From an uncultured Candidatus Saccharibacteria bacterium (GTDB lineage: Bacteria > Patescibacteriota > Minisyncoccia > Phycocordibacterales > UBA9973), in the NCBI GenBank assembly GCA_964596395.1, contig CAZQSY010000003.1, forward strand, positions 25,678-89,677: a stretch of 64,000 nucleotides of DNA, in the 5' to 3' direction. Below the pieces are notes generated by a model, which saw only the letters and a list, made by a program, of their open reading frames with translations, searched no databases and was not told the origin of the DNA. Each line of letters begins with the position of its first letter. Positions within the stretch are counted from its first letter, which is position 1. Of this stretch, positions 1 to 64,000 are shown one piece after another. Made by a program: the position numbers and the translations under genes.

Positions 1-227
1 AATCAAATCGCGCACGCGGTTTTCCAAAATAAACGGAAAAAACACCCGCGTGGGGGTGCCATACTTCCTGACGATATCCATTATATTGTACTGGTAATGC
101 CCTTCTTTCACCACCAAGTCGCCATCCGGGCTCACGTCAAAATACTGGGTGTTGAATTCTTCCATTCCGAGCTTCCAGAACTTTTTTAAATTTTTTTGCC
201 GCTGTCTTTTCTTCTTGTTGTCCCCCA
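1..227 (-). CDS. PLP-dependent decarboxylase (Orn/DAP/Arg decarboxylase fold), N-terminal fragment continuing past window start
   Basis: Minus-strand ORF absent from the track; ATG is the complement of 225-227. Translation: MGDNKKKRQRQKNLKKFWKLGMEEFNTQYFDVSPDGDLVVKEGHYQYNIMDIVRKYGTPTRVFFPFILENRVRDLI... The 'YGTPtrVFfpfileNrvRdL' stretch resembles the conserved 'GTPlyVyd...l..N...l' N-terminus of fold-III PLP decarboxylases. Partial, and judged from a short fragment only. Confidence 0.3.
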
Positions 228-357
228 TCTCTAGTGAACCCCGCTTAAAGGGATAAAAACTTGACAGGGGCTAGTATAGCAAGCTTGTAGGAAATGTAAA
301 CCCCGTCGCGCGCCCTGTAAATACCGAAAGACACGGCGAGCCACGGGGTAAAGAGGT

Positions 358-696
358 CTAGATAGGTGCGTACATTTCGTTGCGAATCTTCTCGAGCTCG
401 ACGATGATTTTCGGGTCGGTTATTTTCTTAAACCTGGGAAAAGTCCGGCCATCTTTCGTCACCTCTTCGAAAAACATATCAAACGGTCGCGCCGTCCAAT
501 AATTCGCTACCCTCCCTTTATCCCACTCCCCTCGGTAAAGCGGCCGATACATGGCCAACTTTCCAGCATTTGGGTTGTCCGAGATGTCAATCTCACTATT
601 ATAAGCCACATTCAAAAACTCGTAAGCGTAATTATTGACCGGTCCGGCAGGGTCATGCTTGTAGTGGTAATAAAATCCTTTCAAATTATTTTCCAT
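358..696 (-). CDS. hypothetical protein (112 aa)
   Basis: Clean ORF of 112 aa with no motif I recognise. It lies in the same orientation as, and close to, the downstream tgt gene. Confidence 0.4.
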   Translation of the reverse strand: MENNLKGFYYHYKHDPAGPVNNYAYEFLNVAYNSEIDISDNPNAGKLAMYRPLYRGEWDKGRVANYWTARPFDMFFEEVTKDGRTFPRFKKITDPKIIVELEKIRNEMYAPI

Positions 697-720
697 ATAA
701 TTATTTTATCACCAAAATCT

Positions 721-2037
721 TTATTTTATGTACTGACCCAGAAAGTTTTCCTTAAATTTAAAAAATTTATCTTCAAATATGGATTGGCGGATTTTTTTAA
801 CCAGGTTCACGATAAAGTATAAATTGTGAATCGAGGCGAGGGTGCCGGCGAGCATCTCTTTGCCGTGAAAAAGGTGCGCGATGTATGCTTTTGTAAAATC
901 CTTACAGGTGTAACAGCCACAATCTCTTTCTATCGGCAAAAAATCATTTCTGTATTTTGTATTCATGATAATTATTTTCCCGTTCTTCGTGTAAATCGTG
1001 CCGTTGCGACCCAGACGAGTCGGCGCGACGCAATCAAAAAGGTCGACGCCGTTTTCAATTCCCATAAACAAATCCTCCGGCTCACCGATACCCAAAAGAT
1101 GCCGAGGTTTAGCCTCGGGAAGTATTTCGTTTACCCACTTTACGGCGCTCGACATGTCAACTTTCGCGAAAGACCCGCCAATGCCGAAACCGTCAAAATC
1201 CAAACTGCTGATAAACTTTGCCGATTTCTCGCGCAAAGATTTTTCCCGTCCGCCTTGGACGATGCCAAAAAGGGCGGGAGAAATATCCTCAGAGCGGGTT
1301 ATGAGCCCCGAGCGGGCATGGTTTTCGCGAAGCGAAAGAGCGAGGGGCGAATCCCTGAGGCCGTCTCGCTGGGACGGCCGAGGAAAGCGAGGAGGATATT
1401 TCTCCCGCCCTGCCAACCTCTTATGTTCCGCCAAACTTCTCTCTGCCCAGCGGTGGGTGCGCTCGAGCGCTTCTTCCTGATATTTCAAATCCTCCGTCGG
1501 CGAAGTACATTCATCGAATGCGAAAATTATGTCCGCGCCGAGATTGTGCTGAATCTCTATTGATTTCTCGGGTGTAATATAGTGAATGATTCCGTCTAAG
1601 TGCGATTTGAAAGAAACCCCGTCCTGCCCGATTTTTGCCAAACGCGGAGCGCCTGAATCATCAAAGCGCTCGGGAATAAGCAAAGACGGGTCGGTAATCT
1701 TGGTAATTTTTGAAATGTCTTTGCCGTAAGCCGCGCCCAGAGAAAAAACTTGAAATCCGCCCGAGTCGGTCATGGTCGGCCCCGGCCAATTCATGAACTT
1801 CCCTATTCCGCCAGCATTCCGCACAATTTCATCGCCCGGCTGAAGATACAAGTGATAAGTATTGCCGAGCACTACTTGCGTGCCGGCTTCCCTCACCTGC
1901 TCGGGGTTTAAGGACTTCACCGTGGCCTTGGTCCCCACCGCCACAAACGCCGGCGTCTCAATCACCCCGTGAGCAGTTTCAAGCATCCCCGCCCGGGCTA
2001 AACTATTTTTTAGTCTTTTCTCAATTTTGAATCGCAT
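721..2037 (-). CDS. tgt: queuine tRNA-ribosyltransferase
   Basis: N-terminus 'LETAHGVIETPAFVAVGTKATVK...VVLGNTYHLYLQPG', 'TDSGGFQVFSLG', and C-terminal Zn site 'CGCYTCKDFTKAYIAHLF...E' all match Tgt. The protein is 438 aa, so it carries an internal insertion relative to the typical ~375-aa enzyme. Confidence 0.9.
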   Translation of the reverse strand: MRFKIEKRLKNSLARAGMLETAHGVIETPAFVAVGTKATVKSLNPEQVREAGTQVVLGNTYHLYLQPGDEIVRNAGGIGKFMNWPGPTMTDSGGFQVFSLGAAYGKDISKITKITDPSLLIPERFDDSGAPRLAKIGQDGVSFKSHLDGIIHYITPEKSIEIQHNLGADIIFAFDECTSPTEDLKYQEEALERTHRWAERSLAEHKRLAGREKYPPRFPRPSQRDGLRDSPLALSLRENHARSGLITRSEDISPALFGIVQGGREKSLREKSAKFISSLDFDGFGIGGSFAKVDMSSAVKWVNEILPEAKPRHLLGIGEPEDLFMGIENGVDLFDCVAPTRLGRNGTIYTKNGKIIIMNTKYRNDFLPIERDCGCYTCKDFTKAYIAHLFHGKEMLAGTLASIHNLYFIVNLVKKIRQSIFEDKFFKFKENFLGQYIK

Positions 2038-2068
2038 AATTTGTGTATTTTACTGCTGTGGATAAACA

Positions 2069-2104
2069 TTGATTAAAAAATAATTATGGTGTATGATATA
2101 TAAT
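2069..2104 (+). promoter_or_regulatory. sigma70-like promoter (TTGATT-17-TATGAT, with an overlapping TATAAT)
   Basis: ttgatt at 2069-2074, 17-nt spacer, tatgat at 2092-2097 and tataat at 2099-2104. It points into the tgt / NYN intergenic region on the plus strand. Confidence 0.3.
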
Positions 2105-2149
2105 GTCTTAGGGTTTTATCCATAAACCTTAAGGGTATTACATCCAAGG

Positions 2150-2179
2150 GTAGCCCTCCGCAAGGAGGGCTACTTTTTT
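2150..2179 (+). terminator. intrinsic terminator (GTAGCCCTCC-gcaa-GGAGGGCTAC followed by T6)
   Basis: Perfect 10-bp stem with a 4-nt loop followed by tttttt. This is a strong terminator only on the plus strand, because on the minus strand the hairpin is followed by CCUUGG rather than a U-run. Together with the promoter at 2069 it delimits a ~70-nt plus-strand transcript. Confidence 0.45.
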
Positions 2180-2184
2180 GTTAT

Positions 2185-2769
2185 TTATTTACCTTCTTTG
2201 TGTCTTAGGTCTCTACCCCAGATATCTTCGGTTATACTCAACACGTCCGTATACCCATCTGCGCCCGTCCTTAACTCTTGTGACACATTGTTTTTAGAAG
2301 AGAAAACAAAAACTTTTTTGCCGCCGTTGCGCAAGTAATTGACAAGCGCCAAGAAATCAGAATCACCGGTAAAAAGAACAGCGGTGTCATAATTTTTGCA
2401 AAAATGGATGGCATCGATAGTCATTTCGACATCCATGTTGCCCTTTTCCAGCACCAAATCGCCCAAGTCGCTGTGCCCAACAATCCTTTTTAATTCTTTT
2501 TTTCTGACGACAAAACCCAGCCCCTTCTTTAGATATGTAAAGAATTTATGCTTCCCGTCTTGGCTTTGTTCCCTGGTCCCGTTTTTGGGATAAGCTGTAT
2601 AGTAAAATATTTTTATTTCCAAAGCTGAGAATTTTTCTTTCAAAAATATCTTGAGCTTCCCGTAATCAAACATTTTTCCTTTCGCCTTTTGCGCCTGCCA
2701 TAAGTTAGAAGCGTCAATAAACGCGTACACGATACCGCCTTTTTCAAAACTGTTTTCTCTTGGTTTCAT
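2185..2769 (-). CDS. NYN-domain / LabA-like (DUF88) predicted RNase
   Basis: 'IVYAFIDASNLW', 'AVLFTGDSDFLALVNYLRNGGKKVFVFS': a conserved acidic residue pattern typical of NYN/LabA proteins. Confidence 0.7.
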   Translation of the reverse strand: MKPRENSFEKGGIVYAFIDASNLWQAQKAKGKMFDYGKLKIFLKEKFSALEIKIFYYTAYPKNGTREQSQDGKHKFFTYLKKGLGFVVRKKELKRIVGHSDLGDLVLEKGNMDVEMTIDAIHFCKNYDTAVLFTGDSDFLALVNYLRNGGKKVFVFSSKNNVSQELRTGADGYTDVLSITEDIWGRDLRHKEGK

Positions 2770-2842
2770 AAATTATTTCAGTTTATTGTACATCTATTTT
2801 CTTTCATAATTTTAGAGAGATAGTTCAATATATTTTCACCAG

Positions 2843-3637
2843 TCAATCAATCTCCACCTGCACGAATTTTATCTCAAAAATATTCACCGGCGAGATGAGC
2901 AGGGCTTTTTGGAAAGCGTCGCGCGGGTCGGAGATTATTTTTTCCACCCTCGCCAAAACGTAAGGGGTAACGCCCGGCAAGACGACTTCAGCCCCTTCAG
3001 CCAGAGCAAAATCCCTCGGCAGAACCATTTCAAAATTTCCCCCGCCCCGGCCGACGACCTGCATAAAAACATCCCGACCCGAGACGACAACTTCCGTCTG
3101 CTCGCCGGGGGTAGAGTAAAGAACCACCTTTGAGGATTTGGCGAAGGTCTCGGCTACTTTTCCTATCGGTATGTTGCCGAAAGCAAAAACATTTTGCCCT
3201 GCTTTGACACCCGCTTCGGCTCCTGCGTCTATTATGAAAGCATCGTACAGCGACTGGTCGGGCCTGCCTAAAATTCCAGCCAACAGCATCTGCACCGTCT
3301 CGTTTTTTCTGCCCAAAATTTCCTTGAGTTTTATGTTTTCATCTAAGACCGTCTGATGTTCGGAAATGCCAGCGGCGGTCTCGTAAAGTTTTTGCTTCAG
3401 GGTCTCGTTTTCAAGTTCTAGGGATTTTTTCGAAGAAAAATAAACACCCAGGGAAGAAATTTTTTCTCCCGCGCCCCTTCCCAAGGCAAGCAACGGGCGA
3501 AAAACCGCGTGCGCCGCGACTGAAAGCCCGCGGCCGACACCGCCGCGGAAATATAAGAGTACTAGAACGAGCAGAACCAGCGCTGAATATTTGAGAATGT
3601 TTTTTTTCTTCGCCTTTTTATCTAGGAGGTAATTCAT
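2843..3637 (-). CDS. mreC: rod shape-determining protein MreC
   Basis: N-terminal TM segment, a coiled-coil stretch (LELENETLKQKLYE...IKLKEIL), then a Gly-rich beta domain. It lies immediately downstream of mreB and overlaps it by 20 nt. Confidence 0.7.
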   Translation of the reverse strand: MNYLLDKKAKKKNILKYSALVLLVLVLLYFRGGVGRGLSVAAHAVFRPLLALGRGAGEKISSLGVYFSSKKSLELENETLKQKLYETAAGISEHQTVLDENIKLKEILGRKNETVQMLLAGILGRPDQSLYDAFIIDAGAEAGVKAGQNVFAFGNIPIGKVAETFAKSSKVVLYSTPGEQTEVVVSGRDVFMQVVGRGGGNFEMVLPRDFALAEGAEVVLPGVTPYVLARVEKIISDPRDAFQKALLISPVNIFEIKFVQVEID

Positions 3638-4662
3638 CTTGATTCCCGATTAGCACTTCTTTATATGATTCAAGGTCGTCTAAAATAACGCCGGCTCCGC
3701 GGGCCACCGCAGAAAGCGGGTCGTCTACCACGTGCACCGGAATTTTCAGAATGTTTTGCAAAAATTCGCCCATGCCCGAAATAAGCGCGCCACCGCCGGT
3801 CAGAGTGATGCCTCCCCTCATCACGTCTGAAAGAATTTCGGGCGGAGTCGTTTCTAAAACGTCTTTCACTCCGTCTACCAGTTCCCGAACCGAGGCGGAA
3901 AAGGCCTCGCGTATGTCCCCATCGGTCACCGAGACCTCCCGCGGCAGGCCCGTCAGAATGTCGCGCCCGCGCACTTCGGTCTCGGTATACTGCCCCGGCA
4001 AGACAGAGCCAATCGCGATTTTCACCGTCTCGGCTGTGGTCTCGCCGACCAGTAATTTGAATTCGTTCCGCATGTACGCGATGATGTCGTTATTGAATCT
4101 GTCTCCGGCGATTTTCAAACTTTTTGATTTCACGATCCCGCCTAGCGAAATCACCGCGATGTCGGTAGTCCCGCCGCCGAAATCCACAATCATCGAGCCG
4201 ACCGGGTCTTTGATGGGCAAGCGTATACCGATGGCCGCGGCCATCGGCTCTTCAACTAGGTACACTTCTCGCGCGCCGGCCGAACGGGTCGCGTCGTACA
4301 CGGCGCGCGTCTCGACATTGGTAGTGCCACACGGTACGCCGACTAAGACGCGGGGGCGGGCAAGTTTTTTAGAAATTTTGTCGGCCTTACTGATAAGATA
4401 CGAAAGCATTTCTTCGGTTACTTCAAAATCTGAAATCACGCCCTCAACCAGCGGGCGCACCGCGCGGATGTGCCCCGGGGTCCGGCCGAGCATTTCTTTG
4501 GCTTTTTCGCCGACGGCCAGTATCTGGTTTGTCTTGATGTTTACCGCCACCACCGAGGGCTCGTTAATCACGATGCCGTGCCCTTTCAAATACACCAGCG
4601 TATTCGAAGTACCCAGGTCTATGCCGATGTCGTTTGAAATTAATTTGTAAATTTTTTCAAGC
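3618..4662 (-). CDS. mreB: rod shape-determining protein MreB (actin-like ATPase)
   Basis: 'IGIDLGTSNTLVYLKGHGIVINEPSVVAV', 'DFGGGTTDIAVISLGGIV', 'LTGGGALISGMGEFL'. The track ORF begins at 4727, but the likely start is the internal Met of 'MLEKIYKLISNDIGIDLGT' near 4662. That leaves only a short gap to the upstream gene proS, which ends at 4675. Confidence 0.9.
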
Positions 4663-4674
4663 ATAAAAAACCCG

Positions 4675-5976
4675 TCACTTGGCGGTCGGACTACCAAGCA
4701 AATCGAGCAATTCTTCCAGAGAAACAATTTTGCCTTTCTCTTCGTTCCGTTTTTTCAGCTCCACACCCCCCTCTTTCATGCTCCGTAGGGAGATAACTGC
4801 CCTGTACGGCATGCCCAACAAATCGGCGTCGGCGAATTTTTCCCCGGCCGAAATTTCTTCCCGGTCGTCAAAAAGCGCCTCTACCCCCCTCGCCCGCAAA
4901 GCGCCATAGACGCGCTCGGCTTCTTTTTTCACCGCTTCGCTCCCAGAAAGCGAGAGAAGGTGCACTTTAAACGGAGCGATCGATTCGGGCCAGATGATAC
5001 CCTTGTCGTCAGATAAAACCTCAACCACCGTGCCCATCAGGCGTCCCAAGCCGATGCCGTAGCTTCCCATTATTACCAATTTCTCTTCCCCTTTCTCATC
5101 CCGATATTTAAGGTCAAAAGGCGCCGAGAATTTCGTCCCGAGAGAAAAGATATTCCCGACTTCGATTGCCTTGCGCTCCGCCAGTTTTTCCCGCGCCAGA
5201 CCCAAATCCGCAAGTACTTCGTCGTTTGATACTTCCTGGTTCACGGCGATGTTTTTTTCTTCGTCTATATATATGGTGTCTTCTCCGGCCGAGGTCACCG
5301 TCTGGAACTCGTGCGAGAATTTTGAAAAAGTTCCGCCCGAAGCAAAGGTCAGGTACGTCAAATGCCCGATGCCGGCGCGCTTGAAAATATTCACGTAAGC
5401 GCCTTTTATTTTTTCGTAGAAAGCGTTGTGCTCTGCCTCGTCTCTGCAAAAAGAATACAGCGCCTTCCAGTAAAACTCCCTGCCCCGCATCATGCCCGAC
5501 TTGCTCCTTACCTCATTTCTGAAAATATTTTTAAAATCGTACGGATAAATCGGCAGGTCTTTGTAAGAGCTCACGTACTGTTTCAATATGTTCGAGTAGG
5601 CCTCTTCGTTGGTAAAAGACAAACCGACTTCCCCGCCGTTTTTTAATTTTGCCTTAAACCAAACGTCCACCACTTCGTCGCTCCAGCGGTTAGTTTTTTC
5701 CCAGATTTCTTTGTTCTGAAGCACCGCCGTGCGCATTTCCGCGCCACCGACGGCATCCATCTCTTCGCGAATTATATTTTCAATTTTGTTTAAAACCCGC
5801 AAGCCGAGAGGCAGGTACGAATAAACCCCCGCCATTTCCTTGCTTATATATCCCGCGCGAATCAGAAGCTCTGCGTTTTTAGACGTCTCGTCGGCCGGGG
5901 CTTCTTTTCTGGTTTTGGTAAAAAGTTGAGATTGTCTCATGTCCCCCATACTAACCGAAAAAACCCCTTCGGTCAA
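4675..5976 (-). CDS. proS: prolyl-tRNA synthetase, bacterial type lacking the editing (INS) domain
   Basis: 'MRQSQLFTKTRKEAPADETSKNAELLIRAGYI' matches the bacterial ProRS N-terminus. Class II motifs are present, there is a C-terminal anticodon-binding domain, and the length is 433 aa. Confidence 0.9.
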   Translation of the reverse strand: MTEGVFSVSMGDMRQSQLFTKTRKEAPADETSKNAELLIRAGYISKEMAGVYSYLPLGLRVLNKIENIIREEMDAVGGAEMRTAVLQNKEIWEKTNRWSDEVVDVWFKAKLKNGGEVGLSFTNEEAYSNILKQYVSSYKDLPIYPYDFKNIFRNEVRSKSGMMRGREFYWKALYSFCRDEAEHNAFYEKIKGAYVNIFKRAGIGHLTYLTFASGGTFSKFSHEFQTVTSAGEDTIYIDEEKNIAVNQEVSNDEVLADLGLAREKLAERKAIEVGNIFSLGTKFSAPFDLKYRDEKGEEKLVIMGSYGIGLGRLMGTVVEVLSDDKGIIWPESIAPFKVHLLSLSGSEAVKKEAERVYGALRARGVEALFDDREEISAGEKFADADLLGMPYRAVISLRSMKEGGVELKKRNEEKGKIVSLEELLDLLGSPTAK

Positions 5977-5990
5977 AGATTAATTCCGTG

Positions 5991-6019
5991 TTGCAAAAAC
6001 AGTTTTCTTCTGCTAGAAT
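5991..6019 (+). promoter_or_regulatory. sigma70-like promoter with extended -10 (TTGCAA-17-TGCTAGAAT)
   Basis: ttgcaa at 5991-5996, 17-nt spacer, tgc-tagaat at 6011-6019. An ATG at 6027 sits about 7 nt after the -10 element, so the rpsB transcript may be leaderless. Confidence 0.45.
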
Positions 6020-6026
6020 GCCTCGC

Positions 6027-6767
6027 ATGCAAAAAACCGAAAACACCGGCGCCGGGGCGGCGGCTGACATCGAGAAAATGTTCGAAGTGGGCGCGCATTA
6101 CGGCTACACGAGAGGCAGAAGGCACCCTTCAATCTCTCCTTATATATACGCCACCAAGAAAAACGGGGACATAATTGACTTAGAGAAAACATCCGCCCTG
6201 CTTCAAAACGCGGCGGAGTTCGTAAAACACCTCGGCTCGCAGAACAAGATAATGCTCTTGGTAGGAGCGAAGCCGGAAGCGAGAGATACGATAAAAAACG
6301 CGGCCGAAAAGCTTTCTATGCCTTTCGTCGCTCTGCGCTGGATAGGCGGAACCATTTCGAACTTCGGAGAAATAAAAAAGAGGATCGCCGAACTGGAAAA
6401 ATACAACAAAGATGTCGCCGAGGGCAATCTGGAAAAGTACACCAAAAAAGAAAGAGTGGTACTGGCCAAGAAAATGGAGAAGCTTACAAAATACTACTCG
6501 GGACTGCTTTCGCTCAAGAAAACCCCAGACGCGCTTTTCGTAATTGACGCAAAAGCCGAAAAAATCGCCGTTACCGAAGCGAGAGACGCCGGCGTGCCGG
6601 TGGTGGCGCTTCTTAATTCTGATTCAGACATAAAGGCCGTCGACTGGCCCATCGTGGCAAACGACGCGAGCGTGCCTTCAATCAAACTTTTCGTAAACGC
6701 GATTGTGTCGGCTTACGAGGAAGGAAAGATGTCTATACCGGAGCCGAAAATAGAAACAAAAAAATAA
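6027..6767 (+). CDS. rpsB: 30S ribosomal protein S2
   Basis: 'VGAHYGYTRGRRHPSISPYIYATKKNGDIIDLEKT', 'IMLLVGAKPEA', 'ALRWIGGTISNF', 'VIDAKAEKIAVTEARDAGVPVVALLNSDSD'. The track start at 5988 lies inside the promoter. A start at 6027 (or 6078) is more likely. Confidence 0.85.
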   Translation: MQKTENTGAGAAADIEKMFEVGAHYGYTRGRRHPSISPYIYATKKNGDIIDLEKTSALLQNAAEFVKHLGSQNKIMLLVGAKPEARDTIKNAAEKLSMPFVALRWIGGTISNFGEIKKRIAELEKYNKDVAEGNLEKYTKKERVVLAKKMEKLTKYYSGLLSLKKTPDALFVIDAKAEKIAVTEARDAGVPVVALLNSDSDIKAVDWPIVANDASVPSIKLFVNAIVSAYEEGKMSIPEPKIETKK

Positions 6768-6768
6768 A

Positions 6769-7548
6769 ATGCCGGGAGCAGTAACCACCAACTTGATAAA
6801 GGACTTGCGGGACGCGACGGGCGTCTCGGTGATGCAATGCAAGAACGCACTCGAAGAAGCCGGGGGTGACATGGAAAAAGCGCTCTCTATTTTGAAACGG
6901 GTCAGCGCCGACATAGCGCTCAAAAAAGCAGGCCGCGATGCCAAGGATGGCAGGGTCTCGGTAAAAAGCGACGGCAAAAAGTCAGTACTGGTGGCGCTCC
7001 ACTGTGAGACGGATTTCGTGGCCAAGAACGAGGATTTTGTGAAGCTTCTTGCTTCCCTATCCGATATTGCCTTTGAAGAAGGGCCTGAAAAAATGAAAGA
7101 AAAAGCCGAAGACATGATAAACCCGGTGATTCAGAAAACCGGCGAGAAAATAGAACTCGGGGACGTGTACGAAGTGAAAGGAGAAATATTGGGAAGCTAT
7201 GTGCACAACGACAAATCGGCGGTTATCGTGTCTCTTTCGGGAGGCAGCGCGGAACTGGCCAAAGACATAGCCATGCACATCACCGCCATGAAGCCCGAAT
7301 TTTTCTCGCGCGAAGAAATCACCGAAGAAGCCCGAAAGGCGGCAAACCAGATGTTCTCGAAAGAAGTCGAGGAATCCGGCAAACCCGAAGACATAAAGAA
7401 AAAAATCCTGGAAGGCAAGGTAAGTTCTTACTTTAAGGAAAAGACCCTGCCCGACCAGGCATTCATAAAAGACCCCGATACGACGATAGAAAAACTTCTC
7501 TCGGACAACAAAGCGAAAGTGCGGGAGGTGAAACGTTATACTATATGA
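6769..7548 (+). CDS. tsf: elongation factor Ts
   Basis: 'LIKDLRDATGVSVMQCKNALEEAGGDMEKALSILKR' is the UBA-like N-terminal domain of EF-Ts. The gene sits in the conserved rpsB-tsf arrangement. Confidence 0.9.
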   Translation: MPGAVTTNLIKDLRDATGVSVMQCKNALEEAGGDMEKALSILKRVSADIALKKAGRDAKDGRVSVKSDGKKSVLVALHCETDFVAKNEDFVKLLASLSDIAFEEGPEKMKEKAEDMINPVIQKTGEKIELGDVYEVKGEILGSYVHNDKSAVIVSLSGGSAELAKDIAMHITAMKPEFFSREEITEEARKAANQMFSKEVEESGKPEDIKKKILEGKVSSYFKEKTLPDQAFIKDPDTTIEKLLSDNKAKVREVKRYTI

Positions 7549-7976
7549 GCATAATAATGGCATTACCCACACCCCTGTATTTTCTTCTAGCTTCGCTTTT
7601 GGGAATGGTTTTCATGGTCAGCCGAAAAATCTTCCAGCTTAAAAACGGAGAAGCCGAATACGCGACGAATGCGGACACGATGGGCTTTGACCTTGAAAAA
7701 ATAAGGCATTTCGTCTGGCGAGGCGTCAGAAATCTGGGATACATCACCCTCTTCCTGTCCCTCCGTTTATTCATGAAAACGTCAAACTTTTTGAAAGTGA
7801 AAGGCAAGATGCTCTTGCAGAAGATAGAAGACAGATTCATGCGGGATGAAGAAAAGCTCATGGGCGGAATAGTTAAAAACAAAGAGGTCTCAAAATACCT
7901 GCGGATGATTTCGGATTACCGCGAGAAAATCCGCCGAATGAAGCATATAATAAAAGAGGAGGAGGGTATAAAATAA
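7545..7976 (+). CDS. hypothetical small membrane protein, 2 predicted TM segments
   Basis: Its start codon overlaps the tsf stop in an ATGA arrangement. Hydrophobic segments LYFLLASLLGMVFMV and GYITLFLSLRLF are followed by a Lys/Glu-rich tail. Confidence 0.4.
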   Translation: MSIIMALPTPLYFLLASLLGMVFMVSRKIFQLKNGEAEYATNADTMGFDLEKIRHFVWRGVRNLGYITLFLSLRLFMKTSNFLKVKGKMLLQKIEDRFMRDEEKLMGGIVKNKEVSKYLRMISDYREKIRRMKHIIKEEEGIK

Positions 7977-8004
7977 CCAAGAAGTTAACTCAGTAATTAG
8001 TTTT

Positions 8005-8078
8005 GCCGGTGTAGCTCAGGTGGTTAGAGCGCCACTTTTGTAAAGTGGATGTCGAGGGTTCGAATCCTTCCACCGGCT
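8005..8078 (+). tRNA. tRNA-Thr (anticodon TGT)
   Basis: GCCGGTG/CACCGGC acceptor stem, D-arm GCTC-AGGTGGTTA-GAGC, anticodon stem CCACT/AGTGG with loop TTTGTAA, T-arm GAGGG-TTCGAAT-CCTTC. Total 74 nt, and the 3' CCA is not encoded. Confidence 0.85.
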
Positions 8079-8081
8079 CAG

Positions 8082-8159
8082 TTGGTACCTGCCTGCCGGC
8101 AGGCAGGGAACAACGCTTTCGTAAAGCGAAGGTCCTCGGTTCGAATCCGACGAGCCAAG
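8082..8159 (+). tRNA. aberrant tRNA-like sequence (possible tRNA-Thr, anticodon CGT) with the D-arm replaced by the 20-bp REP-like palindrome
   Basis: Canonical T-arm GGTTCGAATCC at 8138-8148. Anticodon hairpin ACGCT-TTCGTAA-AGCGA with one mismatch. Acceptor stem TTGGTAC/GAGCCAA is 6 of 7 paired including a G-U wobble. The D-arm position is occupied by CCTGCCTGCCGGCAGGCAGG (8088-8107), and ~6 extra nt precede the anticodon stem. This is either a non-canonical tRNA or a tRNA pseudogene disrupted by the repeat. Confidence 0.35.
8088..8107. repeat. REP-1 palindrome copy 1 (CCTGCCTGCCGGCAGGCAGG, perfect 10+10)
   Basis: Perfect 20-bp palindrome. Related copies lie at 19597, 22765 and 50064. Confidence 0.8.
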
Positions 8160-8452
8160 CTCCAGCAAAATCTATAAATAAAATTGAAACGTTCAACACC
8201 TTTCCACCTCCACAATCACCCTCAAAAAGTGATATGAGTAACGCCTACGAAAATGATTACAAAGAAATCGTTCCCATACAGACAGCTAGCGTTCCTATCG
8301 GCAACTATCTGGCGACGGTAGCGGCGGTGGCAGCGGCGATAGTTCTCAGGTTTTTTCTAATCAGAAAAATAGGGCTAAAAAGAAAAAGGCGCTAACTGCG
8401 TCACTACAATATAAAGAGTGAACATCTTTTTATTGCCCGCACACGTGCGAAC

Positions 8453-9559
8453 GTGCTAAAATTAACAGCACGAATGTGCAGGCAATTTTTCAGGGCACAA
8501 AATTTTTTGCTTGTTCTCCTTTTGTCGGGGGTCTGGTTTATCTTTGCGGGAACAAGTATCCGCTCTTCCGCGCAAGAGACAAGCACGGTCAGCACCGACA
8601 CCGCTGAAATAATTCCGCAGGACGAGACGCCCGCAAGCGCGGAAGAAAATCCTCCTCCAGATGAGACGAGTGCCGTAAGCGGCGATAATGCTGAACCAAT
8701 CCCGCAAAATGAAACACCTGTGACTGTGGAAGAAAATCTTTCCCCCTCTAATGAGACAAACACAACAACAAGTGGTGTTGGTACCGAACCAATCCCGCAA
8801 AATGAAACACCTGTGACTGTGGAAGAAACCGCCGTAGAGAATCCGGAGGAAACAATTTCCCCGACAACTCTTCCGCCAGAAGAAAACCCGATACCGGAAA
8901 CACCCGAAGAAGAAGCCGGCGCGGCTGATGTCCCGGGAGAACTGCCTCCCGAATCACTGCCTCCCGAATCAGACACAAACATTGTCCCGGCAGAAGAAAC
9001 AACAGAGACAGGCGCTCCCGCGGATACCGGGGGTGAAGAAACAGCCGCACCGGCAACCGAAGATCTCGAAGGAATCTTCACCGAGGAAGAACCAGAAGCG
9101 GCGCTTCCTGAAGAACTGGCGGAAGAGGTCTTACCCGAAGCACTTGTCGAGGAGCCCCCTTTCATAGCTCCTCTCGTACAGAGATTAAAAGATAGAAGAT
9201 TAGACAGGGAAATAAAAATCGACAGCGGCGCTTCTCATAAATGCGAAGTTATTGATTTTAATCTTGATGTCTCGAACCAAGACCTGGCAGTAGCCGAAAT
9301 GATACTGGACGGCGATCGGGAAAATTTTTCAAAAGAAGAACTGGAAATCGGCAACTTGCCGCCCGGCATAGATATGACGTTTTTGGGAAGCGGAGGATAC
9401 AAGTACTCGCCGACTAAAGACGAAAATTCTCTATATCTGCAGGTAACCAAAGAAGAAAACACGCTCGAGGGAAATTTTAATCTGTCAATAATATACACCG
9501 GAACAAAGGAAAACAGCGACTCGATAACTTTGTGTCAAATAAATGTGATAAATCTTTGA
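8453..9559 (+). CDS. secreted acidic low-complexity protein with an internal tandem repeat and a C-terminal globular domain
   Basis: N-terminal hydrophobic signal/anchor (FLLVLLLSGVWFIFAGTSIRSSAQE). A long E/P/T-rich region contains the duplicated peptide EPIPQNETPVTVEE. The non-repetitive C-terminal ~130 aa favours this strand over the overlapping antisense ORF. Confidence 0.55.
   Translation: MLKLTARMCRQFFRAQNFLLVLLLSGVWFIFAGTSIRSSAQETSTVSTDTAEIIPQDETPASAEENPPPDETSAVSGDNAEPIPQNETPVTVEENLSPSNETNTTTSGVGTEPIPQNETPVTVEETAVENPEETISPTTLPPEENPIPETPEEEAGAADVPGELPPESLPPESDTNIVPAEETTETGAPADTGGEETAAPATEDLEGIFTEEEPEAALPEELAEEVLPEALVEEPPFIAPLVQRLKDRRLDREIKIDSGASHKCEVIDFNLDVSNQDLAVAEMILDGDRENFSKEELEIGNLPPGIDMTFLGSGGYKYSPTKDENSLYLQVTKEENTLEGNFNLSIIYTGTKENSDSITLCQINVINL
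8693..8735 (+). repeat. 43-bp perfect direct repeat, copy 1 (GAACCAATCCCGCAAAATGAAACACCTGTGACTGTGGAAGAAA)
   Basis: Identical to 8786-8828. It encodes the duplicated peptide EPIPQNETPVTVEE in the acidic protein. Confidence 0.9.
8786..8828 (+). repeat. 43-bp perfect direct repeat, copy 2
   Basis: Identical to 8693-8735. Confidence 0.9.
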
Positions 9560-9565
9560 GTAAAA

Positions 9566-11344
9566 ATGAAAGGTAAAAAAAAATTATTTCTGAAAATATT
9601 TCTACTCGTGATTTCTTTTTCCTGCCTTTTCCTGGTTCCGAAAAAATCCGAAGCAGTCATAGCGACCAGCGGCTCGGCACAGCTCAAGACCATAACCACT
9701 GGCGACACGCTGGTTTTTGATTCTTGGACGCCAACGGCAAACATACTGACAATAGTAATGATAGCTCAAAGAGACGAATCTATTTCCGCCACTATTTCCG
9801 GCAACAACTTGACTTGGACGCAAATCCGCGACAAGGATTGCGGACGCGCGCAGTGCGGCGTGGTGGTATGGAAAGGCACCGGGGCAAGTCCGTCTACCGG
9901 CACAACGACGGTTACCATAACCGGCAACTTAAAGCCCGTGTCCGGCATTATCCAGCAATTCAGCGGTGTTGACGCGACCACGCCGGTCGAGGCAGATAAT
10001 GTTGATTCGCATGGCTCGACCGACGACGACGACATGCTGGCCTCGGTGACAACAGTAACCTCGGGCGCTTGGGCGGTAGCCTTCGGCACAAGCCGGGGTA
10101 CAAACGCATTCACTACTCCCGGCGGAGAAAACACAATCAGCATAAACCAAATAGCCGGGTCTGGCGGTGATTTGATAAGGGCGCATATGTGGTATGAGGG
10201 GCCAGTATCCACACCCGCTTCAACCCAGCTCGGCGCATTAAACGACCTCTCGGGAGCATCCGACTGGGCTGAGGTCGTCATTTCGATAAAGCCCTCCCGT
10301 TTATTCACACAATCCGCGTACCGTTTTTTCGAAAACATCGATTCAGCCACTGCCACTACCCCGATGGTGGCGCAAGATACAGCGGCCACGCTCTCGGCCG
10401 CAGGAGACGCTTTTCGCCTTAAAATGCTCTTGCACTATGACGGTCCTGATTTTCCAGCCAATGGAGAAACCTGGAAACTTCAATTCGCCGAAAAATCCGG
10501 CACCTGTGACACGGGTTTTTCGGGAGAATCATATTCAGATGTTACTGCCGCCACCGTAATAGCTTACAAAGACAATTCCACTCCGGCTGACGGCAACAAC
10601 ACGGGTGCCGACGGCGACGACCCGACGCATAGCGGCCACACCATAGTGAACGAAAATTACGAGGAATCAAACAACTTCGCAAACGCCGGTTCATACATCC
10701 CCGACGGCGCGGACGCGAAATGGGATTTTTCGCTTAAAGACAACGGTGCCACCGCAAGCACGGCCTACTGTTTTCGTGTATTAACGTCGGGCGGCTCGCA
10801 GCTTAATACTTATTCGGTGATACCGCAAATCACGACTGCTTCTTCCAGCGCGCTTACTTTCAGCATTTCCGACAACTCGGTCGGCTTCGGCACGCTCTCT
10901 ACCAGTGCCGCGCGTTACGCCACAGGGGATTTGAGCGGAAGCGCATCTGAAACACCTGCCCACACAATTATTGCGTCCACTACCGCTTCGTCCGGATATG
11001 TAATTACCGTAAACGGCTCCACACTCGCCTGCTCCGCCTGCGGGGGCGCGACTGTAAGCGCAATCGGCGGCACAGCTACCGCGTCTTCGGCGGGTACGGA
11101 ACAATTTGGCATAAACTTAGTTTACTCCGGCGGCTCGGGAACGGCATCTTCCCCTTACAACGACCAAACATCCGCTTATACTTTCGCTTTTGACACGGCA
11201 AATTTTCCCGACCAAATAGCGTCATCTTCGGGCACATCTACCGATACCACTTATTCGGTGTATTATCTTGGAAACATATCCCCCACCACCGATGCCGGGA
11301 GTTACAGCACCACGCTTACTTATATAATCACAGCCACTTTTTAA
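9566..11344 (+). CDS. large secreted T/S/G/A-rich surface protein with a WxL-like C-terminal motif
   Basis: Signal peptide MKGKKKLFLKIFLLVISFSCLFLVPKKSEA. 592 aa of beta-rich, low-charge sequence. The C-terminus '...SYSTTLTYIITATF' is shared with the next gene ('...DYTDTLTFIATANF'). Confidence 0.5.
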   Translation: MKGKKKLFLKIFLLVISFSCLFLVPKKSEAVIATSGSAQLKTITTGDTLVFDSWTPTANILTIVMIAQRDESISATISGNNLTWTQIRDKDCGRAQCGVVVWKGTGASPSTGTTTVTITGNLKPVSGIIQQFSGVDATTPVEADNVDSHGSTDDDDMLASVTTVTSGAWAVAFGTSRGTNAFTTPGGENTISINQIAGSGGDLIRAHMWYEGPVSTPASTQLGALNDLSGASDWAEVVISIKPSRLFTQSAYRFFENIDSATATTPMVAQDTAATLSAAGDAFRLKMLLHYDGPDFPANGETWKLQFAEKSGTCDTGFSGESYSDVTAATVIAYKDNSTPADGNNTGADGDDPTHSGHTIVNENYEESNNFANAGSYIPDGADAKWDFSLKDNGATASTAYCFRVLTSGGSQLNTYSVIPQITTASSSALTFSISDNSVGFGTLSTSAARYATGDLSGSASETPAHTIIASTTASSGYVITVNGSTLACSACGGATVSAIGGTATASSAGTEQFGINLVYSGGSGTASSPYNDQTSAYTFAFDTANFPDQIASSSGTSTDTTYSVYYLGNISPTTDAGSYSTTLTYIITATF

Positions 11345-11481
11345 GTACTCAAAGTTATCCACAGCCCCGCAGACAAAAATACGTTTACGCTGTTATATAA
11401 TGATATATGTTGAAGCTCGCAAGGGTGCTCATAATCAAAAGTCGCTACTTTACTAATTTATAATTTTTATGTTGCTTTTTT

Positions 11482-12657
11482 ATGAATAAAAAATCGTTTA
11501 AGTTTTGGAAGTCGTTCGTCGGCACCTGGCTCATAGCAGGTCTTTTCCTACTGACCATCGCAGGGCTCTTACCAAATAAAGCGCAAGCCGCGACACTCCT
11601 CAACATGAGCGACACTCTAAGCACTCAAAAAGCGAGCACGGTGGCGAACCACACAATCGTCTTCCGCACTCCTACCGGCGCCGCTGAAAACACCGACACC
11701 ATAACACTCACCTTCTCGGCCGACTTTACCATGAACTCGGTCGCCTTCGGCGACTTTGACCTCGCGCACTCGGCCGGTAGCCAGTCCGACTGTGCCGCCC
11801 CAACATACACAAACGAAGAAACTCTGGCAGCTAGCGCCTCGGACACCGAATGGGGTGCGGCTCTTTCCGGCCAAGTCATAACCTTCACCGCCCCGACCGA
11901 CGGCGTAGGTGCGGCAGCAATCGCGACGAATGCCTGCGTACAGATACAAATCGGTACCAATGCCACCGCGGGCGCTACCGGCGACACCCAAATCACGAAC
12001 GGCGCCGCCGATGACGATGACACGGTAGCTATCGCCGGAACCTTCGGCGATTCGGGCACTATCACGGTAGATATAATTGATGACGACCAGGTAAGCGTCT
12101 CAGCTACCGTTAACCAATCCGTGACTTTCGATATAGACGTCGGTACGGCCGGGAATGAAAACACCGACACTCCTTACGATGTGGCTTTGGGAACAATTAC
12201 CGTAACAGATACGCGCGTCTCAGGAGCGACGGACTCGGTAAACAGAATAATGATGGACTTGGATACAAACGCCACCAGCGGCGCCACAGTAACAGTTAGA
12301 AATACCAACGGCGCCAACGGTCTTGTCTCTACGGCAGTGGGAGCCGACAACATAGGCAGTGCTGACGGCGCGATAGCCGACGGCACCGAAAATTATGGTC
12401 TGTGTGTTATATCCGTAACGCAAACCACCGGAACCCTTTCAAAAGCTTCTCCTTATAACTCTGGTTCCTGCGCGGCAGACACTGAAACAAACGATATACA
12501 AGGATTAACCACTACCGGAGAAAATATTGTGACTTCTACGGCTCCGCTTGCCGGAGGCCGGGCACAAGTAGCCGTAAACGCGGCAATCAGCGGAGTCACC
12601 GTGGCCCACTCGGATTATACTGATACGCTCACCTTTATCGCTACGGCGAACTTTTAA
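11482..12657 (+). CDS. secreted surface protein, paralogous C-terminal motif (WxL-like)
   Basis: Signal peptide ...LLTIAGLLPNKAQA. 'TITVTDTRVSGATDSV' resembles the v.DtRg..GWsL region of WxL domains. The C-terminus 'YTDTLTFIATANF' resembles the terminal 'LtWtL' WxL motif, with W replaced by F/Y. Confidence 0.5.
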   Translation: MNKKSFKFWKSFVGTWLIAGLFLLTIAGLLPNKAQAATLLNMSDTLSTQKASTVANHTIVFRTPTGAAENTDTITLTFSADFTMNSVAFGDFDLAHSAGSQSDCAAPTYTNEETLAASASDTEWGAALSGQVITFTAPTDGVGAAAIATNACVQIQIGTNATAGATGDTQITNGAADDDDTVAIAGTFGDSGTITVDIIDDDQVSVSATVNQSVTFDIDVGTAGNENTDTPYDVALGTITVTDTRVSGATDSVNRIMMDLDTNATSGATVTVRNTNGANGLVSTAVGADNIGSADGAIADGTENYGLCVISVTQTTGTLSKASPYNSGSCAADTETNDIQGLTTTGENIVTSTAPLAGGRAQVAVNAAISGVTVAHSDYTDTLTFIATANF

Positions 12658-12723
12658 CCGAAAAAGAATAATTAGAACCGGCAGAAGCTCCCGAAGCTCG
12701 ACAATATCGAGAAAGAACACATT

Positions 12724-13731
12724 ATGCGAAAACTTTTTTTCATAATATTCACCCTGGCGGCACTTTTTACGGCGGGTTCTGTATCGGCGCTTACCGTATC
12801 TCCCGTACGTATAGAAATCGCGGGCGACCCGGGAACGACCCTTTCGGGTGCAATAGAGCTTTTTAACGAACAAAATAACCAGGGAGAAAAAGTTTTCTAT
12901 ACTTCTTTTGAAAATTTTGAACCATCTGGCGACACGGGAGCTCCGCGCTTCATTGGGGCAAAAGACGGTCTGGCTACCTGGATAAAATCAGAGGGTAAAG
13001 TCGTTCTCGATTCGGGTGTACGAGTCACCGTCCCTTATTCTATCGATATACCCAAAGAAGCAGAGCCGGGCGGATATTTCGCGGCAATCTTTTTCGGCAC
13101 GCAAGACCCGGGGTCCCAAGGAGAGGGCCAGGTTTCGGTGGGCGGCAAAATCGGGGTACTCATGATGCTTCGGGTTACCGGCGACATAGAAGAAAATGCC
13201 GGACTTTTGGATTTTTCAGCCAAAGAAAAAAAGAGGTTTTTCACTTCCCTGCCCGTCACTTTTACCTATAGAATAAACAACGCGGGCGGAGACAGAATTA
13301 TGCCGAGCGGGGAAATAAAAATCAAAAACACTTTTCAATTTAAAACCGCCGAGCTTCCGGCCAATAAGAACTCGGGAAACATTTTACCGGGAAGCTCCAG
13401 AAAATACGAAGTAACCTGGGGAGAAGAAACGGCAGGGACCTCTGCCGAAGAAAACGCGGAAATTTCAAAGATAAAAAAATATTGGCAGGATTTCTTAGGG
13501 AAAACAAAAAACCAGCTGAAGGCGTTTCATTTTGGATGGTATAGGGCAGAACTAGACCTATCTTGGAGCGCCGAGAAACAAACCGCCAATGCTTCTTATA
13601 GTTTCTTCATTATACCTTGGCAGATTCTCTTGTTGGCCGGTATCGTTTTGCTCATACTGCTCAATCTGGGTGGAAGAATAATAAGAAGATACAACCGATG
13701 GATTATTGCTAAGGCAAGCGCGCAAAGATGA
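12724..13731 (+). CDS. cell-surface protein with signal peptide, two beta-sandwich-like domains and a C-terminal TM anchor (DUF916/DUF3324-like architecture)
   Basis: Signal peptide ...AGSVSALTVSPVRIEI..., where 'VSPV' resembles the start of DUF916. A C-terminal TM segment IIPWQILLLAGIVLLILLNLGG is followed by the basic tail RIIRRYNRW. Same strand as, and directly after, the two WxL-like genes. Confidence 0.4.
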   Translation: MRKLFFIIFTLAALFTAGSVSALTVSPVRIEIAGDPGTTLSGAIELFNEQNNQGEKVFYTSFENFEPSGDTGAPRFIGAKDGLATWIKSEGKVVLDSGVRVTVPYSIDIPKEAEPGGYFAAIFFGTQDPGSQGEGQVSVGGKIGVLMMLRVTGDIEENAGLLDFSAKEKKRFFTSLPVTFTYRINNAGGDRIMPSGEIKIKNTFQFKTAELPANKNSGNILPGSSRKYEVTWGEETAGTSAEENAEISKIKKYWQDFLGKTKNQLKAFHFGWYRAELDLSWSAEKQTANASYSFFIIPWQILLLAGIVLLILLNLGGRIIRRYNRWIIAKASAQR

Positions 13732-14250
13732 ATGAAGCCGAGAAAGCTCAAGCAAAACATATCGGCGGCAATTCTATGCTTAAGTTTGGGATTCTTCGCC
13801 TTTTCTCTCGTTAGCCGAGCGGATATAGACGTGCAAGTAACCGCTACTGTAGAGGGTTGCGGGGATGGCGCTATCGGGGCAGGAGAAGAATGTGATGGTG
13901 CAAACCTAAATGGCGCTTCATGTGTTTCGCAGGGATTTGACGGTGGCACCCTCTCCTGCGGAACTTTCTGTCTCTTTAATACCACCTCCTGTACTCTGGG
14001 CGGAGGAGGCGGAGGCGGGGGTATTCGCACGCCTATAAGAGAAACCGATACTGAGTCGCCAAAATGCGGCATCGCCGATTTTAACTGCGACACCAGGGTG
14101 GATATTCTCGACTTCAGCATTCTGCTCTATTATGAAAGTTCCGGCGCTGGAAGCACATTATATGAAGAACACGACCTTTCCGGCGACCAGAAAATAAATA
14201 TGGTCGATATATCTATAATGTTCTATTACTGGACCAACACCGAAGTATAA
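13732..14250 (+). CDS. secreted protein with a Cys-rich repeat (myxococcal CGDG...EECD type), a poly-Gly linker and a C-terminal dockerin domain
   Basis: Signal peptide. 'CGDGAIGAGEECDGANLNGASC' is the Cys-rich repeat. GGGGGGGG is the linker. Two 12-residue Ca-binding loops match the dockerin consensus D-x-[ND]-x-D-x-x-[VI]-[ND]-x-x-D: DFNCDTRVDILD (+FSILLYY) and DLSGDQKINMVD (+ISIMFYY). Confidence 0.6.
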   Translation: MKPRKLKQNISAAILCLSLGFFAFSLVSRADIDVQVTATVEGCGDGAIGAGEECDGANLNGASCVSQGFDGGTLSCGTFCLFNTTSCTLGGGGGGGGIRTPIRETDTESPKCGIADFNCDTRVDILDFSILLYYESSGAGSTLYEEHDLSGDQKINMVDISIMFYYWTNTEV

Positions 14251-14259
14251 AATTTTTAA

Positions 14260-15159
14260 ATGGTAAAAGACAAACACGCATTAAAATATAAAAAATGGCC
14301 AGCGGTGATTCTGATTCTGGCGGTTTTTGCGGTTTTTGGAAAGACGTTTGCCGAAAGTCCGTCCATCAACCAAATTTACCTAGAGGGTCCGGTTTCAGTT
14401 ATGGCTCCAGGGTCAGAATTTGCGGTAAGCGTTTACGCCCAAACAAAAAGCCCGATAAATGCCTTTGAGGTTGAACTCGAATATCCGAGAGAAAATCTAC
14501 GCTTTTTAAATTACGACAACGCCGGCTCGATTGCCGATATCTGGCAAACGGAACCATCCCCCGCGAAAGACGGAAAAATCAAAATGACGGGCGGAATCAT
14601 CGGAGCTTTTCGGGGAGAGGAAGGACTTGTAGCAAAATTACACTTCAGAGCCGTCAAAAGCGGCCTAGCTCGATTCTCCGTTGTTAAAAAAAATTTCTAC
14701 TTGGCTGACGGTAGGGGTACGGAGGTAGAAGCTGCGACAAATAATTTCTCTGTGAACATCGCGGGGGGAGCAAGTGTACCGTTCTTATTCCTTCCTCCGC
14801 CTCCAAAAGACAACACTCCGCCCAATCTTTATTTGGAAGTAGTCAAGAATCCGCCCGGCAGTCCCCCCTTGGTAACATTTTACGCCGCCGATAAAGAATC
14901 GGGCATAAAAAACACGGAAATGCGTTTCAAAAATTGGCTCAACTTCACGGAATGGCAAAAAGTCAAAAGTCCCGCCCTGTACCCTTCCGGGGCATGGTAT
15001 CTTGAAATCAAGGCCACAAACGGAGCCGGAAAAGAAACGACAGAAAACTTCTTATCTATTGAGAATCTGACTTTAAAAATAGCCAAGGTATTCTTCGCCT
15101 CCACAATCTTGGCCGTCTTGGTGAATGCGTTGTATAATAAATTTAGGCGGAAAAAATAA
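14260..15159 (+). CDS. membrane-anchored cohesin-domain protein
   Basis: N-terminal TM/signal (WPAVILILAVFAVFG). A cohesin-like segment '...EFAVSVYAQTKSPINAFEVELEYPRENLRFLNYDNAGSIADIWQ...DGKIKMTGG...GLVAKLHFRAVKSGLARFSV' matches the cohesin pattern (source strands, then 'v.l.yDp..L..v....G.l', then 'g.i.f.g', then 'tl..i.Fk.'). C-terminal TM IAKVFFASTILAVLVNALY. Confidence 0.55.
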   Translation: MVKDKHALKYKKWPAVILILAVFAVFGKTFAESPSINQIYLEGPVSVMAPGSEFAVSVYAQTKSPINAFEVELEYPRENLRFLNYDNAGSIADIWQTEPSPAKDGKIKMTGGIIGAFRGEEGLVAKLHFRAVKSGLARFSVVKKNFYLADGRGTEVEAATNNFSVNIAGGASVPFLFLPPPPKDNTPPNLYLEVVKNPPGSPPLVTFYAADKESGIKNTEMRFKNWLNFTEWQKVKSPALYPSGAWYLEIKATNGAGKETTENFLSIENLTLKIAKVFFASTILAVLVNALYNKFRRKK

Positions 15160-15163
15160 ACAC

Positions 15164-17173
15164 ATGAAACGCTTCACTTTTTTTATTGTTTCTCTTGTTT
15201 TTCTGGCTCTGCCGGGGATAAGCAAAGCGGCAACTTTGTTGCTTTCTCCGCAAGTCGGCAATTTTTCTGTCGGCTCCACTTTCAATGTCTCAATACTTTT
15301 AGATACCAAGGGTCAATCGGTAAACGCCCTGGAAGTTTCGCTTTCCTTTCCCCCCGACATGCTCCAAGTTATATCGCCGTCAACCGGCCGCTCCATAATA
15401 GAGGTCTGGACGGCTAGTCCGAAATTTGACAACAAAAGCGGCAAAATAGAACTCAGGGGCGGCATCCCGGGGGGCATAAGTGCTTCGAGCGCCCTCGTTT
15501 CTACCGTAACTTTCAGGGTTAAGTCCGTAGGAGAAAGCGCGATTAAGTTCTTAGATAACTCAAAGGTGCTACTCAACGACGGCCTAGGCACCAATGTTTT
15601 GAATCAGACGGTAAATGGGGTCTACGGTTTTAATCTTCCGCCTCCAGCCGGTCCAACTGTGGTTTCAGACACTAATCCCGACCAGGCAACATGGTATTCA
15701 AGCAAAACGGTCTCTTTAAAATTCATAAGCCAAGGTGGGGGCACGGAAGACGGATACAGTTACATACTCTCAGACAATCCCACCACTATCCCAGACGACA
15801 TAAGCGAAGGTAAGAAAAATTCAGTTTCCTACACGAACCTCACCGACGGTACGCATTATTTCCACGTCAAAGCCATGCGGGCGGGAAGCTGGGGAGGAAC
15901 GACTCATTTCGCGATTAAAATTGATTCTACTCCGCCGGCTGATTTCAAAATTGACATCGCCCCTTCAGCCCGCACCTCCACCCGCCAGCCGATTATCCAA
16001 TTCTTGACGACCGATACCCTGTCGGGAATCGAGAGTTATGATTTAAAAATAGTACCCTTGTCCGCCTATGGAAACAAAACCAGCGCCGGCGAATTTTTCA
16101 TTGAAGCAGAAAGCCCTTATTTCCCGCAAACCCTATCCGTCGGCAATTACGACGTGATTGTCCGCGCTTATGACAAATCCGGCAATTTCAGGGAGGTGAC
16201 AAAACGCCTGCAGGTGGTAGCTCCCGTTTTCTCTTTTATCTCCGCCGACGGAATAAAAATCTGGAGCATTTTAATCCCGTGGATTTATGTTTGGATTTTC
16301 CTTTTCTTGTGTATCATCGCCTTGGCGTACCTGGCTCACCGCACTAGACGCTGGCGGCACACGGTGCACTCCGCGCAAACCGAAGGCAAATTGCCGGAAG
16401 ACGTGCAAAGAGAACTCGAAGAGCTCAAGAAATACAGGGAAAAATACGGCACAGCTGTTTTGGTGCTGGCTTTGATTTTATCTTTGACACTCATCTTCCC
16501 CGGCCTGACCGAGGCCCAGACCCCCCAAATCGCTCCGCCACTCATCCAAAGCATTTCTAAAAATATTTCCAACGAAGAAATATTTTACGTCGGCGGAAAA
16601 ACGGATTTTGCCGACGAGAAGGTAATCATCTATCTGCAAAACCTGCAAACCGGCGAAACCTTCAGCCAATACATCGAAAGCGACAGTAAAGGCGACTGGT
16701 TCTATCGGCATGGCGGCTTTCTGTCTCCAGGAAACTATCTTTTGTGGACGCAGGGAAAAATAGGCGAAGAACTCTCCCCTCCCAGCCCTCAAGCCAAAAT
16801 GACGGTGAGCAGGACAGCGGTAGAATTCGGTAGCGGTCGACTTAGCTACGAGATGATTTACCTACTGATAGTGATTTTGCTCTCGGTGTGCCTGTTGGGG
16901 TTGGGTATTTATATAATTTTCCATCTCTATCACGGAAAGAAAAAGCACGCTGAACTAAAAAAGGACATCATGGAAGCAGAAGAATCTATAAAGCGGGGTT
17001 TTGCGGTGCTAAAAAGAGACATAGAAGCCGAACTCAGACTCATAAACAAAATGAAGTTATCATCCGCTATGTCTGCTGAAGAGAAGATTAGAGAAAACCA
17101 GCTTTTGTCAGACCTGGAAAACATCCAGCAAAAAATCGGCCAAGAAATCTGGGAAATTAGCGAAGAGGCCTAG
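15164..17173 (+). CDS. multi-domain membrane protein: signal peptide, cohesin domain, Ig/FN3-like domains, 3 TM segments, C-terminal coiled coil
   Basis: Likely start is MKRF at 15164. Cohesin-like 'FNVSILLDTKGQSVNALEVSLSFPPDMLQVISPSTGRSIIEVWTASPKFDNKSGKIELRGG...ALVSTVTFRVKSVGESAIKF'. 'DGTHYFHVKA' marks the Ig-like domains. TM helices lie at approximately residues 385-410, 450-470 and 555-580. C-terminal EELKKYREKYG and KDIMEAEESIKRGFAVLKRDIEAEL are coiled coil. Confidence 0.55.
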   Translation: MKRFTFFIVSLVFLALPGISKAATLLLSPQVGNFSVGSTFNVSILLDTKGQSVNALEVSLSFPPDMLQVISPSTGRSIIEVWTASPKFDNKSGKIELRGGIPGGISASSALVSTVTFRVKSVGESAIKFLDNSKVLLNDGLGTNVLNQTVNGVYGFNLPPPAGPTVVSDTNPDQATWYSSKTVSLKFISQGGGTEDGYSYILSDNPTTIPDDISEGKKNSVSYTNLTDGTHYFHVKAMRAGSWGGTTHFAIKIDSTPPADFKIDIAPSARTSTRQPIIQFLTTDTLSGIESYDLKIVPLSAYGNKTSAGEFFIEAESPYFPQTLSVGNYDVIVRAYDKSGNFREVTKRLQVVAPVFSFISADGIKIWSILIPWIYVWIFLFLCIIALAYLAHRTRRWRHTVHSAQTEGKLPEDVQRELEELKKYREKYGTAVLVLALILSLTLIFPGLTEAQTPQIAPPLIQSISKNISNEEIFYVGGKTDFADEKVIIYLQNLQTGETFSQYIESDSKGDWFYRHGGFLSPGNYLLWTQGKIGEELSPPSPQAKMTVSRTAVEFGSGRLSYEMIYLLIVILLSVCLLGLGIYIIFHLYHGKKKHAELKKDIMEAEESIKRGFAVLKRDIEAELRLINKMKLSSAMSAEEKIRENQLLSDLENIQQKIGQEIWEISEEA

Positions 17174-17874
17174 GGTTTTGAAACGCTTTCGCTTCCCTTC
17201 TCCTCTGTCGCGCCTTCTTCGAGCTTAAAGGATTTCTTTATCCGTGAATCAAGCTCTTCAATATCGCGGAAGCCGGTCAAAACATCGTCCTCGATAACAA
17301 GCGCCGGCAATTCCGTATCCTTGATTTTGTAAATCTGGAGCATCGAGCGCACCGCCGAAAGGTCTATATTGAAATCAAAAGAATAAACGCGCAGGTCGCT
17401 ATATTTCTCGCGCAAGGCAGAGAGCACCAAACCTTCTTTCTCGCAGTCAGAGCACCTGTTCTTATCGGTGTAAAAATAAAGTATAAAAGCCGTTTTCTTG
17501 CCGCAACGCTCCGAAATTCTCTTGGAAAGCAGGTAATCTTTTATCTCTAACAGAGAGTAATATTTCTTTAAATACATAACTTCATCAGTCATACCAAGAT
17601 TTTTTTCACTCCATTCCAGTTTCTGCCCGAGCTCCGAGAGCTCCTGGGACAAAACAGAGTGGGAAATATTCTTACAGGAAAGCTCCGACAAGAGCGAATA
17701 CTGCGCCTCAGAGGAAAGAATGTCTATGGCGATATTGTCTTGTATCGATTTGAGCTGCTTCACCTTTCTGTCGCTGAGATAGCCGCTCAGGTAACTAGCC
17801 GATAAAAAAATACCGGCGGTAAACAAAAAAACTATTAAATATTTTTTCCAGTCAATGTTGTGTTCTGGGTGCAT
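17170..17874 (-). CDS. membrane-anchored thioredoxin-fold-like protein with a CxxC motif (hypothetical)
   Basis: N-terminal TM (LIVFLFTAGIFLSASYL). 'TAFILYFYTDKNRCSDCEK' is a CxxC motif in a beta-alpha context reminiscent of thioredoxin/DsbA. The assignment is weak. Confidence 0.3.
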   Translation of the reverse strand: MHPEHNIDWKKYLIVFLFTAGIFLSASYLSGYLSDRKVKQLKSIQDNIAIDILSSEAQYSLLSELSCKNISHSVLSQELSELGQKLEWSEKNLGMTDEVMYLKKYYSLLEIKDYLLSKRISERCGKKTAFILYFYTDKNRCSDCEKEGLVLSALREKYSDLRVYSFDFNIDLSAVRSMLQIYKIKDTELPALVIEDDVLTGFRDIEELDSRIKKSFKLEEGATEEKGSESVSKP

Positions 17875-17901
17875 GTTTTTTTCGTTTAAAACCGCCCTGG
17901 G

Positions 17902-19149
17902 TTACCTCCAGGACGGGCTTCTGGAAAGGAGTGTATTGTATACCGCCTTAATGAGCCAAAACGGACCAAAAATACTGAAAACAAAAAAATAATAAAATAT
18001 ACTCGAGGGAAAGGCCCACCGGCCTTCTACCATTCTTTTACCTAAAGTCACCGAAATGACCACCAGCGCATACAAAAGAAGAGACACGAAAAAGGCGGAT
18101 TTGGTATTTATGAAAAATGGGTCAAAGCGGGTTATGCCGGATAAGAAATAACCGAAACCGGCCGTCTTCCACTGTAAAATTTTTGAAAACAGGAAACTGC
18201 CTAAATTGTAGGCAGTCGTTCCTAAAATAAAACCTACGGAAAAAATAGAAATAATACCGGCCGGCACGGTAAAAAAAGAAAAGTTTCCGTATTTCCTGTT
18301 GAAAAGCATGTCCCGGTAATCAATCGTGTTGTTAATGAAACCGTAAATCCAGCGCAATCTTTGCTTAAAAAGTTTCCTTACTGTGGATGGCGTATTGGTG
18401 TAAACGTAGGCATCGTTGCATTGCTCTATGCGATAGCGGTGCCTCTGCATCCGGTAAGCGATTTCCATGTCTTCGGTGGTGTGAGCATGCCGGTACAAGC
18501 CCAGGTCGTCAAAAACTTTCCTGCGGAAAATAGTCAGGGGGCCGGGCGTCACATGAATAGCTCCGAGGAAGGATTGTACCTTTTTCACAAAAACCGACAT
18601 ATTATATTCAGCTTTCTGCGCCTTCTGCACCAAACTCCGGCTGTCGCCCGACAAGATTGAAGGCGTTACCGCCATGACTCCTGGGTCTTTTTCAAAATAA
18701 CTCATTATGCGCGCCAGGGCCTCCGGGTCGGCTACCGAGTCAGCATCCAAACAGCCCACAAACTCGGTATCTGAACGAAGGATACCGTAATTCAAAGCGG
18801 TGTACTTCCCGCCGTTTTCTTTGCGGAAAATCTGCACATTTTTGCGGCCGGAAAATCTAGAAATCCTCTCCCAGGTGCTGTCGGTAGAGCCGTCGTCTAT
18901 TAAAAAAATTTTCAGCTTATCCTTCGGATAGCGAAGTCCGAGCAGCGAACAGACGGTGCGATAGACCGTTTGTTCTTCATTCCAACAAGGAACGATAACA
19001 GTAACCGATGGATACTTGCCCAGTTTTATCTGGCTGTTTCTCCTCACTATTTTTTTGCGGTTTTCTAAAAAGGTAATCAAAAAGAATACCTGCACGTAAA
19101 CAGACAAAAAAACCAATATGTAAAAAAGCGCGCTTGAAATTGAAGCCAT
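17902..19149 (-). CDS. family-2 glycosyltransferase, processive type (chitin/cellulose/NodC-like synthase) with flanking TM helices
   Basis: 'VTVIVPCWNEE', 'LIDDGSTD', 'GCLDADSV' (DxD motif), 'QRLRWIYG' (the Q-x-x-RW motif of processive GT2 enzymes). N- and C-terminal TM segments. Confidence 0.8.
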   Translation of the reverse strand: MASISSALFYILVFLSVYVQVFFLITFLENRKKIVRRNSQIKLGKYPSVTVIVPCWNEEQTVYRTVCSLLGLRYPKDKLKIFLIDDGSTDSTWERISRFSGRKNVQIFRKENGGKYTALNYGILRSDTEFVGCLDADSVADPEALARIMSYFEKDPGVMAVTPSILSGDSRSLVQKAQKAEYNMSVFVKKVQSFLGAIHVTPGPLTIFRRKVFDDLGLYRHAHTTEDMEIAYRMQRHRYRIEQCNDAYVYTNTPSTVRKLFKQRLRWIYGFINNTIDYRDMLFNRKYGNFSFFTVPAGIISIFSVGFILGTTAYNLGSFLFSKILQWKTAGFGYFLSGITRFDPFFINTKSAFFVSLLLYALVVISVTLGKRMVEGRWAFPSSIFYYFFVFSIFGPFWLIKAVYNTLLSRSPSWR

Positions 19150-19202
19150 GTTTTACCGGCAAAACCGCGCAAAAACCGCGGGATTCCTTATATTATAGCA
19201 TA

Positions 19203-19240
19203 AAAATCAAAACTCCGCCACCTTTTTCAGGCCGGCGGAG
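19203..19240 (-). terminator. intrinsic terminator downstream of the DUF378 gene
   Basis: On the minus strand, the hairpin CTCCGCC-(14 nt)-GGCGGAG is followed by UUUUGAUUUUU. Confidence 0.4.
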
Positions 19241-19267
19241 CTTTGAAAAACGCTGAGTATTCTTTAA

Positions 19268-19564
19268 CTACATACTGCTTCCTTGCCCGCCGTCTTGCTT
19301 TGGCTCACAAACCCCGTCTTTGCATTTTTCACACCCGCAACCAAATATCGTCATCACACCCGCCACACCGACAAGCAAATAAACCAGCGCTTCAACAAGC
19401 GGAACCGAACCGAGCAGCATACCGACTATGTTCCATCCGCTGTAACTTCCAAGGAACATACCGAGGCCAACTAGACCCCAGTTTACGGCACCTACGACAA
19501 CCAGCACCTTGACCAAAACGCTCACGGTGCAACCCCACTTGCCGCAGCAATATCCTTTACACAT
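19268..19564 (-). CDS. DUF378-family small membrane protein with Cys-rich termini
   Basis: 'VVGAVNWGLVGLGMF...WNIVGMLLG' matches the DUF378 pattern. Cys clusters MCKGYCCGKWGC and CGCEKCKDGVC lie at the termini. Confidence 0.55.
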   Translation of the reverse strand: MCKGYCCGKWGCTVSVLVKVLVVVGAVNWGLVGLGMFLGSYSGWNIVGMLLGSVPLVEALVYLLVGVAGVMTIFGCGCEKCKDGVCEPKQDGGQGSSM

Positions 19565-19596
19565 AGTTTTTTGTTTTTAATTATTTATAATTTTCA

Positions 19597-19616
19597 ACCT
19601 GCCTGCCGACAGGCAG
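19597..19616. repeat. REP-1 palindrome copy 2 (CCTGCCTGCCGACAGGCAGG, 1 substitution)
   Basis: Intergenic, about 100 bp upstream of the RAYT-like transposase gene. Confidence 0.75.
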
Positions 19617-19663
19617 GGACCCTTCACGGTACATATTATACCACGACTTCGTTTTCTTTAGTT

Positions 19664-19690
19664 AAAATGAGCAAGGACTCCCCTTGCTCA
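19664..19690 (+). repeat. 27-bp hairpin repeat, left copy (AAAATGAGCAAGGACTCCCCTTGCTCA; 9-bp stem, 5-nt loop)
   Basis: Identical to 20394-20420, in direct orientation, flanking the Y1 transposase gene. Confidence 0.85.
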
Positions 19691-19719
19691 AGATGGGAGT
19701 AAAATTATATAATTGAAGG

Positions 19720-20394
19720 ATGTATAGAAAAACCCCATTTGCAGAAAATGAGCATTATCACATCTATGACAGAGGAGTGGAAAAGCGCAAAATTTTTCTT
19801 TCAAAAAAAGATTATCAGCGCTTTGTGGCCCTCCTGTACATTATGAATCAGGACGAGTCGTTCAGAATGGACAATTTTTTGCGCGAAGAAGAAAACAAGC
19901 TAGGCAATATATTCAACGAAGAAAGGAGCAAAACCCTGGTCGCCGTTTTAGGTTATTGCCTAATGCCAAACCATTTTCATTTGATTCTATATGAAAAGAG
20001 GGAAGGGGGTATAAGTAAATTTATGGCCAAACTTTTAACCGCTTACTCAATGTACTTCAACACAAAATATGAAAGAAGCGGCCCGCTCTTTACCCGACCT
20101 TTCAGGTCAGAATATATAGATAACGAACCGCAATTTATGTATATATTCTCGTATGTGCACTTGAATCCTCTTTCAGTCTTAGACAGAAAGTGGAAAGAAA
20201 ATGGCATAAAAAACAGAGACGAAGCGGAGAAATTTCTGGAAAATTATGATTACTCCAGTTATCAGGACTTCCTTAGTGCAGAAAGAGTAGAATCAAAAAT
20301 CGTTGACTTTTCTCTTGTGCCGAAATATATAAAAAACATGAGAATGGATTTAGACACGCAAGAAAAAAACCTGAGCATAAATGACGAGAGGTGA
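19720..20394 (+). CDS. HuH Y1 transposase of the IS200-like / REP-associated tyrosine transposase (RAYT, PF01797-like) family
   Basis: 'YHIYDRGVEKRKIFLSKKDYQRFVALL' matches the 'YHVtqRG..r..IF.ddeD...fl.lL' pattern. 'GYCLMPNHFHLIL' is the HuH motif. 'FMYIFSYVHLNPL' places the catalytic Tyr in the Y-x-x-x-NP context. At 224 aa it is longer than classic IS200 TnpA. Confidence 0.7.
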   Translation: MYRKTPFAENEHYHIYDRGVEKRKIFLSKKDYQRFVALLYIMNQDESFRMDNFLREEENKLGNIFNEERSKTLVAVLGYCLMPNHFHLILYEKREGGISKFMAKLLTAYSMYFNTKYERSGPLFTRPFRSEYIDNEPQFMYIFSYVHLNPLSVLDRKWKENGIKNRDEAEKFLENYDYSSYQDFLSAERVESKIVDFSLVPKYIKNMRMDLDTQEKNLSINDER

Positions 20395-20420
20395 AAATGA
20401 GCAAGGACTCCCCTTGCTCA
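20394..20420 (+). repeat. 27-bp hairpin repeat, right copy
   Basis: Identical to 19664-19690. Confidence 0.85.
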
Positions 20421-20432
20421 TTTTGTACGCTT

Positions 20433-21614
20433 TTAGTCAAAGTAATTCTTCAGCCGGGCGATTTTTTCGTGCTGGCGCAGTTTCTCATGCACTTTTGCCT
20501 CAATCTGGCGGATGCGTTCGCGAGTCACGCCAAATCTTTCCCCGACATTCTCTAACGTGTGCTGAATACCGTCTTTCAGGCCGTAGCGCATTTCTAAAAT
20601 TTCCCGCTCCTTGTCTGAAAGCTCAGCGAGTACTTCGCGAATCTGGTCAGAAAGAATTCTCCTAGACGACTCCTGGTCGGGACGCAGGATTTTGTCGTCC
20701 GGAATGAAGTTTTCCAGAGTGGACTTGTCGTCATCATCCCCTACCGGCTGTTCCAAGGATATAGTATCCTGGCTGATGCTTTCAATGGTGTGAATTTTCT
20801 CCACCGGCACGCCCATTTCGGTGGCAATCTCTTCGGCCAGGGGCTCCCGGCCCAAATCCTGCGAAAGTTTTCTGTAAACCTGTTTGTATTTGGAAATCGT
20901 TTCCACCATGTGCACCGGTATGCGGATGGTTCTGGACTGGTCGGCCAGCGCGCGGGTTATAGATTGTCGAATCCACCAAGTGGCATAAGTCGAAAACTTG
21001 TAGCCCTTGGTCCAGTCGAATTTTTCCACTGCCTTAAACAGGCCCAGATTGCCTTCTTGGATAAGGTCAAGGAGTGAAAGGTTGGCGGAGCGGCCGACAT
21101 ATTTCTTGGCAATAGACACAACTAAGCGCAGGTTTGCCCTAGCCAGCAGATTTTTCGCCTCCACATCCCCCGCTTCTATGCGCTTAGCAAGTTCTTTTTC
21201 GTCCACCGCGTGAATAAGCGAATACTGCCCGATTTCCTTCAGATACATCTGTATCGAATCATGCGTAGAGGATTTAGAGAGTTCTTTGTCTAGGGTATCT
21301 TCTTCAAGGTTGAGCAAATTCCCGCCTTCGAGCACGTCCACCCCGGCCGCAGAAAACTTCTCGTACAGCTCATCCAAAAAGAGAATATTGTTCTCTATAT
21401 CCGGAAAGGTCTTTAATATTTCGTCGTAAGTAACGAACCCCCTCTTTCTGCCTTTCTCTAAGAGAATCAAGGACAACCTGCTAAATTCGTCGGCCTTCTT
21501 AGCGGAAACGGACGGCCTGAGGGATTTTGTTTTCTTCGCCTCTTTCTTTTTTGAAATTTTTTTCTTCGTTTTTTTTCTGCCGGACTTCAATTTTTTGCTC
21601 GTTTTTTTCTTCAT
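20433..21614 (-). CDS. rpoD: RNA polymerase primary sigma factor (sigma-70)
   Basis: Lys-rich N-terminus. '[16 protein letters not shown]' is region 1.2. '[39 protein letters not shown]' is region 2. '[23 protein letters not shown]' is region 4. Confidence 0.9.
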
Positions 21615-21628
21615 TGTGTTTATTTTTT

Positions 21629-23488
21629 TTAAACGACCGTTTTTAATTCTTGTATCTTTTTGTTTATCTCGTTTATTTCCCGCAAAATTTTCTCCGCTCC
21701 TTCTTTCTCTGCCCTTGATTCCATTCCGTGCAGCGCGTTCATTTTGGATGCAAGCGTCTCCCTCAAATGTTCTAAAACAAAATTCCGCGCGAGCTCGTCA
21801 AAATCTTTTCTGATGTCGACATCCCCTCCATAAAAAACCTCCGCTTCAAAAATTAAATCACCTTCGTTCTCCTGCGTACCCGAAAAAATTTCTTCTGCCT
21901 TGCATCCTAGCATATCCGAAATTTTATCAAGCACCTCCTCTACATTTATGGCCGGTTCGGGTAATTTTTTTTGCCACAAAATTATTCCCAAAATCCTTTG
22001 CTTGATATAGTCCTTTCTGGAGGGAAAATTTTTCGTTTCTCCGGTTCCGCTCCTTCCCCCCGTTTCGGCCGAAGAACCTTTTTCTTTTTCCAACCCGGCT
22101 AAATCCTCACGCAAAGCGCTTTCGCTGATTCCCGACAAGTCAGCGATTTTTTTGATGAACACGTCTCTTTCGATACGGCTCGGAAGTTCCAGAACGTACG
22201 GCAATACTTTTTCCCTTATTCCCCGGCCGGCCTTACGCGCATCTTTCCCGCTTTCCTTAAGTACCGCCCGCAAAACGAATTCTATTATGTGACAAGAATC
22301 GCGCACGGCTTTCTTCCAAGCATCCGGCCCTAATTTAGAAATGACGTCTGCCGGGTCCATACCTTCGGGTATAGAGGCAATTTTCACATCCATCCCCAAA
22401 GATAGCGCGATTCTGCCGGCCCGCATAGCGGCACCAAAACCGGCCTTATCCGCATCAAAGGAAAGAATAATATTCTGCGAAAGCCGCCCCAGAAGCCCTA
22501 GTCCCGAAACAGACTTTTCTCGGGAACGTTCTTCTTCCGAGGAAATTTTTGAAATCGTGGATTCCGACAAGGCAGTGCCCGAAGTGGCCACGGTATTTCT
22601 GAAGCCCGCCTGATGTGAAAGCAGCAAGTCCATCTGTCCTTCGACCATAATCGAGAAATTATTTCTGCGTATTGAATCCTTGGCTTTGTCTAAACCGTAC
22701 AAAACCGAGGACTTGTTGAAAATCGGCGTTTCCGGACTGTTCAGATATTTGGCCTGACTTATCACCTGCCTGCCGCCTGCCTGTCCGGTAGACAGGGCAG
22801 GCAGGTCGTCTTTAAAAATCCTGCCCGAAAAAGCTATTACTCGGCCGCTCGAATCGGAAATCGGGAAAACAATTCGCCCGCGAAACCTGTCGTAAAAACC
22901 CGAGCCGTTGTCAGCTTTTTTGATAAGCCCCGCTTGCTCCATTTCTTTCTCAGAAAAACCGAGGGTCTTCAGATGAGAAAAAAGCGCCCGCCATTCTTCC
23001 TGCGCCCAACCCAGTTTGAATTCCTTTATAGTGGAGTCCTTAAGTCCTCTATCTCTCAAGTATTTAAGCGCCTCTTCGTTTTGCCAAAGATTTTTTTCAA
23101 AGAACCCGGCCGATTCCAAAACCGCACGGTATAGTCTATCTTTTTCGCCTTCTTTTTCCTGATTCCATTCACGAAGAGATATGCCGGCACGGTCAGCGAG
23201 CACTTTGAGCGCTCCCCGAAAATCAAGCCCCTCAAACTCTTCCACAAAAGAAAATATATCCCCCTTCGCCCCGCAGCCGAAACAATAGTAGCTCCCGCGG
23301 TCGGGCGACACGAAGAAAGAAGGAGTTTTTTCGCTGTGAAAGGGACACCTTGCTTTTAGGTTCTTGCCCGCTTTTTCCAATTTCAGATATGAAGAAACCA
23401 CTTCTTCTATAGAGAGCCTCTCCTTGATTTGTTCCGCAGGAGAAATCATCGCTTTTTTTGTTTGGCGAAAAAAATTTCCGTCAGCCAC
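21629..23488 (-). CDS. dnaG: DNA primase
   Basis: CHC2 zinc finger '[30 protein letters not shown]'. TOPRIM motifs '[10 protein letters not shown]' and '[11 protein letters not shown]'. '[11 protein letters not shown]' is also present. There is a 16-aa insertion encoded by the REP-like palindrome (see findings). Confidence 0.9.
22765..22805. repeat. REP-1 palindrome copy 3, expanded imperfect variant (CCTGCCTGCCGCCTGCCTGTCCGGTAGACAGGGCAGGCAGG), in-frame inside dnaG
   Basis: Read on the minus strand it encodes [16 protein letters not shown] within DnaG. Confidence 0.75.
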
Positions 23489-23512
23489 ACTCGGAAAATT
23501 TCTTCCACTTTC

Positions 23513-26500
23513 TTAATTTTTTTGCTTCTTAAATCCCGTTCCGGCGGGGATTAGTCGGCCGATTATTACGTTCTCTTTAAGACCGCGCAACGAGTCAATC
23601 CCACCCTTGACGGCATTTTCTATCAAGACGCGGTTAGTGTTCTGGAATGACGCAGCCGAGAGCCAGCTCTTGGTGCGCAAAGAAACTTCAGTGATGCCGA
23701 GCACGATTGTTTCTGCCTTCGCTTCTTTCTCACCCAAGGCCAGTACTCTCCTGTTTTCTTCTATAAGTTCGGTATTTTCCACTACATCGCCGGCCGAAAA
23801 GGTGGTCTCCCCCGCGTCTTTGATTTTCCTTCTGGAAAACATTTGACGGATTATTATTTCCGTATGCTTGCGGGCAATCGACGCGCTTTGTAATTCATAA
23901 ACCTTGTTTATTTCGCGGGCGATGTATTCCTCAACCATTTCTTTAGTGCCGCTCTTGAACATCTCGGTAATATCCGCCGAGCCGTCGGTCAGAAGCTCTC
24001 CTTTTTTGACTTTTTGCCCGACTTTTACTATCGGAGTCCTGCGGAAAGGAACCGTGTATTCTATCTCCTTCGATTTCTTGTCTCCCTCTTCCGGGTCTGA
24101 AAGAACTTTGATTATTTTTTCCTTTTCATCTTTGTCCTTTATCTCAAAAACCTCTCCATTCGTCTTGGAAATTACGGCCGGATTCTTTGGAATTCTTCTT
24201 TCAAAGATTTCTTCCACGCGGGGTAAACCAGTGGTGATGTCGGTACCGGCCACGCCTCCGGCGTGGAAGGTGCGCAGGGTAAGCTGAGTTCCCGGCTCGC
24301 CGATGGCCTGAGCCGCGACAATACCAACCGCCTCGCCCATATCTACCAGACGGTTGCGGCCCAAATCGAGCCCGTAGCACATCTGGCATATTCCGTGAAC
24401 AGTTTTACAAGTAAGGGGCGAACGCACAAAGACCTCTTCAAAACCAGCTCCCTCTATGTTGGCCGCTTCTTCCTTGGTTATAAGGAAGCCCCTCTTGTAC
24501 ACAACCTTGCCGTCTTTATCTTTCAAATCCGAAGCTAGGATGCGTCCGCGGATATTCTTGGAAAGCGGTATTTCTATCCCGGAAATATTTTCCCGCGTCA
24601 CCATTTTTCCTTCCTTGGTGCCGCAGTCCTCCTCGGTTATCACAACGTCTTGCGCGACATCCACCAACCGGCGGGTAAGGTATCCGGCCTTGGCAGTGTT
24701 CAAGGCGGTGTCGGAAGCGCCTTTTCTGGCGCCGTGAGTAGTGACGAAATACTCTATCGGAGAAAGCCCTTCCTTGTATGAAGGTATAACCGGAAATTCC
24801 AAAGTTTTACCCTGGTTGTTTTGAATCAGGCCTTTCATTCCGGTCACCTGCATCAGCTGACCCATGCTGCCTCTGGCTCCCGACGTTAAAAGGTCGAAAG
24901 CCGAACCGTTTTTATCTAAGGTTTTCGGGAGAATTTTCTCCATGTCTTTCTTGGCCTGGGTCCAGATTTCTATTATTTTCTGATACCTTTCTTCTTCCGA
25001 CAAAAGACCTTCCTTCCATTGAGATATTATTTCTTCCTCTCTTTTTCGGCTATCCGCGACTATTTTCTCCTTTTCCGCCGGCACGTTCACGTTATCGAGT
25101 CCCCAGGTAGTCCCAGAAAAAGTAGAATACTTGAAGCCAAACTGCTTTATTTTGTCCAGAACCGGAGGAGTGTTATCCACTCCGTAATACATAATTAATT
25201 CATCTACTAAGGAAGACAATCTCTTCTGGTTCATCTCGTCACCGATGTAAGCAAAATCGGAAGGCAGAATACTGTTGAACAAAAGCTTGCCCACAGAGGT
25301 TTCAAAAAGTTCTCCGGAAAATTTCTTGTATTTCACCGTATCGGTGGCCAAAACCTTAATTTTGGCGCGGATAGAGAGAACCCCGTATTCGTAGGCCGTG
25401 ATAGCGGCATTCGGGCTGGAAAAATATTTCCCTTCGCCTTTCTCGCCGTCCACCGCTTTCGTCATCCAATAAACGCCTAGTACTATGTCTCTCGAGGGGT
25501 GCACAATCGGGTCGCCGTTTTGTGGCTTGAGCAGATTTTTGTTGGCCGCCATTAATTCCCGCGCTTCGGACTGCGCTTCATCCAAAAGCGGCACGTATAC
25601 GGCCATCTGGTCGCCGTCAAAGTCAGCATTGAAAGCCGTGCACACCAGCGGATGCACCCGAACAGCGTTGCCTTCTATAAGCACCGGGTTAAAGGCCTGA
25701 ATGCCTAATCGGTGCAAAGTCGGCGCGCGGTTTAGGAGCACGTACTTTCCCTGAATCACTTCTTCCAGCATCGCCCACACTTCCGGAGTGCGTTCTTCTA
25801 TCAATTTATTCGCCCCGCGGATGTTGAAGGCGAGTTCCGCCTGCAAAATTTTCGAAATTACGAAAGGCCGGAAAAGCTCCAAAGCCATGTGTTTCGGCAA
25901 GCCGCACTGGTTGAGATTCAGTTCCGGGCCGACCACAATGACGGACCTGCCTGAATAGTCCACCCGTTTACCGAGCAGATTCTGCCGGAAAAGGCCCTGC
26001 TTTGATTTCAAATTATCCGAAAGGGATTTCAGCGGGCGCTTCTGCGACTGGCTCATGGCCGCGCTTTCGTTTTGCTTCGCGATAGAGTTGTCTATCAGCG
26101 CGTCCACGGCCTCTTGGATGATTCTTTTTTCGTTTCGCAAAATTACATCCGGCGCGTTTATTTCCTTCAGTTTCTTCAGCCGGTTGTTGCGGTTGATTAC
26201 TCGGCGGTACAGATCGTTCAAGTCAGAGGTCGCGTGCCGTCCGCCGTCAAGCGCCACCATCGGGCGAAGCACCGGCGGTATAACCGGAATCACGGTGAGA
26301 AACATCCATTCCGGCCGAATGTCGGCGTAAATCATTGATCGTATCAGGGAAAGCCGTTTTTGCAGTTTCTCTTTTTCAACTGCGCTCGATTTTTCAAGCA
26401 TCTTCTCGGTATGCGCTTTCAGCTTATTCAGATCGAGATTCTTGAAAATCGAATATATCGCCTCGGCTCCGATGTTTGCTTCGAAACAAGTGCCGTACTT

Positions 26501-27109
26501 CAGCGAATAATGATGGAAGGAAATTTCGTTCAACACTTTCCCTTCGTAGATTTCCTGTATTTCTTTCTTGCTGTTGGTGAAAAGATTTTTCAGTTTCTCC
26601 TTGGTGTCGGCGTCGGCGGAAGTTTTCAGCTTGGTCTTGTATTCCTTTTCCAAATTCTGCAGAACGGATTCTTTTTCTTCTTCGTGGACTTTGGTGATTA
26701 TATAGCCGGCGAAGTAAATGACTTTTTCTAGGTCGGTAACGGAAATGTTTAAAAGGGTGCTCATCCTCGAAGGCACGCCTCGCAAAAACCAAATATGGGC
26801 CACGGGGGTAGAGAGTTCTATGTGACCCATGCGCTCCCGGCGGACGATGGAACGAGTAACTTCCACTCCGCACTTCTCGCAGATGATATCCTTGTAGCGA
26901 ATACGGCGGTATTTTCCGCAGTAGCATTCATAGTCCTTTTCCGGCCCGAATATTTTCTCGTCAAACAATCCGCCGCGCTCGCTTCGGCCGGTGCGGTAAT
27001 TAATCGTCTCCGGCTTGGTCACTTCTCCGTATGACCACTCTTTTATTTTCTCGGGGGAAGCGAGTCTAAGCGTGATGTAATCAAAATCAGTTTTGTTTAA
27101 AGTTTTCAT
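23513..27109 (-). CDS. rpoC: DNA-directed RNA polymerase subunit beta'
   Basis: Zn-binding 'CYCGKYRRIRYKDIICEKCGVEV', catalytic 'NADFDGDQMAV', 1198 aa. It follows rpoB on the same strand. Confidence 0.95.
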   Translation of the reverse strand: MKTLNKTDFDYITLRLASPEKIKEWSYGEVTKPETINYRTGRSERGGLFDEKIFGPEKDYECYCGKYRRIRYKDIICEKCGVEVTRSIVRRERMGHIELSTPVAHIWFLRGVPSRMSTLLNISVTDLEKVIYFAGYIITKVHEEEKESVLQNLEKEYKTKLKTSADADTKEKLKNLFTNSKKEIQEIYEGKVLNEISFHHYSLKYGTCFEANIGAEAIYSIFKNLDLNKLKAHTEKMLEKSSAVEKEKLQKRLSLIRSMIYADIRPEWMFLTVIPVIPPVLRPMVALDGGRHATSDLNDLYRRVINRNNRLKKLKEINAPDVILRNEKRIIQEAVDALIDNSIAKQNESAAMSQSQKRPLKSLSDNLKSKQGLFRQNLLGKRVDYSGRSVIVVGPELNLNQCGLPKHMALELFRPFVISKILQAELAFNIRGANKLIEERTPEVWAMLEEVIQGKYVLLNRAPTLHRLGIQAFNPVLIEGNAVRVHPLVCTAFNADFDGDQMAVYVPLLDEAQSEARELMAANKNLLKPQNGDPIVHPSRDIVLGVYWMTKAVDGEKGEGKYFSSPNAAITAYEYGVLSIRAKIKVLATDTVKYKKFSGELFETSVGKLLFNSILPSDFAYIGDEMNQKRLSSLVDELIMYYGVDNTPPVLDKIKQFGFKYSTFSGTTWGLDNVNVPAEKEKIVADSRKREEEIISQWKEGLLSEEERYQKIIEIWTQAKKDMEKILPKTLDKNGSAFDLLTSGARGSMGQLMQVTGMKGLIQNNQGKTLEFPVIPSYKEGLSPIEYFVTTHGARKGASDTALNTAKAGYLTRRLVDVAQDVVITEEDCGTKEGKMVTRENISGIEIPLSKNIRGRILASDLKDKDGKVVYKRGFLITKEEAANIEGAGFEEVFVRSPLTCKTVHGICQMCYGLDLGRNRLVDMGEAVGIVAAQAIGEPGTQLTLRTFHAGGVAGTDITTGLPRVEEIFERRIPKNPAVISKTNGEVFEIKDKDEKEKIIKVLSDPEEGDKKSKEIEYTVPFRRTPIVKVGQKVKKGELLTDGSADITEMFKSGTKEMVEEYIAREINKVYELQSASIARKHTEIIIRQMFSRRKIKDAGETTFSAGDVVENTELIEENRRVLALGEKEAKAETIVLGITEVSLRTKSWLSAASFQNTNRVLIENAVKGGIDSLRGLKENVIIGRLIPAGTGFKKQKN

Positions 27110-27113
27110 ATTT

Positions 27114-30100
27114 TTACTCTTTTTCGCTAAACTTTTCTAAGTTTACATCGAGCGCTAGCCCCCTCAGGTAATTAAGCAGCACGTTGAAAGAGGCCGGAGA
27201 ATTCGGCGGCTTGATTGCTTCATTTTTGATAATGGAGTCAAAGGTAGAAGACCTTCCCATAATGTCGTCCGATTTTATGGTAAGCATTTCCCGCAGAGTG
27301 TAAGCGGCGCCATACCCTTCCAGTGCCCACACTTCCATTTCTCCGAACCGCTGGCCTCCGCCCTGCGCTTTTCCGCCGAGCGGCTGCTGGGTTATCAGAG
27401 AGTAAGGTCCGATGGAGCGCATATGAATCTTGTCTTCCACCATGTGATGAAGTTTAAGCATGTACATATAGCCCACCGCCACGTCCTGCTCAAACGGCTC
27501 GCCGGTACGTCCGTCAAAAAGCTGCAGTTTGCCGTTTTCGGGAAGACCGGCCTTTTTCAGTTCTTCTTTGATTTCTTCGTGGCTCGCGCCCATAAAAGGA
27601 GGAACGACGGCCTGGTATCCCAGAGAGTTCGCGGCCATGCCTAAATGCATTTCAAGTATTTGCCCCAAGTTCATGCGGGAGGGAACGCCCAAGGGCGAAA
27701 GAATTATGTCTACGGGGGTGCCGTCGGCCGAGTACGGCATGTCTTCTTCCGGTAGAATTCTGGAGATGACTCCTTTGTTTCCGTGCCGGCCGGAAAGTTT
27801 GTCGCCCACGGAAACATTCCGTACCTGCGCCACTTCAATCACAATTTTCTTTATGATTCCAGCTTCCAGCGCGTGTCCCAAATCGCGGGAGAAAATTTTC
27901 ACGCCGATAATACGCCCGCGTTTGCCGTGCTCTACGCGCAAGGATGTGTCTTTCACATCTCTGGCTTTTTCCGCGAAAATCGAACGCAGTAATCTTTCTT
28001 CCGGCGTAAGTTCCGTCTCGCCTTTCGGGGTAATCTTGCCCACCAGGATATCGTTTTCCCTCACTTCCGCTCCTATCCGCACGATGCCGTCTTCGTCCAA
28101 ATCCTTCAGTTTAAGCTCCCCGACATTCGGAATATCTCTGGTAGTAACCTCCGGTCCCAGTTTTGTGTCTCGCACCAGGCAGGTAAACTCTTCAATATAA
28201 ATTGAGGTGAATTTGCTTTTCTTCACCAAACGCTCGGAGATTATTATGGCATCCTCATAGTTGTATCCAGACCAGGAAAGAAAAGCGACGAACACGTTTT
28301 GTCCGACCGAAATCTGTCCTCCGGTCGAGCTGGTAGTATCTGCCAACACGTCACCCTTTTTGACTTTCTGTCCCACGGACACAATCGGGCGCTGGTGAAA
28401 ACCGGCAAAGTTGTTGTTGCGCAGGAAATTTACTAGTGGATAAGTTTTTTCTGAATTGCCATTGACTGTGATTTTCCTGGCATCCAGATAGGCAACCACG
28501 CCGTCTTCTTCGTTTATTACCATCCGTCCGCTGGCGCGGGAAGCCAATGCCTCAACGCCGGTAGAGACAAGCGGGGCCTCCGGCAACACGCACGGCACCG
28601 CCTGCTTTTGCATATTGCTTCCCATGAGCGCGCGGTTGGCATCGTCATGGTCTAGGAAAGGAATCATAGAAGTCGCGATGGAAAAGGCCTGGTTCGGAGC
28701 GACATCTATGAAATCAACTTCTTCCCTGCTTATTGTGCCTGGTTCGGTTTTTATGCGGGCCGCGACTTTCTCGGCTGTGATTTTCCCGTCTCTATCGTAT
28801 GGCGTAACAGCGTGAGCAATCACGTACTTTTCTTCTTCAAGGGCGTTTAAGTACACCACCTCGCCGGTTATTTTTCCGTTTTTTACTTTCACATACGGGG
28901 TCTCGATTATGCCGAAATCGTTTATCTTCGCGTAAGTGGAAAGGTGAAGTATCAAACCGATGTTCGGACCTTCTGGGGTGTGTATCGGGCAAACCCTGCC
29001 GTAGTGCGAAGGATGCACGTCGCGCACTTCGAGCCCGGCCCGCTCGCGGGTCAGCCCGCCGGGGCCCAAGGCCGAGAGTGTGCGCAGATGCTCAAGTTCA
29101 GCCAAAATATTTTCCTGCAGCATGAACTGCGAAAGCTGGTTGGTGGTGAAAAATTCCTTGATGCGAGCCTGCAGAGGCCTTTGGTTTATGATGTGAATCG
29201 GCATGGCCGTATCCGCGTCTATGATAGACATCCTGTCCTGGATATTTCTCTTGATTTGCATCATGCCGGTGCGGAACTTTTGCTGCAGCATCTCGCCCAC
29301 GAAACGCACCCTCCTTTGCCCCAAGTGGTCTATGTCGTCCGAACCGGCTCCGGGAGTATTGTTAAGGGTGATTATGTTTGAAACGACCAATAGCATGTCT
29401 TCTTTTGAAATAGTCCGTCTGGTCAAATCCTTTTCATCCACCGTTTTGTCAAAGCGCTTGTTGAATCTGTATCTGCCAACCGGAGAAAGGTCATATCTTT
29501 CTTGGGTAAACAGAGAATCCACGAATTCCTTCGCGTTCTCGGCGGTAGCCAAATCCCCGTCGCGCAAGCGCTTGTATATCTCGACATAAGCGTCGCTTAC
29601 TGATTTAGAAGGGTCTTTCGCCAAGCATGCTTCAAGAACATCCTTGTGCGGAAAATTTTTATCCAATGCTTCGAGTATCGCCTCGTTCGTTTCGTAACCC
29701 ATGACACGCAAAAGCGCCGTGACGGGAAACTTTCTTTTCTTGTCGATGCGCACGTATATGCCCCCGTCCGATTCTGATTCTATTTCTATCCAAACCCCGC
29801 GGGCCGGAATAATTTTCGCGCCGAAAAACCTCCTGCCCTTGTTTTCAGATTCAGTGAAGAAAACGCCGAAACTCCTAGCAAGCTGCGGCACTATGATGCG
29901 CTCTACCCCGTTGATGATAAACGTGCCGTGCGGCGTCATGAGCGGCAACTCGGTCATGAATATTTCCTGCTCTTTCACCGTACCCAAAATTTTATTCGCG
30001 AGCTTTACTCTTGCCTTCAAAAGGCCCTGATATGAGAGCTTGTTCACCTTCGCCTCATTCTCGGTGGCATTCGGTTCGGAAAGCGAAAAAGACAGAAACT

Positions 30101-30281
30101 CCATTTCGAACTTTCTGCCTGAATAATCCGCAATCGGGGAAAACTCTTTAAAAACTTCTTTGACGCCTTCTTCAACCAGCCATTTGAAAGACCGGGTTTG
30201 GGCTTCCAGAAGGTCGGGAAATTTTATGAGAGGGTCTTTATGGCGAGAAAAATACTTCTTAGGAAGATTAAGTGTTTGCAT
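27114..30281 (-). CDS. rpoB: DNA-directed RNA polymerase subunit beta
   Basis: 'GRHGNKGVISRILP', 'FGEMEVWALEGYGAAYTLREMLTIKSDD', 1055 aa. Confidence 0.95.
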   Translation of the reverse strand: MQTLNLPKKYFSRHKDPLIKFPDLLEAQTRSFKWLVEEGVKEVFKEFSPIADYSGRKFEMEFLSFSLSEPNATENEAKVNKLSYQGLLKARVKLANKILGTVKEQEIFMTELPLMTPHGTFIINGVERIIVPQLARSFGVFFTESENKGRRFFGAKIIPARGVWIEIESESDGGIYVRIDKKRKFPVTALLRVMGYETNEAILEALDKNFPHKDVLEACLAKDPSKSVSDAYVEIYKRLRDGDLATAENAKEFVDSLFTQERYDLSPVGRYRFNKRFDKTVDEKDLTRRTISKEDMLLVVSNIITLNNTPGAGSDDIDHLGQRRVRFVGEMLQQKFRTGMMQIKRNIQDRMSIIDADTAMPIHIINQRPLQARIKEFFTTNQLSQFMLQENILAELEHLRTLSALGPGGLTRERAGLEVRDVHPSHYGRVCPIHTPEGPNIGLILHLSTYAKINDFGIIETPYVKVKNGKITGEVVYLNALEEEKYVIAHAVTPYDRDGKITAEKVAARIKTEPGTISREEVDFIDVAPNQAFSIATSMIPFLDHDDANRALMGSNMQKQAVPCVLPEAPLVSTGVEALASRASGRMVINEEDGVVAYLDARKITVNGNSEKTYPLVNFLRNNNFAGFHQRPIVSVGQKVKKGDVLADTTSSTGGQISVGQNVFVAFLSWSGYNYEDAIIISERLVKKSKFTSIYIEEFTCLVRDTKLGPEVTTRDIPNVGELKLKDLDEDGIVRIGAEVRENDILVGKITPKGETELTPEERLLRSIFAEKARDVKDTSLRVEHGKRGRIIGVKIFSRDLGHALEAGIIKKIVIEVAQVRNVSVGDKLSGRHGNKGVISRILPEEDMPYSADGTPVDIILSPLGVPSRMNLGQILEMHLGMAANSLGYQAVVPPFMGASHEEIKEELKKAGLPENGKLQLFDGRTGEPFEQDVAVGYMYMLKLHHMVEDKIHMRSIGPYSLITQQPLGGKAQGGGQRFGEMEVWALEGYGAAYTLREMLTIKSDDIMGRSSTFDSIIKNEAIKPPNSPASFNVLLNYLRGLALDVNLEKFSEKE

Positions 30282-30375
30282 CGGGTGCTCAAAACTAATT
30301 TAGCCTCCCTGGAGGCCTGTTAATTTATAAGGAGATGCACCCGAAACTCAATCAATCTCGTATCTCCGAGTATAC

Positions 30376-31056
30376 TCATTTCGTCTTTTTTGTCAAATTT
30401 GTTCTTCCCTTTTTCCACCCCTCGATTTTTTTGTGATTGCCGGAAAGAAGAACCTTCGGGACGCGGTAGTTTTTTCCTTTGTGCTTTAGAATTTCAGGGC
30501 GGGTGTAGACCTCGCTCGAAGAAATCCGCTCTTCTTCGAGAGATTCATGTTTGCCCAGCACGCCGGGAATCTGGCGGGCGATGCAATCGATTAAAACCAT
30601 GGCCGGCAATTCCCCGCCGGTAAGCACGTAGTCGCCGATTGAAATTTTCTTGGTTTTGAAAATTTTATCAACCCTCGCGTCAACACCTTCGTACCGGCCG
30701 CAAATCATAATTATGTCGGTATACTTCCTGGAAAATTTTTTAGCCAGAACGGTCGTAAATCTGGGAGCGCTCCAAACAAAATTCAGAACCAAAATTTTAT
30801 TTTTGGGTTTGGAGATTTTTCCGAGCACGAAATCCAGGGTTTTTATCAAGGGTTCCGCCCGCATTACCATACCCGGTCCCCCGCCGTACGGCCGGTCGTC
30901 GACCGGACGGTAATTATTCTTTGGGGCTTTGATAAAATCGCGCGGATTGTAAAATTTCACCGACACGAGTTTCTTCTCCACGGCCCGTCCTAAAATCGAC
31001 TCTCCCAGATAAGAATCAAAGGCCTCGGGAAAAATTGTGATTATGTGAAAGCGCAT
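30376..31056 (-). CDS. trmD: tRNA (guanine37-N1)-methyltransferase
   Basis: 'MRFHIITIFPEAFDSYLGESILGRA', 'VDDRPYGGGPGMVMRAEPL', 'MICGRYEGVDARV'. The start is probably at MRFHII (31056), not the track's 31065. Confidence 0.85.
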   Translation of the reverse strand: MRFHIITIFPEAFDSYLGESILGRAVEKKLVSVKFYNPRDFIKAPKNNYRPVDDRPYGGGPGMVMRAEPLIKTLDFVLGKISKPKNKILVLNFVWSAPRFTTVLAKKFSRKYTDIIMICGRYEGVDARVDKIFKTKKISIGDYVLTGGELPAMVLIDCIARQIPGVLGKHESLEEERISSSEVYTRPEILKHKGKNYRVPKVLLSGNHKKIEGWKKGRTNLTKKTK

Positions 31057-31060
31057 AAAA

Positions 31061-31095
31061 AACAAACCCCGTCGCTCGCAAGCGACAGGGTTGTT
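31061..31095. repeat. hairpin containing the 13-mer CCCCGTCGCTCGC (shared with the 53540 palindrome)
   Basis: AACAAACCCCGTCGCTCGCAAGCGACAGGGTTGTT forms a ~15-bp imperfect stem. On the minus strand it is followed by a U-run (terminator-like), and it sits between the KH-protein gene and trmD. Confidence 0.5.
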
Positions 31096-31102
31096 TATAG
31101 AA

Positions 31103-31441
31103 CTATATTCCCTTCAAATCTTCCATGGCCTGGTCGACGGTCTTGGTCGCTTGGCTCGGGCCCATCGGCCTCTCCGCCCGCATGCCGCCCTCCGGCTCGT
31201 TAATCTTCAGATTCACCCGAGCATTGTTCTTCATGCCGATGATGCGAAGAAGGGTGCGAATGGCTTTTGCCGTGTTGCCCATTCTTCCGATAATTTTCCC
31301 CATGTCCGCCGGGTTTACGGTGAGGGTTATGAGAACACCCATTTCATCTACCGTGCGTTCAATCTTCACATCGTTCGGGTTATCTACTAATGCCTTTACT
31401 ACGTATTCCAGAAATACCTTGTCAGCGTCCTGTTCATGCAT
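31103..31441 (-). CDS. KH-domain RNA-binding protein (YlqC/UPF0109-like)
   Basis: 'IIGRMGNTAKAIRTLLRIIG' is the GxxG KH motif. It sits in the conserved position between rpsP and trmD. Confidence 0.7.
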   Translation of the reverse strand: MHEQDADKVFLEYVVKALVDNPNDVKIERTVDEMGVLITLTVNPADMGKIIGRMGNTAKAIRTLLRIIGMKNNARVNLKINEPEGGMRAERPMGPSQATKTVDQAMEDLKGI

Positions 31442-31583
31442 AACGCAAAAAATACTTTTAAAGTTTTTAATGTTCCGCAGCGTTCCGACCCAAAGTTATT
31501 TGGCGCTGCTTGCGAGTAATTATATACAACTCGCCAGACGAGGGCAAGCGCTTGGAATTTTTTTGGGGATTTTTAGAGAAAAA

Positions 31584-31898
31584 TTATTTTTTAGCCGCCA
31601 GTTCTTTTCTTTTCTGCGTGGGCTTTTTCCTCGGTAAAACGTTCAGCTTTTTTCCTTCGATAATCCCCTTGCTCACCATGAAATTATGCATAGTGTCCGA
31701 AAGCTTGGCGCCTTTAGAGAGCCAGTATTTTATTTTCTCGGACTGAAAAGACGTTTCTCCGGATTTCGGGTTATAAGTTCCCACCACTTCCAAGAATTTT
31801 CCGCTTTTGGTGCTGTTTTTTGAATCAGTCAAGACCACCCGGAAAGAAGGGTCGTTTTTCCTGCCGATTCTCTGTAATCTGATTTTTAGCATAGGCAC
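31584..31898 (-). CDS. rpsP: 30S ribosomal protein S16
   Basis: 'MLKIRLQRIGRKNDPSFRVVLTDSKNSTKSGKFLEVVGTYNP' compares well with the bS16 N-terminus ([25 protein letters not shown]...G.FIE.VG.YNP). The start is probably at MLKIRL (31892). Confidence 0.85.
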   Translation of the reverse strand: MPMLKIRLQRIGRKNDPSFRVVLTDSKNSTKSGKFLEVVGTYNPKSGETSFQSEKIKYWLSKGAKLSDTMHNFMVSKGIIEGKKLNVLPRKKPTQKRKELAAKK

Positions 31899-31979
31899 AT
31901 ACTAACACAAGCGACAAAAAAGGCAAACTGCCGAGCGTTCCGCCTGACGCAGGCAAAACCATATGTTATATTATCTTAA

Positions 31980-33911
31980 ATGGCCAGAAAAAACGCACCC
32001 AATAAAACCGCGACCGGAATCATGTATGTCACCTCTAAAGGAACCGGCTACGTGAAAATCCCCGAACAAAAAGAAGACGTGGAAGTCGATTCCGCACGCT
32101 TAAACACGGCGTTAAACGGCGATACTGTTCTGGTTTCCTTGTATTCCAGGAGCGGCAAACGCCCGGCCGGTGAAGTCCTAAAAATAATTTTGCGCGCCAA
32201 AACCGGCTTCTCGGGCGTACTGCGAAAGGAAAACGGTCTCTACTTTTTAAGGCCGGACGATACAAAGATGTACGCCGATATATTAATCTCCCAAGAAGGC
32301 CTCGCAGGTGCCCGGGCCGGAGAAAAAGTCTACGTCGAGATGACTTCCTGGCGAGACCCTAAACAGAACCCGACGGGGAAAATAATAAAAATCCTGGGCG
32401 TGCCCGGCGACAATGATACCGAAATGAAAGCCATAGCGATGGAAAAAGGATTCGACGACAAACTGCCGAAAGCGGCGCAAAACGAAGCCAAAAAAGCAGA
32501 AAAACTCTCGGGTAGCAGGAGTGACTTGTCGGAAAGGAGGGACTTCCGAAAAATTCTAACCTTTACCATAGACCCTGAAAATGCCAAGGACTTTGACGAC
32601 GCGATATCGATAAAAGAAGCGGGCGCCGGCAAATGGGAGGTAGGGGTGCATATCGCGGACGTCACGCATTACGTGAAAGAAGGAAGCGAGCTGGATAAAG
32701 AGGCGCTCAAAAGAGGCACTTCAGTCTACCTGGTAGACAGAACCATACCAATGCTTCCGGAAATCCTTTCAAACGACGTGTGTTCGCTCGTCCCAAACCA
32801 AGACCGGCTCACCATGAGCGCGGTTTTCGTCCTAGATAAAAACGCGCGCGTGCTCGATGAATGGTACGGCAAAACGGTAATCCGCTCCCAAAAAAGATTT
32901 ACCTATGAAGAAGCAGAAGACGCGATAAAAAACTCTTCTGCGGTCTATCACGGGGAGCTTTCCATTTTGAACGAACTGGCAAAAAAGATGAGGAAGGAGA
33001 GATTCAGGAAAGGCGCCATTTCTCTCGACCAGGAGGAAGTAAAATTTATTCTGGATGAAAAAGGAACGCCGATAAAAATTTCAAAAAAAATGCGCGGGGA
33101 TTCCAGCCGGATGATAGAAGAATTCATGCTCCTGGCAAATCAAAAAGTGGCCGGGAAAATTTCTCTGGCTTCCGGCGAATCGGGCCAGGCGAAAGAAGTG
33201 TTCGTCTACCGGGTGCACGACAAACCAAGTAAAGAAAAAATGAATGAGCTTTGCCTGTTTCTCTCGGGAATGGGATACAAAGTTCCGATGAAAAACGGAA
33301 TCGTCCCGGCGAACGTAATCAACAGTTTACTCGAAGAACTTGCCGGTAAAAACGAAGAAGATGCCGTTCAGCGAGCGGTGGTTCGTTCCATGGCTAAAGC
33401 TGTTTACTCCACCAAAAACATCGGGCACTATGGCCTGGCTTTCAAACATTACGCGCATTTCACTTCGCCAATCCGCAGGTATCCCGACATGATTGCGCAC
33501 CGGCTCCTGTACGATTATCTGCAGGGTAAAAAAACCGGCCGGGAAAAAATTCGCGCCTATCAGGAAATCGCGGAAAGGTGCTCGGAGCGGGAAAAACAGG
33601 CAGGCGAAGCGGAAAGGGCTTCCATAAAATACAAACAGGCGGAATACATGTTCCCGCGTGTGGGGAAAATTTTCGGGGGAATCGTCTCGGGCGTTACAGA
33701 GTGGGGCATCTATGTCGAAGAAAAAGACACGAAGTGCGAAGGCCTGGTGAGAGTGCGGGACATGGCCGACGATTTTTACGCTTTTAACGAGAAAAAATCT
33801 GAAATGGTCGGACAGAAAAAAGGCAAGAAATACCGCCTGGGCACCGAGGTGAAAGTAAAAGTGAAGAACGTTGATTTGGAAAGGAAAAACATCGACTACG
33901 TGCTGATATGA
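31980..33911 (+). CDS. rnr: ribonuclease R / RNase II-family 3'-5' exoribonuclease
   Basis: N-terminal cold-shock-like OB folds. The RNB catalytic region 'LTFTIDPENAKDFDDAISIKEAG...WEVGVHIADVTHYV' and 'HYGLAFKHYAHFTSPIRRYPDMIAHR' is present. A C-terminal S1 domain follows. Confidence 0.85.
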   Translation: MARKNAPNKTATGIMYVTSKGTGYVKIPEQKEDVEVDSARLNTALNGDTVLVSLYSRSGKRPAGEVLKIILRAKTGFSGVLRKENGLYFLRPDDTKMYADILISQEGLAGARAGEKVYVEMTSWRDPKQNPTGKIIKILGVPGDNDTEMKAIAMEKGFDDKLPKAAQNEAKKAEKLSGSRSDLSERRDFRKILTFTIDPENAKDFDDAISIKEAGAGKWEVGVHIADVTHYVKEGSELDKEALKRGTSVYLVDRTIPMLPEILSNDVCSLVPNQDRLTMSAVFVLDKNARVLDEWYGKTVIRSQKRFTYEEAEDAIKNSSAVYHGELSILNELAKKMRKERFRKGAISLDQEEVKFILDEKGTPIKISKKMRGDSSRMIEEFMLLANQKVAGKISLASGESGQAKEVFVYRVHDKPSKEKMNELCLFLSGMGYKVPMKNGIVPANVINSLLEELAGKNEEDAVQRAVVRSMAKAVYSTKNIGHYGLAFKHYAHFTSPIRRYPDMIAHRLLYDYLQGKKTGREKIRAYQEIAERCSEREKQAGEAERASIKYKQAEYMFPRVGKIFGGIVSGVTEWGIYVEEKDTKCEGLVRVRDMADDFYAFNEKKSEMVGQKKGKKYRLGTEVKVKVKNVDLERKNIDYVLI

Positions 33912-35803
33912 GAAAAACAAGAGAAAAATTAAGGACTGCCGGTTGGACGATTTTTTCAGTTGGTCTGGGGGTACTGCTGGCTCATTTGGGTTCCGTCAGC
34001 GCCGGATATCAAAAAATAATTCCGGCAGCGGAAAACGTGGCGTTCGTCTCACCCGACACTAAAATCACAGACAGCGGTGAATCTTCTTCCCAGTATTTCT
34101 ATTTCACCAAAAACCCCAAACAACATCCGAGGGTATCTGCCCCTTCATACCTGGTCGGGGATTTGGATACCGGCGAAGTGATACTTTCAAACGGAAACGA
34201 CAAAACCTTCCCCATAGCGTCGGTAACCAAGCTTATGACCGCGCTAGTTGCTTCAAACTGGGCGGAAGAAAAAGACGCGGCTCTGGTTTCTAAGAAAGCG
34301 CTGGCCACTTACGGACGGAACGGCGGTCTGCGCGCCGGAGAAAAAGTAAAAGTGTCCGACCTACTGTATCCCCTGCTTCTGGAATCGAGCAACGACGCGG
34401 GAGAAGTGCTGGCCGAACATTTCAAGAGAGAGGACTTCGTCAGAGAAATGAATCTAAAAGCCATAGAGCTCGGCATGCTCAAAACCGAGTTTGAAGACCC
34501 GAGCGGCCTCTCCGCCAAAAACCAATCGACAGTTTTGGATTTATTCAAGCTGGCTTCGCACATAAACAAAGAATTGCCTGAACTGCTTCAAGTCACAACC
34601 AAAAGAAGCTATTTCACCGATAAACACAAATGGTTTTCAAACAATCAATTTCTGTCAGAAGAAGGATACTTGGGAGGCAAGAGCGGCTACACCGTCCCGG
34701 CCGGGCAAACGGTCGTTTCACTTTTTTCGGTTCCTTTGTCTGAAGAAGGCGCGCGGAATGTAGCTATAACCCTGCTCCAAAGCAAAGACCGCAAAAAAGA
34801 CGTTGAGAATATCCTGAAGTATTTGAATAAAAACATTTATTACGGCACTGAAGCCGATGCCGACACACTCTGGGTAAAGCGTAAAAGCGATATCGTGAAC
34901 GGCTCTTACGACCAAGATTTCGTCACTCTGGTTTTTGGCGGAGACATAATGCTTGACCGCGGAGTGCGAAATTCAGTAAACAAAAATTTCGGCGGCGACT
35001 ATTCTTCGCTGTTCGAAAACCTTCTTTCCTTAAAGAGAGCCGATATTTCTTTCGCCAACCTCGAAGGCCCGGCATCCGGGGAAGGCACCGACCAACGCAA
35101 CTTGTATTCTTTCAGAATGGACCCTGGGGTGATACCGGCGCTTAAGGGAGGAGGCATATCAATTGTCTCCGCCGCCAACAATCACGTCGGGGATTGGGGC
35201 CGCGACGCCTACACCGATACTTTAAAACGGCTTCAGGAAAATGAAATTCTTTACGCCGGCGGCGGAATGAGCGCGGCAGAAGCGGAACAGCCCGCGGTAA
35301 TTGAAAAATACGGAATGAAAATCGGATTCTTGGGATTTTCCGACGTCGGGCCGAATTGGATGAAGGCAGAGGAAGATAAGGCTGGAATTCTGCTCGCCAG
35401 CAATCCGCGATTCGAAGAAATCATAAAAAGCGCCGCCAGGCAGGTTGACTACCTCGTCGTTTCTTTCCATTTCGGAGAAGAGTACAAAGAAAAACACAAC
35501 GAACGGCAGGAAAATCTGGCGCATCGCGCCGTAGACGCCGGCGCAAAAATCGTGGTCGGCCACCACCCGCACGTGGCGCAAGACGTCGAAGTGTATCGGG
35601 ACGGCTTTATCGCCTACTCGCTCGGCAATTTCATTTTTGACCAGGGATTTTCAGAAAAAACGATGCAGGGCATGCTGCTAGAGGCAAAACTCTGGAAGAA
35701 CGGAGATATGACTGTGCGCAAAAACACCGTGAAGCTCAACAAATTCTTCCAGCCCGAAAGAGTGATAAACGGCAAGGAGGAGAGAATAAAGTTTGAGGAG
35801 TGA
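33908..35803 (+). CDS. fusion protein: N-terminal S11 D-alanyl-D-alanine carboxypeptidase (PBP5-like) plus C-terminal CapA/PGA_cap-like metallophosphoesterase
   Basis: Signal/TM (WTIFSVGLGVLLAHLGSVSAG). SxxK 'IASVTKLMT' and SxN 'LESSNDA' are the S11 motifs. The second half, 'LVFGGDIMLDRGV...ANLEGP...VSAANNHVGDWG...VVSFHFGEEY...VVGHHPHVAQ...GNFIFDQ', matches the CapA-type calcineurin-like phosphoesterase pattern. Confidence 0.65.
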   Translation: MRKTREKLRTAGWTIFSVGLGVLLAHLGSVSAGYQKIIPAAENVAFVSPDTKITDSGESSSQYFYFTKNPKQHPRVSAPSYLVGDLDTGEVILSNGNDKTFPIASVTKLMTALVASNWAEEKDAALVSKKALATYGRNGGLRAGEKVKVSDLLYPLLLESSNDAGEVLAEHFKREDFVREMNLKAIELGMLKTEFEDPSGLSAKNQSTVLDLFKLASHINKELPELLQVTTKRSYFTDKHKWFSNNQFLSEEGYLGGKSGYTVPAGQTVVSLFSVPLSEEGARNVAITLLQSKDRKKDVENILKYLNKNIYYGTEADADTLWVKRKSDIVNGSYDQDFVTLVFGGDIMLDRGVRNSVNKNFGGDYSSLFENLLSLKRADISFANLEGPASGEGTDQRNLYSFRMDPGVIPALKGGGISIVSAANNHVGDWGRDAYTDTLKRLQENEILYAGGGMSAAEAEQPAVIEKYGMKIGFLGFSDVGPNWMKAEEDKAGILLASNPRFEEIIKSAARQVDYLVVSFHFGEEYKEKHNERQENLAHRAVDAGAKIVVGHHPHVAQDVEVYRDGFIAYSLGNFIFDQGFSEKTMQGMLLEAKLWKNGDMTVRKNTVKLNKFFQPERVINGKEERIKFEE

Positions 35804-35807
35804 AAAA

Positions 35808-36596
35808 TTATTTCTTATATTCTTTTAGAACATCAAGGATCTCTTTGAGTATGGGAGCGCTGTTGCTTGCTATGAAAATCCTATTGGTATCGTCGGTCTC
35901 GGGATTGCCGTCAAAATCTGTAATCAACGCCCCGGCTTCCCGGCAAATCAGCTTGCCAGCCGAGAAATCATAAAGCTCCGCATTGTTATTGATAACCGCT
36001 TCGGCTTTTCCTGAAGCAAGCATGCAAAAATCAAAAGTGGGAGACCAATTATGCATTACCCTTTTTGTTTCTTTCGCATATAAATCAATAGTTACCTGTT
36101 GAGCTTTATTGGTAAAATAATTCTTGTAATCGTTGTTACAACAAATAGTAGCCCGCTTTATATCTGTCTCGCCGCTTACTTTCAGTTTCCTGCCATCGCA
36201 ATACGCGCCCTTGCCTTTCTCCGCGCAATAGATGTTGTCAATAACCGGGCTGTAAATTACTCCCGCGATTATTTCTTTCCCGAAAAGCAAGCCGATGGAA
36301 ACGGAGAAATTCGGAATCCCAAGCACAAAATTGTTTGTTCCGTCAAGCGGGTCAATGACAAAGGTATACTCTGAACCGTTGTCCGCGCTTCCCTCTTCTT
36401 CCGAATAGATGCTGTAATCGGGAAAATCTTTTTTAAGGGCGTAAATTATCGCCTCTTCCGATTCCAGGTCGGCCTTCGTTTTAAAATCGGCCGCATTCGT
36501 TTTCTGCGAAACCTCCAAGCTTTGGCCGAAATATTTGTTCAGTATCAGGCCTCCCACTTTCGCGGCTTCAATCATATTTTTCAAGGTTTTGCCCAT
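35808..36596 (-). CDS. inositol monophosphatase family protein (SuhB/IMPase-like)
   Basis: 'FVIDPLDGTNNFVLGIP' is the metal-binding motif of the IMPase/FBPase family. 'WSPTFDFCMLASGKAEAVI' is the second conserved stretch. Confidence 0.75.
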   Translation of the reverse strand: MGKTLKNMIEAAKVGGLILNKYFGQSLEVSQKTNAADFKTKADLESEEAIIYALKKDFPDYSIYSEEEGSADNGSEYTFVIDPLDGTNNFVLGIPNFSVSIGLLFGKEIIAGVIYSPVIDNIYCAEKGKGAYCDGRKLKVSGETDIKRATICCNNDYKNYFTNKAQQVTIDLYAKETKRVMHNWSPTFDFCMLASGKAEAVINNNAELYDFSAGKLICREAGALITDFDGNPETDDTNRIFIASNSAPILKEILDVLKEYKK

Positions 36597-36619
36597 GGCT
36601 ATAATTTTAAATTTTTAAC

Positions 36620-38764
36620 CTATTTCGCTATCGCTTCGGCTTCTTCGAGCTTTACTGAAAGAATTTTAGAGGCGCCGTCGGCTCCGATAGTAACGCCGTA
36701 TAAAATCCCGGCGCGAGACATCGTCTCGCGGTTGTGCGTCACCACCACCAGCTGGGAGTTTTTCGAAAGCAGTTCTAGCATGTCGCCGTATTTGCGCGAG
36801 TTGGCTTCGTCAAGCGCCGCATCTGTCTCATCAAGCACCAAGAAAGGCGGAGGGTTCACGTACGACATGGCAAAAAGTACGGCAATCGAAGTAAGCGACC
36901 TCTCCCCGCCCGAAAGGGCATCAAGCTCCCGCACCTTTTTGTGCGGCAGCGACACTTCTATTGCGAGCCCTTCTTCCGTTTCTTCCTCCTCTTCTTCTTC
37001 AAGCGCCTCCGTTTCCTCTTCGCTTTTTACCTTCCTTCTTTCCTGCGCCACCACCGACAGCAAAGCAGTCCCGCCCCCGAACATCAGCGCGAAAAAGTTC
37101 TGAAATTCCTTGTTGATTCTTTCAATCCCTTTCCTGAATTCAACGTCGATTTTTTCCTTCAACTCGGCAATCAATGAATTGATGGATTCTACGCTCTTTT
37201 CCAGGTCCAAGAGCTCTTTCGCCAAAAACTCGTCCCTTTCTGAAACCTCTTTAAATTCTTTGGCAACTTCTTCCCCTCCCCCGGCGCCCATGTCTTCAAG
37301 CCGAATTTTTATGCGCTCGATTTTTTTCCGCGCTTCTTCCTGTAAAACACGGTCAACTTTTTCATCTTCTTCTTCCTCCGAAGAAGGTTCTTTTTTGAAG
37401 CGAAGTATTTCTTCCCCGACCAGCACCACCCCTTCTTTTATTTCGTTTTCCAGAAAAAGCGCTTCTTTGGATAAATTATCCTCGCGCGCCCGCAGGAACT
37501 GGAGGGCAGAATTGAGTTCCTGTTCTTTAACTTTCAAAGAAAACTTCTCTTTTTCCAAAAGGTGCATCGACTCCATCTCTTTGTTTACTTCCCGCTTCAA
37601 GAGTTCCGTCTTTTCCAAAATCCTTTTTTCTTCGGACTTACCGTTTTCCAGCTCGGCCAGTAATTTGTCTCTCGAATTTTTAAGTTCGGCTACTTCGCGC
37701 TCTTCGTTTTGTTTCTTTTCAATCTGCTCCGGTGTGGTTTCTGCCAGGATGCTGCCGCACATGGGGCACTTCCCCGACACCTTCACCCTGTTTTCTTTTG
37801 CTTCCAGCATGCCCTCTATCCTGCCCAATTGCCTGCCTTTCTCGGCGCCTTCCGCCCGCAATCTGATTATTTCCTGTTCCAGCGTTTTAATTTCTCCGAT
37901 TTTCGCGCTGCCCTGCGGTGAAATATTCCCTTCTCTTTCCGCCAGCGAAATTTTAGAGGAAATTTTTTTTATCTCCTCCTCTAATCTGCTTTTTTCCCGG
38001 CTTATCGCCTTCCCTTCTTTTTTCAAATATGAACTTTCCTTCCTGAAATATTCAAAATAGAGCACTTTCAGTTCTTCCTGAATCTCTTTCGCCTTATCCA
38101 GCTTTTCCATCTGCTTCTTTAAAAAATTAAGATGCGGGGCGTTCTCTCGCCGAAGCATCGACACCTCTTTCATATTCTCTTCGGTTTTCAAAAGTTTCCG
38201 CTCCGATTCCCTTATCCGGTAGCGGTAAATTTTTAGGCCTAAAGCGTCCTCCACCATCTCGCGGCGCTCTCTGGGATTCGCGTTCAAAATCCTGTCCGCC
38301 TCGCCCTGGGAAATTATGTGGTGTCCCGACGAGCCGATATTCACCGAAGCAAGCAAACTGTTCACGTCTTTCAAACGCACACCTTCCCCGTTCAAAAGAT
38401 ATTCATTCAGCCCGTCCGAAAATACCTCGCGCCCGATAGAAACGGTCTCGTAATTCAAATTTACTTTCTCGCCCTCCTCGTTTGACAGCTGAAAAACTTT
38501 GTCGGAGTTGTTGAAATATATTGAAACCGCCGCGCGCGAACTTTTCGGCAAATTTTTGGAGCCCTTAAAAATCATGTCCGCGCCACTCCCGCCGCGCATC
38601 GACTTCATTGATTGTTCGCCCAAGACAAAGCGAATCGCTTCTACCACGTTTGATTTGCCCGAGCCGTTCGGGCCGACAATCGCCACAATCGGTTTCCCAA
38701 ACTCCAAAACCGTCTTTCGGGAGAATGATTTAAAACCGTTCAGTTCAAGATGTTTGAGCCGCAT
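36620..38764 (-). CDS. smc: SMC-family ATPase, miniaturised (714 aa) with a CPxC motif at the coiled-coil apex instead of a hinge domain
   Basis: N-terminus 'LELNGFKSFSRKT...IVGPNGSGKSNVVEAIRFVLGEQSMKSMRGGSGADMIF' is the SMC Walker A head. C-terminus 'LSGGERSLTSIAVLFAMSYVNPPPFLVLDETDAALDEANSRKYGDML...VVTHNRETM' is the signature, Walker B and D-loop. The middle is all coiled coil with 'KCPMCGS' near residue 330 and no globular GGxG hinge. It lies immediately downstream of rnc, in the conserved rnc-smc order. Confidence 0.7.
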   Translation of the reverse strand: MRLKHLELNGFKSFSRKTVLEFGKPIVAIVGPNGSGKSNVVEAIRFVLGEQSMKSMRGGSGADMIFKGSKNLPKSSRAAVSIYFNNSDKVFQLSNEEGEKVNLNYETVSIGREVFSDGLNEYLLNGEGVRLKDVNSLLASVNIGSSGHHIISQGEADRILNANPRERREMVEDALGLKIYRYRIRESERKLLKTEENMKEVSMLRRENAPHLNFLKKQMEKLDKAKEIQEELKVLYFEYFRKESSYLKKEGKAISREKSRLEEEIKKISSKISLAEREGNISPQGSAKIGEIKTLEQEIIRLRAEGAEKGRQLGRIEGMLEAKENRVKVSGKCPMCGSILAETTPEQIEKKQNEEREVAELKNSRDKLLAELENGKSEEKRILEKTELLKREVNKEMESMHLLEKEKFSLKVKEQELNSALQFLRAREDNLSKEALFLENEIKEGVVLVGEEILRFKKEPSSEEEEDEKVDRVLQEEARKKIERIKIRLEDMGAGGGEEVAKEFKEVSERDEFLAKELLDLEKSVESINSLIAELKEKIDVEFRKGIERINKEFQNFFALMFGGGTALLSVVAQERRKVKSEEETEALEEEEEEETEEGLAIEVSLPHKKVRELDALSGGERSLTSIAVLFAMSYVNPPPFLVLDETDAALDEANSRKYGDMLELLSKNSQLVVVTHNRETMSRAGILYGVTIGADGASKILSVKLEEAEAIAK

Positions 38765-38767
38765 TTT

Positions 38768-39472
38768 TTATTCAGTCCAGTTCTTCAGCTTTAGCGCCGC
38801 TTCGGCCGCTTTTTGTTCGGCCTCCTGTTTCGATTTCCCCCTCCCTTCGGTCACCAGTTCGGAACCAAAGAAAATTCCGACCGTAAAGTGCTTGTCATGG
38901 TCGGGACCGGTCTCGCGCAAAATTTTATAGGACGGAGTAACGCCGATAATTTCCTGCACCTTCTCCTGCACCAAGCTCTTGGCATCCCGCCAAAGTTTCC
39001 TGGAAACAATTTCTTCCGTTCTGGGAAGCAAAGTCGAAGCGATAAATTTTTTTGCCGTTTCGTATCCCTGGTCTAGATAAACCGCCCCGATATAGGCCTC
39101 GAAAGTATTGGCCAGGATATACTGCCGCGCCTTGCCGTTGTCTTTGGATTCCCCTTTTGAAAGTAAAAGATAATCGTTCATGCCGATTTTCGCGGCAATT
39201 TCTGAAATTATAATGGCGTTCACCAGCGCCGAACGAATAGCAGTGAGCTCCCCTTCGGTATGCGAAGGATACTTCCGGTAAAGAAAATCAGTCACGATAA
39301 GCTCCAAAATCGCGTCGCCAAGAAACTCCAGGCGTTCGTTGTGCGATAACTTGGAAGCCGGATTTTCATTGATATACGAACGGTGTATGAACGCCTGTTT
39401 TAGCAGTCCTTTGTCTTTGAAAATTATTTTTGTTTTTTTCTCAAACTCGGAAAAGTTTTTTGTTTTATCCAT
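38768..39472 (-). CDS. rnc: ribonuclease III
   Basis: '[20 protein letters not shown]' is the signature. A C-terminal dsRBD follows. Confidence 0.9.
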
Positions 39473-40403
39473 TTCGTTTAAAATTACCTTTGGCTAAAAT
39501 CTCAACGGCCCTGCTTATAAGGGGAATTATGTCGCCGTAAATGCGCAACTCGGGAATCTCCGAGAGCTGAAACCATTTGGCGTCATCCAGCCCTCCGGAA
39601 GTTCCTAGAGATAAATCCTTGTACTCGGCCTCGCCCAGAAAATAAGTGACTCTCTTTAAAACTTTGCCGGTTTCCGGATGAGTGGCCACATATTCGTTTT
39701 CGCCGAGTTTTTCCTTGATTACAATATCCAGGCCAATTTCTTCTTTTATTTCCCTAATAGTGCCTTCTTCCACGTTTTCGTTTTCTTCAATGCGTCCCTT
39801 AGAAAGTGTCCAATACCCGAACACGTCGTGCACTAAAGCAATTAAGACACTATCGTTGTGCCGCGCGTAGACCAGCGCTCCACCGAGTTTCTCTTTGCGC
39901 ATTTGAGAAGTATCCGCGACCTCTTCCGTTTTGTTTTTTTTGCTGACCTGCTCTTTGCCGGGCTCGCCGATTTCCTTGTACACGGCACCCAGCACTCCGT
40001 TCACAAATTTGCTGGAATTCTCGCCCCCGAAGGTTTTGGCCAGTTCTATCGCTTCGTTAATGGCCACCTTCGGCGGCACTTCCTTGCGGTCTCCAAAAAG
40101 AAGTTCCGTCAGCCCGATGCGCAGGATATTCCTGTCTACGACAGAAATCTTATCCAGGGGCCATTCCGGGGCGGCTTTCTCTATTATTTCATCTACCACA
40201 GAACGTTTTTTGAGAACCCGTTCGGCTAGAAAAAAAACGAACGAATCGTCTTCGAGCCCGGGTGCGAACTCCCGCATGTTTCTCTTTATCGCTTCTTTAA
40301 CCTTTTCTTCATCGAAAGAGCCGGGATGTCCGGTTTCAGACATAAAATCCCGTTCAAAGAGGGCTTGGAGCACTATTGACCTTGAAAGGTGCCGATTCGC
40401 CAT
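39465..40403 (-). CDS. nusB: NusB-Nudix fusion protein
   Basis: N-terminal half '[14 protein letters not shown]...[28 protein letters not shown]' is a near-verbatim NusB signature. C-terminal half carries the Nudix box '[23 protein letters not shown]' (Gx5Ex7REUxEExGU). Confidence 0.7.
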
Positions 40404-40466
40404 GAGTTAGATTCTAGTGTCTGGGTTATAGCTTCTAGAACCTAGACACCAGCAGCTAGCCGTTAA

Positions 40467-40697
40467 TTACTTCCCTGCTTCTGCTTTCTTCGCTTTTTCC
40501 TTTTTCTGCTTCTTTTCCGCTTTTTTCACCAGGTCAAGAACTTTTTTACCTCGGTAAAAACCGCACGAAGCGCAAACAGTATGGCCTTTCTTTGCCGCCC
40601 CGCAATTGTCGCATTTGGCAAAAACCGCCTGCGCAAGCGCGTGGTGCGAGCGACGGTTTCCGGTATGCGACCTAGTGCTTCTCATTCGTACTACCAT
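40467..40697 (-). CDS. rpmF: 50S ribosomal protein L32 (zinc-ribbon form)
   Basis: 'RSTRSHTGNRRSHHAL' plus 'CDNCGAAKKGHTVCASCGFYRGKKV' (4 Cys), followed by a Lys-rich tail. Confidence 0.65.
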   Translation of the reverse strand: MVVRMRSTRSHTGNRRSHHALAQAVFAKCDNCGAAKKGHTVCASCGFYRGKKVLDLVKKAEKKQKKEKAKKAEAGK

Positions 40698-40719
40698 AAT
40701 GGGGATAATACTAGCATCT

Positions 40720-40747
40720 TTGACAAAAAAAACAAGTTTGCTATTAT
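40720..40747 (+). promoter_or_regulatory. sigma70-like promoter for the thrS leader (TTGACA-16-TATTAT)
   Basis: ttgaca at 40720-40725 and tattat at 40742-40747. Confidence 0.5.
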
Positions 40748-40753
40748 TTTTAC

Positions 40754-40960
40754 GGTAGAGATTGTCGCGCCTACCAAACGCGAGCCACCTTCCGCCAGCC
40801 GGCGGAAGCGAACCTCAAAAAGCTAATCTACCGAAAACGAGAGTCCCCCGCTTAGACGGAGGAAAACCAGGTGGAACCGCGAGGAGATTTCGTAGCTTCC
40901 CCGTCCTGGCAAGAATGCGACCCGTCGCATTTTTACCAGAACGGGGATTTTTAATTTCAA
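40754..40960 (+). promoter_or_regulatory. T-box riboswitch leader (Thr-specific, ACC specifier) with terminator, upstream of thrS
   Basis: Stem I GTAGAGATT...AATCTAC, with a specifier loop containing ACC followed by A (cgcgcctACCAaacgcg). The T-box consensus AACCAGGUGGAACCGCG (40865-40884) matches AA..GGGUGGNACCGCG. The terminator hairpin CCCCGTCCTGG...CCAGAACGGGG plus AUUUUU (40899-40955) overlaps the antiterminator 3' half. Confidence 0.6.
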
Positions 40961-40964
40961 AAAC

Positions 40965-42758
40965 ATGGACAAAGAAAAATTGCAAGGCATAAGGCATTCG
41001 CTGGCGCATCTTCTGGCGGCCGCAGTATTGGAATTGCATCCGGACGCCAAGAACACCATCGGCCCGGCTATTGAAGACGGGTTTTATTACGATTTTGAAT
41101 TCTCTGCCCCTGTTTCCGACAAAGACCTCCCGAAGATAGAAAAGAAGATGAAGGAAATCCTGAAATCCTGGAAAGAATTTTTGAGCGAAGAGAAAAGCGA
41201 GGTAGAAGCAAAAGAATACTTCAAGAACAATATTTATAAACAAGAACTCATCGATGAGATAAAAACAAAAGGAGAAAAAATAACTTTCTACACCTGCGGA
41301 GGATTCACCGACCTGTGCCGGGGCGGGCATGCCGAAAATCCGAGCAAAGATATAGACCCCGACTCTTTCAAGCTCGACCGCGTGGCCGGGGCCTACTGGC
41401 GCGGGAATGAAAAAAATAAAATGCTAACGCGTATTTACGGTCTTGCTTTTGCGACAAAAGAAGAATTAGATGATTATATAAATCAACGGGAAGAAGCGAA
41501 AAAAAGAGACCATCGAAAGCTTGGTAAGGAATTAGACCTATTCCATGTTAACGACATAGTGGGATTAGGGCTTCCCTTATGGCATCCAAAGGGAGCACTT
41601 TTGTGGAGAATTGTTGAAGAATTTTGGTATAAAGAACATTTAAAGAATGGCTATGATTTGGTTAGATCTCCCCATATAGGAAATAAAATACTTTGGGAGA
41701 AGTCCGGTCACTGGGGTTTTTATAATAAATCTATGTATCCACCAATAGAAGTCGGTCAAACACTAGAAGAAAAACAACAAAATAAGAAAGTGGAAATTTC
41801 TGAAGAATATTTATTAAAACCAATGAATTGTCCTTTTCACATAGAAATTTTCAAAAATAATCCAAAATCTTATAGAGATCTTCCTCTACGTTTGGCTGAA
41901 TGTGGAACTGTTTATAGATTTGAAAAAAAGGGTGAATTATCTGGACTTACCAGAGTAAGAGGATTTACTCAAGACGATGCTCATATTATCTGCAGAAAAG
42001 AACAAGTTGAAGAAGAACTGAAAAAAGTAATAAATTTTATACTTTTTATTTATAAATCTTTCGGCTTTGATATAGAAACTGTAAAAGTTTTTCTTTCTTT
42101 ACGAGATCCAGAAAATAAGGAAAAATATGCAGGTAATGACAGTGGCTGGAATTTTACGGAAGAAGTATTGAGAAAAATTGCTATTGAAGAAAAATTAGAC
42201 TTCAAAGAAGAAAAGGGAGAGGCAGCTTTTTATGGACCTAAATTAGATTTCAAAATTAAAGATACATTAGGAAGATTATGGCAATGTTCTACGTTACAAT
42301 TTGATTTTAATTTACCGGAAAGATTCGACATAACTTTTACAAATCAAAAAGGAGAACAAGAAAGAGCTTATATGCTTCATCGTGCATTATTCGGTTCTTA
42401 TGAAAGATTCCTTGGTCTTCTGATAGAACATTATGCCGGGGCTTTTCCATTATGGTTATCACCTATACAGGTTAAAGTTATTCCCGTACGAGAAAATCAT
42501 AACGAATATGCTAAAAAGATTTTTGAATTATTGAAAGAAAATGGAATTCGCACCGAACTTGATGACAAAGAGGAAAATCTCGGTACCAAAGTTCGCGATG
42601 CCAAAAATAACAAGCTTCCTTACTGGATAGTTATTGGTGATAAAGAAATATCAGCTGAAAAGGTAAATCTAGAATCTCGCGACAAAGGTCAACTTGGTCA
42701 AATGTCAAAAGAAGAACTCCTCGCCAAATTTGTCGAAGAAATAAAAAACAAGAAGTAA
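40965..42758 (+). CDS. thrS: threonyl-tRNA synthetase (short form lacking the N-terminal TGS domain)
   Basis: It starts directly in the second additional domain (HSLAHLLAAAV). Class II motifs and the Zn ligands are present ('CPFHIEIF', 'HRALFGSYERFLGLLIEHYAGAFPLWLSP'). C-terminal anticodon-binding domain. Confidence 0.9.
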   Translation: MDKEKLQGIRHSLAHLLAAAVLELHPDAKNTIGPAIEDGFYYDFEFSAPVSDKDLPKIEKKMKEILKSWKEFLSEEKSEVEAKEYFKNNIYKQELIDEIKTKGEKITFYTCGGFTDLCRGGHAENPSKDIDPDSFKLDRVAGAYWRGNEKNKMLTRIYGLAFATKEELDDYINQREEAKKRDHRKLGKELDLFHVNDIVGLGLPLWHPKGALLWRIVEEFWYKEHLKNGYDLVRSPHIGNKILWEKSGHWGFYNKSMYPPIEVGQTLEEKQQNKKVEISEEYLLKPMNCPFHIEIFKNNPKSYRDLPLRLAECGTVYRFEKKGELSGLTRVRGFTQDDAHIICRKEQVEEELKKVINFILFIYKSFGFDIETVKVFLSLRDPENKEKYAGNDSGWNFTEEVLRKIAIEEKLDFKEEKGEAAFYGPKLDFKIKDTLGRLWQCSTLQFDFNLPERFDITFTNQKGEQERAYMLHRALFGSYERFLGLLIEHYAGAFPLWLSPIQVKVIPVRENHNEYAKKIFELLKENGIRTELDDKEENLGTKVRDAKNNKLPYWIVIGDKEISAEKVNLESRDKGQLGQMSKEELLAKFVEEIKNKK

Positions 42759-42759
42759 A

Positions 42760-44898
<2,139 letters not shown>

Positions 44899-45012
44899 TT
44901 AGTTAAAATAAATCAAAAAATAAAGGCAAAAATCACTTTCTGCTTGTACATAGTATAACAAAAACCAGCGCAAAAAACCAGCTTACCCCGTCGGTAGGCG
45001 GGGTCAAAATTT

Positions 45013-45235
45013 GAATAAAAAAATCCCCGAACGACACTGTGTGCCGTCCGGGGAGGACCGGACCTGGGGTGGCTATTTCTTATCGCCACCCCCAAGGTCT
45101 GGCCAATCCTTGGGTTCATCGAAGGGCCGCATAGGCCCTCCTTTCTTTTAGTTGCCGCTATCCGCGGTAGGACTCCCTTCTTGACTTTCAAAGGGAGAAA
45201 ATTGTGCTCAATAAATTGAATCCAATTTTCTCCCC
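45013..45235 (-). ncRNA. candidate structured RNA / regulatory leader upstream of gyrB with alternative antiterminator and terminator hairpins
   Basis: On the minus strand there is a series of perfect hairpins: GAGAAAATT/AATTTTCTC, GGGCC/GGCCC, CCCAAGG/CCTTGGG, GGTGGC/GCCACC. Then GTCCGG-TCCTCC-CCGGAC overlaps the terminator CCCCGGACGG...CGTTCGGGG plus U-run (45013-45052). No coding potential. Identity unknown. Confidence 0.3.
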
Positions 45236-45275
45236 TCAAAAAGAAAGATAAAGAACAAATTGAAAGAACTAAAAC

Positions 45276-45313
45276 AAAAACCAGCCCGTTTTCTAGAGGG
45301 CTGGTTTTTGTTT
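45276..45313. terminator. bidirectional intrinsic terminator (A5-CCAGCCC-gttttctaga-GGGCTGG-T5)
   Basis: Perfect 7-bp GC-rich stem flanked by an A-run and a T-run. On the minus strand it lies downstream of pheT. Confidence 0.55.
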
Positions 45314-45484
45314 TGTAAGTTTCTTTTTTGTGGAGATTATTTACAACGCAAGAATCAGACCTCTAGACCTTTTCGGCCAGACCTTAATAAAGAGGCGGTT
45401 ATTAATATATGCGTGTAAAACTTTATTCACAGTTTTTATGTATATCAAACTTGTTTACCCAAGTAAAGTGCCACCTGTGGATAA

Positions 45485-45553
45485 CCCGCACACTTACTTT
45501 TTTGATGCGCCCTGGGCGCATTGTAATCAATATCAAGAAAGTAAGTGTGCGGG
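45485..45553. repeat. 16-bp perfect inverted repeat (CCCGCACACTTACTTT...AAAGTAAGTGTGCGGG) enclosing an inner 8-bp palindrome (ATGCGCCC tg GGGCGCAT), 4 nt past the pheT stop
   Basis: Read directly from the sequence. It forms a long stem-loop in the pheT 3' UTR. Confidence 0.7.
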
Positions 45554-45557
45554 ATAA

Positions 45558-47450
45558 CTACCTCACCCGCCAGCCAGAGTTTTCCTCAAGCTTTGCTTTA
45601 ATTTTTTCCATCACGGCGTTGACTTCTTGGTCGGTAAGCGTGCGTTCGTACGATTGAAATACCAGCCGAAAGGCATAAGAGGTCTTATCCCCTTTTGTGA
45701 AAGAATCAAAAAGCGTCGGGCCTTTGATTACCATTTCTCCCGTATTTTCTTTGATAACTTTTTCTACTTTTGAAACTTCCACTCCTGACGGCACCCACAG
45801 CGCGATATCGCGAGCGATGAAAGGAAACAAAGACCAGGGCCTAAAAGCCGAACCCGTATGCTTTTCTGAATGGTCTGGTTGAGCCCGCTCTTCCAAAGAA
45901 TCTTGCGCGGGCGACCCGAGGACCTGAAGAAAAGCATCGGGTGAGGCGTCCTTACAAAATTCATCAAGCGTCATTTCTTTTATTCCCTTTTTATCGCCAT
46001 AAGCGACGCGTGCCTCTTCTTTGTCTTTCAAAAACACAGTTCCGATTTCAAAAATTTTAATTTCCTCCGCATCCAGAAGCGGAGCATTGAGCATGTTCAG
46101 CTTCAGACTCTCTTTCAGTCCGTCCGCCAAATTCGTCCGCAAATGTTTTTTGTCCGAGGCCGAAGCTAGCACTTCAACATCACCCTTATCTCTGAAAACA
46201 TAAGTCATCACTTCCGAGTACCCTTCTTCAAGCAGTTTGTTTCTTGCCCAACAAATCTTGGCGTAAGTATTATTTGCTTTCGGCTCGAATTCTATCTTCG
46301 GGATTTCTCCTTTTACCCTGTCGTACCCCAAAATCCTCCCAATTTCTTCTGCCATGTCTTCTTCAATCACCAAATCAAGCCGGAGAGGAGGGACGATAAT
46401 TTCAAACAAAACCCCCTCTGCCCCCTTATCAGGGGAAACTATTTTGTAAGGAAAATTATATCTCTTCAAGATTCCTTCGATCTCTTCCTTGGAAACTTCC
46501 AACCCCAGAATTTTTGAAATCTTTTCCGCGCTGAAAGTAAGTTTGTGTTCCGGCTGTTTCTTGGGATAAACATCCACGATATCCTCGAAAACCGCCCCGG
46601 GGCACATTTCGTAAATCAGAGCCGAGAGTTCTCGCATTCCATATTCGGCAAGCTCGGGAGACAAGTCGTTTTCGAAACGCTTGCGGGCGTCAGTAAAAAT
46701 GTTTTGCGTTTGCGCCGTCTTGCGCACCGATACCGGGTCAAAATTCGCTACTTCCAAAATTACATCCGAGGTACTTTCATCAACCTCGGCAATTTTTCCG
46801 CCTTTGATGCCGGCCAGCGCCAACACTCTTTCACCATCGGCAATCACCATGTTGGCGGGGCCGAGCTTTAATTCTTTGTTGTCTAGAGTTGTCATATCCT
46901 CCCCTTCCCGCGCCTGGCGCACTACCAATTTTTCTTTTACTTTTTTCAAATCAAAAACGTGCGTGGGCTGGCCGCAATTAAACATCACTAAATTCGCGGC
47001 ATCTACCATATTGTTTATGCTCCGCTGACCTATAGCTTCAAGATGCGCTTTTACCCAGTCGGGCGAAGGGCCGACTTTCACTCCCCTCACAATCCGCCCC
47101 ATGTACCGGCGGCATTTATCGCTCGCGATTTCTATCTTCAAGCCGGTCGGCCTGGATTCGGGCAATTTGTATTTCGGCGTCGGGTCGTTAAATTTTATAT
47201 CAAGCAGCGAAGCGAGCTCGCGCGCCACGCCCAAGTGAGAAAGCAAATCATGCGCCCGGTTCGGCAGAATGTTTATGTCAAAAATCACGTCGCCATCTTC
47301 TCTTTTTTCAACGCTTTCAACTTCGCACAAGTGATAAGTGAAAACATCCCGTAGTTTATCCACGTCGGGAACTCCCGCCTGTCCCCGATTATTCAGGAGG
47401 GCGGGCAGGTCCGGTATATACCATTTGAGCCAATTGTAGGAGATTTTCAT
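45558..47450 (-). CDS. pheT: phenylalanyl-tRNA synthetase beta subunit (short form)
   Basis: B3/4 and B5 domains plus the C-terminal class-II-like core. 630 aa. It follows pheS with a 3-nt gap. Confidence 0.9.
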   Translation of the reverse strand: MKISYNWLKWYIPDLPALLNNRGQAGVPDVDKLRDVFTYHLCEVESVEKREDGDVIFDINILPNRAHDLLSHLGVARELASLLDIKFNDPTPKYKLPESRPTGLKIEIASDKCRRYMGRIVRGVKVGPSPDWVKAHLEAIGQRSINNMVDAANLVMFNCGQPTHVFDLKKVKEKLVVRQAREGEDMTTLDNKELKLGPANMVIADGERVLALAGIKGGKIAEVDESTSDVILEVANFDPVSVRKTAQTQNIFTDARKRFENDLSPELAEYGMRELSALIYEMCPGAVFEDIVDVYPKKQPEHKLTFSAEKISKILGLEVSKEEIEGILKRYNFPYKIVSPDKGAEGVLFEIIVPPLRLDLVIEEDMAEEIGRILGYDRVKGEIPKIEFEPKANNTYAKICWARNKLLEEGYSEVMTYVFRDKGDVEVLASASDKKHLRTNLADGLKESLKLNMLNAPLLDAEEIKIFEIGTVFLKDKEEARVAYGDKKGIKEMTLDEFCKDASPDAFLQVLGSPAQDSLEERAQPDHSEKHTGSAFRPWSLFPFIARDIALWVPSGVEVSKVEKVIKENTGEMVIKGPTLFDSFTKGDKTSYAFRLVFQSYERTLTDQEVNAVMEKIKAKLEENSGWRVR

Positions 47451-47453
47451 AAA

Positions 47454-48170
47454 TTAAAATTGGTTCAACCGCAAATCGCCCTGGTAAAAAAGCCGTATGT
47501 CGGGAACGCCGAATTTTACTATGGTTAATCTATCTAAGCCGAAACCGAAAGCGAAACCCTGCCACTTGGCCGGGTCAAGACCGCAGTTCCTGATTACGTT
47601 CGGGTGAATCATGCCCGCGCCCAAGAGTTCCATCCACTTGCCGTTATGCTTCACATCAACTTCAAAACCGGGTTCCACGAACGGAAAGAAGCTGGGCCGA
47701 AGGCGTATTTCGGCGTCTTCGCCCAAAAATTTTTTGAAAAATTCGGTCAGAACCCATTTCATGTTCGCCACGCTCACGTCTTCGCCCACCATAAATCCTT
47801 CGAGCTGAAAGAACTGCATTTCATGGCCGGCATCGGTGGCCTCGTTGCGAAAAACTTTTCCCGGGACGACAACGGCAAACGGCGGATTCTTGCCTTCCTT
47901 CACGATTTTTTCCATGTAGCGAATCTGAACGTTCGAAGTGTGCGTGCGCAAGACATGTCCCGGTCTGTCTTTTATAAAAAAAGTGTCCTGCATATCGCGA
48001 GCCGGATGGTCCTTAGGGAAATTAAGCGCCTCAAAATTGTGCCAGTCGTCTTCAAGTTCTGGCCCGGTCGCCACCTCAAAACCAAGGCCGGAAAAAATTC
48101 CAACGGCCTCGTTGATTACCATCGAAATCGGATGCTCCCTACCGTGAAGTTCTTGATCTTTTTCGGTCAT
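47454..48170 (-). CDS. pheS: phenylalanyl-tRNA synthetase alpha subunit, N-terminally reduced (238 aa)
   Basis: 'GLGFEVATGPELEDDWHNFEALNFPKDHPARDMQDTFFI' is motif 1. 'FRNEATDAGHEMQFFQLEG' is motif 2. 'GFAFGFGLDRLTIV' is motif 3. It lacks the ~90-aa N-terminal coiled coil of canonical PheS. Confidence 0.85.
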   Translation of the reverse strand: MTEKDQELHGREHPISMVINEAVGIFSGLGFEVATGPELEDDWHNFEALNFPKDHPARDMQDTFFIKDRPGHVLRTHTSNVQIRYMEKIVKEGKNPPFAVVVPGKVFRNEATDAGHEMQFFQLEGFMVGEDVSVANMKWVLTEFFKKFLGEDAEIRLRPSFFPFVEPGFEVDVKHNGKWMELLGAGMIHPNVIRNCGLDPAKWQGFAFGFGLDRLTIVKFGVPDIRLFYQGDLRLNQF

Positions 48171-48176
48171 TTCTTG

Positions 48177-48383
48177 CTAATTGGGAGACCAGGTTAGTTC
48201 GTAGTCGAAACCTTCCAGATGTTTTAAAGTGTAAACGCCCTTAACGCCATCAACCATAAAAGTACTTGTTTTGTACGTATGTGCCCTGTCAAAAAGATAT
48301 TCGTGCTCTTTTAAATAGCCCAGCCCCTTTTCTGATTTCCCATCATTCTTAACGCTTCTATCGCCTATTTTTTCCCAATCCAT
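48177..48383 (-). CDS. hypothetical small protein (68 aa) immediately upstream of pheS
   Basis: ORF with a 6-nt gap to pheS and no recognisable motif. Confidence 0.3.
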   Translation of the reverse strand: MDWEKIGDRSVKNDGKSEKGLGYLKEHEYLFDRAHTYKTSTFMVDGVKGVYTLKHLEGFDYELTWSPN

Positions 48384-48440
48384 AAATTTTAAAATTATTA
48401 AAACAAATAATGCATTTATTATACAAAAAACGGAAAATTT

Positions 48441-48449
48441 TGCTAGAAT
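48441..48449 (+). promoter_or_regulatory. extended -10 element TGCTAGAAT placed 6 nt upstream of a small ORF (leaderless arrangement)
   Basis: The element is identical to the rpsB promoter -10 (tgctagaat). The ATG at 48456 sits at the predicted transcription start site. Confidence 0.35.
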
Positions 48450-48455
48450 GAGGGA

Positions 48456-48551
48456 ATGGAGAAAAACTACCGGCTTTTGATTCTTCTGGCGATTGTGTTG
48501 CTTTCAATAGGCCTCTATCTCGGCTGGCTCGACAACGGGCCGGGGTTCTAA
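48456..48551 (+). CDS. putative 31-aa hydrophobic micropeptide MEKNYRLLILLAIVLLSIGLYLGWLDNGPGF
   Basis: Below the ORF-track size cutoff. A single TM helix follows a leaderless-type promoter. Speculative. Confidence 0.25.
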   Translation: MEKNYRLLILLAIVLLSIGLYLGWLDNGPGF

Positions 48552-48616
48552 CCTTCGAGATATCATTATTTTGTTATAAACTTTGCGATAGCAAAGATAA
48601 TAACAAGAGAAGGTGG

Positions 48617-49093
48617 TCATTTATATCCTTTTGCCAGCTTAAAGGTCTTCACGCTATCCTTCAGTTTTATCTTTTCCAAATAATCCAGAAACTCTTGCGG
48701 TAGAGGCGAAGGTCCGACCCAGACACTTTTTTGTATCATTGTGTATTTAAATTTTTTCAGGTGCCAACGCAACCATTCCCTCTCAGCTTTCTTAGCTTCA
48801 GGCACATCAAACATAAGCATGAGGTTTTTGGGCGCGTTTTTCTCAAACATAAAATCAAATTGTCGTAAGGAATCAATTTTCCTCCTAATGTAATCTCTGC
48901 CCCTTCTGGTCACACACAAACCTTCGTCACTCTCTCCCACTAATCCATCTTTGACTAGATTTGACATGGTGGCACGCAAAGAATTGGATGGGTACTTCCT
49001 AAATTTTGGCAAACCAAGGAAGTTCACGCGCATTCCCTTATAGTTAAGAGAATCCCTGCTAAGTTCCTTCAAAATATCCAGAATGATTGTCAT
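48617..49093 (-). CDS. PaaX-like winged-helix transcriptional regulator (short)
   Basis: N-terminal wHTH-like 'LRATMSNLVKDGLV'. C-terminal 'LMLMFDVPEAKKAEREWLRWHLKKFKYTMIQKSVWVGPSP' resembles the PaaX C-terminal pattern (W.G.W.lv.ydvPe..r..LR..L...G...L..SVW..P). Confidence 0.4.
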   Translation of the reverse strand: MTIILDILKELSRDSLNYKGMRVNFLGLPKFRKYPSNSLRATMSNLVKDGLVGESDEGLCVTRRGRDYIRRKIDSLRQFDFMFEKNAPKNLMLMFDVPEAKKAEREWLRWHLKKFKYTMIQKSVWVGPSPLPQEFLDYLEKIKLKDSVKTFKLAKGYK

Positions 49094-49191
49094 GTTTTTA
49101 TAGTATATTAAATTGTTAGAAATTCTGCTATAGCAGAAAATATAACAATATAGACGACGTGGTCGAGTGAATGAAAGTTATAAAAAAAGAA

Positions 49192-50010
49192 CTAAGCGAT
49201 AAGTTCTCTGATAATATCGGCTTTGTGCACAACGTCGTTATACCCTATACGCATAGTTTTTATTATATGTTCCCTAGTATTGTCTAAGGTACCCGAAAAT
49301 AACCTTACACCGGGCTTTATAATTAAAATATTTTTATCTTTATAGTTATGTCTCGTCTCCCGAGTATAAGACCACACTTTTTCCCTGACGTATTTTCCCA
49401 AAAACAAGGAAAAAAATCGCAGAAGATTTTTAGAGAAGAAATCATGATGTGAATTATCAAAAGCAATAATTACTTCGGCTCCCTCCTGTTTTGCCTTCTT
49501 GATATTCACATCCAAGGGAGCCTCAATGGCGCCGTCTATATAAAGGTTTCTTTTTATTCTCACTAATTTGTTGTAAACAACGGGAGCGGCGTTTGAGGCC
49601 CGCAATGCTTCAAATATATCTACGTCATCCTTGTTGCTCACGTACTCTATCTTCTTATTATTAACGTTCGTCACGGAAACAAAAAACTTTATTTTTGACT
49701 CTTTAACCGACCGAGTATCAAGGGGGTCCTGTTTCTTGAAAATTTCGTCTATCAGATAATCAATATCCATAATTTCTCCCAACCTCCAGAATGAAACAAA
49801 TTTTTTCGAAGGGAGAAGATTCTGCCAAATATTTTTTATTGAACCGTATTGCCTGGCGACGTAATACGCGAGCGTACCGGTACTGCCGGAACTGCCTACG
49901 ACCATGTACGGGTCGGTGAAATTCAATTTTTCCACGAGCGCTAAAATAGCACCGGTAAAATAGGCGCAGGACATACCTCCTTCCGAACCGATAATGGCAA
50001 CTTTCTTCAT
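49192..50010 (-). CDS. patatin-like phospholipase
   Basis: Oxyanion 'VAIIGSEGGMSCAYFTG' (GxGxxG). Nucleophile elbow 'GSSGS' (GxSxG). Catalytic Asp region 'YIDGAI'. The likely start is MKKVAII at 50010, whose ATG overlaps the helicase TGA stop in an ATGA arrangement. The track start is 50043. Confidence 0.8.
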   Translation of the reverse strand: MKKVAIIGSEGGMSCAYFTGAILALVEKLNFTDPYMVVGSSGSTGTLAYYVARQYGSIKNIWQNLLPSKKFVSFWRLGEIMDIDYLIDEIFKKQDPLDTRSVKESKIKFFVSVTNVNNKKIEYVSNKDDVDIFEALRASNAAPVVYNKLVRIKRNLYIDGAIEAPLDVNIKKAKQEGAEVIIAFDNSHHDFFSKNLLRFFSLFLGKYVREKVWSYTRETRHNYKDKNILIIKPGVRLFSGTLDNTREHIIKTMRIGYNDVVHKADIIRELIA

Positions 50011-53000
50011 GCGGTTTTGTAGATTCTCTTCATCATCTCGCAATATTCACAGGAATTTGTCACCTGTCTGCCGGCAGGCAGGAAAGATTTATAATCGCAA
50101 GGCCTGTCGAGCCATTTGCCCGTCTTGACTAAGGTTTCATAATCTTTTATGTCCTGCAGAAGCAGGTCAAACCGGTCTCGCCCGATGGTGGTGCTGTAAA
50201 CGCTTTCTTTCCCGTCTTTGGCTTCCAAAAATTCCAGACGGGATTCATTCACACTCACTCGGCCTTTCGAGCTACGCTCTAGAAGAAAAGAATACATCGC
50301 GAGCTGGCGCATGTAATCGCTCATGCGGCCTCTCGCCCCGTCTGTAAAGGCGGGGTCTTCATTTATTTTCTCAATATCCGACTTTTTGCGCACACTGCCC
50401 GTCTTGAAATCGGTCACCCGCACATCCCTCTCGCCTAATTTCTCGACCAAATCTATCTTTCCGTAAATACTCAAGCGGGGAAACTCCGCGGCTCGCACGG
50501 ACACGCTTTTCTCGGTTTCCCTGTCGGGGTTTATCTCGGCGAATCTTTCTTTCACCCACCTCGAAATTATTCTAAGCAAACCCTTCTCGCCTTGCGCGAT
50601 TTCCTCCAAATCTTTTCCAGAAGGCGGTTTTCTGAATTTTAGAATCTTTTCCATAGCCGCGTGCACTCTGGACCCGAATTCAAGGGTCTCATTTTTCGGC
50701 TCGGGCAGTTTGAGCAGATTGCGGAAATACCATTTTCTGGGACATTCAAAAAAATTATTCAGGAGCGAGACCGAAACATTCACCTCGGCGTATTCTTTCG
50801 AAACCATCTCTAGAAGTTTAGGGATTGTATCTTGGACGTCGTTTTTCTCGCCAGAGGCGACATAATTTTTCGGGTCGTCCGATAAAATTTTCTCTTCAGT
50901 TTCGCTGAAGGTTAATTTTTCAAAAACACTGTCTGCTTGCCCCGCGTTGGCGGCGGCAAGCTCTGATACGATTTTGGCCAACTCCTGCTCCCGACCCGAA
51001 TAAGAGAACCTGGGGTAAGAAAGTCGGCAAAATCTCTTGGCTCTGGTGATGGCCACGTAGAGTTCTCTCTTGGCCGCCGCTTCGTCTTTTTCTTCCACCT
51101 TCAGGGCAACTGATTCGGGCAATCTGAAATTCCGCCGCCGGCCTTTCATGAGCGAACCTTCGTCTAAGTGGGCAACCCAGACAAAATCAAATTCCAAACC
51201 CTTCGAAGCGTGCAGGGTTATGACTTTTACTCCTTCGTCGCTTTTAAACGAGGCGAGCGGAAAATCCTCTCCGTATTCGCGCAACCTTTCAATGAAAGCG
51301 ATAAATCCCGGGAGAGAATTCTTTTCCTGGCGGTTTTCCTTTTCCGCAAACGAAAGAGCGAGATGCAAGACGCTGCGGACTACTTCTATTCTCTCCAAAA
51401 GTTCCGTGTGGCCCTTGGCGGTCTTCAACAAAACCTCGTCGCCGACTTTTTGCACAAATTCCTGCATATCTAGCGAAGACGAAAAAGAAACCAACCGGAG
51501 CAATTTTTCTCCCCATTCTTTTATCTCCCGGGTTCCGCTCGAACCGAACAAGTCCTCTCTTTGGCCGGCCATATCCTGCAAGCTTACTGTCTTGCCTCTT
51601 TCTTGGTACAGATACGAGTGCGCGGCGAGACGGGGTATCCCCGATACCGGGTCTAAGATGCTTTCGGCGAGCGGTACGGGGTCGTGAATATTCGCGCAAA
51701 TTTTGAAAACTCGAAGCAAAGCAGAAAATTCCGCCGTTGCAAAAAGCGACAGGCCCCGCGCCCCGGCCACTTTTATGCCCAAACCTCCGAGAACCCGCAT
51801 GGCCTCGCGGGCCTGCGTATTCTTCGGCACCAAGATGGCGCAATCGCTTTCTTTCACTTCCTTGCTCAGCAGTTTTTCTTTGAGCTCAATTCCGCAAGCG
51901 ATAACCTCGTCGCGCGGATAGTCGCATTCAAAAAGCTTCAGGTTGTGATTTTCTTTGAGGGTAGCGACCAATTTTTCCTCTGAGAAAGAACTCGACAGAA
52001 GCTTATCGGCGGCAGCGAGTATTTTTTGAGTGGAGCGATAATTCTGGGTCAGAAATATAACTTTTGCTTTGCCGAAAATGTCTTTGAATTCTTCAAAATA
52101 AGAGAACTTCGCCCCGCCGAAAGCGTAGATGAGCTGACGGTCGTCGCCGACGGCAAAAATGTTGGGCTTTTCTACTTTCTGCCAAATCGTTTTCAGCAGA
52201 GCGTTTTGCGCGCCACTCGAATCCTGATGTTCGTCAACCAAAACATACAAATATCTTACCTGTATTTCGGCCCGGGCATTTTCGGATTCTTCTAAAATTT
52301 GGAGCGCGTATTTTATCTGGTCGTCATAATCCAAGAGCCCCTTTTCTTGCTTAAGCTTTTCGTACATATCGTAGAAGGACACGATTTCTTTGGTGCGCTC
52401 CAGACCTTCTATCTTTTCCAAATATTCTTTTTTCATTTTTCCTTTCGTTTCTCCCCGGCTCGAAATGCTCTCGGGGTCGTTTTGTATCGCCTGGATTTCT
52501 TTTTCAATTTCATCCAGAAAATCCCGTGGCGACAATCTTTCGCGCTTCAAAAGCGAGACAAGCGAGCGCAGTTCTTTGAAATGCCTGCCGATGTCGCCCC
52601 TGGGACGGAGGTACTGCCATTCGTTCTGGCGCAAAATCTGGTCGCATAAAGATACGGCCTCGGTATCCTCTAAAATTCGCGGAGCAAAAGGCAGAGAAAG
52701 AACGTGAAAAAATTCATCAATGATTTTCCCGCAAAAACTGTGAAAAGTAAGCACTTCTACCCGCCCGCCTTCTTCGCCTATATACTTCTGTAATCGCTCG
52801 CGCATGGCGCGAACGGCCGAATTGGTGAAAGTAAGACATAAGATAGAATCTGCGCCGACATCCGTTTTTTTTAAAATATTGCCTATGCGCAAGGCCAAAA
52901 TCTGGGTCTTGCCCGTACCTGGCCCGGCCACCACCATGACCGGACCGTCTATCGTGTCTACCGCCTCTTTTTGAGCGGGATTTAATTTGCGATATTCGTC

Positions 53001-53060
53001 GTCAAATAATCCGGGAGCCATCGTGCCCCTATTATACCCCGCCTTTTGTTTCAGCGACAT
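50007..53060 (-). CDS. UvrD/PcrA-like SF1 helicase fused to a C-terminal PD-(D/E)xK (RecB/Cas4/AddB-type) nuclease with 4 Cys (Fe-S cluster-type)
   Basis: Helicase motif I 'VVAGPGTGKTQIL', 'CLTFTNSAVRAMRERL', motif II 'VLVDEHQDSSG', plus later helicase motifs. C-terminal 'CPRKWYF', then 'IYGKIDLVEKL' and 'VTDFKTGS' (DYKTG-like), then 'RPCDYKSFLPAGRQVTNSCEYC'. A REP-1 copy encodes LPAGRQV between the Cys residues. Confidence 0.8.
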   Translation of the reverse strand: MSLKQKAGYNRGTMAPGLFDDEYRKLNPAQKEAVDTIDGPVMVVAGPGTGKTQILALRIGNILKKTDVGADSILCLTFTNSAVRAMRERLQKYIGEEGGRVEVLTFHSFCGKIIDEFFHVLSLPFAPRILEDTEAVSLCDQILRQNEWQYLRPRGDIGRHFKELRSLVSLLKRERLSPRDFLDEIEKEIQAIQNDPESISSRGETKGKMKKEYLEKIEGLERTKEIVSFYDMYEKLKQEKGLLDYDDQIKYALQILEESENARAEIQVRYLYVLVDEHQDSSGAQNALLKTIWQKVEKPNIFAVGDDRQLIYAFGGAKFSYFEEFKDIFGKAKVIFLTQNYRSTQKILAAADKLLSSSFSEEKLVATLKENHNLKLFECDYPRDEVIACGIELKEKLLSKEVKESDCAILVPKNTQAREAMRVLGGLGIKVAGARGLSLFATAEFSALLRVFKICANIHDPVPLAESILDPVSGIPRLAAHSYLYQERGKTVSLQDMAGQREDLFGSSGTREIKEWGEKLLRLVSFSSSLDMQEFVQKVGDEVLLKTAKGHTELLERIEVVRSVLHLALSFAEKENRQEKNSLPGFIAFIERLREYGEDFPLASFKSDEGVKVITLHASKGLEFDFVWVAHLDEGSLMKGRRRNFRLPESVALKVEEKDEAAAKRELYVAITRAKRFCRLSYPRFSYSGREQELAKIVSELAAANAGQADSVFEKLTFSETEEKILSDDPKNYVASGEKNDVQDTIPKLLEMVSKEYAEVNVSVSLLNNFFECPRKWYFRNLLKLPEPKNETLEFGSRVHAAMEKILKFRKPPSGKDLEEIAQGEKGLLRIISRWVKERFAEINPDRETEKSVSVRAAEFPRLSIYGKIDLVEKLGERDVRVTDFKTGSVRKKSDIEKINEDPAFTDGARGRMSDYMRQLAMYSFLLERSSKGRVSVNESRLEFLEAKDGKESVYSTTIGRDRFDLLLQDIKDYETLVKTGKWLDRPCDYKSFLPAGRQVTNSCEYCEMMKRIYKTA
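50064..50083. repeat. REP-1 palindrome copy 4 (CCTGTCTGCCGGCAGGCAGG, 1 substitution), in-frame in the helicase-nuclease C-terminus
   Basis: It encodes LPAGRQ on the minus strand within the Cys-cluster linker. Confidence 0.75.
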
Positions 53061-53063
53061 TTC

Positions 53064-53462
53064 TTATTCCGAGGTGTTGCCGTCAAACTCTTCGGCGTCT
53101 TTTTCCGCTTCCGCCTTGGTCGCATGCACCGTGCCGTCTTTGTGGTGGGCCGGCGAATAGACTGTGTAAAACTTCAAGTCCTCGGTGTCGGAAGTGTTGA
53201 TGATGTTGTGCTCGGCTCCCGCCGGCACAATTATCGCCGAACCGTCCCGCAATTCGTAAAAATTCCCGCTCAGCGCGCACCTGCCCTCGCCTTTCTCGAA
53301 ACGGAAAAACTGGTCGTTCCCAGGATGCGTCTCCATCCCGATTTCTTCGTGGGGTTTAAGGCACATCAAGACAAGCTGGCTGTGTTTAGAGGTGTACAGC
53401 ACCTTGCGGAAATTTTTGTTCTCCAGAGTTTCTTTTTCTATATTCGTGTTAAAACCTTTCAT
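53064..53462 (-). CDS. cupin-domain protein
   Basis: 'GMETHPGNDQFFRFEKGEG' and 'GSAIIVPAGAEHNI' are the two cupin metal-site motifs (G(X)5HXH...E / ...H). There is a 3-nt gap to the helicase-nuclease gene. Confidence 0.65.
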   Translation of the reverse strand: MKGFNTNIEKETLENKNFRKVLYTSKHSQLVLMCLKPHEEIGMETHPGNDQFFRFEKGEGRCALSGNFYELRDGSAIIVPAGAEHNIINTSDTEDLKFYTVYSPAHHKDGTVHATKAEAEKDAEEFDGNTSE

Positions 53463-53539
53463 GGTCTTCTTTTTTAAAAATTAGATTATCGACCTTTTCC
53501 AAAACCTATTTAATTGTATCATGTATGCAGAGATGTCAA

Positions 53540-53591
53540 CCCCGTCGCTCGCCCTGTCATTCGCGAATGACGGGGCTCGCGAGCGACGGGG
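53540..53591. repeat. 52-bp nested palindrome: outer 13-bp arms CCCCGTCGCTCGC/GCGAGCGACGGGG enclosing a 26-bp near-perfect palindrome GCCCTGTCATTCG|CGAATGACGGGGC
   Basis: Read directly from the sequence, intergenic between the 53724 gene and the cupin gene. It shares its 13-mer with the hairpin at 31067. Confidence 0.8.
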
Positions 53592-53723
53592 TCAAGAGCG
53601 CGGCAGAAAACGCTATTTGCTTTTTGTTTGTCGTTCATTTTAACTTTCCTCAAAATATTCCATAGCCCGTGAAGCTCGTGATGCTCCGCGAGCTACCGCG
53701 CTTGTTCTTGCGCGCCATCGGCA

Positions 53724-54272
53724 CTAATCATACATCCACCAAAATAAGCGATCACGCATGAAATTCCACGTTTGATCAGGATATTTAAAATGCATTAAGT
53801 ATTCCTGAACTATCTTGGGCGCTGCGGCGACGACCAGCCACGCGATAAGACGTTTTGCCGTAAACTTGTAATCCTTGTACCACTTATTCACTATCCCGCC
53901 GATCAAATAGAAATTTTCAAAAATATTCGGCGCAAGGAAAAATATTGGCTTCCAGTTGGTGACTTCAAAGATAGCAAAACCCATAAATCGCCACCAGAAC
54001 AGCACTGACGCCGTATTGCGCGCTAACCCATCTTGCCAGCGTCTCGATACCCACCAAAGGAGAAAAAGATAATAAGTATCAAAAAACTTATCATAATTGT
54101 GGTAAAGAGAATCGCGAATGGGACCACCCGACCACTGCTCTAAAATCATCACATCCGATATGTCCCCGAGTACCGCCAATAAAAAACCAAACATCGGCCA
54201 ACGCAAAATCGTCAGCGGGAGACCAAGTCTGATGATCAAAATAGCGATTACCGCAATAGTATCTGGTGACAT
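53724..54272 (-). CDS. hypothetical Trp-rich integral membrane protein
   Basis: 4-5 hydrophobic segments and no recognised motif. Confidence 0.45.
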   Translation of the reverse strand: MSPDTIAVIAILIIRLGLPLTILRWPMFGFLLAVLGDISDVMILEQWSGGPIRDSLYHNYDKFFDTYYLFLLWWVSRRWQDGLARNTASVLFWWRFMGFAIFEVTNWKPIFFLAPNIFENFYLIGGIVNKWYKDYKFTAKRLIAWLVVAAAPKIVQEYLMHFKYPDQTWNFMRDRLFWWMYD

Positions 54273-54525
54273 AAAACTATGCTAGATTTTAATATAGTGT
54301 CTCAACTCTTGCAAACTAATGCACGGGGTATCATTTTTGCAACGAACACTTGATACTTAGTATCAAGTGTTCACAAAATTATTTTATGACTAATGTTTGA
54401 TACCAAGTGTAGGTGGACATAAAATTTATTCCACCGGGCAATTATTCTTCCCCATTAATTGATTAAGCGCGCAATAAAAACCCTTTTGGTTTCGGGAATT
54501 TTGGGGAGCTTTGAATTCCGAATTC

Positions 54526-54613
54526 TGGCGGAACCGGAGGGATTCGAACCCTCGAGACCTTTCAGCCTACGCGCTTTCCAAGCGCGCGCACTCGACCACT
54601 ATGCGACGGTTCC
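54526..54613 (-). tRNA. tRNA-Ser (anticodon GGA), CCA encoded
   Basis: On the minus strand: acceptor GGAACCG/CGGTTCC, D-stem GCAT/GTGC, anticodon stem CGCGC/GCGCG with loop TTGGAAA, a 16-nt variable arm (type II), T-arm GAGGG-TTCGAAT-CCCTC, discriminator G plus CCA. 88 nt. Confidence 0.85.
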
Positions 54614-54733
54614 GTAATTACTAATTTACCTTATTTAAATAAAAAGAAAAGCGCGGGCCAACGCCTTCATTTGCTGTAAATAAGCTGTTCGGGATTTGAA
54701 AAAAATAAAAAACCTGCTAAATTTATCTTCATC

Positions 54734-56098
54734 ATGAAAAAAATACATTATTTTGCGCTTGCTTTTTTGCTGATCATGTTGCCTGCCCTGCTTTTTGCCT
54801 CCACCGAAGGAGGGTCAGAAGGGTCAGCGCATGGAAACGTGCAGACAATCCTGTGGATGGGAGTGATAATTTTCTTTGCGATGCTTGGCCGGCTAATCGA
54901 AAAAGCCAAACAACCCTCAGTATTGGGCGAACTTCTTATAGGCATAGTATTAGGTAATCTGGGGCTTCTAGGCATCAGCGTTTTTGAGCCAATAAAGACC
55001 GATGCGTATATTTCGTTTTTGGCGGAACTCGGAGTAATCATTCTCCTTTTCCAGGTGGGGCTTGAATCAAATCTGGAAACAATGAAGAAGGTCGGAATGA
55101 AGGCATTCACTGTGGCAGTGGTAGGCGTCGTTGCCCCTTTCGTACTTGGGACTTGGGTGGTGGGCCCGATGCTTCTGCCGGGGCTTTCCTTTAATTCTTA
55201 TCTTTTTTTAGGCGCAGCGCTAACGGCCACTTCGGTGGGCATCACCGCTAGGGTATTCAAGGACTTCGGAAAATTGCAAACAAAAGAAGCACAGATTGTG
55301 CTTGGCGCGGCAGTGATAGACGACGTGCTCGGCCTTGTTATTTTGGCAGTGGTATCCGCGATGGTCACTATCGGGGCGGTAAGCGCGGGGGTTATCAGCT
55401 GGATAGTGGCGAAAGCGGTACTGTTCCTAGTCGGCTCTATATTAATAGGTAAACTTTTTGCTCCAACTCTGGGAAAAATATTTTCCAAAATCAATACCGG
55501 AGTCGGGGCCAAAGTCACACTGGCAATAGTTTTTGCCTTATTTTATTCAGCGGTGGCTGGAGCGATAGGACTCGCGCCGATTGTGGGAGCTTTCGCGGCA
55601 GGACTAATTCTTGACCCAGTGCACTTCAGCTACTTTAAAAAGCCAAAAATTTCAGAGGATCTGGAAGAACACGCCAGAGCACTCGAAGGAGAACGTCGCT
55701 CCAAACTCCTAGAAGCCGCGAAACATCATGAAGAAAAACATGTCGAAGACCTGCTTGAGCCGATCGGTCACTTCCTGGCACCCGTTTTCTTCGTGTTCAC
55801 CGGCATCAGCGTAAATCTTGAAACCCTCTTTAATCCTAAAATCCTTCTGGTAGCTTTGGGTATCGCGGCTGTAGCTTTCTTCGGCAAATACATCACCGGG
55901 TTCTTCTCGGGTAAAGGGCTTAATAAAAATATCGTCGGCTTCGGTATGGTACCGCGCGGCGAAGTGGGACTGATATTCGCCACCATCGGAATGGGTCTGG
56001 GCGTCCTTACCGAAGAGCTGTTTTCGGTAATCGTAATAATGGTCGTGCTTACGACCGTGTTCACGCCGCCGATACTGGCGCATTTTTTGAGAAAGTAA
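54734..56098 (+). CDS. monovalent cation:proton antiporter-2 (CPA2, Kef/NapA-type) family transporter
   Basis: About 12 TM segments. Typical 'ELGVIILLFQVGLE' and 'GMVPRGEVGLIFATIG' motifs of Na+/H+ exchanger-family proteins. Confidence 0.8.
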   Translation: MKKIHYFALAFLLIMLPALLFASTEGGSEGSAHGNVQTILWMGVIIFFAMLGRLIEKAKQPSVLGELLIGIVLGNLGLLGISVFEPIKTDAYISFLAELGVIILLFQVGLESNLETMKKVGMKAFTVAVVGVVAPFVLGTWVVGPMLLPGLSFNSYLFLGAALTATSVGITARVFKDFGKLQTKEAQIVLGAAVIDDVLGLVILAVVSAMVTIGAVSAGVISWIVAKAVLFLVGSILIGKLFAPTLGKIFSKINTGVGAKVTLAIVFALFYSAVAGAIGLAPIVGAFAAGLILDPVHFSYFKKPKISEDLEEHARALEGERRSKLLEAAKHHEEKHVEDLLEPIGHFLAPVFFVFTGISVNLETLFNPKILLVALGIAAVAFFGKYITGFFSGKGLNKNIVGFGMVPRGEVGLIFATIGMGLGVLTEELFSVIVIMVVLTTVFTPPILAHFLRK

Positions 56099-56106
56099 AA
56101 GAATAA

Positions 56107-56649
56107 CTACTTGTTACCCTTCCATGATAAGGGAAGGGTTGTGAGAAATTTGTGTTCCAGCGAGAAAAATTTTTCCGAAGCGAGCCACTTGCCTATGAGC
56201 GGGCTTAGGGTAAGGGCAAAGCCCAAGTTGCCGGCAAGGTGGAGAAGAGTGAAAGGAATTTGCAGCATAAACGCGGTATAAATACTCTGCCCGAAAAGCG
56301 GGGCGAGCAGTACGCCGGTCGCGAGGTCGAACAAAATCGTGGCGAAGAAGGTGAACTTCGCGAAATTCCAAATTGACGCTTTTTCTTTATTTTTGAAATA
56401 CAAAGACGAGGCCGCACCCACTAGGCCATAGGCAATGCCTACTGTCCACGTCCAATAGCCGTAGTTTGTGAGAAGGTCGTACAAAAAAATCGAGAGGAAC
56501 CCGAAAGCGAAAGAAAATAGGGCGTTATGCTTCTTACCAAGAGGCATCAGCGAAGCCATCAAGGGCTCGACATTCGGCGCGCGCAGGGGCAGAAGGCGAA
56601 AAAGAAGACAGCCGAGGAAAATCGTGAAAATTTTAAACTTGTTCTGCAT
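56107..56649 (-). CDS. hypothetical integral membrane protein (5-6 TM, possibly a transporter substrate-binding-type small subunit)
   Basis: Hydrophobic profile only. Confidence 0.4.
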   Translation of the reverse strand: MQNKFKIFTIFLGCLLFRLLPLRAPNVEPLMASLMPLGKKHNALFSFAFGFLSIFLYDLLTNYGYWTWTVGIAYGLVGAASSLYFKNKEKASIWNFAKFTFFATILFDLATGVLLAPLFGQSIYTAFMLQIPFTLLHLAGNLGFALTLSPLIGKWLASEKFFSLEHKFLTTLPLSWKGNK

Positions 56650-56650
56650 A

Positions 56651-58837
<2,187 letters not shown>

Positions 58838-61800
58838 TTACGGCAGACCTACCTCCGCGCCAACCGTATAGAAAGTAGACGGAGAACTTTGATTGTTGTA
58901 AGAAGTTTTGAGCCAATCAGCCGAACGTCCGACATTAGAAATGCGCACTTCATCAAGCTTTCCGGTATACGGTTCACCGGTGCCATTGGTCGCGCCGTTG
59001 TAAGTACTCATATAGATTGTATTTGGGGTTCCTGTAAGCGGAGCAGTAGTTGAAGTACACGATGAAGTACACTGTACTCCATCTATGTAAAGTTTGTTGT
59101 TGCTTCCGACACGGGTAAAGGCGATATGATGCCACACAGAATTTGAAGGAACGGCAGTTGAACCGATAATATTTGTGCCGGCAGATTGTTTTATTCTGAG
59201 TCTTCCCGAAGAGTCAAGAACAACCTGGGTAGCGTTACCGCTCGAAGAAACCTTAACTGTGAATATAGATTCCTGGTTTCCACTCGCTGATGGTTTGTTT
59301 AACCAAAATTCCATGGTCTGATCTGTGTTCAAAGCAGGCAAACTTGTAGCTGAGGTTTTTGATATATTTGCGCTACCGGGGAAATTTGCTCCGCCGTCAA
59401 ACTGGCCGGTAGTAGCCGTAACACTGCCATTAATTGTACCGTTATTCAAGCTAGAAGTTGAGTCAAGCGCGCCTAGTGTTACACCGTCGGGCAAGTGCCA
59501 CACGCCTTTGTAATTCGCATCCCACACCGCTGTTTTGCTCGACTGGTCGGTTGTAATACTTGCATCCCCGTAACCCATATAGAAAACTGTGTCTGCCGTA
59601 GCCGAGACCATCGGCACTTTCACCCAATACGCCACCTCGCCGGTTGCGGCCACGTACTTTTCCGTCTCCCAGGCAAGCTTCGTTGTTAAATTAGCATCGG
59701 AGTAGAAACCTATGTCGTAACCGTTCGCATTTTTTACTTTTCCGGTTGGCGGAATGTTGGAAAGATAAGGATAAGTCCCCGAGACCAGCACCGGAAAGTT
59801 CGTCTGGTTTGAACCTTGCACCTGCAGATAACTGATAGTAATTGCCCGCGCGTATCTGGAAGCAGGCGGAGCTGTGTTGAAAGTAGCCGTTACACTTTTA
59901 TCTGAAGTCATAGACAAAACGCACGAGCCCGTGCCGGTGCAAGCGCCCGACCAACCGACAAAACTTGAGTTTGCGCCCGCCAAAGCGGTGAGGGTGACGC
60001 TTGTGCCGTCGGTGAAGCTCGCAAAACAGGTAGGACTGCACGAAATTCCCGAAGGGCTTGAAGAAACTGTACCCGAGCCGGTACCGGCCAGAGAAACAGT
60101 TAGTGAACGAGAAACCGGCGGAGGAGCGGCCCCGGGCTTGAGCGGAACGGCTACCATGGCCCACCTTTCAGGGGGGGTAATGCTTGGATTCGCAGTCCAA
60201 GACATTGAAGTAGAGGTGGAACCCGGCTTGTCTGACCCTGCGATGAGCACATTGTTGTCGCCTGTGTTGGAAATCTTGTTATACCGCTCTGTTTGCCCTA
60301 CGGCTTTGGTCAGGGTCTGAGTAGCAGAGGCGCTTGTCTTTACTCCTACTACATCAACTACCAATTCCCCGCTCTGACTGGTTACGCTAATAGAAGGATT
60401 TGTTCCCGCTCTGCCGTCAACAACTGCCGTTCCTAGAGGTGTCGTTTGATTAACGCCGGAATAAGAAACAACACCCGCTGCCGCCCTGGTACTGACAGAA
60501 AAAGGAATATATACATTATTAAGCCCGGAAGGCGGGCTCAACATGTACCACAGTTCAGTGTAAATTCGCGCTCCGGAAACCGCGTCTTTGTGTTTTGCTA
60601 TAAGAGTCATCGGTTGTCCCGCGTAAGTCATTCCGGTTCCAGACACTTGGGGAGCATTAGTGCTCCACATACTGACCCCAACTACAAGAATTCTATTTGA
60701 GCCGGCACCGACGGTGTGAGGGATAGTAAGACTTCCCGCTGCGGTTCCTCCCGTGGTACCGTCTGACGACGCATCAAAAGCAATCTGCGCCGAAAGGTTG
60801 AAAGTTGCCATCACGGCCTGGTCGGAAGTCATAGAAAGAACGCACGAACCCGTACCAGTACAGGCGCCCGACCATCCAGCAAAGCTTGAATTGGCATCGG
60901 GTGTGGCGGTGAGGGTAACACTCGCGCCGTCTGAGAAACCCGCGCTGCAAATAGAACCACAGGAAATTCCCGACGGGCTAGAGGTAACCGTGCCGATTCC
61001 TCCGCCAGCCGGGGTTACGGTCAAAACGCGGCTTCCGGGCGGAGGTGTCGGACTTCCTGACATAATTTCCACCGTTCTCGCTTTCCATCCGCTTATGAAA
61101 GGGTCCATCGAAACGTCGGCACTTCCCCAAGAAGAAACCCCTTCGCCGGTGTCGTGTCCGGCTGCGCTTCCTGCCGCAGAAGCGTAAGTCCTGTTTATCA
61201 TACCCAAGGGGGGATTGTATACCGGCGCGCTTCCTCCGCGGTGGCCGGCGAAGCTGGCCACCCAGGAAGAACCGCTGGTATTGTTGAGGGACAGCGCCGG
61301 GTAAGTGATTATTGAACCGTATCCCCAAGAACTCGCGTTCGCGCCTATGGGGGTCGTAGAGCTGTTCCCGCGATAAATGTGCACCAGCGTTTCGGTGGCA
61401 TTTGTAGAAGTTACACTTCCTATACTACCGTCAGAGTCGATTATGTAAGCGAGACGGCTGGAATTGGTATCAGAACCCTCGGAAGTGCCGATTTCTGTCC
61501 AACCGGCAGGGGTCTGCGGCTTGACCGTACTGGCTCCGTCGCGATAAGCAAAAAGAATCAAGAGGTCGCCGGCTTGATGCACGGGCACCAATACCGTATC
61601 TCCCCCGGCATCGTTAGCCGCCACGAAAGTTACATTGCTGTTTGAAGTACTGCCGAAGTTTGCTCCCACACTCATGTTACCGGCTAAGGTAAGATTGCAA
61701 GCGCCGGTGCCGGTGCACGCGCCGGACCAGCCGTTAAAGACAGAACTCGCGTCCGGAGAAGCCGACAGAGTTACCATGTCTCCTTCGGTGAAATTGAACG

Positions 61801-62446
61801 TACAAGAAGCGCCGCAATCAATGCCGGCCGGAGACGAGGTCACGGTCCCGCCGCCAGTTCCACCCTTGCTCACTGTAAGCACCGATTCACCCGGTAGAGG
61901 AGGGTCGCCGACCCCCGTACCGCCGACAGAAACCTGAAGCTCGCGCTCGACATTTCCAGAAACCACGGAACCGCACGAGCCGTTTTCTTTATTGTATCCC
62001 TTAGAGTTTATGAAAACCTCCGGAGGAGTTGATTTATCCACCGTTACTCTGGCACATCCGTCACCGCCATTTCCCAAACCAGAAATTATGAAAGACCAAA
62101 AGGGATAACCCCCCGACAGGCCCATCGTATCCCCCAAGCAGGTTACCGTGCCCGTGCCGCCGGTCTGCACAAAAGAATTTTTCCCGGCCTTGTCGTTAAG
62201 CAAAGCGCATTCAACGCCGACATCGGCGGCAAAAAAAGCGTCGTTGGTTTCCACCCCCGAGGTGCCGAACTTTACTTCTTTGACGGCAATATTCATCACC
62301 CCCATGGTGATGGCCAAGAGCATTGAAGAAAGCACAATGGCGTAAAGTAAAACAAAACCGGTATCGCGCGTATTTTCTTTTTTTGTTTTCAGAAAGTTTA
62401 ACATTGTTTTATACCGAATCATTCCGCGGCGTTTTATTCCGTCCAA
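58838..62446 (-). CDS. giant (1202 aa) surface protein: pilin-like hydrophobic N-terminus, three InlB-B-repeat-like Cys-containing domains, DUF2341-like and LamG (concanavalin-like lectin) C-terminal domains
   Basis: N-terminus '...TRDTGFVLLYAIVLSSMLLAITMGV' resembles a minor-pilin (GspK-like, no Glu5) segment. Three repeats of '...F.GWSGACTGTGSCVLSMTSD..V.ATF'. C-terminal 'GKLDEVRISNVGRSADWLKTSYNNQ' is typical of the LamG_3 end. The start overlaps the upstream pilin gene by 13 nt. Confidence 0.65.
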   Translation of the reverse strand: MDGIKRRGMIRYKTMLNFLKTKKENTRDTGFVLLYAIVLSSMLLAITMGVMNIAVKEVKFGTSGVETNDAFFAADVGVECALLNDKAGKNSFVQTGGTGTVTCLGDTMGLSGGYPFWSFIISGLGNGGDGCARVTVDKSTPPEVFINSKGYNKENGSCGSVVSGNVERELQVSVGGTGVGDPPLPGESVLTVSKGGTGGGTVTSSPAGIDCGASCTFNFTEGDMVTLSASPDASSVFNGWSGACTGTGACNLTLAGNMSVGANFGSTSNSNVTFVAANDAGGDTVLVPVHQAGDLLILFAYRDGASTVKPQTPAGWTEIGTSEGSDTNSSRLAYIIDSDGSIGSVTSTNATETLVHIYRGNSSTTPIGANASSWGYGSIITYPALSLNNTSGSSWVASFAGHRGGSAPVYNPPLGMINRTYASAAGSAAGHDTGEGVSSWGSADVSMDPFISGWKARTVEIMSGSPTPPPGSRVLTVTPAGGGIGTVTSSPSGISCGSICSAGFSDGASVTLTATPDANSSFAGWSGACTGTGSCVLSMTSDQAVMATFNLSAQIAFDASSDGTTGGTAAGSLTIPHTVGAGSNRILVVGVSMWSTNAPQVSGTGMTYAGQPMTLIAKHKDAVSGARIYTELWYMLSPPSGLNNVYIPFSVSTRAAAGVVSYSGVNQTTPLGTAVVDGRAGTNPSISVTSQSGELVVDVVGVKTSASATQTLTKAVGQTERYNKISNTGDNNVLIAGSDKPGSTSTSMSWTANPSITPPERWAMVAVPLKPGAAPPPVSRSLTVSLAGTGSGTVSSSPSGISCSPTCFASFTDGTSVTLTALAGANSSFVGWSGACTGTGSCVLSMTSDKSVTATFNTAPPASRYARAITISYLQVQGSNQTNFPVLVSGTYPYLSNIPPTGKVKNANGYDIGFYSDANLTTKLAWETEKYVAATGEVAYWVKVPMVSATADTVFYMGYGDASITTDQSSKTAVWDANYKGVWHLPDGVTLGALDSTSSLNNGTINGSVTATTGQFDGGANFPGSANISKTSATSLPALNTDQTMEFWLNKPSASGNQESIFTVKVSSSGNATQVVLDSSGRLRIKQSAGTNIIGSTAVPSNSVWHHIAFTRVGSNNKLYIDGVQCTSSCTSTTAPLTGTPNTIYMSTYNGATNGTGEPYTGKLDEVRISNVGRSADWLKTSYNNQSSPSTFYTVGAEVGLP

Positions 62447-62919
62447 TTAAAAAGCATCTCTGAAAAAGTAACGCTAAGAGAACTGCCGGCTCGGGAATAC
62501 GAAACGGTTGAGGAAATCTCAACCTCGTCCGGCCTGCTCGGAAAAACCGTCATCGTGATTGTCCTCGTAAAATTGGAAACAGTACTGGGATAACTTACGC
62601 CGGCCGAACCGAGAGCCGTGAAATCATTCCAGGTTTTACCGGTAAACGAAGAATAGAAAATATAATTGTCCCTCAAGTTTCTTGCATACTCTATGCCTTC
62701 TTGGGCAAGATAAGTGGCTGAAATTTTGGCCTGGGCCCGGTCTATGTCAGAGATCCCGCTCCCGAGAACCGACATCAAAGCCACTACCGATACTGAAAAG
62801 ATTGCGATAGCTATAAGCGTCTCTATTAGAGTAAACCCCGGTGCTCCCCGCGGTTTTATTTTTGTTTTGCCTGATTTGTTTTTGAAAAATATTTTTCGCA
62901 TAATTTTTCTACGGCGCAT
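62434..62919 (-). CDS. type IV pilin / pseudopilin (prepilin-type N-terminal cleavage/methylation domain)
   Basis: '...KPRGAPG|FTLIETLIAIAIFSVSVVALMSVL' is the canonical G|FTLIE class-III signal with Glu5. Confidence 0.75.
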   Translation of the reverse strand: MRRRKIMRKIFFKNKSGKTKIKPRGAPGFTLIETLIAIAIFSVSVVALMSVLGSGISDIDRAQAKISATYLAQEGIEYARNLRDNYIFYSSFTGKTWNDFTALGSAGVSYPSTVSNFTRTITMTVFPSRPDEVEISSTVSYSRAGSSLSVTFSEMLFNWTE

Positions 62920-63478
62920 CCACTGAACGCTGTGAGACAGAAGTCCTAAGAAAAAAAGGCGTATTCACCTCGCGGTAACTTATCGTACCCAAAAGTTCTA
63001 TGGTGATGTACGGCTGAGAGGTATCCGACAGTTCCGCGCCCGATACGATGAAGCGCGAAGACGGGTCTACTATTATCTCTGGCGGTGTAAGCGATATGAA
63101 AGGTCCGCCGGCCACCGATTTCTTCACATTGAGGTCTTCTATTAGATATTTTATCCTGTCCCCGGCATCTGATTTAAAAGAAACCCCCTTGCCGGAGATA
63201 CAGCTCTTCGGCTCTATCGCGCTGGTATTGCCGTCGTCTATGCAATGGTAGCCGTAGCCGGTGCGCAAGTTTCGGGATATATCTTCCATAGCAAAAGAGA
63301 GGCTATCTACCACCGAGCGCATGTCGTCGGATTTCTGGTGTAAGACATTCGCGTTGAGCAGAGCAGTCGTGCCCACCAAAATAACCACCAGAAAAACAGA
63401 AATGGCTATCATGGTCTCTACTATAGTGTAGCCACTGTTTTTCCCGCTCTGCAGTTTTTTTCCTTTTATTGTTTGCAT
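62909..63478 (-). CDS. type IV pilin / pseudopilin
   Basis: '...SGKNSG|YTIVETMIAISVFLVVILVGT' is the prepilin motif with Glu5. It overlaps the next pilin gene by 11 nt. Confidence 0.75.
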   Translation of the reverse strand: MQTIKGKKLQSGKNSGYTIVETMIAISVFLVVILVGTTALLNANVLHQKSDDMRSVVDSLSFAMEDISRNLRTGYGYHCIDDGNTSAIEPKSCISGKGVSFKSDAGDRIKYLIEDLNVKKSVAGGPFISLTPPEIIVDPSSRFIVSGAELSDTSQPYITIELLGTISYREVNTPFFLRTSVSQRSVDAP

Positions 63479-63487
63479 AAGGCCGTT

Positions 63488-64000
63488 CTAATCTATCTGC
63501 ACCCTGCCGGAAGGGTACACCCTGATGCTCGCGCCGAGTCCTTCTGGAGAAGCGACGCTAATGCGCACGTAATTTACTTCGCAGAAAATACCGGGGCTCG
63601 AGCTAATCAGGGCGCCGGAATCGGGACGCCGGAAAACTATGCTCAGATTGTCTACGATGCCGGGGCATCCCGAACCGAGCACTTCGAGCATGGTTACGGC
63701 ATTTCCTTTGGTTATGGTTATTTCCTCCAAACATTCGTTCGTGCTTCCCGCGGACCCCGGACAGCTAGTGGTAACGGTATAATCCCCCAATTGGTCAAGG
63801 TCGGCGAAGTAAACAAATTTTTGGCCGTCTCCCGGATTTTCGGTGCTGAAAATAATCCCGTAGGAAGGGCGCCAGTTGGCGCTCAAACTGCGGGCCGGCA
63901 GCAGGCCAGAAGACGCGTTTTTGTGCGCTTCCACAATCTTTAAAGCAATGTCGTTCGCCAACACCTTTATGTCTACCTTCGCCTGAAAGGCCTGGTAATT
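63488..64000 (-). CDS. pilus-cluster protein, C-terminal part only (ORF continues beyond window end)
   Basis: The reading frame stays open upstream of the track's GTG start (...NYQAFQAKVDIKVLANDIAL...) through to position 64000. It lies in the same operon orientation as the pilins. Confidence 0.35.
   Translation of the reverse strand, partial: NYQAFQAKVDIKVLANDIALKIVEAHKNASSGLLPARSLSANWRPSYGIIFSTENPGDGQKFVYFADLDQLGDYTVTTSCPGSAGSTNECLEEITITKGNAVTMLEVLGSGCPGIVDNLSIVFRRPDSGALISSSPGIFCEVNYVRISVASPEGLGASIRVYPSGRVQID

Follow-up and report, generated by a model that had tools for sequence, protein, structure and literature searches.

Mobile GC clusters of yeast mitochondrial DNA are short GC-rich palindromes, and a copy can lie in frame within the coding gene var1. 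This family is covered in PMC4478555. Rickettsia palindromic elements are inserted in frame in unrelated coding genes and translated without destruction of the protein, and intergenic copies also occur (PMC10969869). REP and REPIN elements, which are mobilised by RAYT transposases, are multicopy GC-rich palindromes of 20-40 nt and are mostly intergenic (PMC3733652). The repeat family described here has the self-complementary consensus CCTGCCTGCCGGCAGGCAGG, with halves CCTGCCTGCC and GGCAGGCAGG. Four copies are present in the window (the whole 64-kb stretch of DNA that was analysed), compared with 0 expected and 0 matches in 100 dinucleotide-preserving shuffles. The first-pass annotation of this DNA had listed one copy, located in a helicase-nuclease gene, as a copy of 'REP-1', and the further window copies and the shuffled controls confirm that it is a member of a real repeat family.

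A perfect consensus copy (8088..8107) lies directly after tRNA-Thr(TGT), at the D-loop position of a 5'-truncated tRNA-Thr(CGT)-like remnant, and an intergenic copy, CCTGCCTGCCGACAGGCAGG (19598..19617), has a single change in the loop and keeps an 8-bp stem; both were called at a threshold of no more than two mismatches. Rfam at gathering threshold reported two tRNAs only in the whole window. No partial tRNA was found by Rfam at 8080-8165. The possibility that the palindrome splits tRNA genes was rejected, as deletion of the 20-mer gave no intact tRNA spanning the site with ARAGORN, save for an odd 86-nt call at locus L034; the tRNA-associated carriers are truncated tRNA copies and not split genes. 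A 41-nt long form on the minus strand (22765..22805) lies inside the DnaG primase gene and encodes 13 residues followed by (V). The remaining copy, CCTGCCTGCCGGCAGACAGG (50063..50082, minus strand), has one mismatch to the consensus and lies within the helicase-nuclease gene.

This gene (50007..53060, minus strand) encodes an AddA/AdnB/RecB-like protein of 1017 aa with the C-terminus ...RPCDYKSFLPAGRQVTNSCEYCEMMKRIYKTA*. The assignment is based on the Pfam domains UvrD-helicase, UvrD_C and PDDEXK_1, with a PF12705 match at E 3e-23, and on Foldseek, in which the best matches were AddA (4cej_A), AdnB and RecB, with which the fold of the nuclease domain agrees. Four cysteines are invariant among 70 aligned orthologues, namely C773 (codon 50742-50744), C988 (50097..50099) and the pair C1004-E-Y-C1007 (50040..50051), all encoded on the minus strand, and the last pair is in frame 3' of the repeat. 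These cysteines bracket the PD-(D/E)XK core, as in the iron-staple nuclease domains of AddB, Cas4 and Dna2, in which the core lies between one N-terminal and three C-terminal cysteines; this is a likeness of the host domain and not of the repeat. The four residues are putative ligands of an Fe-S cluster, which in the iron-staple domains is of the 4Fe-4S type. AddB has the cysteine pattern C...C-x2-C-x5-C, whereas the putative metal site of the host protein has the pattern C...C-x10/11-C-x2-C.

Within this domain the palindrome is translated as the linker between two of the four invariant cysteines. Its codons CTG CCT GCC GGC AGA CAG encode LPAGRQ (residues 994-999), and the reading frame continues through them to the invariant CxxC pair. 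The earlier claims that the palindrome encodes LPAGRQ between the cysteines, and that it falls within the last 25 codons of the gene, are both borne out by translation of the ORF; the repeat lies 18 codons 5' of the stop, and a check of the true stop placed it 3' of the repeat and not 5'. Excision of the 20 nt at the RNA level was considered and rejected from direct reading of the sequence, since the helicase mRNA would then read KSFDKFL* and the CxxC pair would be lost, so that the palindrome must be translated. In the AlphaFold model, pLDDT is below 50 for residues 994-1001 only, with values of 85-91 in the rest of the nuclease domain, and the palindrome-derived loop is thus predicted to be disordered.

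Comparison with orthologues identifies the palindrome as an insertion. The spacing C-x10/11-CxxC, with no palindrome, is found in 117/120 helicase-nuclease orthologues, while it is x15 in the window protein and x26 in the sister protein P0019; a comparison of this spacing had been proposed as a check on the first-pass annotation, and the outcome favours it. A neighbour-joining tree places P0001 and P0019 as sisters, and the P0019 gene (locus L001) holds a longer form of the palindrome, CCTGCCTGCC-loop-(GGCAGGCGGGT)x3, at the same site and in the same codon as the window copy. Around this insert the sequence is TCTTA|insert|TGGCAAATTCTTGC, in which the right flank TGGCAAA corresponds to the ancestral T and Gly-Lys codons, and removal of the insert leaves the ancestral Tyr-Gly-Lys codons. 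This argues that a 20-nt block entered the codon and that a deletion of 5 or 8 nt then restored the frame before the CxxC pair. In the window gene, DNA alignment with L001, L002, L158 and L159 suggests that the flank TGACAAATTCC (50052..50062, minus strand), which is read (V)TNS, consists of the same ancestral codons (the wobble T of Tyr/Phe, then GGC AAA for Gly-Lys) out of frame, and that its probable end is the point at which the 5- or 8-nt deletion brought the frame back. Most orthologues have GGnAAnAAYACnGAA at this position, without a half-site.

We therefore favour, at a probability of roughly 0.7, the reading that the palindrome is an insertion, selfish or neutral, that a permissive loop of the protein tolerates, and that its frame history had two steps. 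The repeat would have entered the gene in the common ancestor of the window organism and the P0019 organism, inside the Tyr/Phe codon directly before Gly-Lys, in the loop between the second and third putative Fe-S ligands. Insertion of 20 nt would have shifted the frame by +2, and a deletion of 5 nt (8 nt if the ancestral spacing was x11) some 14 nt downstream would have restored it just before the essential CxxC pair, such that the loop grew from 10-11 to 15 residues, made up of LPAGRQ from the repeat and VTNS from ancestral codons read out of frame. The hairpin of this copy would since have been weakened by a transition. The insertion would have preceded the compensating deletion, and the palindrome is probably without function in its host gene. 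The loop between two putative Fe-S ligands of an AddA/AdnB-like nuclease thus tolerates 10 to 26 residues, and VTNS provides a clear small case of evolution by frameshift and compensation.

A repeat unit of 20 nt is not a multiple of three, and its insertion in frame therefore needs a compensating indel. Compared with solved primases and with 'DDGKSAKYLNSP' orthologues, the DnaG long form is inserted sequence. In the DnaG protein P0215 the exact 20-mer is followed by ACA AGT CAG; these codons are the ancestral GGA AAG TCT read in a shifted frame, which a single added nucleotide corrects. The DnaG insertion is an independent replicate of the helicase-nuclease case. P0128 has a 21-nt copy in a different frame and P0217 a 36-nt long form, and across the cases separate indels bring back the frame: -5/-8, +1 or, within the unit itself, +1. 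The exact 20-mer within long ORFs of other phyla is read as LPAGRQ in 7/16 of the cases listed. One LPAGRQ case, the L017 ORF, is FtsK-like by eye. Nevertheless, an uncompensated 20-nt insertion in an essential gene such as dnaG should kill the cell, and a two-step history would then need polyploidy, simultaneous imprecise insertion or translational bypass. Moreover, the palindrome is better conserved than would be expected of a neutral relic in lineages that are approximately 35% diverged in protein sequence, and this, together with exact copies in the apparently old DnaG insertion of P0215, points weakly to selection or to gene conversion between copies.

Beyond the window, many bacterial phyla carry the exact 20-mer, at more than 120 genomic loci in total, and it is also present in 35 viral stretches, while arm-swapped and shuffled control palindromes gave 0 matches. 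Carriers include CPR/Patescibacteria, Bacteroidota (cultured strains included), Omnitrophota, Planctomycetota, Nitrospirota, Chloroflexi, proteobacterial metagenome-assembled genomes and phages, and among the cultured carriers are Winogradskyella echinorum KCTC 22026, Flagellimonas yonaguniensis, Longitalea luteola and Flavivirga. BLAST searches of PLSDB plasmids (7.3 Gb) and GenBank phages (2.3 Gb) found no exact copy. The family is mostly intergenic, and in its long forms the 10-nt arms are the same but the sequence that they enclose varies. An enrichment in partial tRNA copies beside intact tRNA genes was also observed. The flank profile of 143 exact copies revealed no conserved flank or tag; A is weakly preferred at -1 (41%), and nothing else stands out. 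A universal target-site duplication was rejected, as 138/143 copies have no flanking direct repeat of at least 4 bp and a discrete minority of 5/143 have one of 7-8 bp. Two further candidates failed among 120 loci: a linked mobilising gene (no family was common to more than six loci in an all-against-all BLASTP of 2337 ORFs) and a larger element bounded by two half-sites, of which there was none. Neither the exact 20-mer nor three of its sub-strings of 14-16 nt had a match in the full text of 8 million papers, and combinations of keywords likewise retrieved no description of the family.

Several other explanations of the helicase-nuclease copy can be weighed against a tolerated insertion. The first-pass annotation had proposed that the palindrome acts as an mRNA hairpin that tunes translational coupling to a downstream patatin gene or the 3'-end stability of the helicase message. 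The context of this proposal is real, since the stop TGA (50007-50009) overlaps the ATG (50008-50010) of a patatin-like phospholipase gene (49192..50010, minus strand; Pfam PF01734, E 7e-13, and synteny) in an ATGA (50007..50010, minus strand), and the repeat does lie close to the end of the upstream gene; in general, GC-rich hairpins may stall ribosomes or block exonucleases. However, the palindrome is separated from the ATG by 52 nt (50011-50062) and not by the 20 nt proposed, and the predicted stem is one of 5 bp rather than 10 bp. Even a perfect copy cannot form more than 8 bp, which enclose a 4-nt loop, and in the helicase-nuclease copy a G-to-A change creates a C.A mismatch and leaves a predicted hairpin of -8.3 kcal/mol that is no better than shuffles (z = -0.8), while hairpins of intergenic copies are predicted to reach -15.5 kcal/mol. 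No pairing with the patatin initiation region was found in a fold of 126 nt of context, and no terminator-like site overlaps the palindrome. With its weak stem and its position 5' of the stop, the palindrome differs from an intrinsic terminator or 3' stabilising hairpin, in which a stable GC-rich stem and then a U-run lie 3' of a stop codon. In addition, orthologous loci have the order cupin-helicase-pheS-pheT-gyrB with no patatin gene, which identifies the three-ORF block between helicase and pheS (48177-50010), of which patatin is the first gene, as a low-GC, lineage-specific insertion. The L001 sister gene keeps the insert with no overlapping downstream gene, and the same repeat family lies mid-gene in DnaG, where coupling cannot be the purpose. 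Nothing therefore indicates that the palindrome regulates the downstream gene, and such a role is very unlikely; the ATGA overlap would have arisen later, upon insertion of the low-GC block, and would be unrelated to the repeat.

The 20-mer could alternatively be a DNA-level functional site, for protein binding or as an uptake or segregation signal like parS or DUS, that is kept by selection wherever it occurs, genes included. Its recurrence at so many loci and in viral stretches, with no matches to control palindromes, and the exact copy kept in the apparently old DnaG insertion are consistent with this, and parS and DUS are precedents of conserved palindromes that are tolerated in coding DNA. 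Nevertheless, we consider it unlikely, given that the 20-mer is a clean insertion relative to orthologues and not built by substitution, that no neighbouring gene recurs among the 120 loci, that copies decay (as seen in the helicase-nuclease copy and in P0160), and that they are mostly intergenic and absent in exact form from the plasmids and GenBank phages searched. A local origin, in which fold-back or template switching at an ancestral GGCAAACAAGG-like Gly-Lys-Gln sequence produced its complement and the resemblance to the family is convergent, is suggested by an alternative in-frame MAFFT alignment that pairs GRQ (GGC AGA CAG) with GKQ (GGC AAA CAA) of P0004, and the right arm GGCAGACAGG with GGCAAACAAGG, and by the observation that both the helicase and the DnaG sites adjoin GGnAAr codons. 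This origin is most improbable, as both arms are within 1 nt of the 20-mer found at unrelated window loci and across phyla, most orthologues have GGnAAnAAYACnGAA and not a half-site, and the TGGCAAA flank of L001 is better explained by clean insertion. Since carriers are mostly metagenome-assembled genomes, a chimeric or adapter-derived palindrome might also be suspected. Such an assembly or sequencing artefact is already effectively refuted by the in-frame copies with compensating changes, by mutated and expanded variants, by the same site in two independent assemblies, by the identical helicase-nuclease protein sequence in two sources (NCBI and Logan), and by the presence of the 20-mer in cultured isolates and in data from several assemblers and technologies.

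The tolerated insertion in the helicase-nuclease may be part of a wider phenomenon, and it is possible, although doubtful, that CCTGCCTGCCGGCAGGCAGG is an undescribed pan-bacterial ultra-small insertion unit that spreads by a route other than REP/RAYT or MITE transposition and remodels loops of replication and repair proteins. Such a unit would insert precisely 20 bp of self-complementary DNA, would have neither a flanking tag nor a linked gene and would seldom duplicate its target. DNA breaks might capture 20-mers that have annealed to themselves, or both 3' ends of a break might receive the same templated CCTGCCTGCCGG tail and then anneal via the central CCGG. The unit would favour the loops of hairpins and, in partial tRNA copies, the D-loop. 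Compensated frameshifts might repeatedly remodel loops of DnaG, the helicase-nuclease and possibly GyrB, and a further in-frame copy lies in a long ORF that looks FtsK-like. An identical 20-nt palindrome does recur over many phyla and phages, and it has become fixed in essential genes such as dnaG after compensating indels. If mobile, the family would rank with the smallest known mobile units. In phyla that have been little studied, some with carriers in culture, it could also serve to mark DNA-break or hairpin-processing biology.

In comparison with the systems already described, the 20-mer family resembles REP and REPIN elements in being a short multicopy palindrome that is mostly intergenic. 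However, one end of a REP is tagged with GTAG or CGTC, while the flanks of the 143 copies are tagless; REPs are lineage-specific and extragenic, whereas the 20-mer crosses phyla and has intragenic copies in the helicase-nuclease and DnaG genes, and 120 loci revealed neither a RAYT nor any other gene linked to it. MITEs are likewise non-autonomous and have inverted-repeat arms, but the 20-mer is far below MITE size, its arms are seldom flanked by a target-site duplication (138/143 copies have no duplication of at least 4 bp), and a parent insertion sequence with 20-mer ends was not seen among the 120 loci. The mobile GC clusters of yeast mitochondrial DNA share the short GC-rich palindrome and the ability to sit in frame in a coding gene, but they are organellar, at least 30-40 bp in length, AT-flanked and associated with characteristic target motifs, and their sequence is unrelated to the 20-mer. 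With Rickettsia palindromic elements the family shares in-frame, translated insertion, as seen in the helicase-nuclease and DnaG copies, and the presence of intergenic copies. Rickettsia palindromic elements are, however, approximately 100-150 bp long, carry a conserved peptide module, have a frame-preserving length and are confined to Rickettsia, whereas the 20-mer is exactly 20 nt long, has no conserved flanks and is found in many phyla and in phages.

The window belongs to a Patescibacteria genome, Paceibacteria/Nomurabacteria-like by source names. The palindrome copy CCTGCCTGCCGGCAGACAGG (50063-50082, minus strand) lies in a 1017-codon ORF at 50007..53060, also on the minus strand, whose product carries the Pfam domains UvrD-helicase, UvrD_C and PDDEXK_1 and ends in ...RPCDYKSFLPAGRQVTNSCEYCEMMKRIYKTA before its stop codon. 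As the first-pass annotation proposed, the copy is translated in frame between the cysteines, as CTG CCT GCC GGC AGA CAG (LPAGRQ). AddA, AdnB and RecB are the best structural matches of the AlphaFold model of this helicase-nuclease (mean pLDDT 78). Residues 994-1001 (LPAGRQVT) have a pLDDT below 50 vs 85-91 in the rest of the nuclease domain, which fits a disordered surface loop in the predicted structure. All 70 sequences of an alignment share C773, C988, C1004 and C1007, a pattern that fits a putative metal-binding Fe-S 'staple' round the nuclease core. The annotation's suggested comparison of cysteine spacing with orthologues set the window protein apart: among 120 homologues (51-66% identity), 117 have x10 or x11 residues between the second invariant cysteine and CxxC (..SYGKNTECEYC..), and P0120, flagged by the regular expression solely for an extra cysteine, is x11 by eye. 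The window protein, P0001, has x15, with the palindrome copy, and its sister in a neighbour-joining tree, P0019, has x26, where a longer form occupies this position. Two other orthologues differ at a second position in the nuclease domain (EFLEA/../K..FY): P0004 carries a different small palindrome, GCCTGCGCAGGC (PPAQAG; about 3368-3386 of its locus, L002), and P0036 another insertion in its C-terminal region.

In L001, the locus of P0019, the corresponding codon contains CCTGCCTGCC-cctgtccgtct-(GGCAGGCGGGT)x3, and removal of this insert leaves TCT TA/T GGC AAA, the Ser-Tyr-Gly-Lys codons of orthologues (L002, L158, L159); the window reads TCT TT/T GAC AAA at the junction. On these sequences, the simplest history of the loop would be an insertion followed by a deletion. 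Insertion of a 20-nt block within the Tyr/Phe codon would have caused a +2 frameshift, and a 5-nt deletion (8 nt vs x11 relatives) about 14 nt downstream would have corrected it just before the Cys codon, in which case VTNS (VANS in P0019) would be the ancestral Gly-Lys sequence in the shifted frame. Alignment with MAFFT offers an alternative, placing GRQ over GKQ of P0004, but clean insertion better explains both the TGGCAAA flank of L001 and the replicate in the DnaG primase gene, and the alternative is therefore rated lower.

That DnaG insert is an independent replicate of the helicase-nuclease insertion. A gapped search of the window recovered an additional 41-nt long form at 22765-22805 (minus strand), within the DnaG gene (21629..23488), where it is translated in frame as 13 residues (+V); it forms an insertion of about 15 residues vs the solved primases 2au3 and 5guj, and also vs the Paceibacteria consensus FSGRIF.DDGKSAKYLNSP. 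This loop is a hot spot of palindrome-derived inserts, with independent ones in many Paceibacteria (P0215, P0128, P0217, P0160 and others). In P0215 (L160) the exact 20-mer, GA[CCTGCCTGCCGGCAGGCAGG]TG ACA AGT CAG GCA, regains frame through one extra nucleotide (net +21); the ancestral GGA AAG TCT stands in the shifted frame, and Ser TCN has become AGT with the string AAGTC kept. In P0128 (L161) the copy, 21 nt long and decayed, lies three codons further upstream in a different frame (PCLPAGR) and has one extra nucleotide within the unit. P0217 (L164) has a 36-nt long form whose length, a multiple of 3, keeps the frame, and P0160 (L163) a homologue of the long form in the window that has decayed and lost its hairpin. 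In helicase-nuclease and DnaG alike, the block lies directly 5' of Gly-Lys codons (GGnAAr), which may be due to microhomology to the GGCAGG arm or to chance. The window's DnaG also has a second insertion vs solved primases, of about 18-24 residues (residues ~313-336, window ~22480-22552). The minus-strand GyrB gene (42760..44898) has at 44208-44242 a degenerate hairpin that resembles the long form, GCCCGCCTGCC..GGCGGGCAGGC. This hairpin encodes 12 residues where an insertion of about 40 residues (~220-265) vs solved GyrB structures begins, and may be a third in-frame member of the family.

A regulatory role at the junction with the downstream gene had also been proposed. The helicase-nuclease stop TGA (50007-50009) does overlap the ATG (50008-50010) of an ORF that is indeed a patatin (272 aa, Patatin domain in Pfam). 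The distance from palindrome to ATG is 52 nt, not the 20 nt claimed, and the supposed 10-bp stem is impossible, a perfect copy giving 8 bp and a CCGG loop. A G-to-A change in the 50063-50082 copy introduces a C.A mismatch, and the predicted hairpin has 5 bp and -8.3 kcal/mol (z = -0.8), not better than shuffled sequence; hairpins of the two intergenic window copies reach -15.5 kcal/mol. No contact with the patatin start was predicted in a 126-nt context, and no terminator-like site overlapping the palindrome was found. The orthologous loci L158 and L159 have the gene order cupin-helicase-pheS-pheT-gyrB; in the window a three-ORF block (48177-50010: patatin, a 158-aa PaaX_M/Cas2-like protein and a 68-aa ORF) stands between helicase and pheS, and GC is 0.39 across 48-50 kb vs 0.44-0.55 elsewhere; the block looks like a recent acquisition. 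Since L001 keeps the insert and lacks the downstream overlapping gene, the repeat is older than the ATGA overlap and independent of it, and the patatin beside it is secondary. The 50063-50082 copy is read, with a probability of about 0.7, as a tolerated selfish insertion that now forms a translated extension of the loop, is decaying and plays no part in regulation.

A search of the window for the 20-mer that tolerated up to 3 mismatches gave three sites, with 0-2 mismatches (8088-8107, 19598-19617 and 50063-82), the first being the perfect consensus CCTGCCTGCCGGCAGGCAGG; 100 shuffles of the window gave no match. A scan for CCTGCCTGCC-N(0-30)-GGCAGGCAGG in one genome per species (596 Gb) returned at least 120 loci, 103 of the matches listed being the exact 20-mer, vs about 1 match by uniform chance arithmetic; control palindromes with swapped arms or shuffled sequence gave no match. 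By database labels, carriers among the matches listed include many CPR lineages, Saccharibacteria, WWE3, Omnitrophota, Planctomycetota, Thermodesulfovibrio, Chloroflexi, Bdellovibrionales, uncultured Gamma- and Deltaproteobacteria, and Bacteroidota with cultured strains (Winogradskyella echinorum, Flagellimonas yonaguniensis, Longitalea luteola, Flavivirga). The exact 20-mer also occurs in 35 IMG/VR stretches, with six copies on the 29.5-kb terminase-encoding phage contig IMGVR_UViG_3300037242_000417 (L143, L150, L151). This contig, whose terminase gene is that of the large subunit, has one further near copy, and some of its 20-mers are central in longer inverted repeats, with both orientations present. 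No exact 20-mer was found in PLSDB plasmids or GenBank phages, which fits its absence from well-studied taxa, and about 8 million full-text papers gave no match to it or to three 14-16-nt sub-strings. Variants recur in unrelated genomes (window 50063-82 and 19598-617; L007, L044, L075, L105, L107), all of them C-to-T transitions at the GC positions C5, C9 and C13; CCTGTCTGCC.. is shared by the window and L007, and CCTGCCTACC.. by four loci. Such recurrence suggests a hot spot for deamination, or that sub-family variants were copied, and together with exact copies in apparently old insertions (P0215) makes gene conversion among copies, or selection on the sequence, possible.

Among the matches listed, copies are mostly intergenic (median spanning stop-to-stop ORF 85 codons vs 324 at random positions), and 7 of the 16 long-ORF cases listed read as LPAGRQ, including one in a 721-codon ORF, FtsK-like by eye (L017). 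Flank conservation in these matches is confined to A at -1 (41%), with no adjoining GTAG or CGTC tag, and the unit is therefore exactly 20 nt. No gene recurs near it among the matches listed. Direct repeats of at least 4 bp are absent from the flanks of 138 of 143 exact copies among the matches listed; in the other five (L054:773, L099:187, L101:346, L125:1660, L141:3391) the repeat is always 7-8 bp long (0.1 expected) and never 4-6 bp. The repeat in L101 may reflect its position in a heptamer tandem array; an addition of 20 + 7 = 27 nt would keep the reading frame. Junctions with the palindrome deleted fall in a hairpin loop (stem at least 6 bp) in 12.8% of cases vs 3.7% of nearby control positions (p = 2.6e-4).

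An intact tRNA gene lies within 150 nt of 12 of 115 copies among the matches listed vs 2% of random positions. In L003, L007, L034, L043 and L102, a partial copy of the adjoining tRNA, 8-260 nt upstream of the intact gene, contains the 20-mer in its D-loop and starts from tRNA nucleotide 1; this starting point hints at an RNA-derived or integrase-type origin. The D-loop position is seen also in L019, L104 and L120, and in L094, L033 and L059 fragments of nearby tRNAs directly adjoin the 20-mer, with matches ending near tRNA positions 33, 56 and 62. The idea that an intact tRNA had been split was rejected, deletion of the 20-mer restoring none across the site except for an odd 86-nt call in L034. 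In the window, a 5'-truncated tRNA-Thr(CGT)-like remnant (8079-8165), fused to the end of tRNA-Thr(TGT) (8005-8079), reads GCTCAGTTGGTA/palindrome/GAAC A ACGCT TTCGTAA AGCGA..TTCGAAT..CCA, with the perfect 20-mer at the D-loop position; no tRNA was called there by ARAGORN or Rfam, with or without the palindrome.

Features bearing on spread are the clean 20-bp self-complementary block, the rare 7-8-bp duplications and small junction deletions, and the long forms, which hold unique filler between the same two arms. Speculatively, these match either an unusually small inverted-repeat element or the healing of DNA breaks, in which a self-annealed 20-mer would be ligated or, alternatively, the two 3' ends would gain identical CCTGCCTGCCGG tails that anneal via CCGG.

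Rickettsia palindromic elements (RPEs), about 150 bp long, are palindromes translated in frame (PMC10969869); so is the 20-mer, but it is of the wrong size and has a length that breaks the frame. REPs are palindromes of 20-40 nt with a GTAG or CGTC tag (PMC3733652), and although the 20-mer looks like a short palindrome of this kind, it has no tag and is not lineage-specific, and the 50063-50082 copy is not extragenic. For a MITE it is of the wrong size and usually has no target-site duplication, and no parent insertion sequence was seen in the loci listed. As it lacks defining features of each of RPEs, REPs and MITEs, the 20-mer is placed as a variant among in-frame palindromic repeats, with a substantial probability that the whole family is of a new kind.
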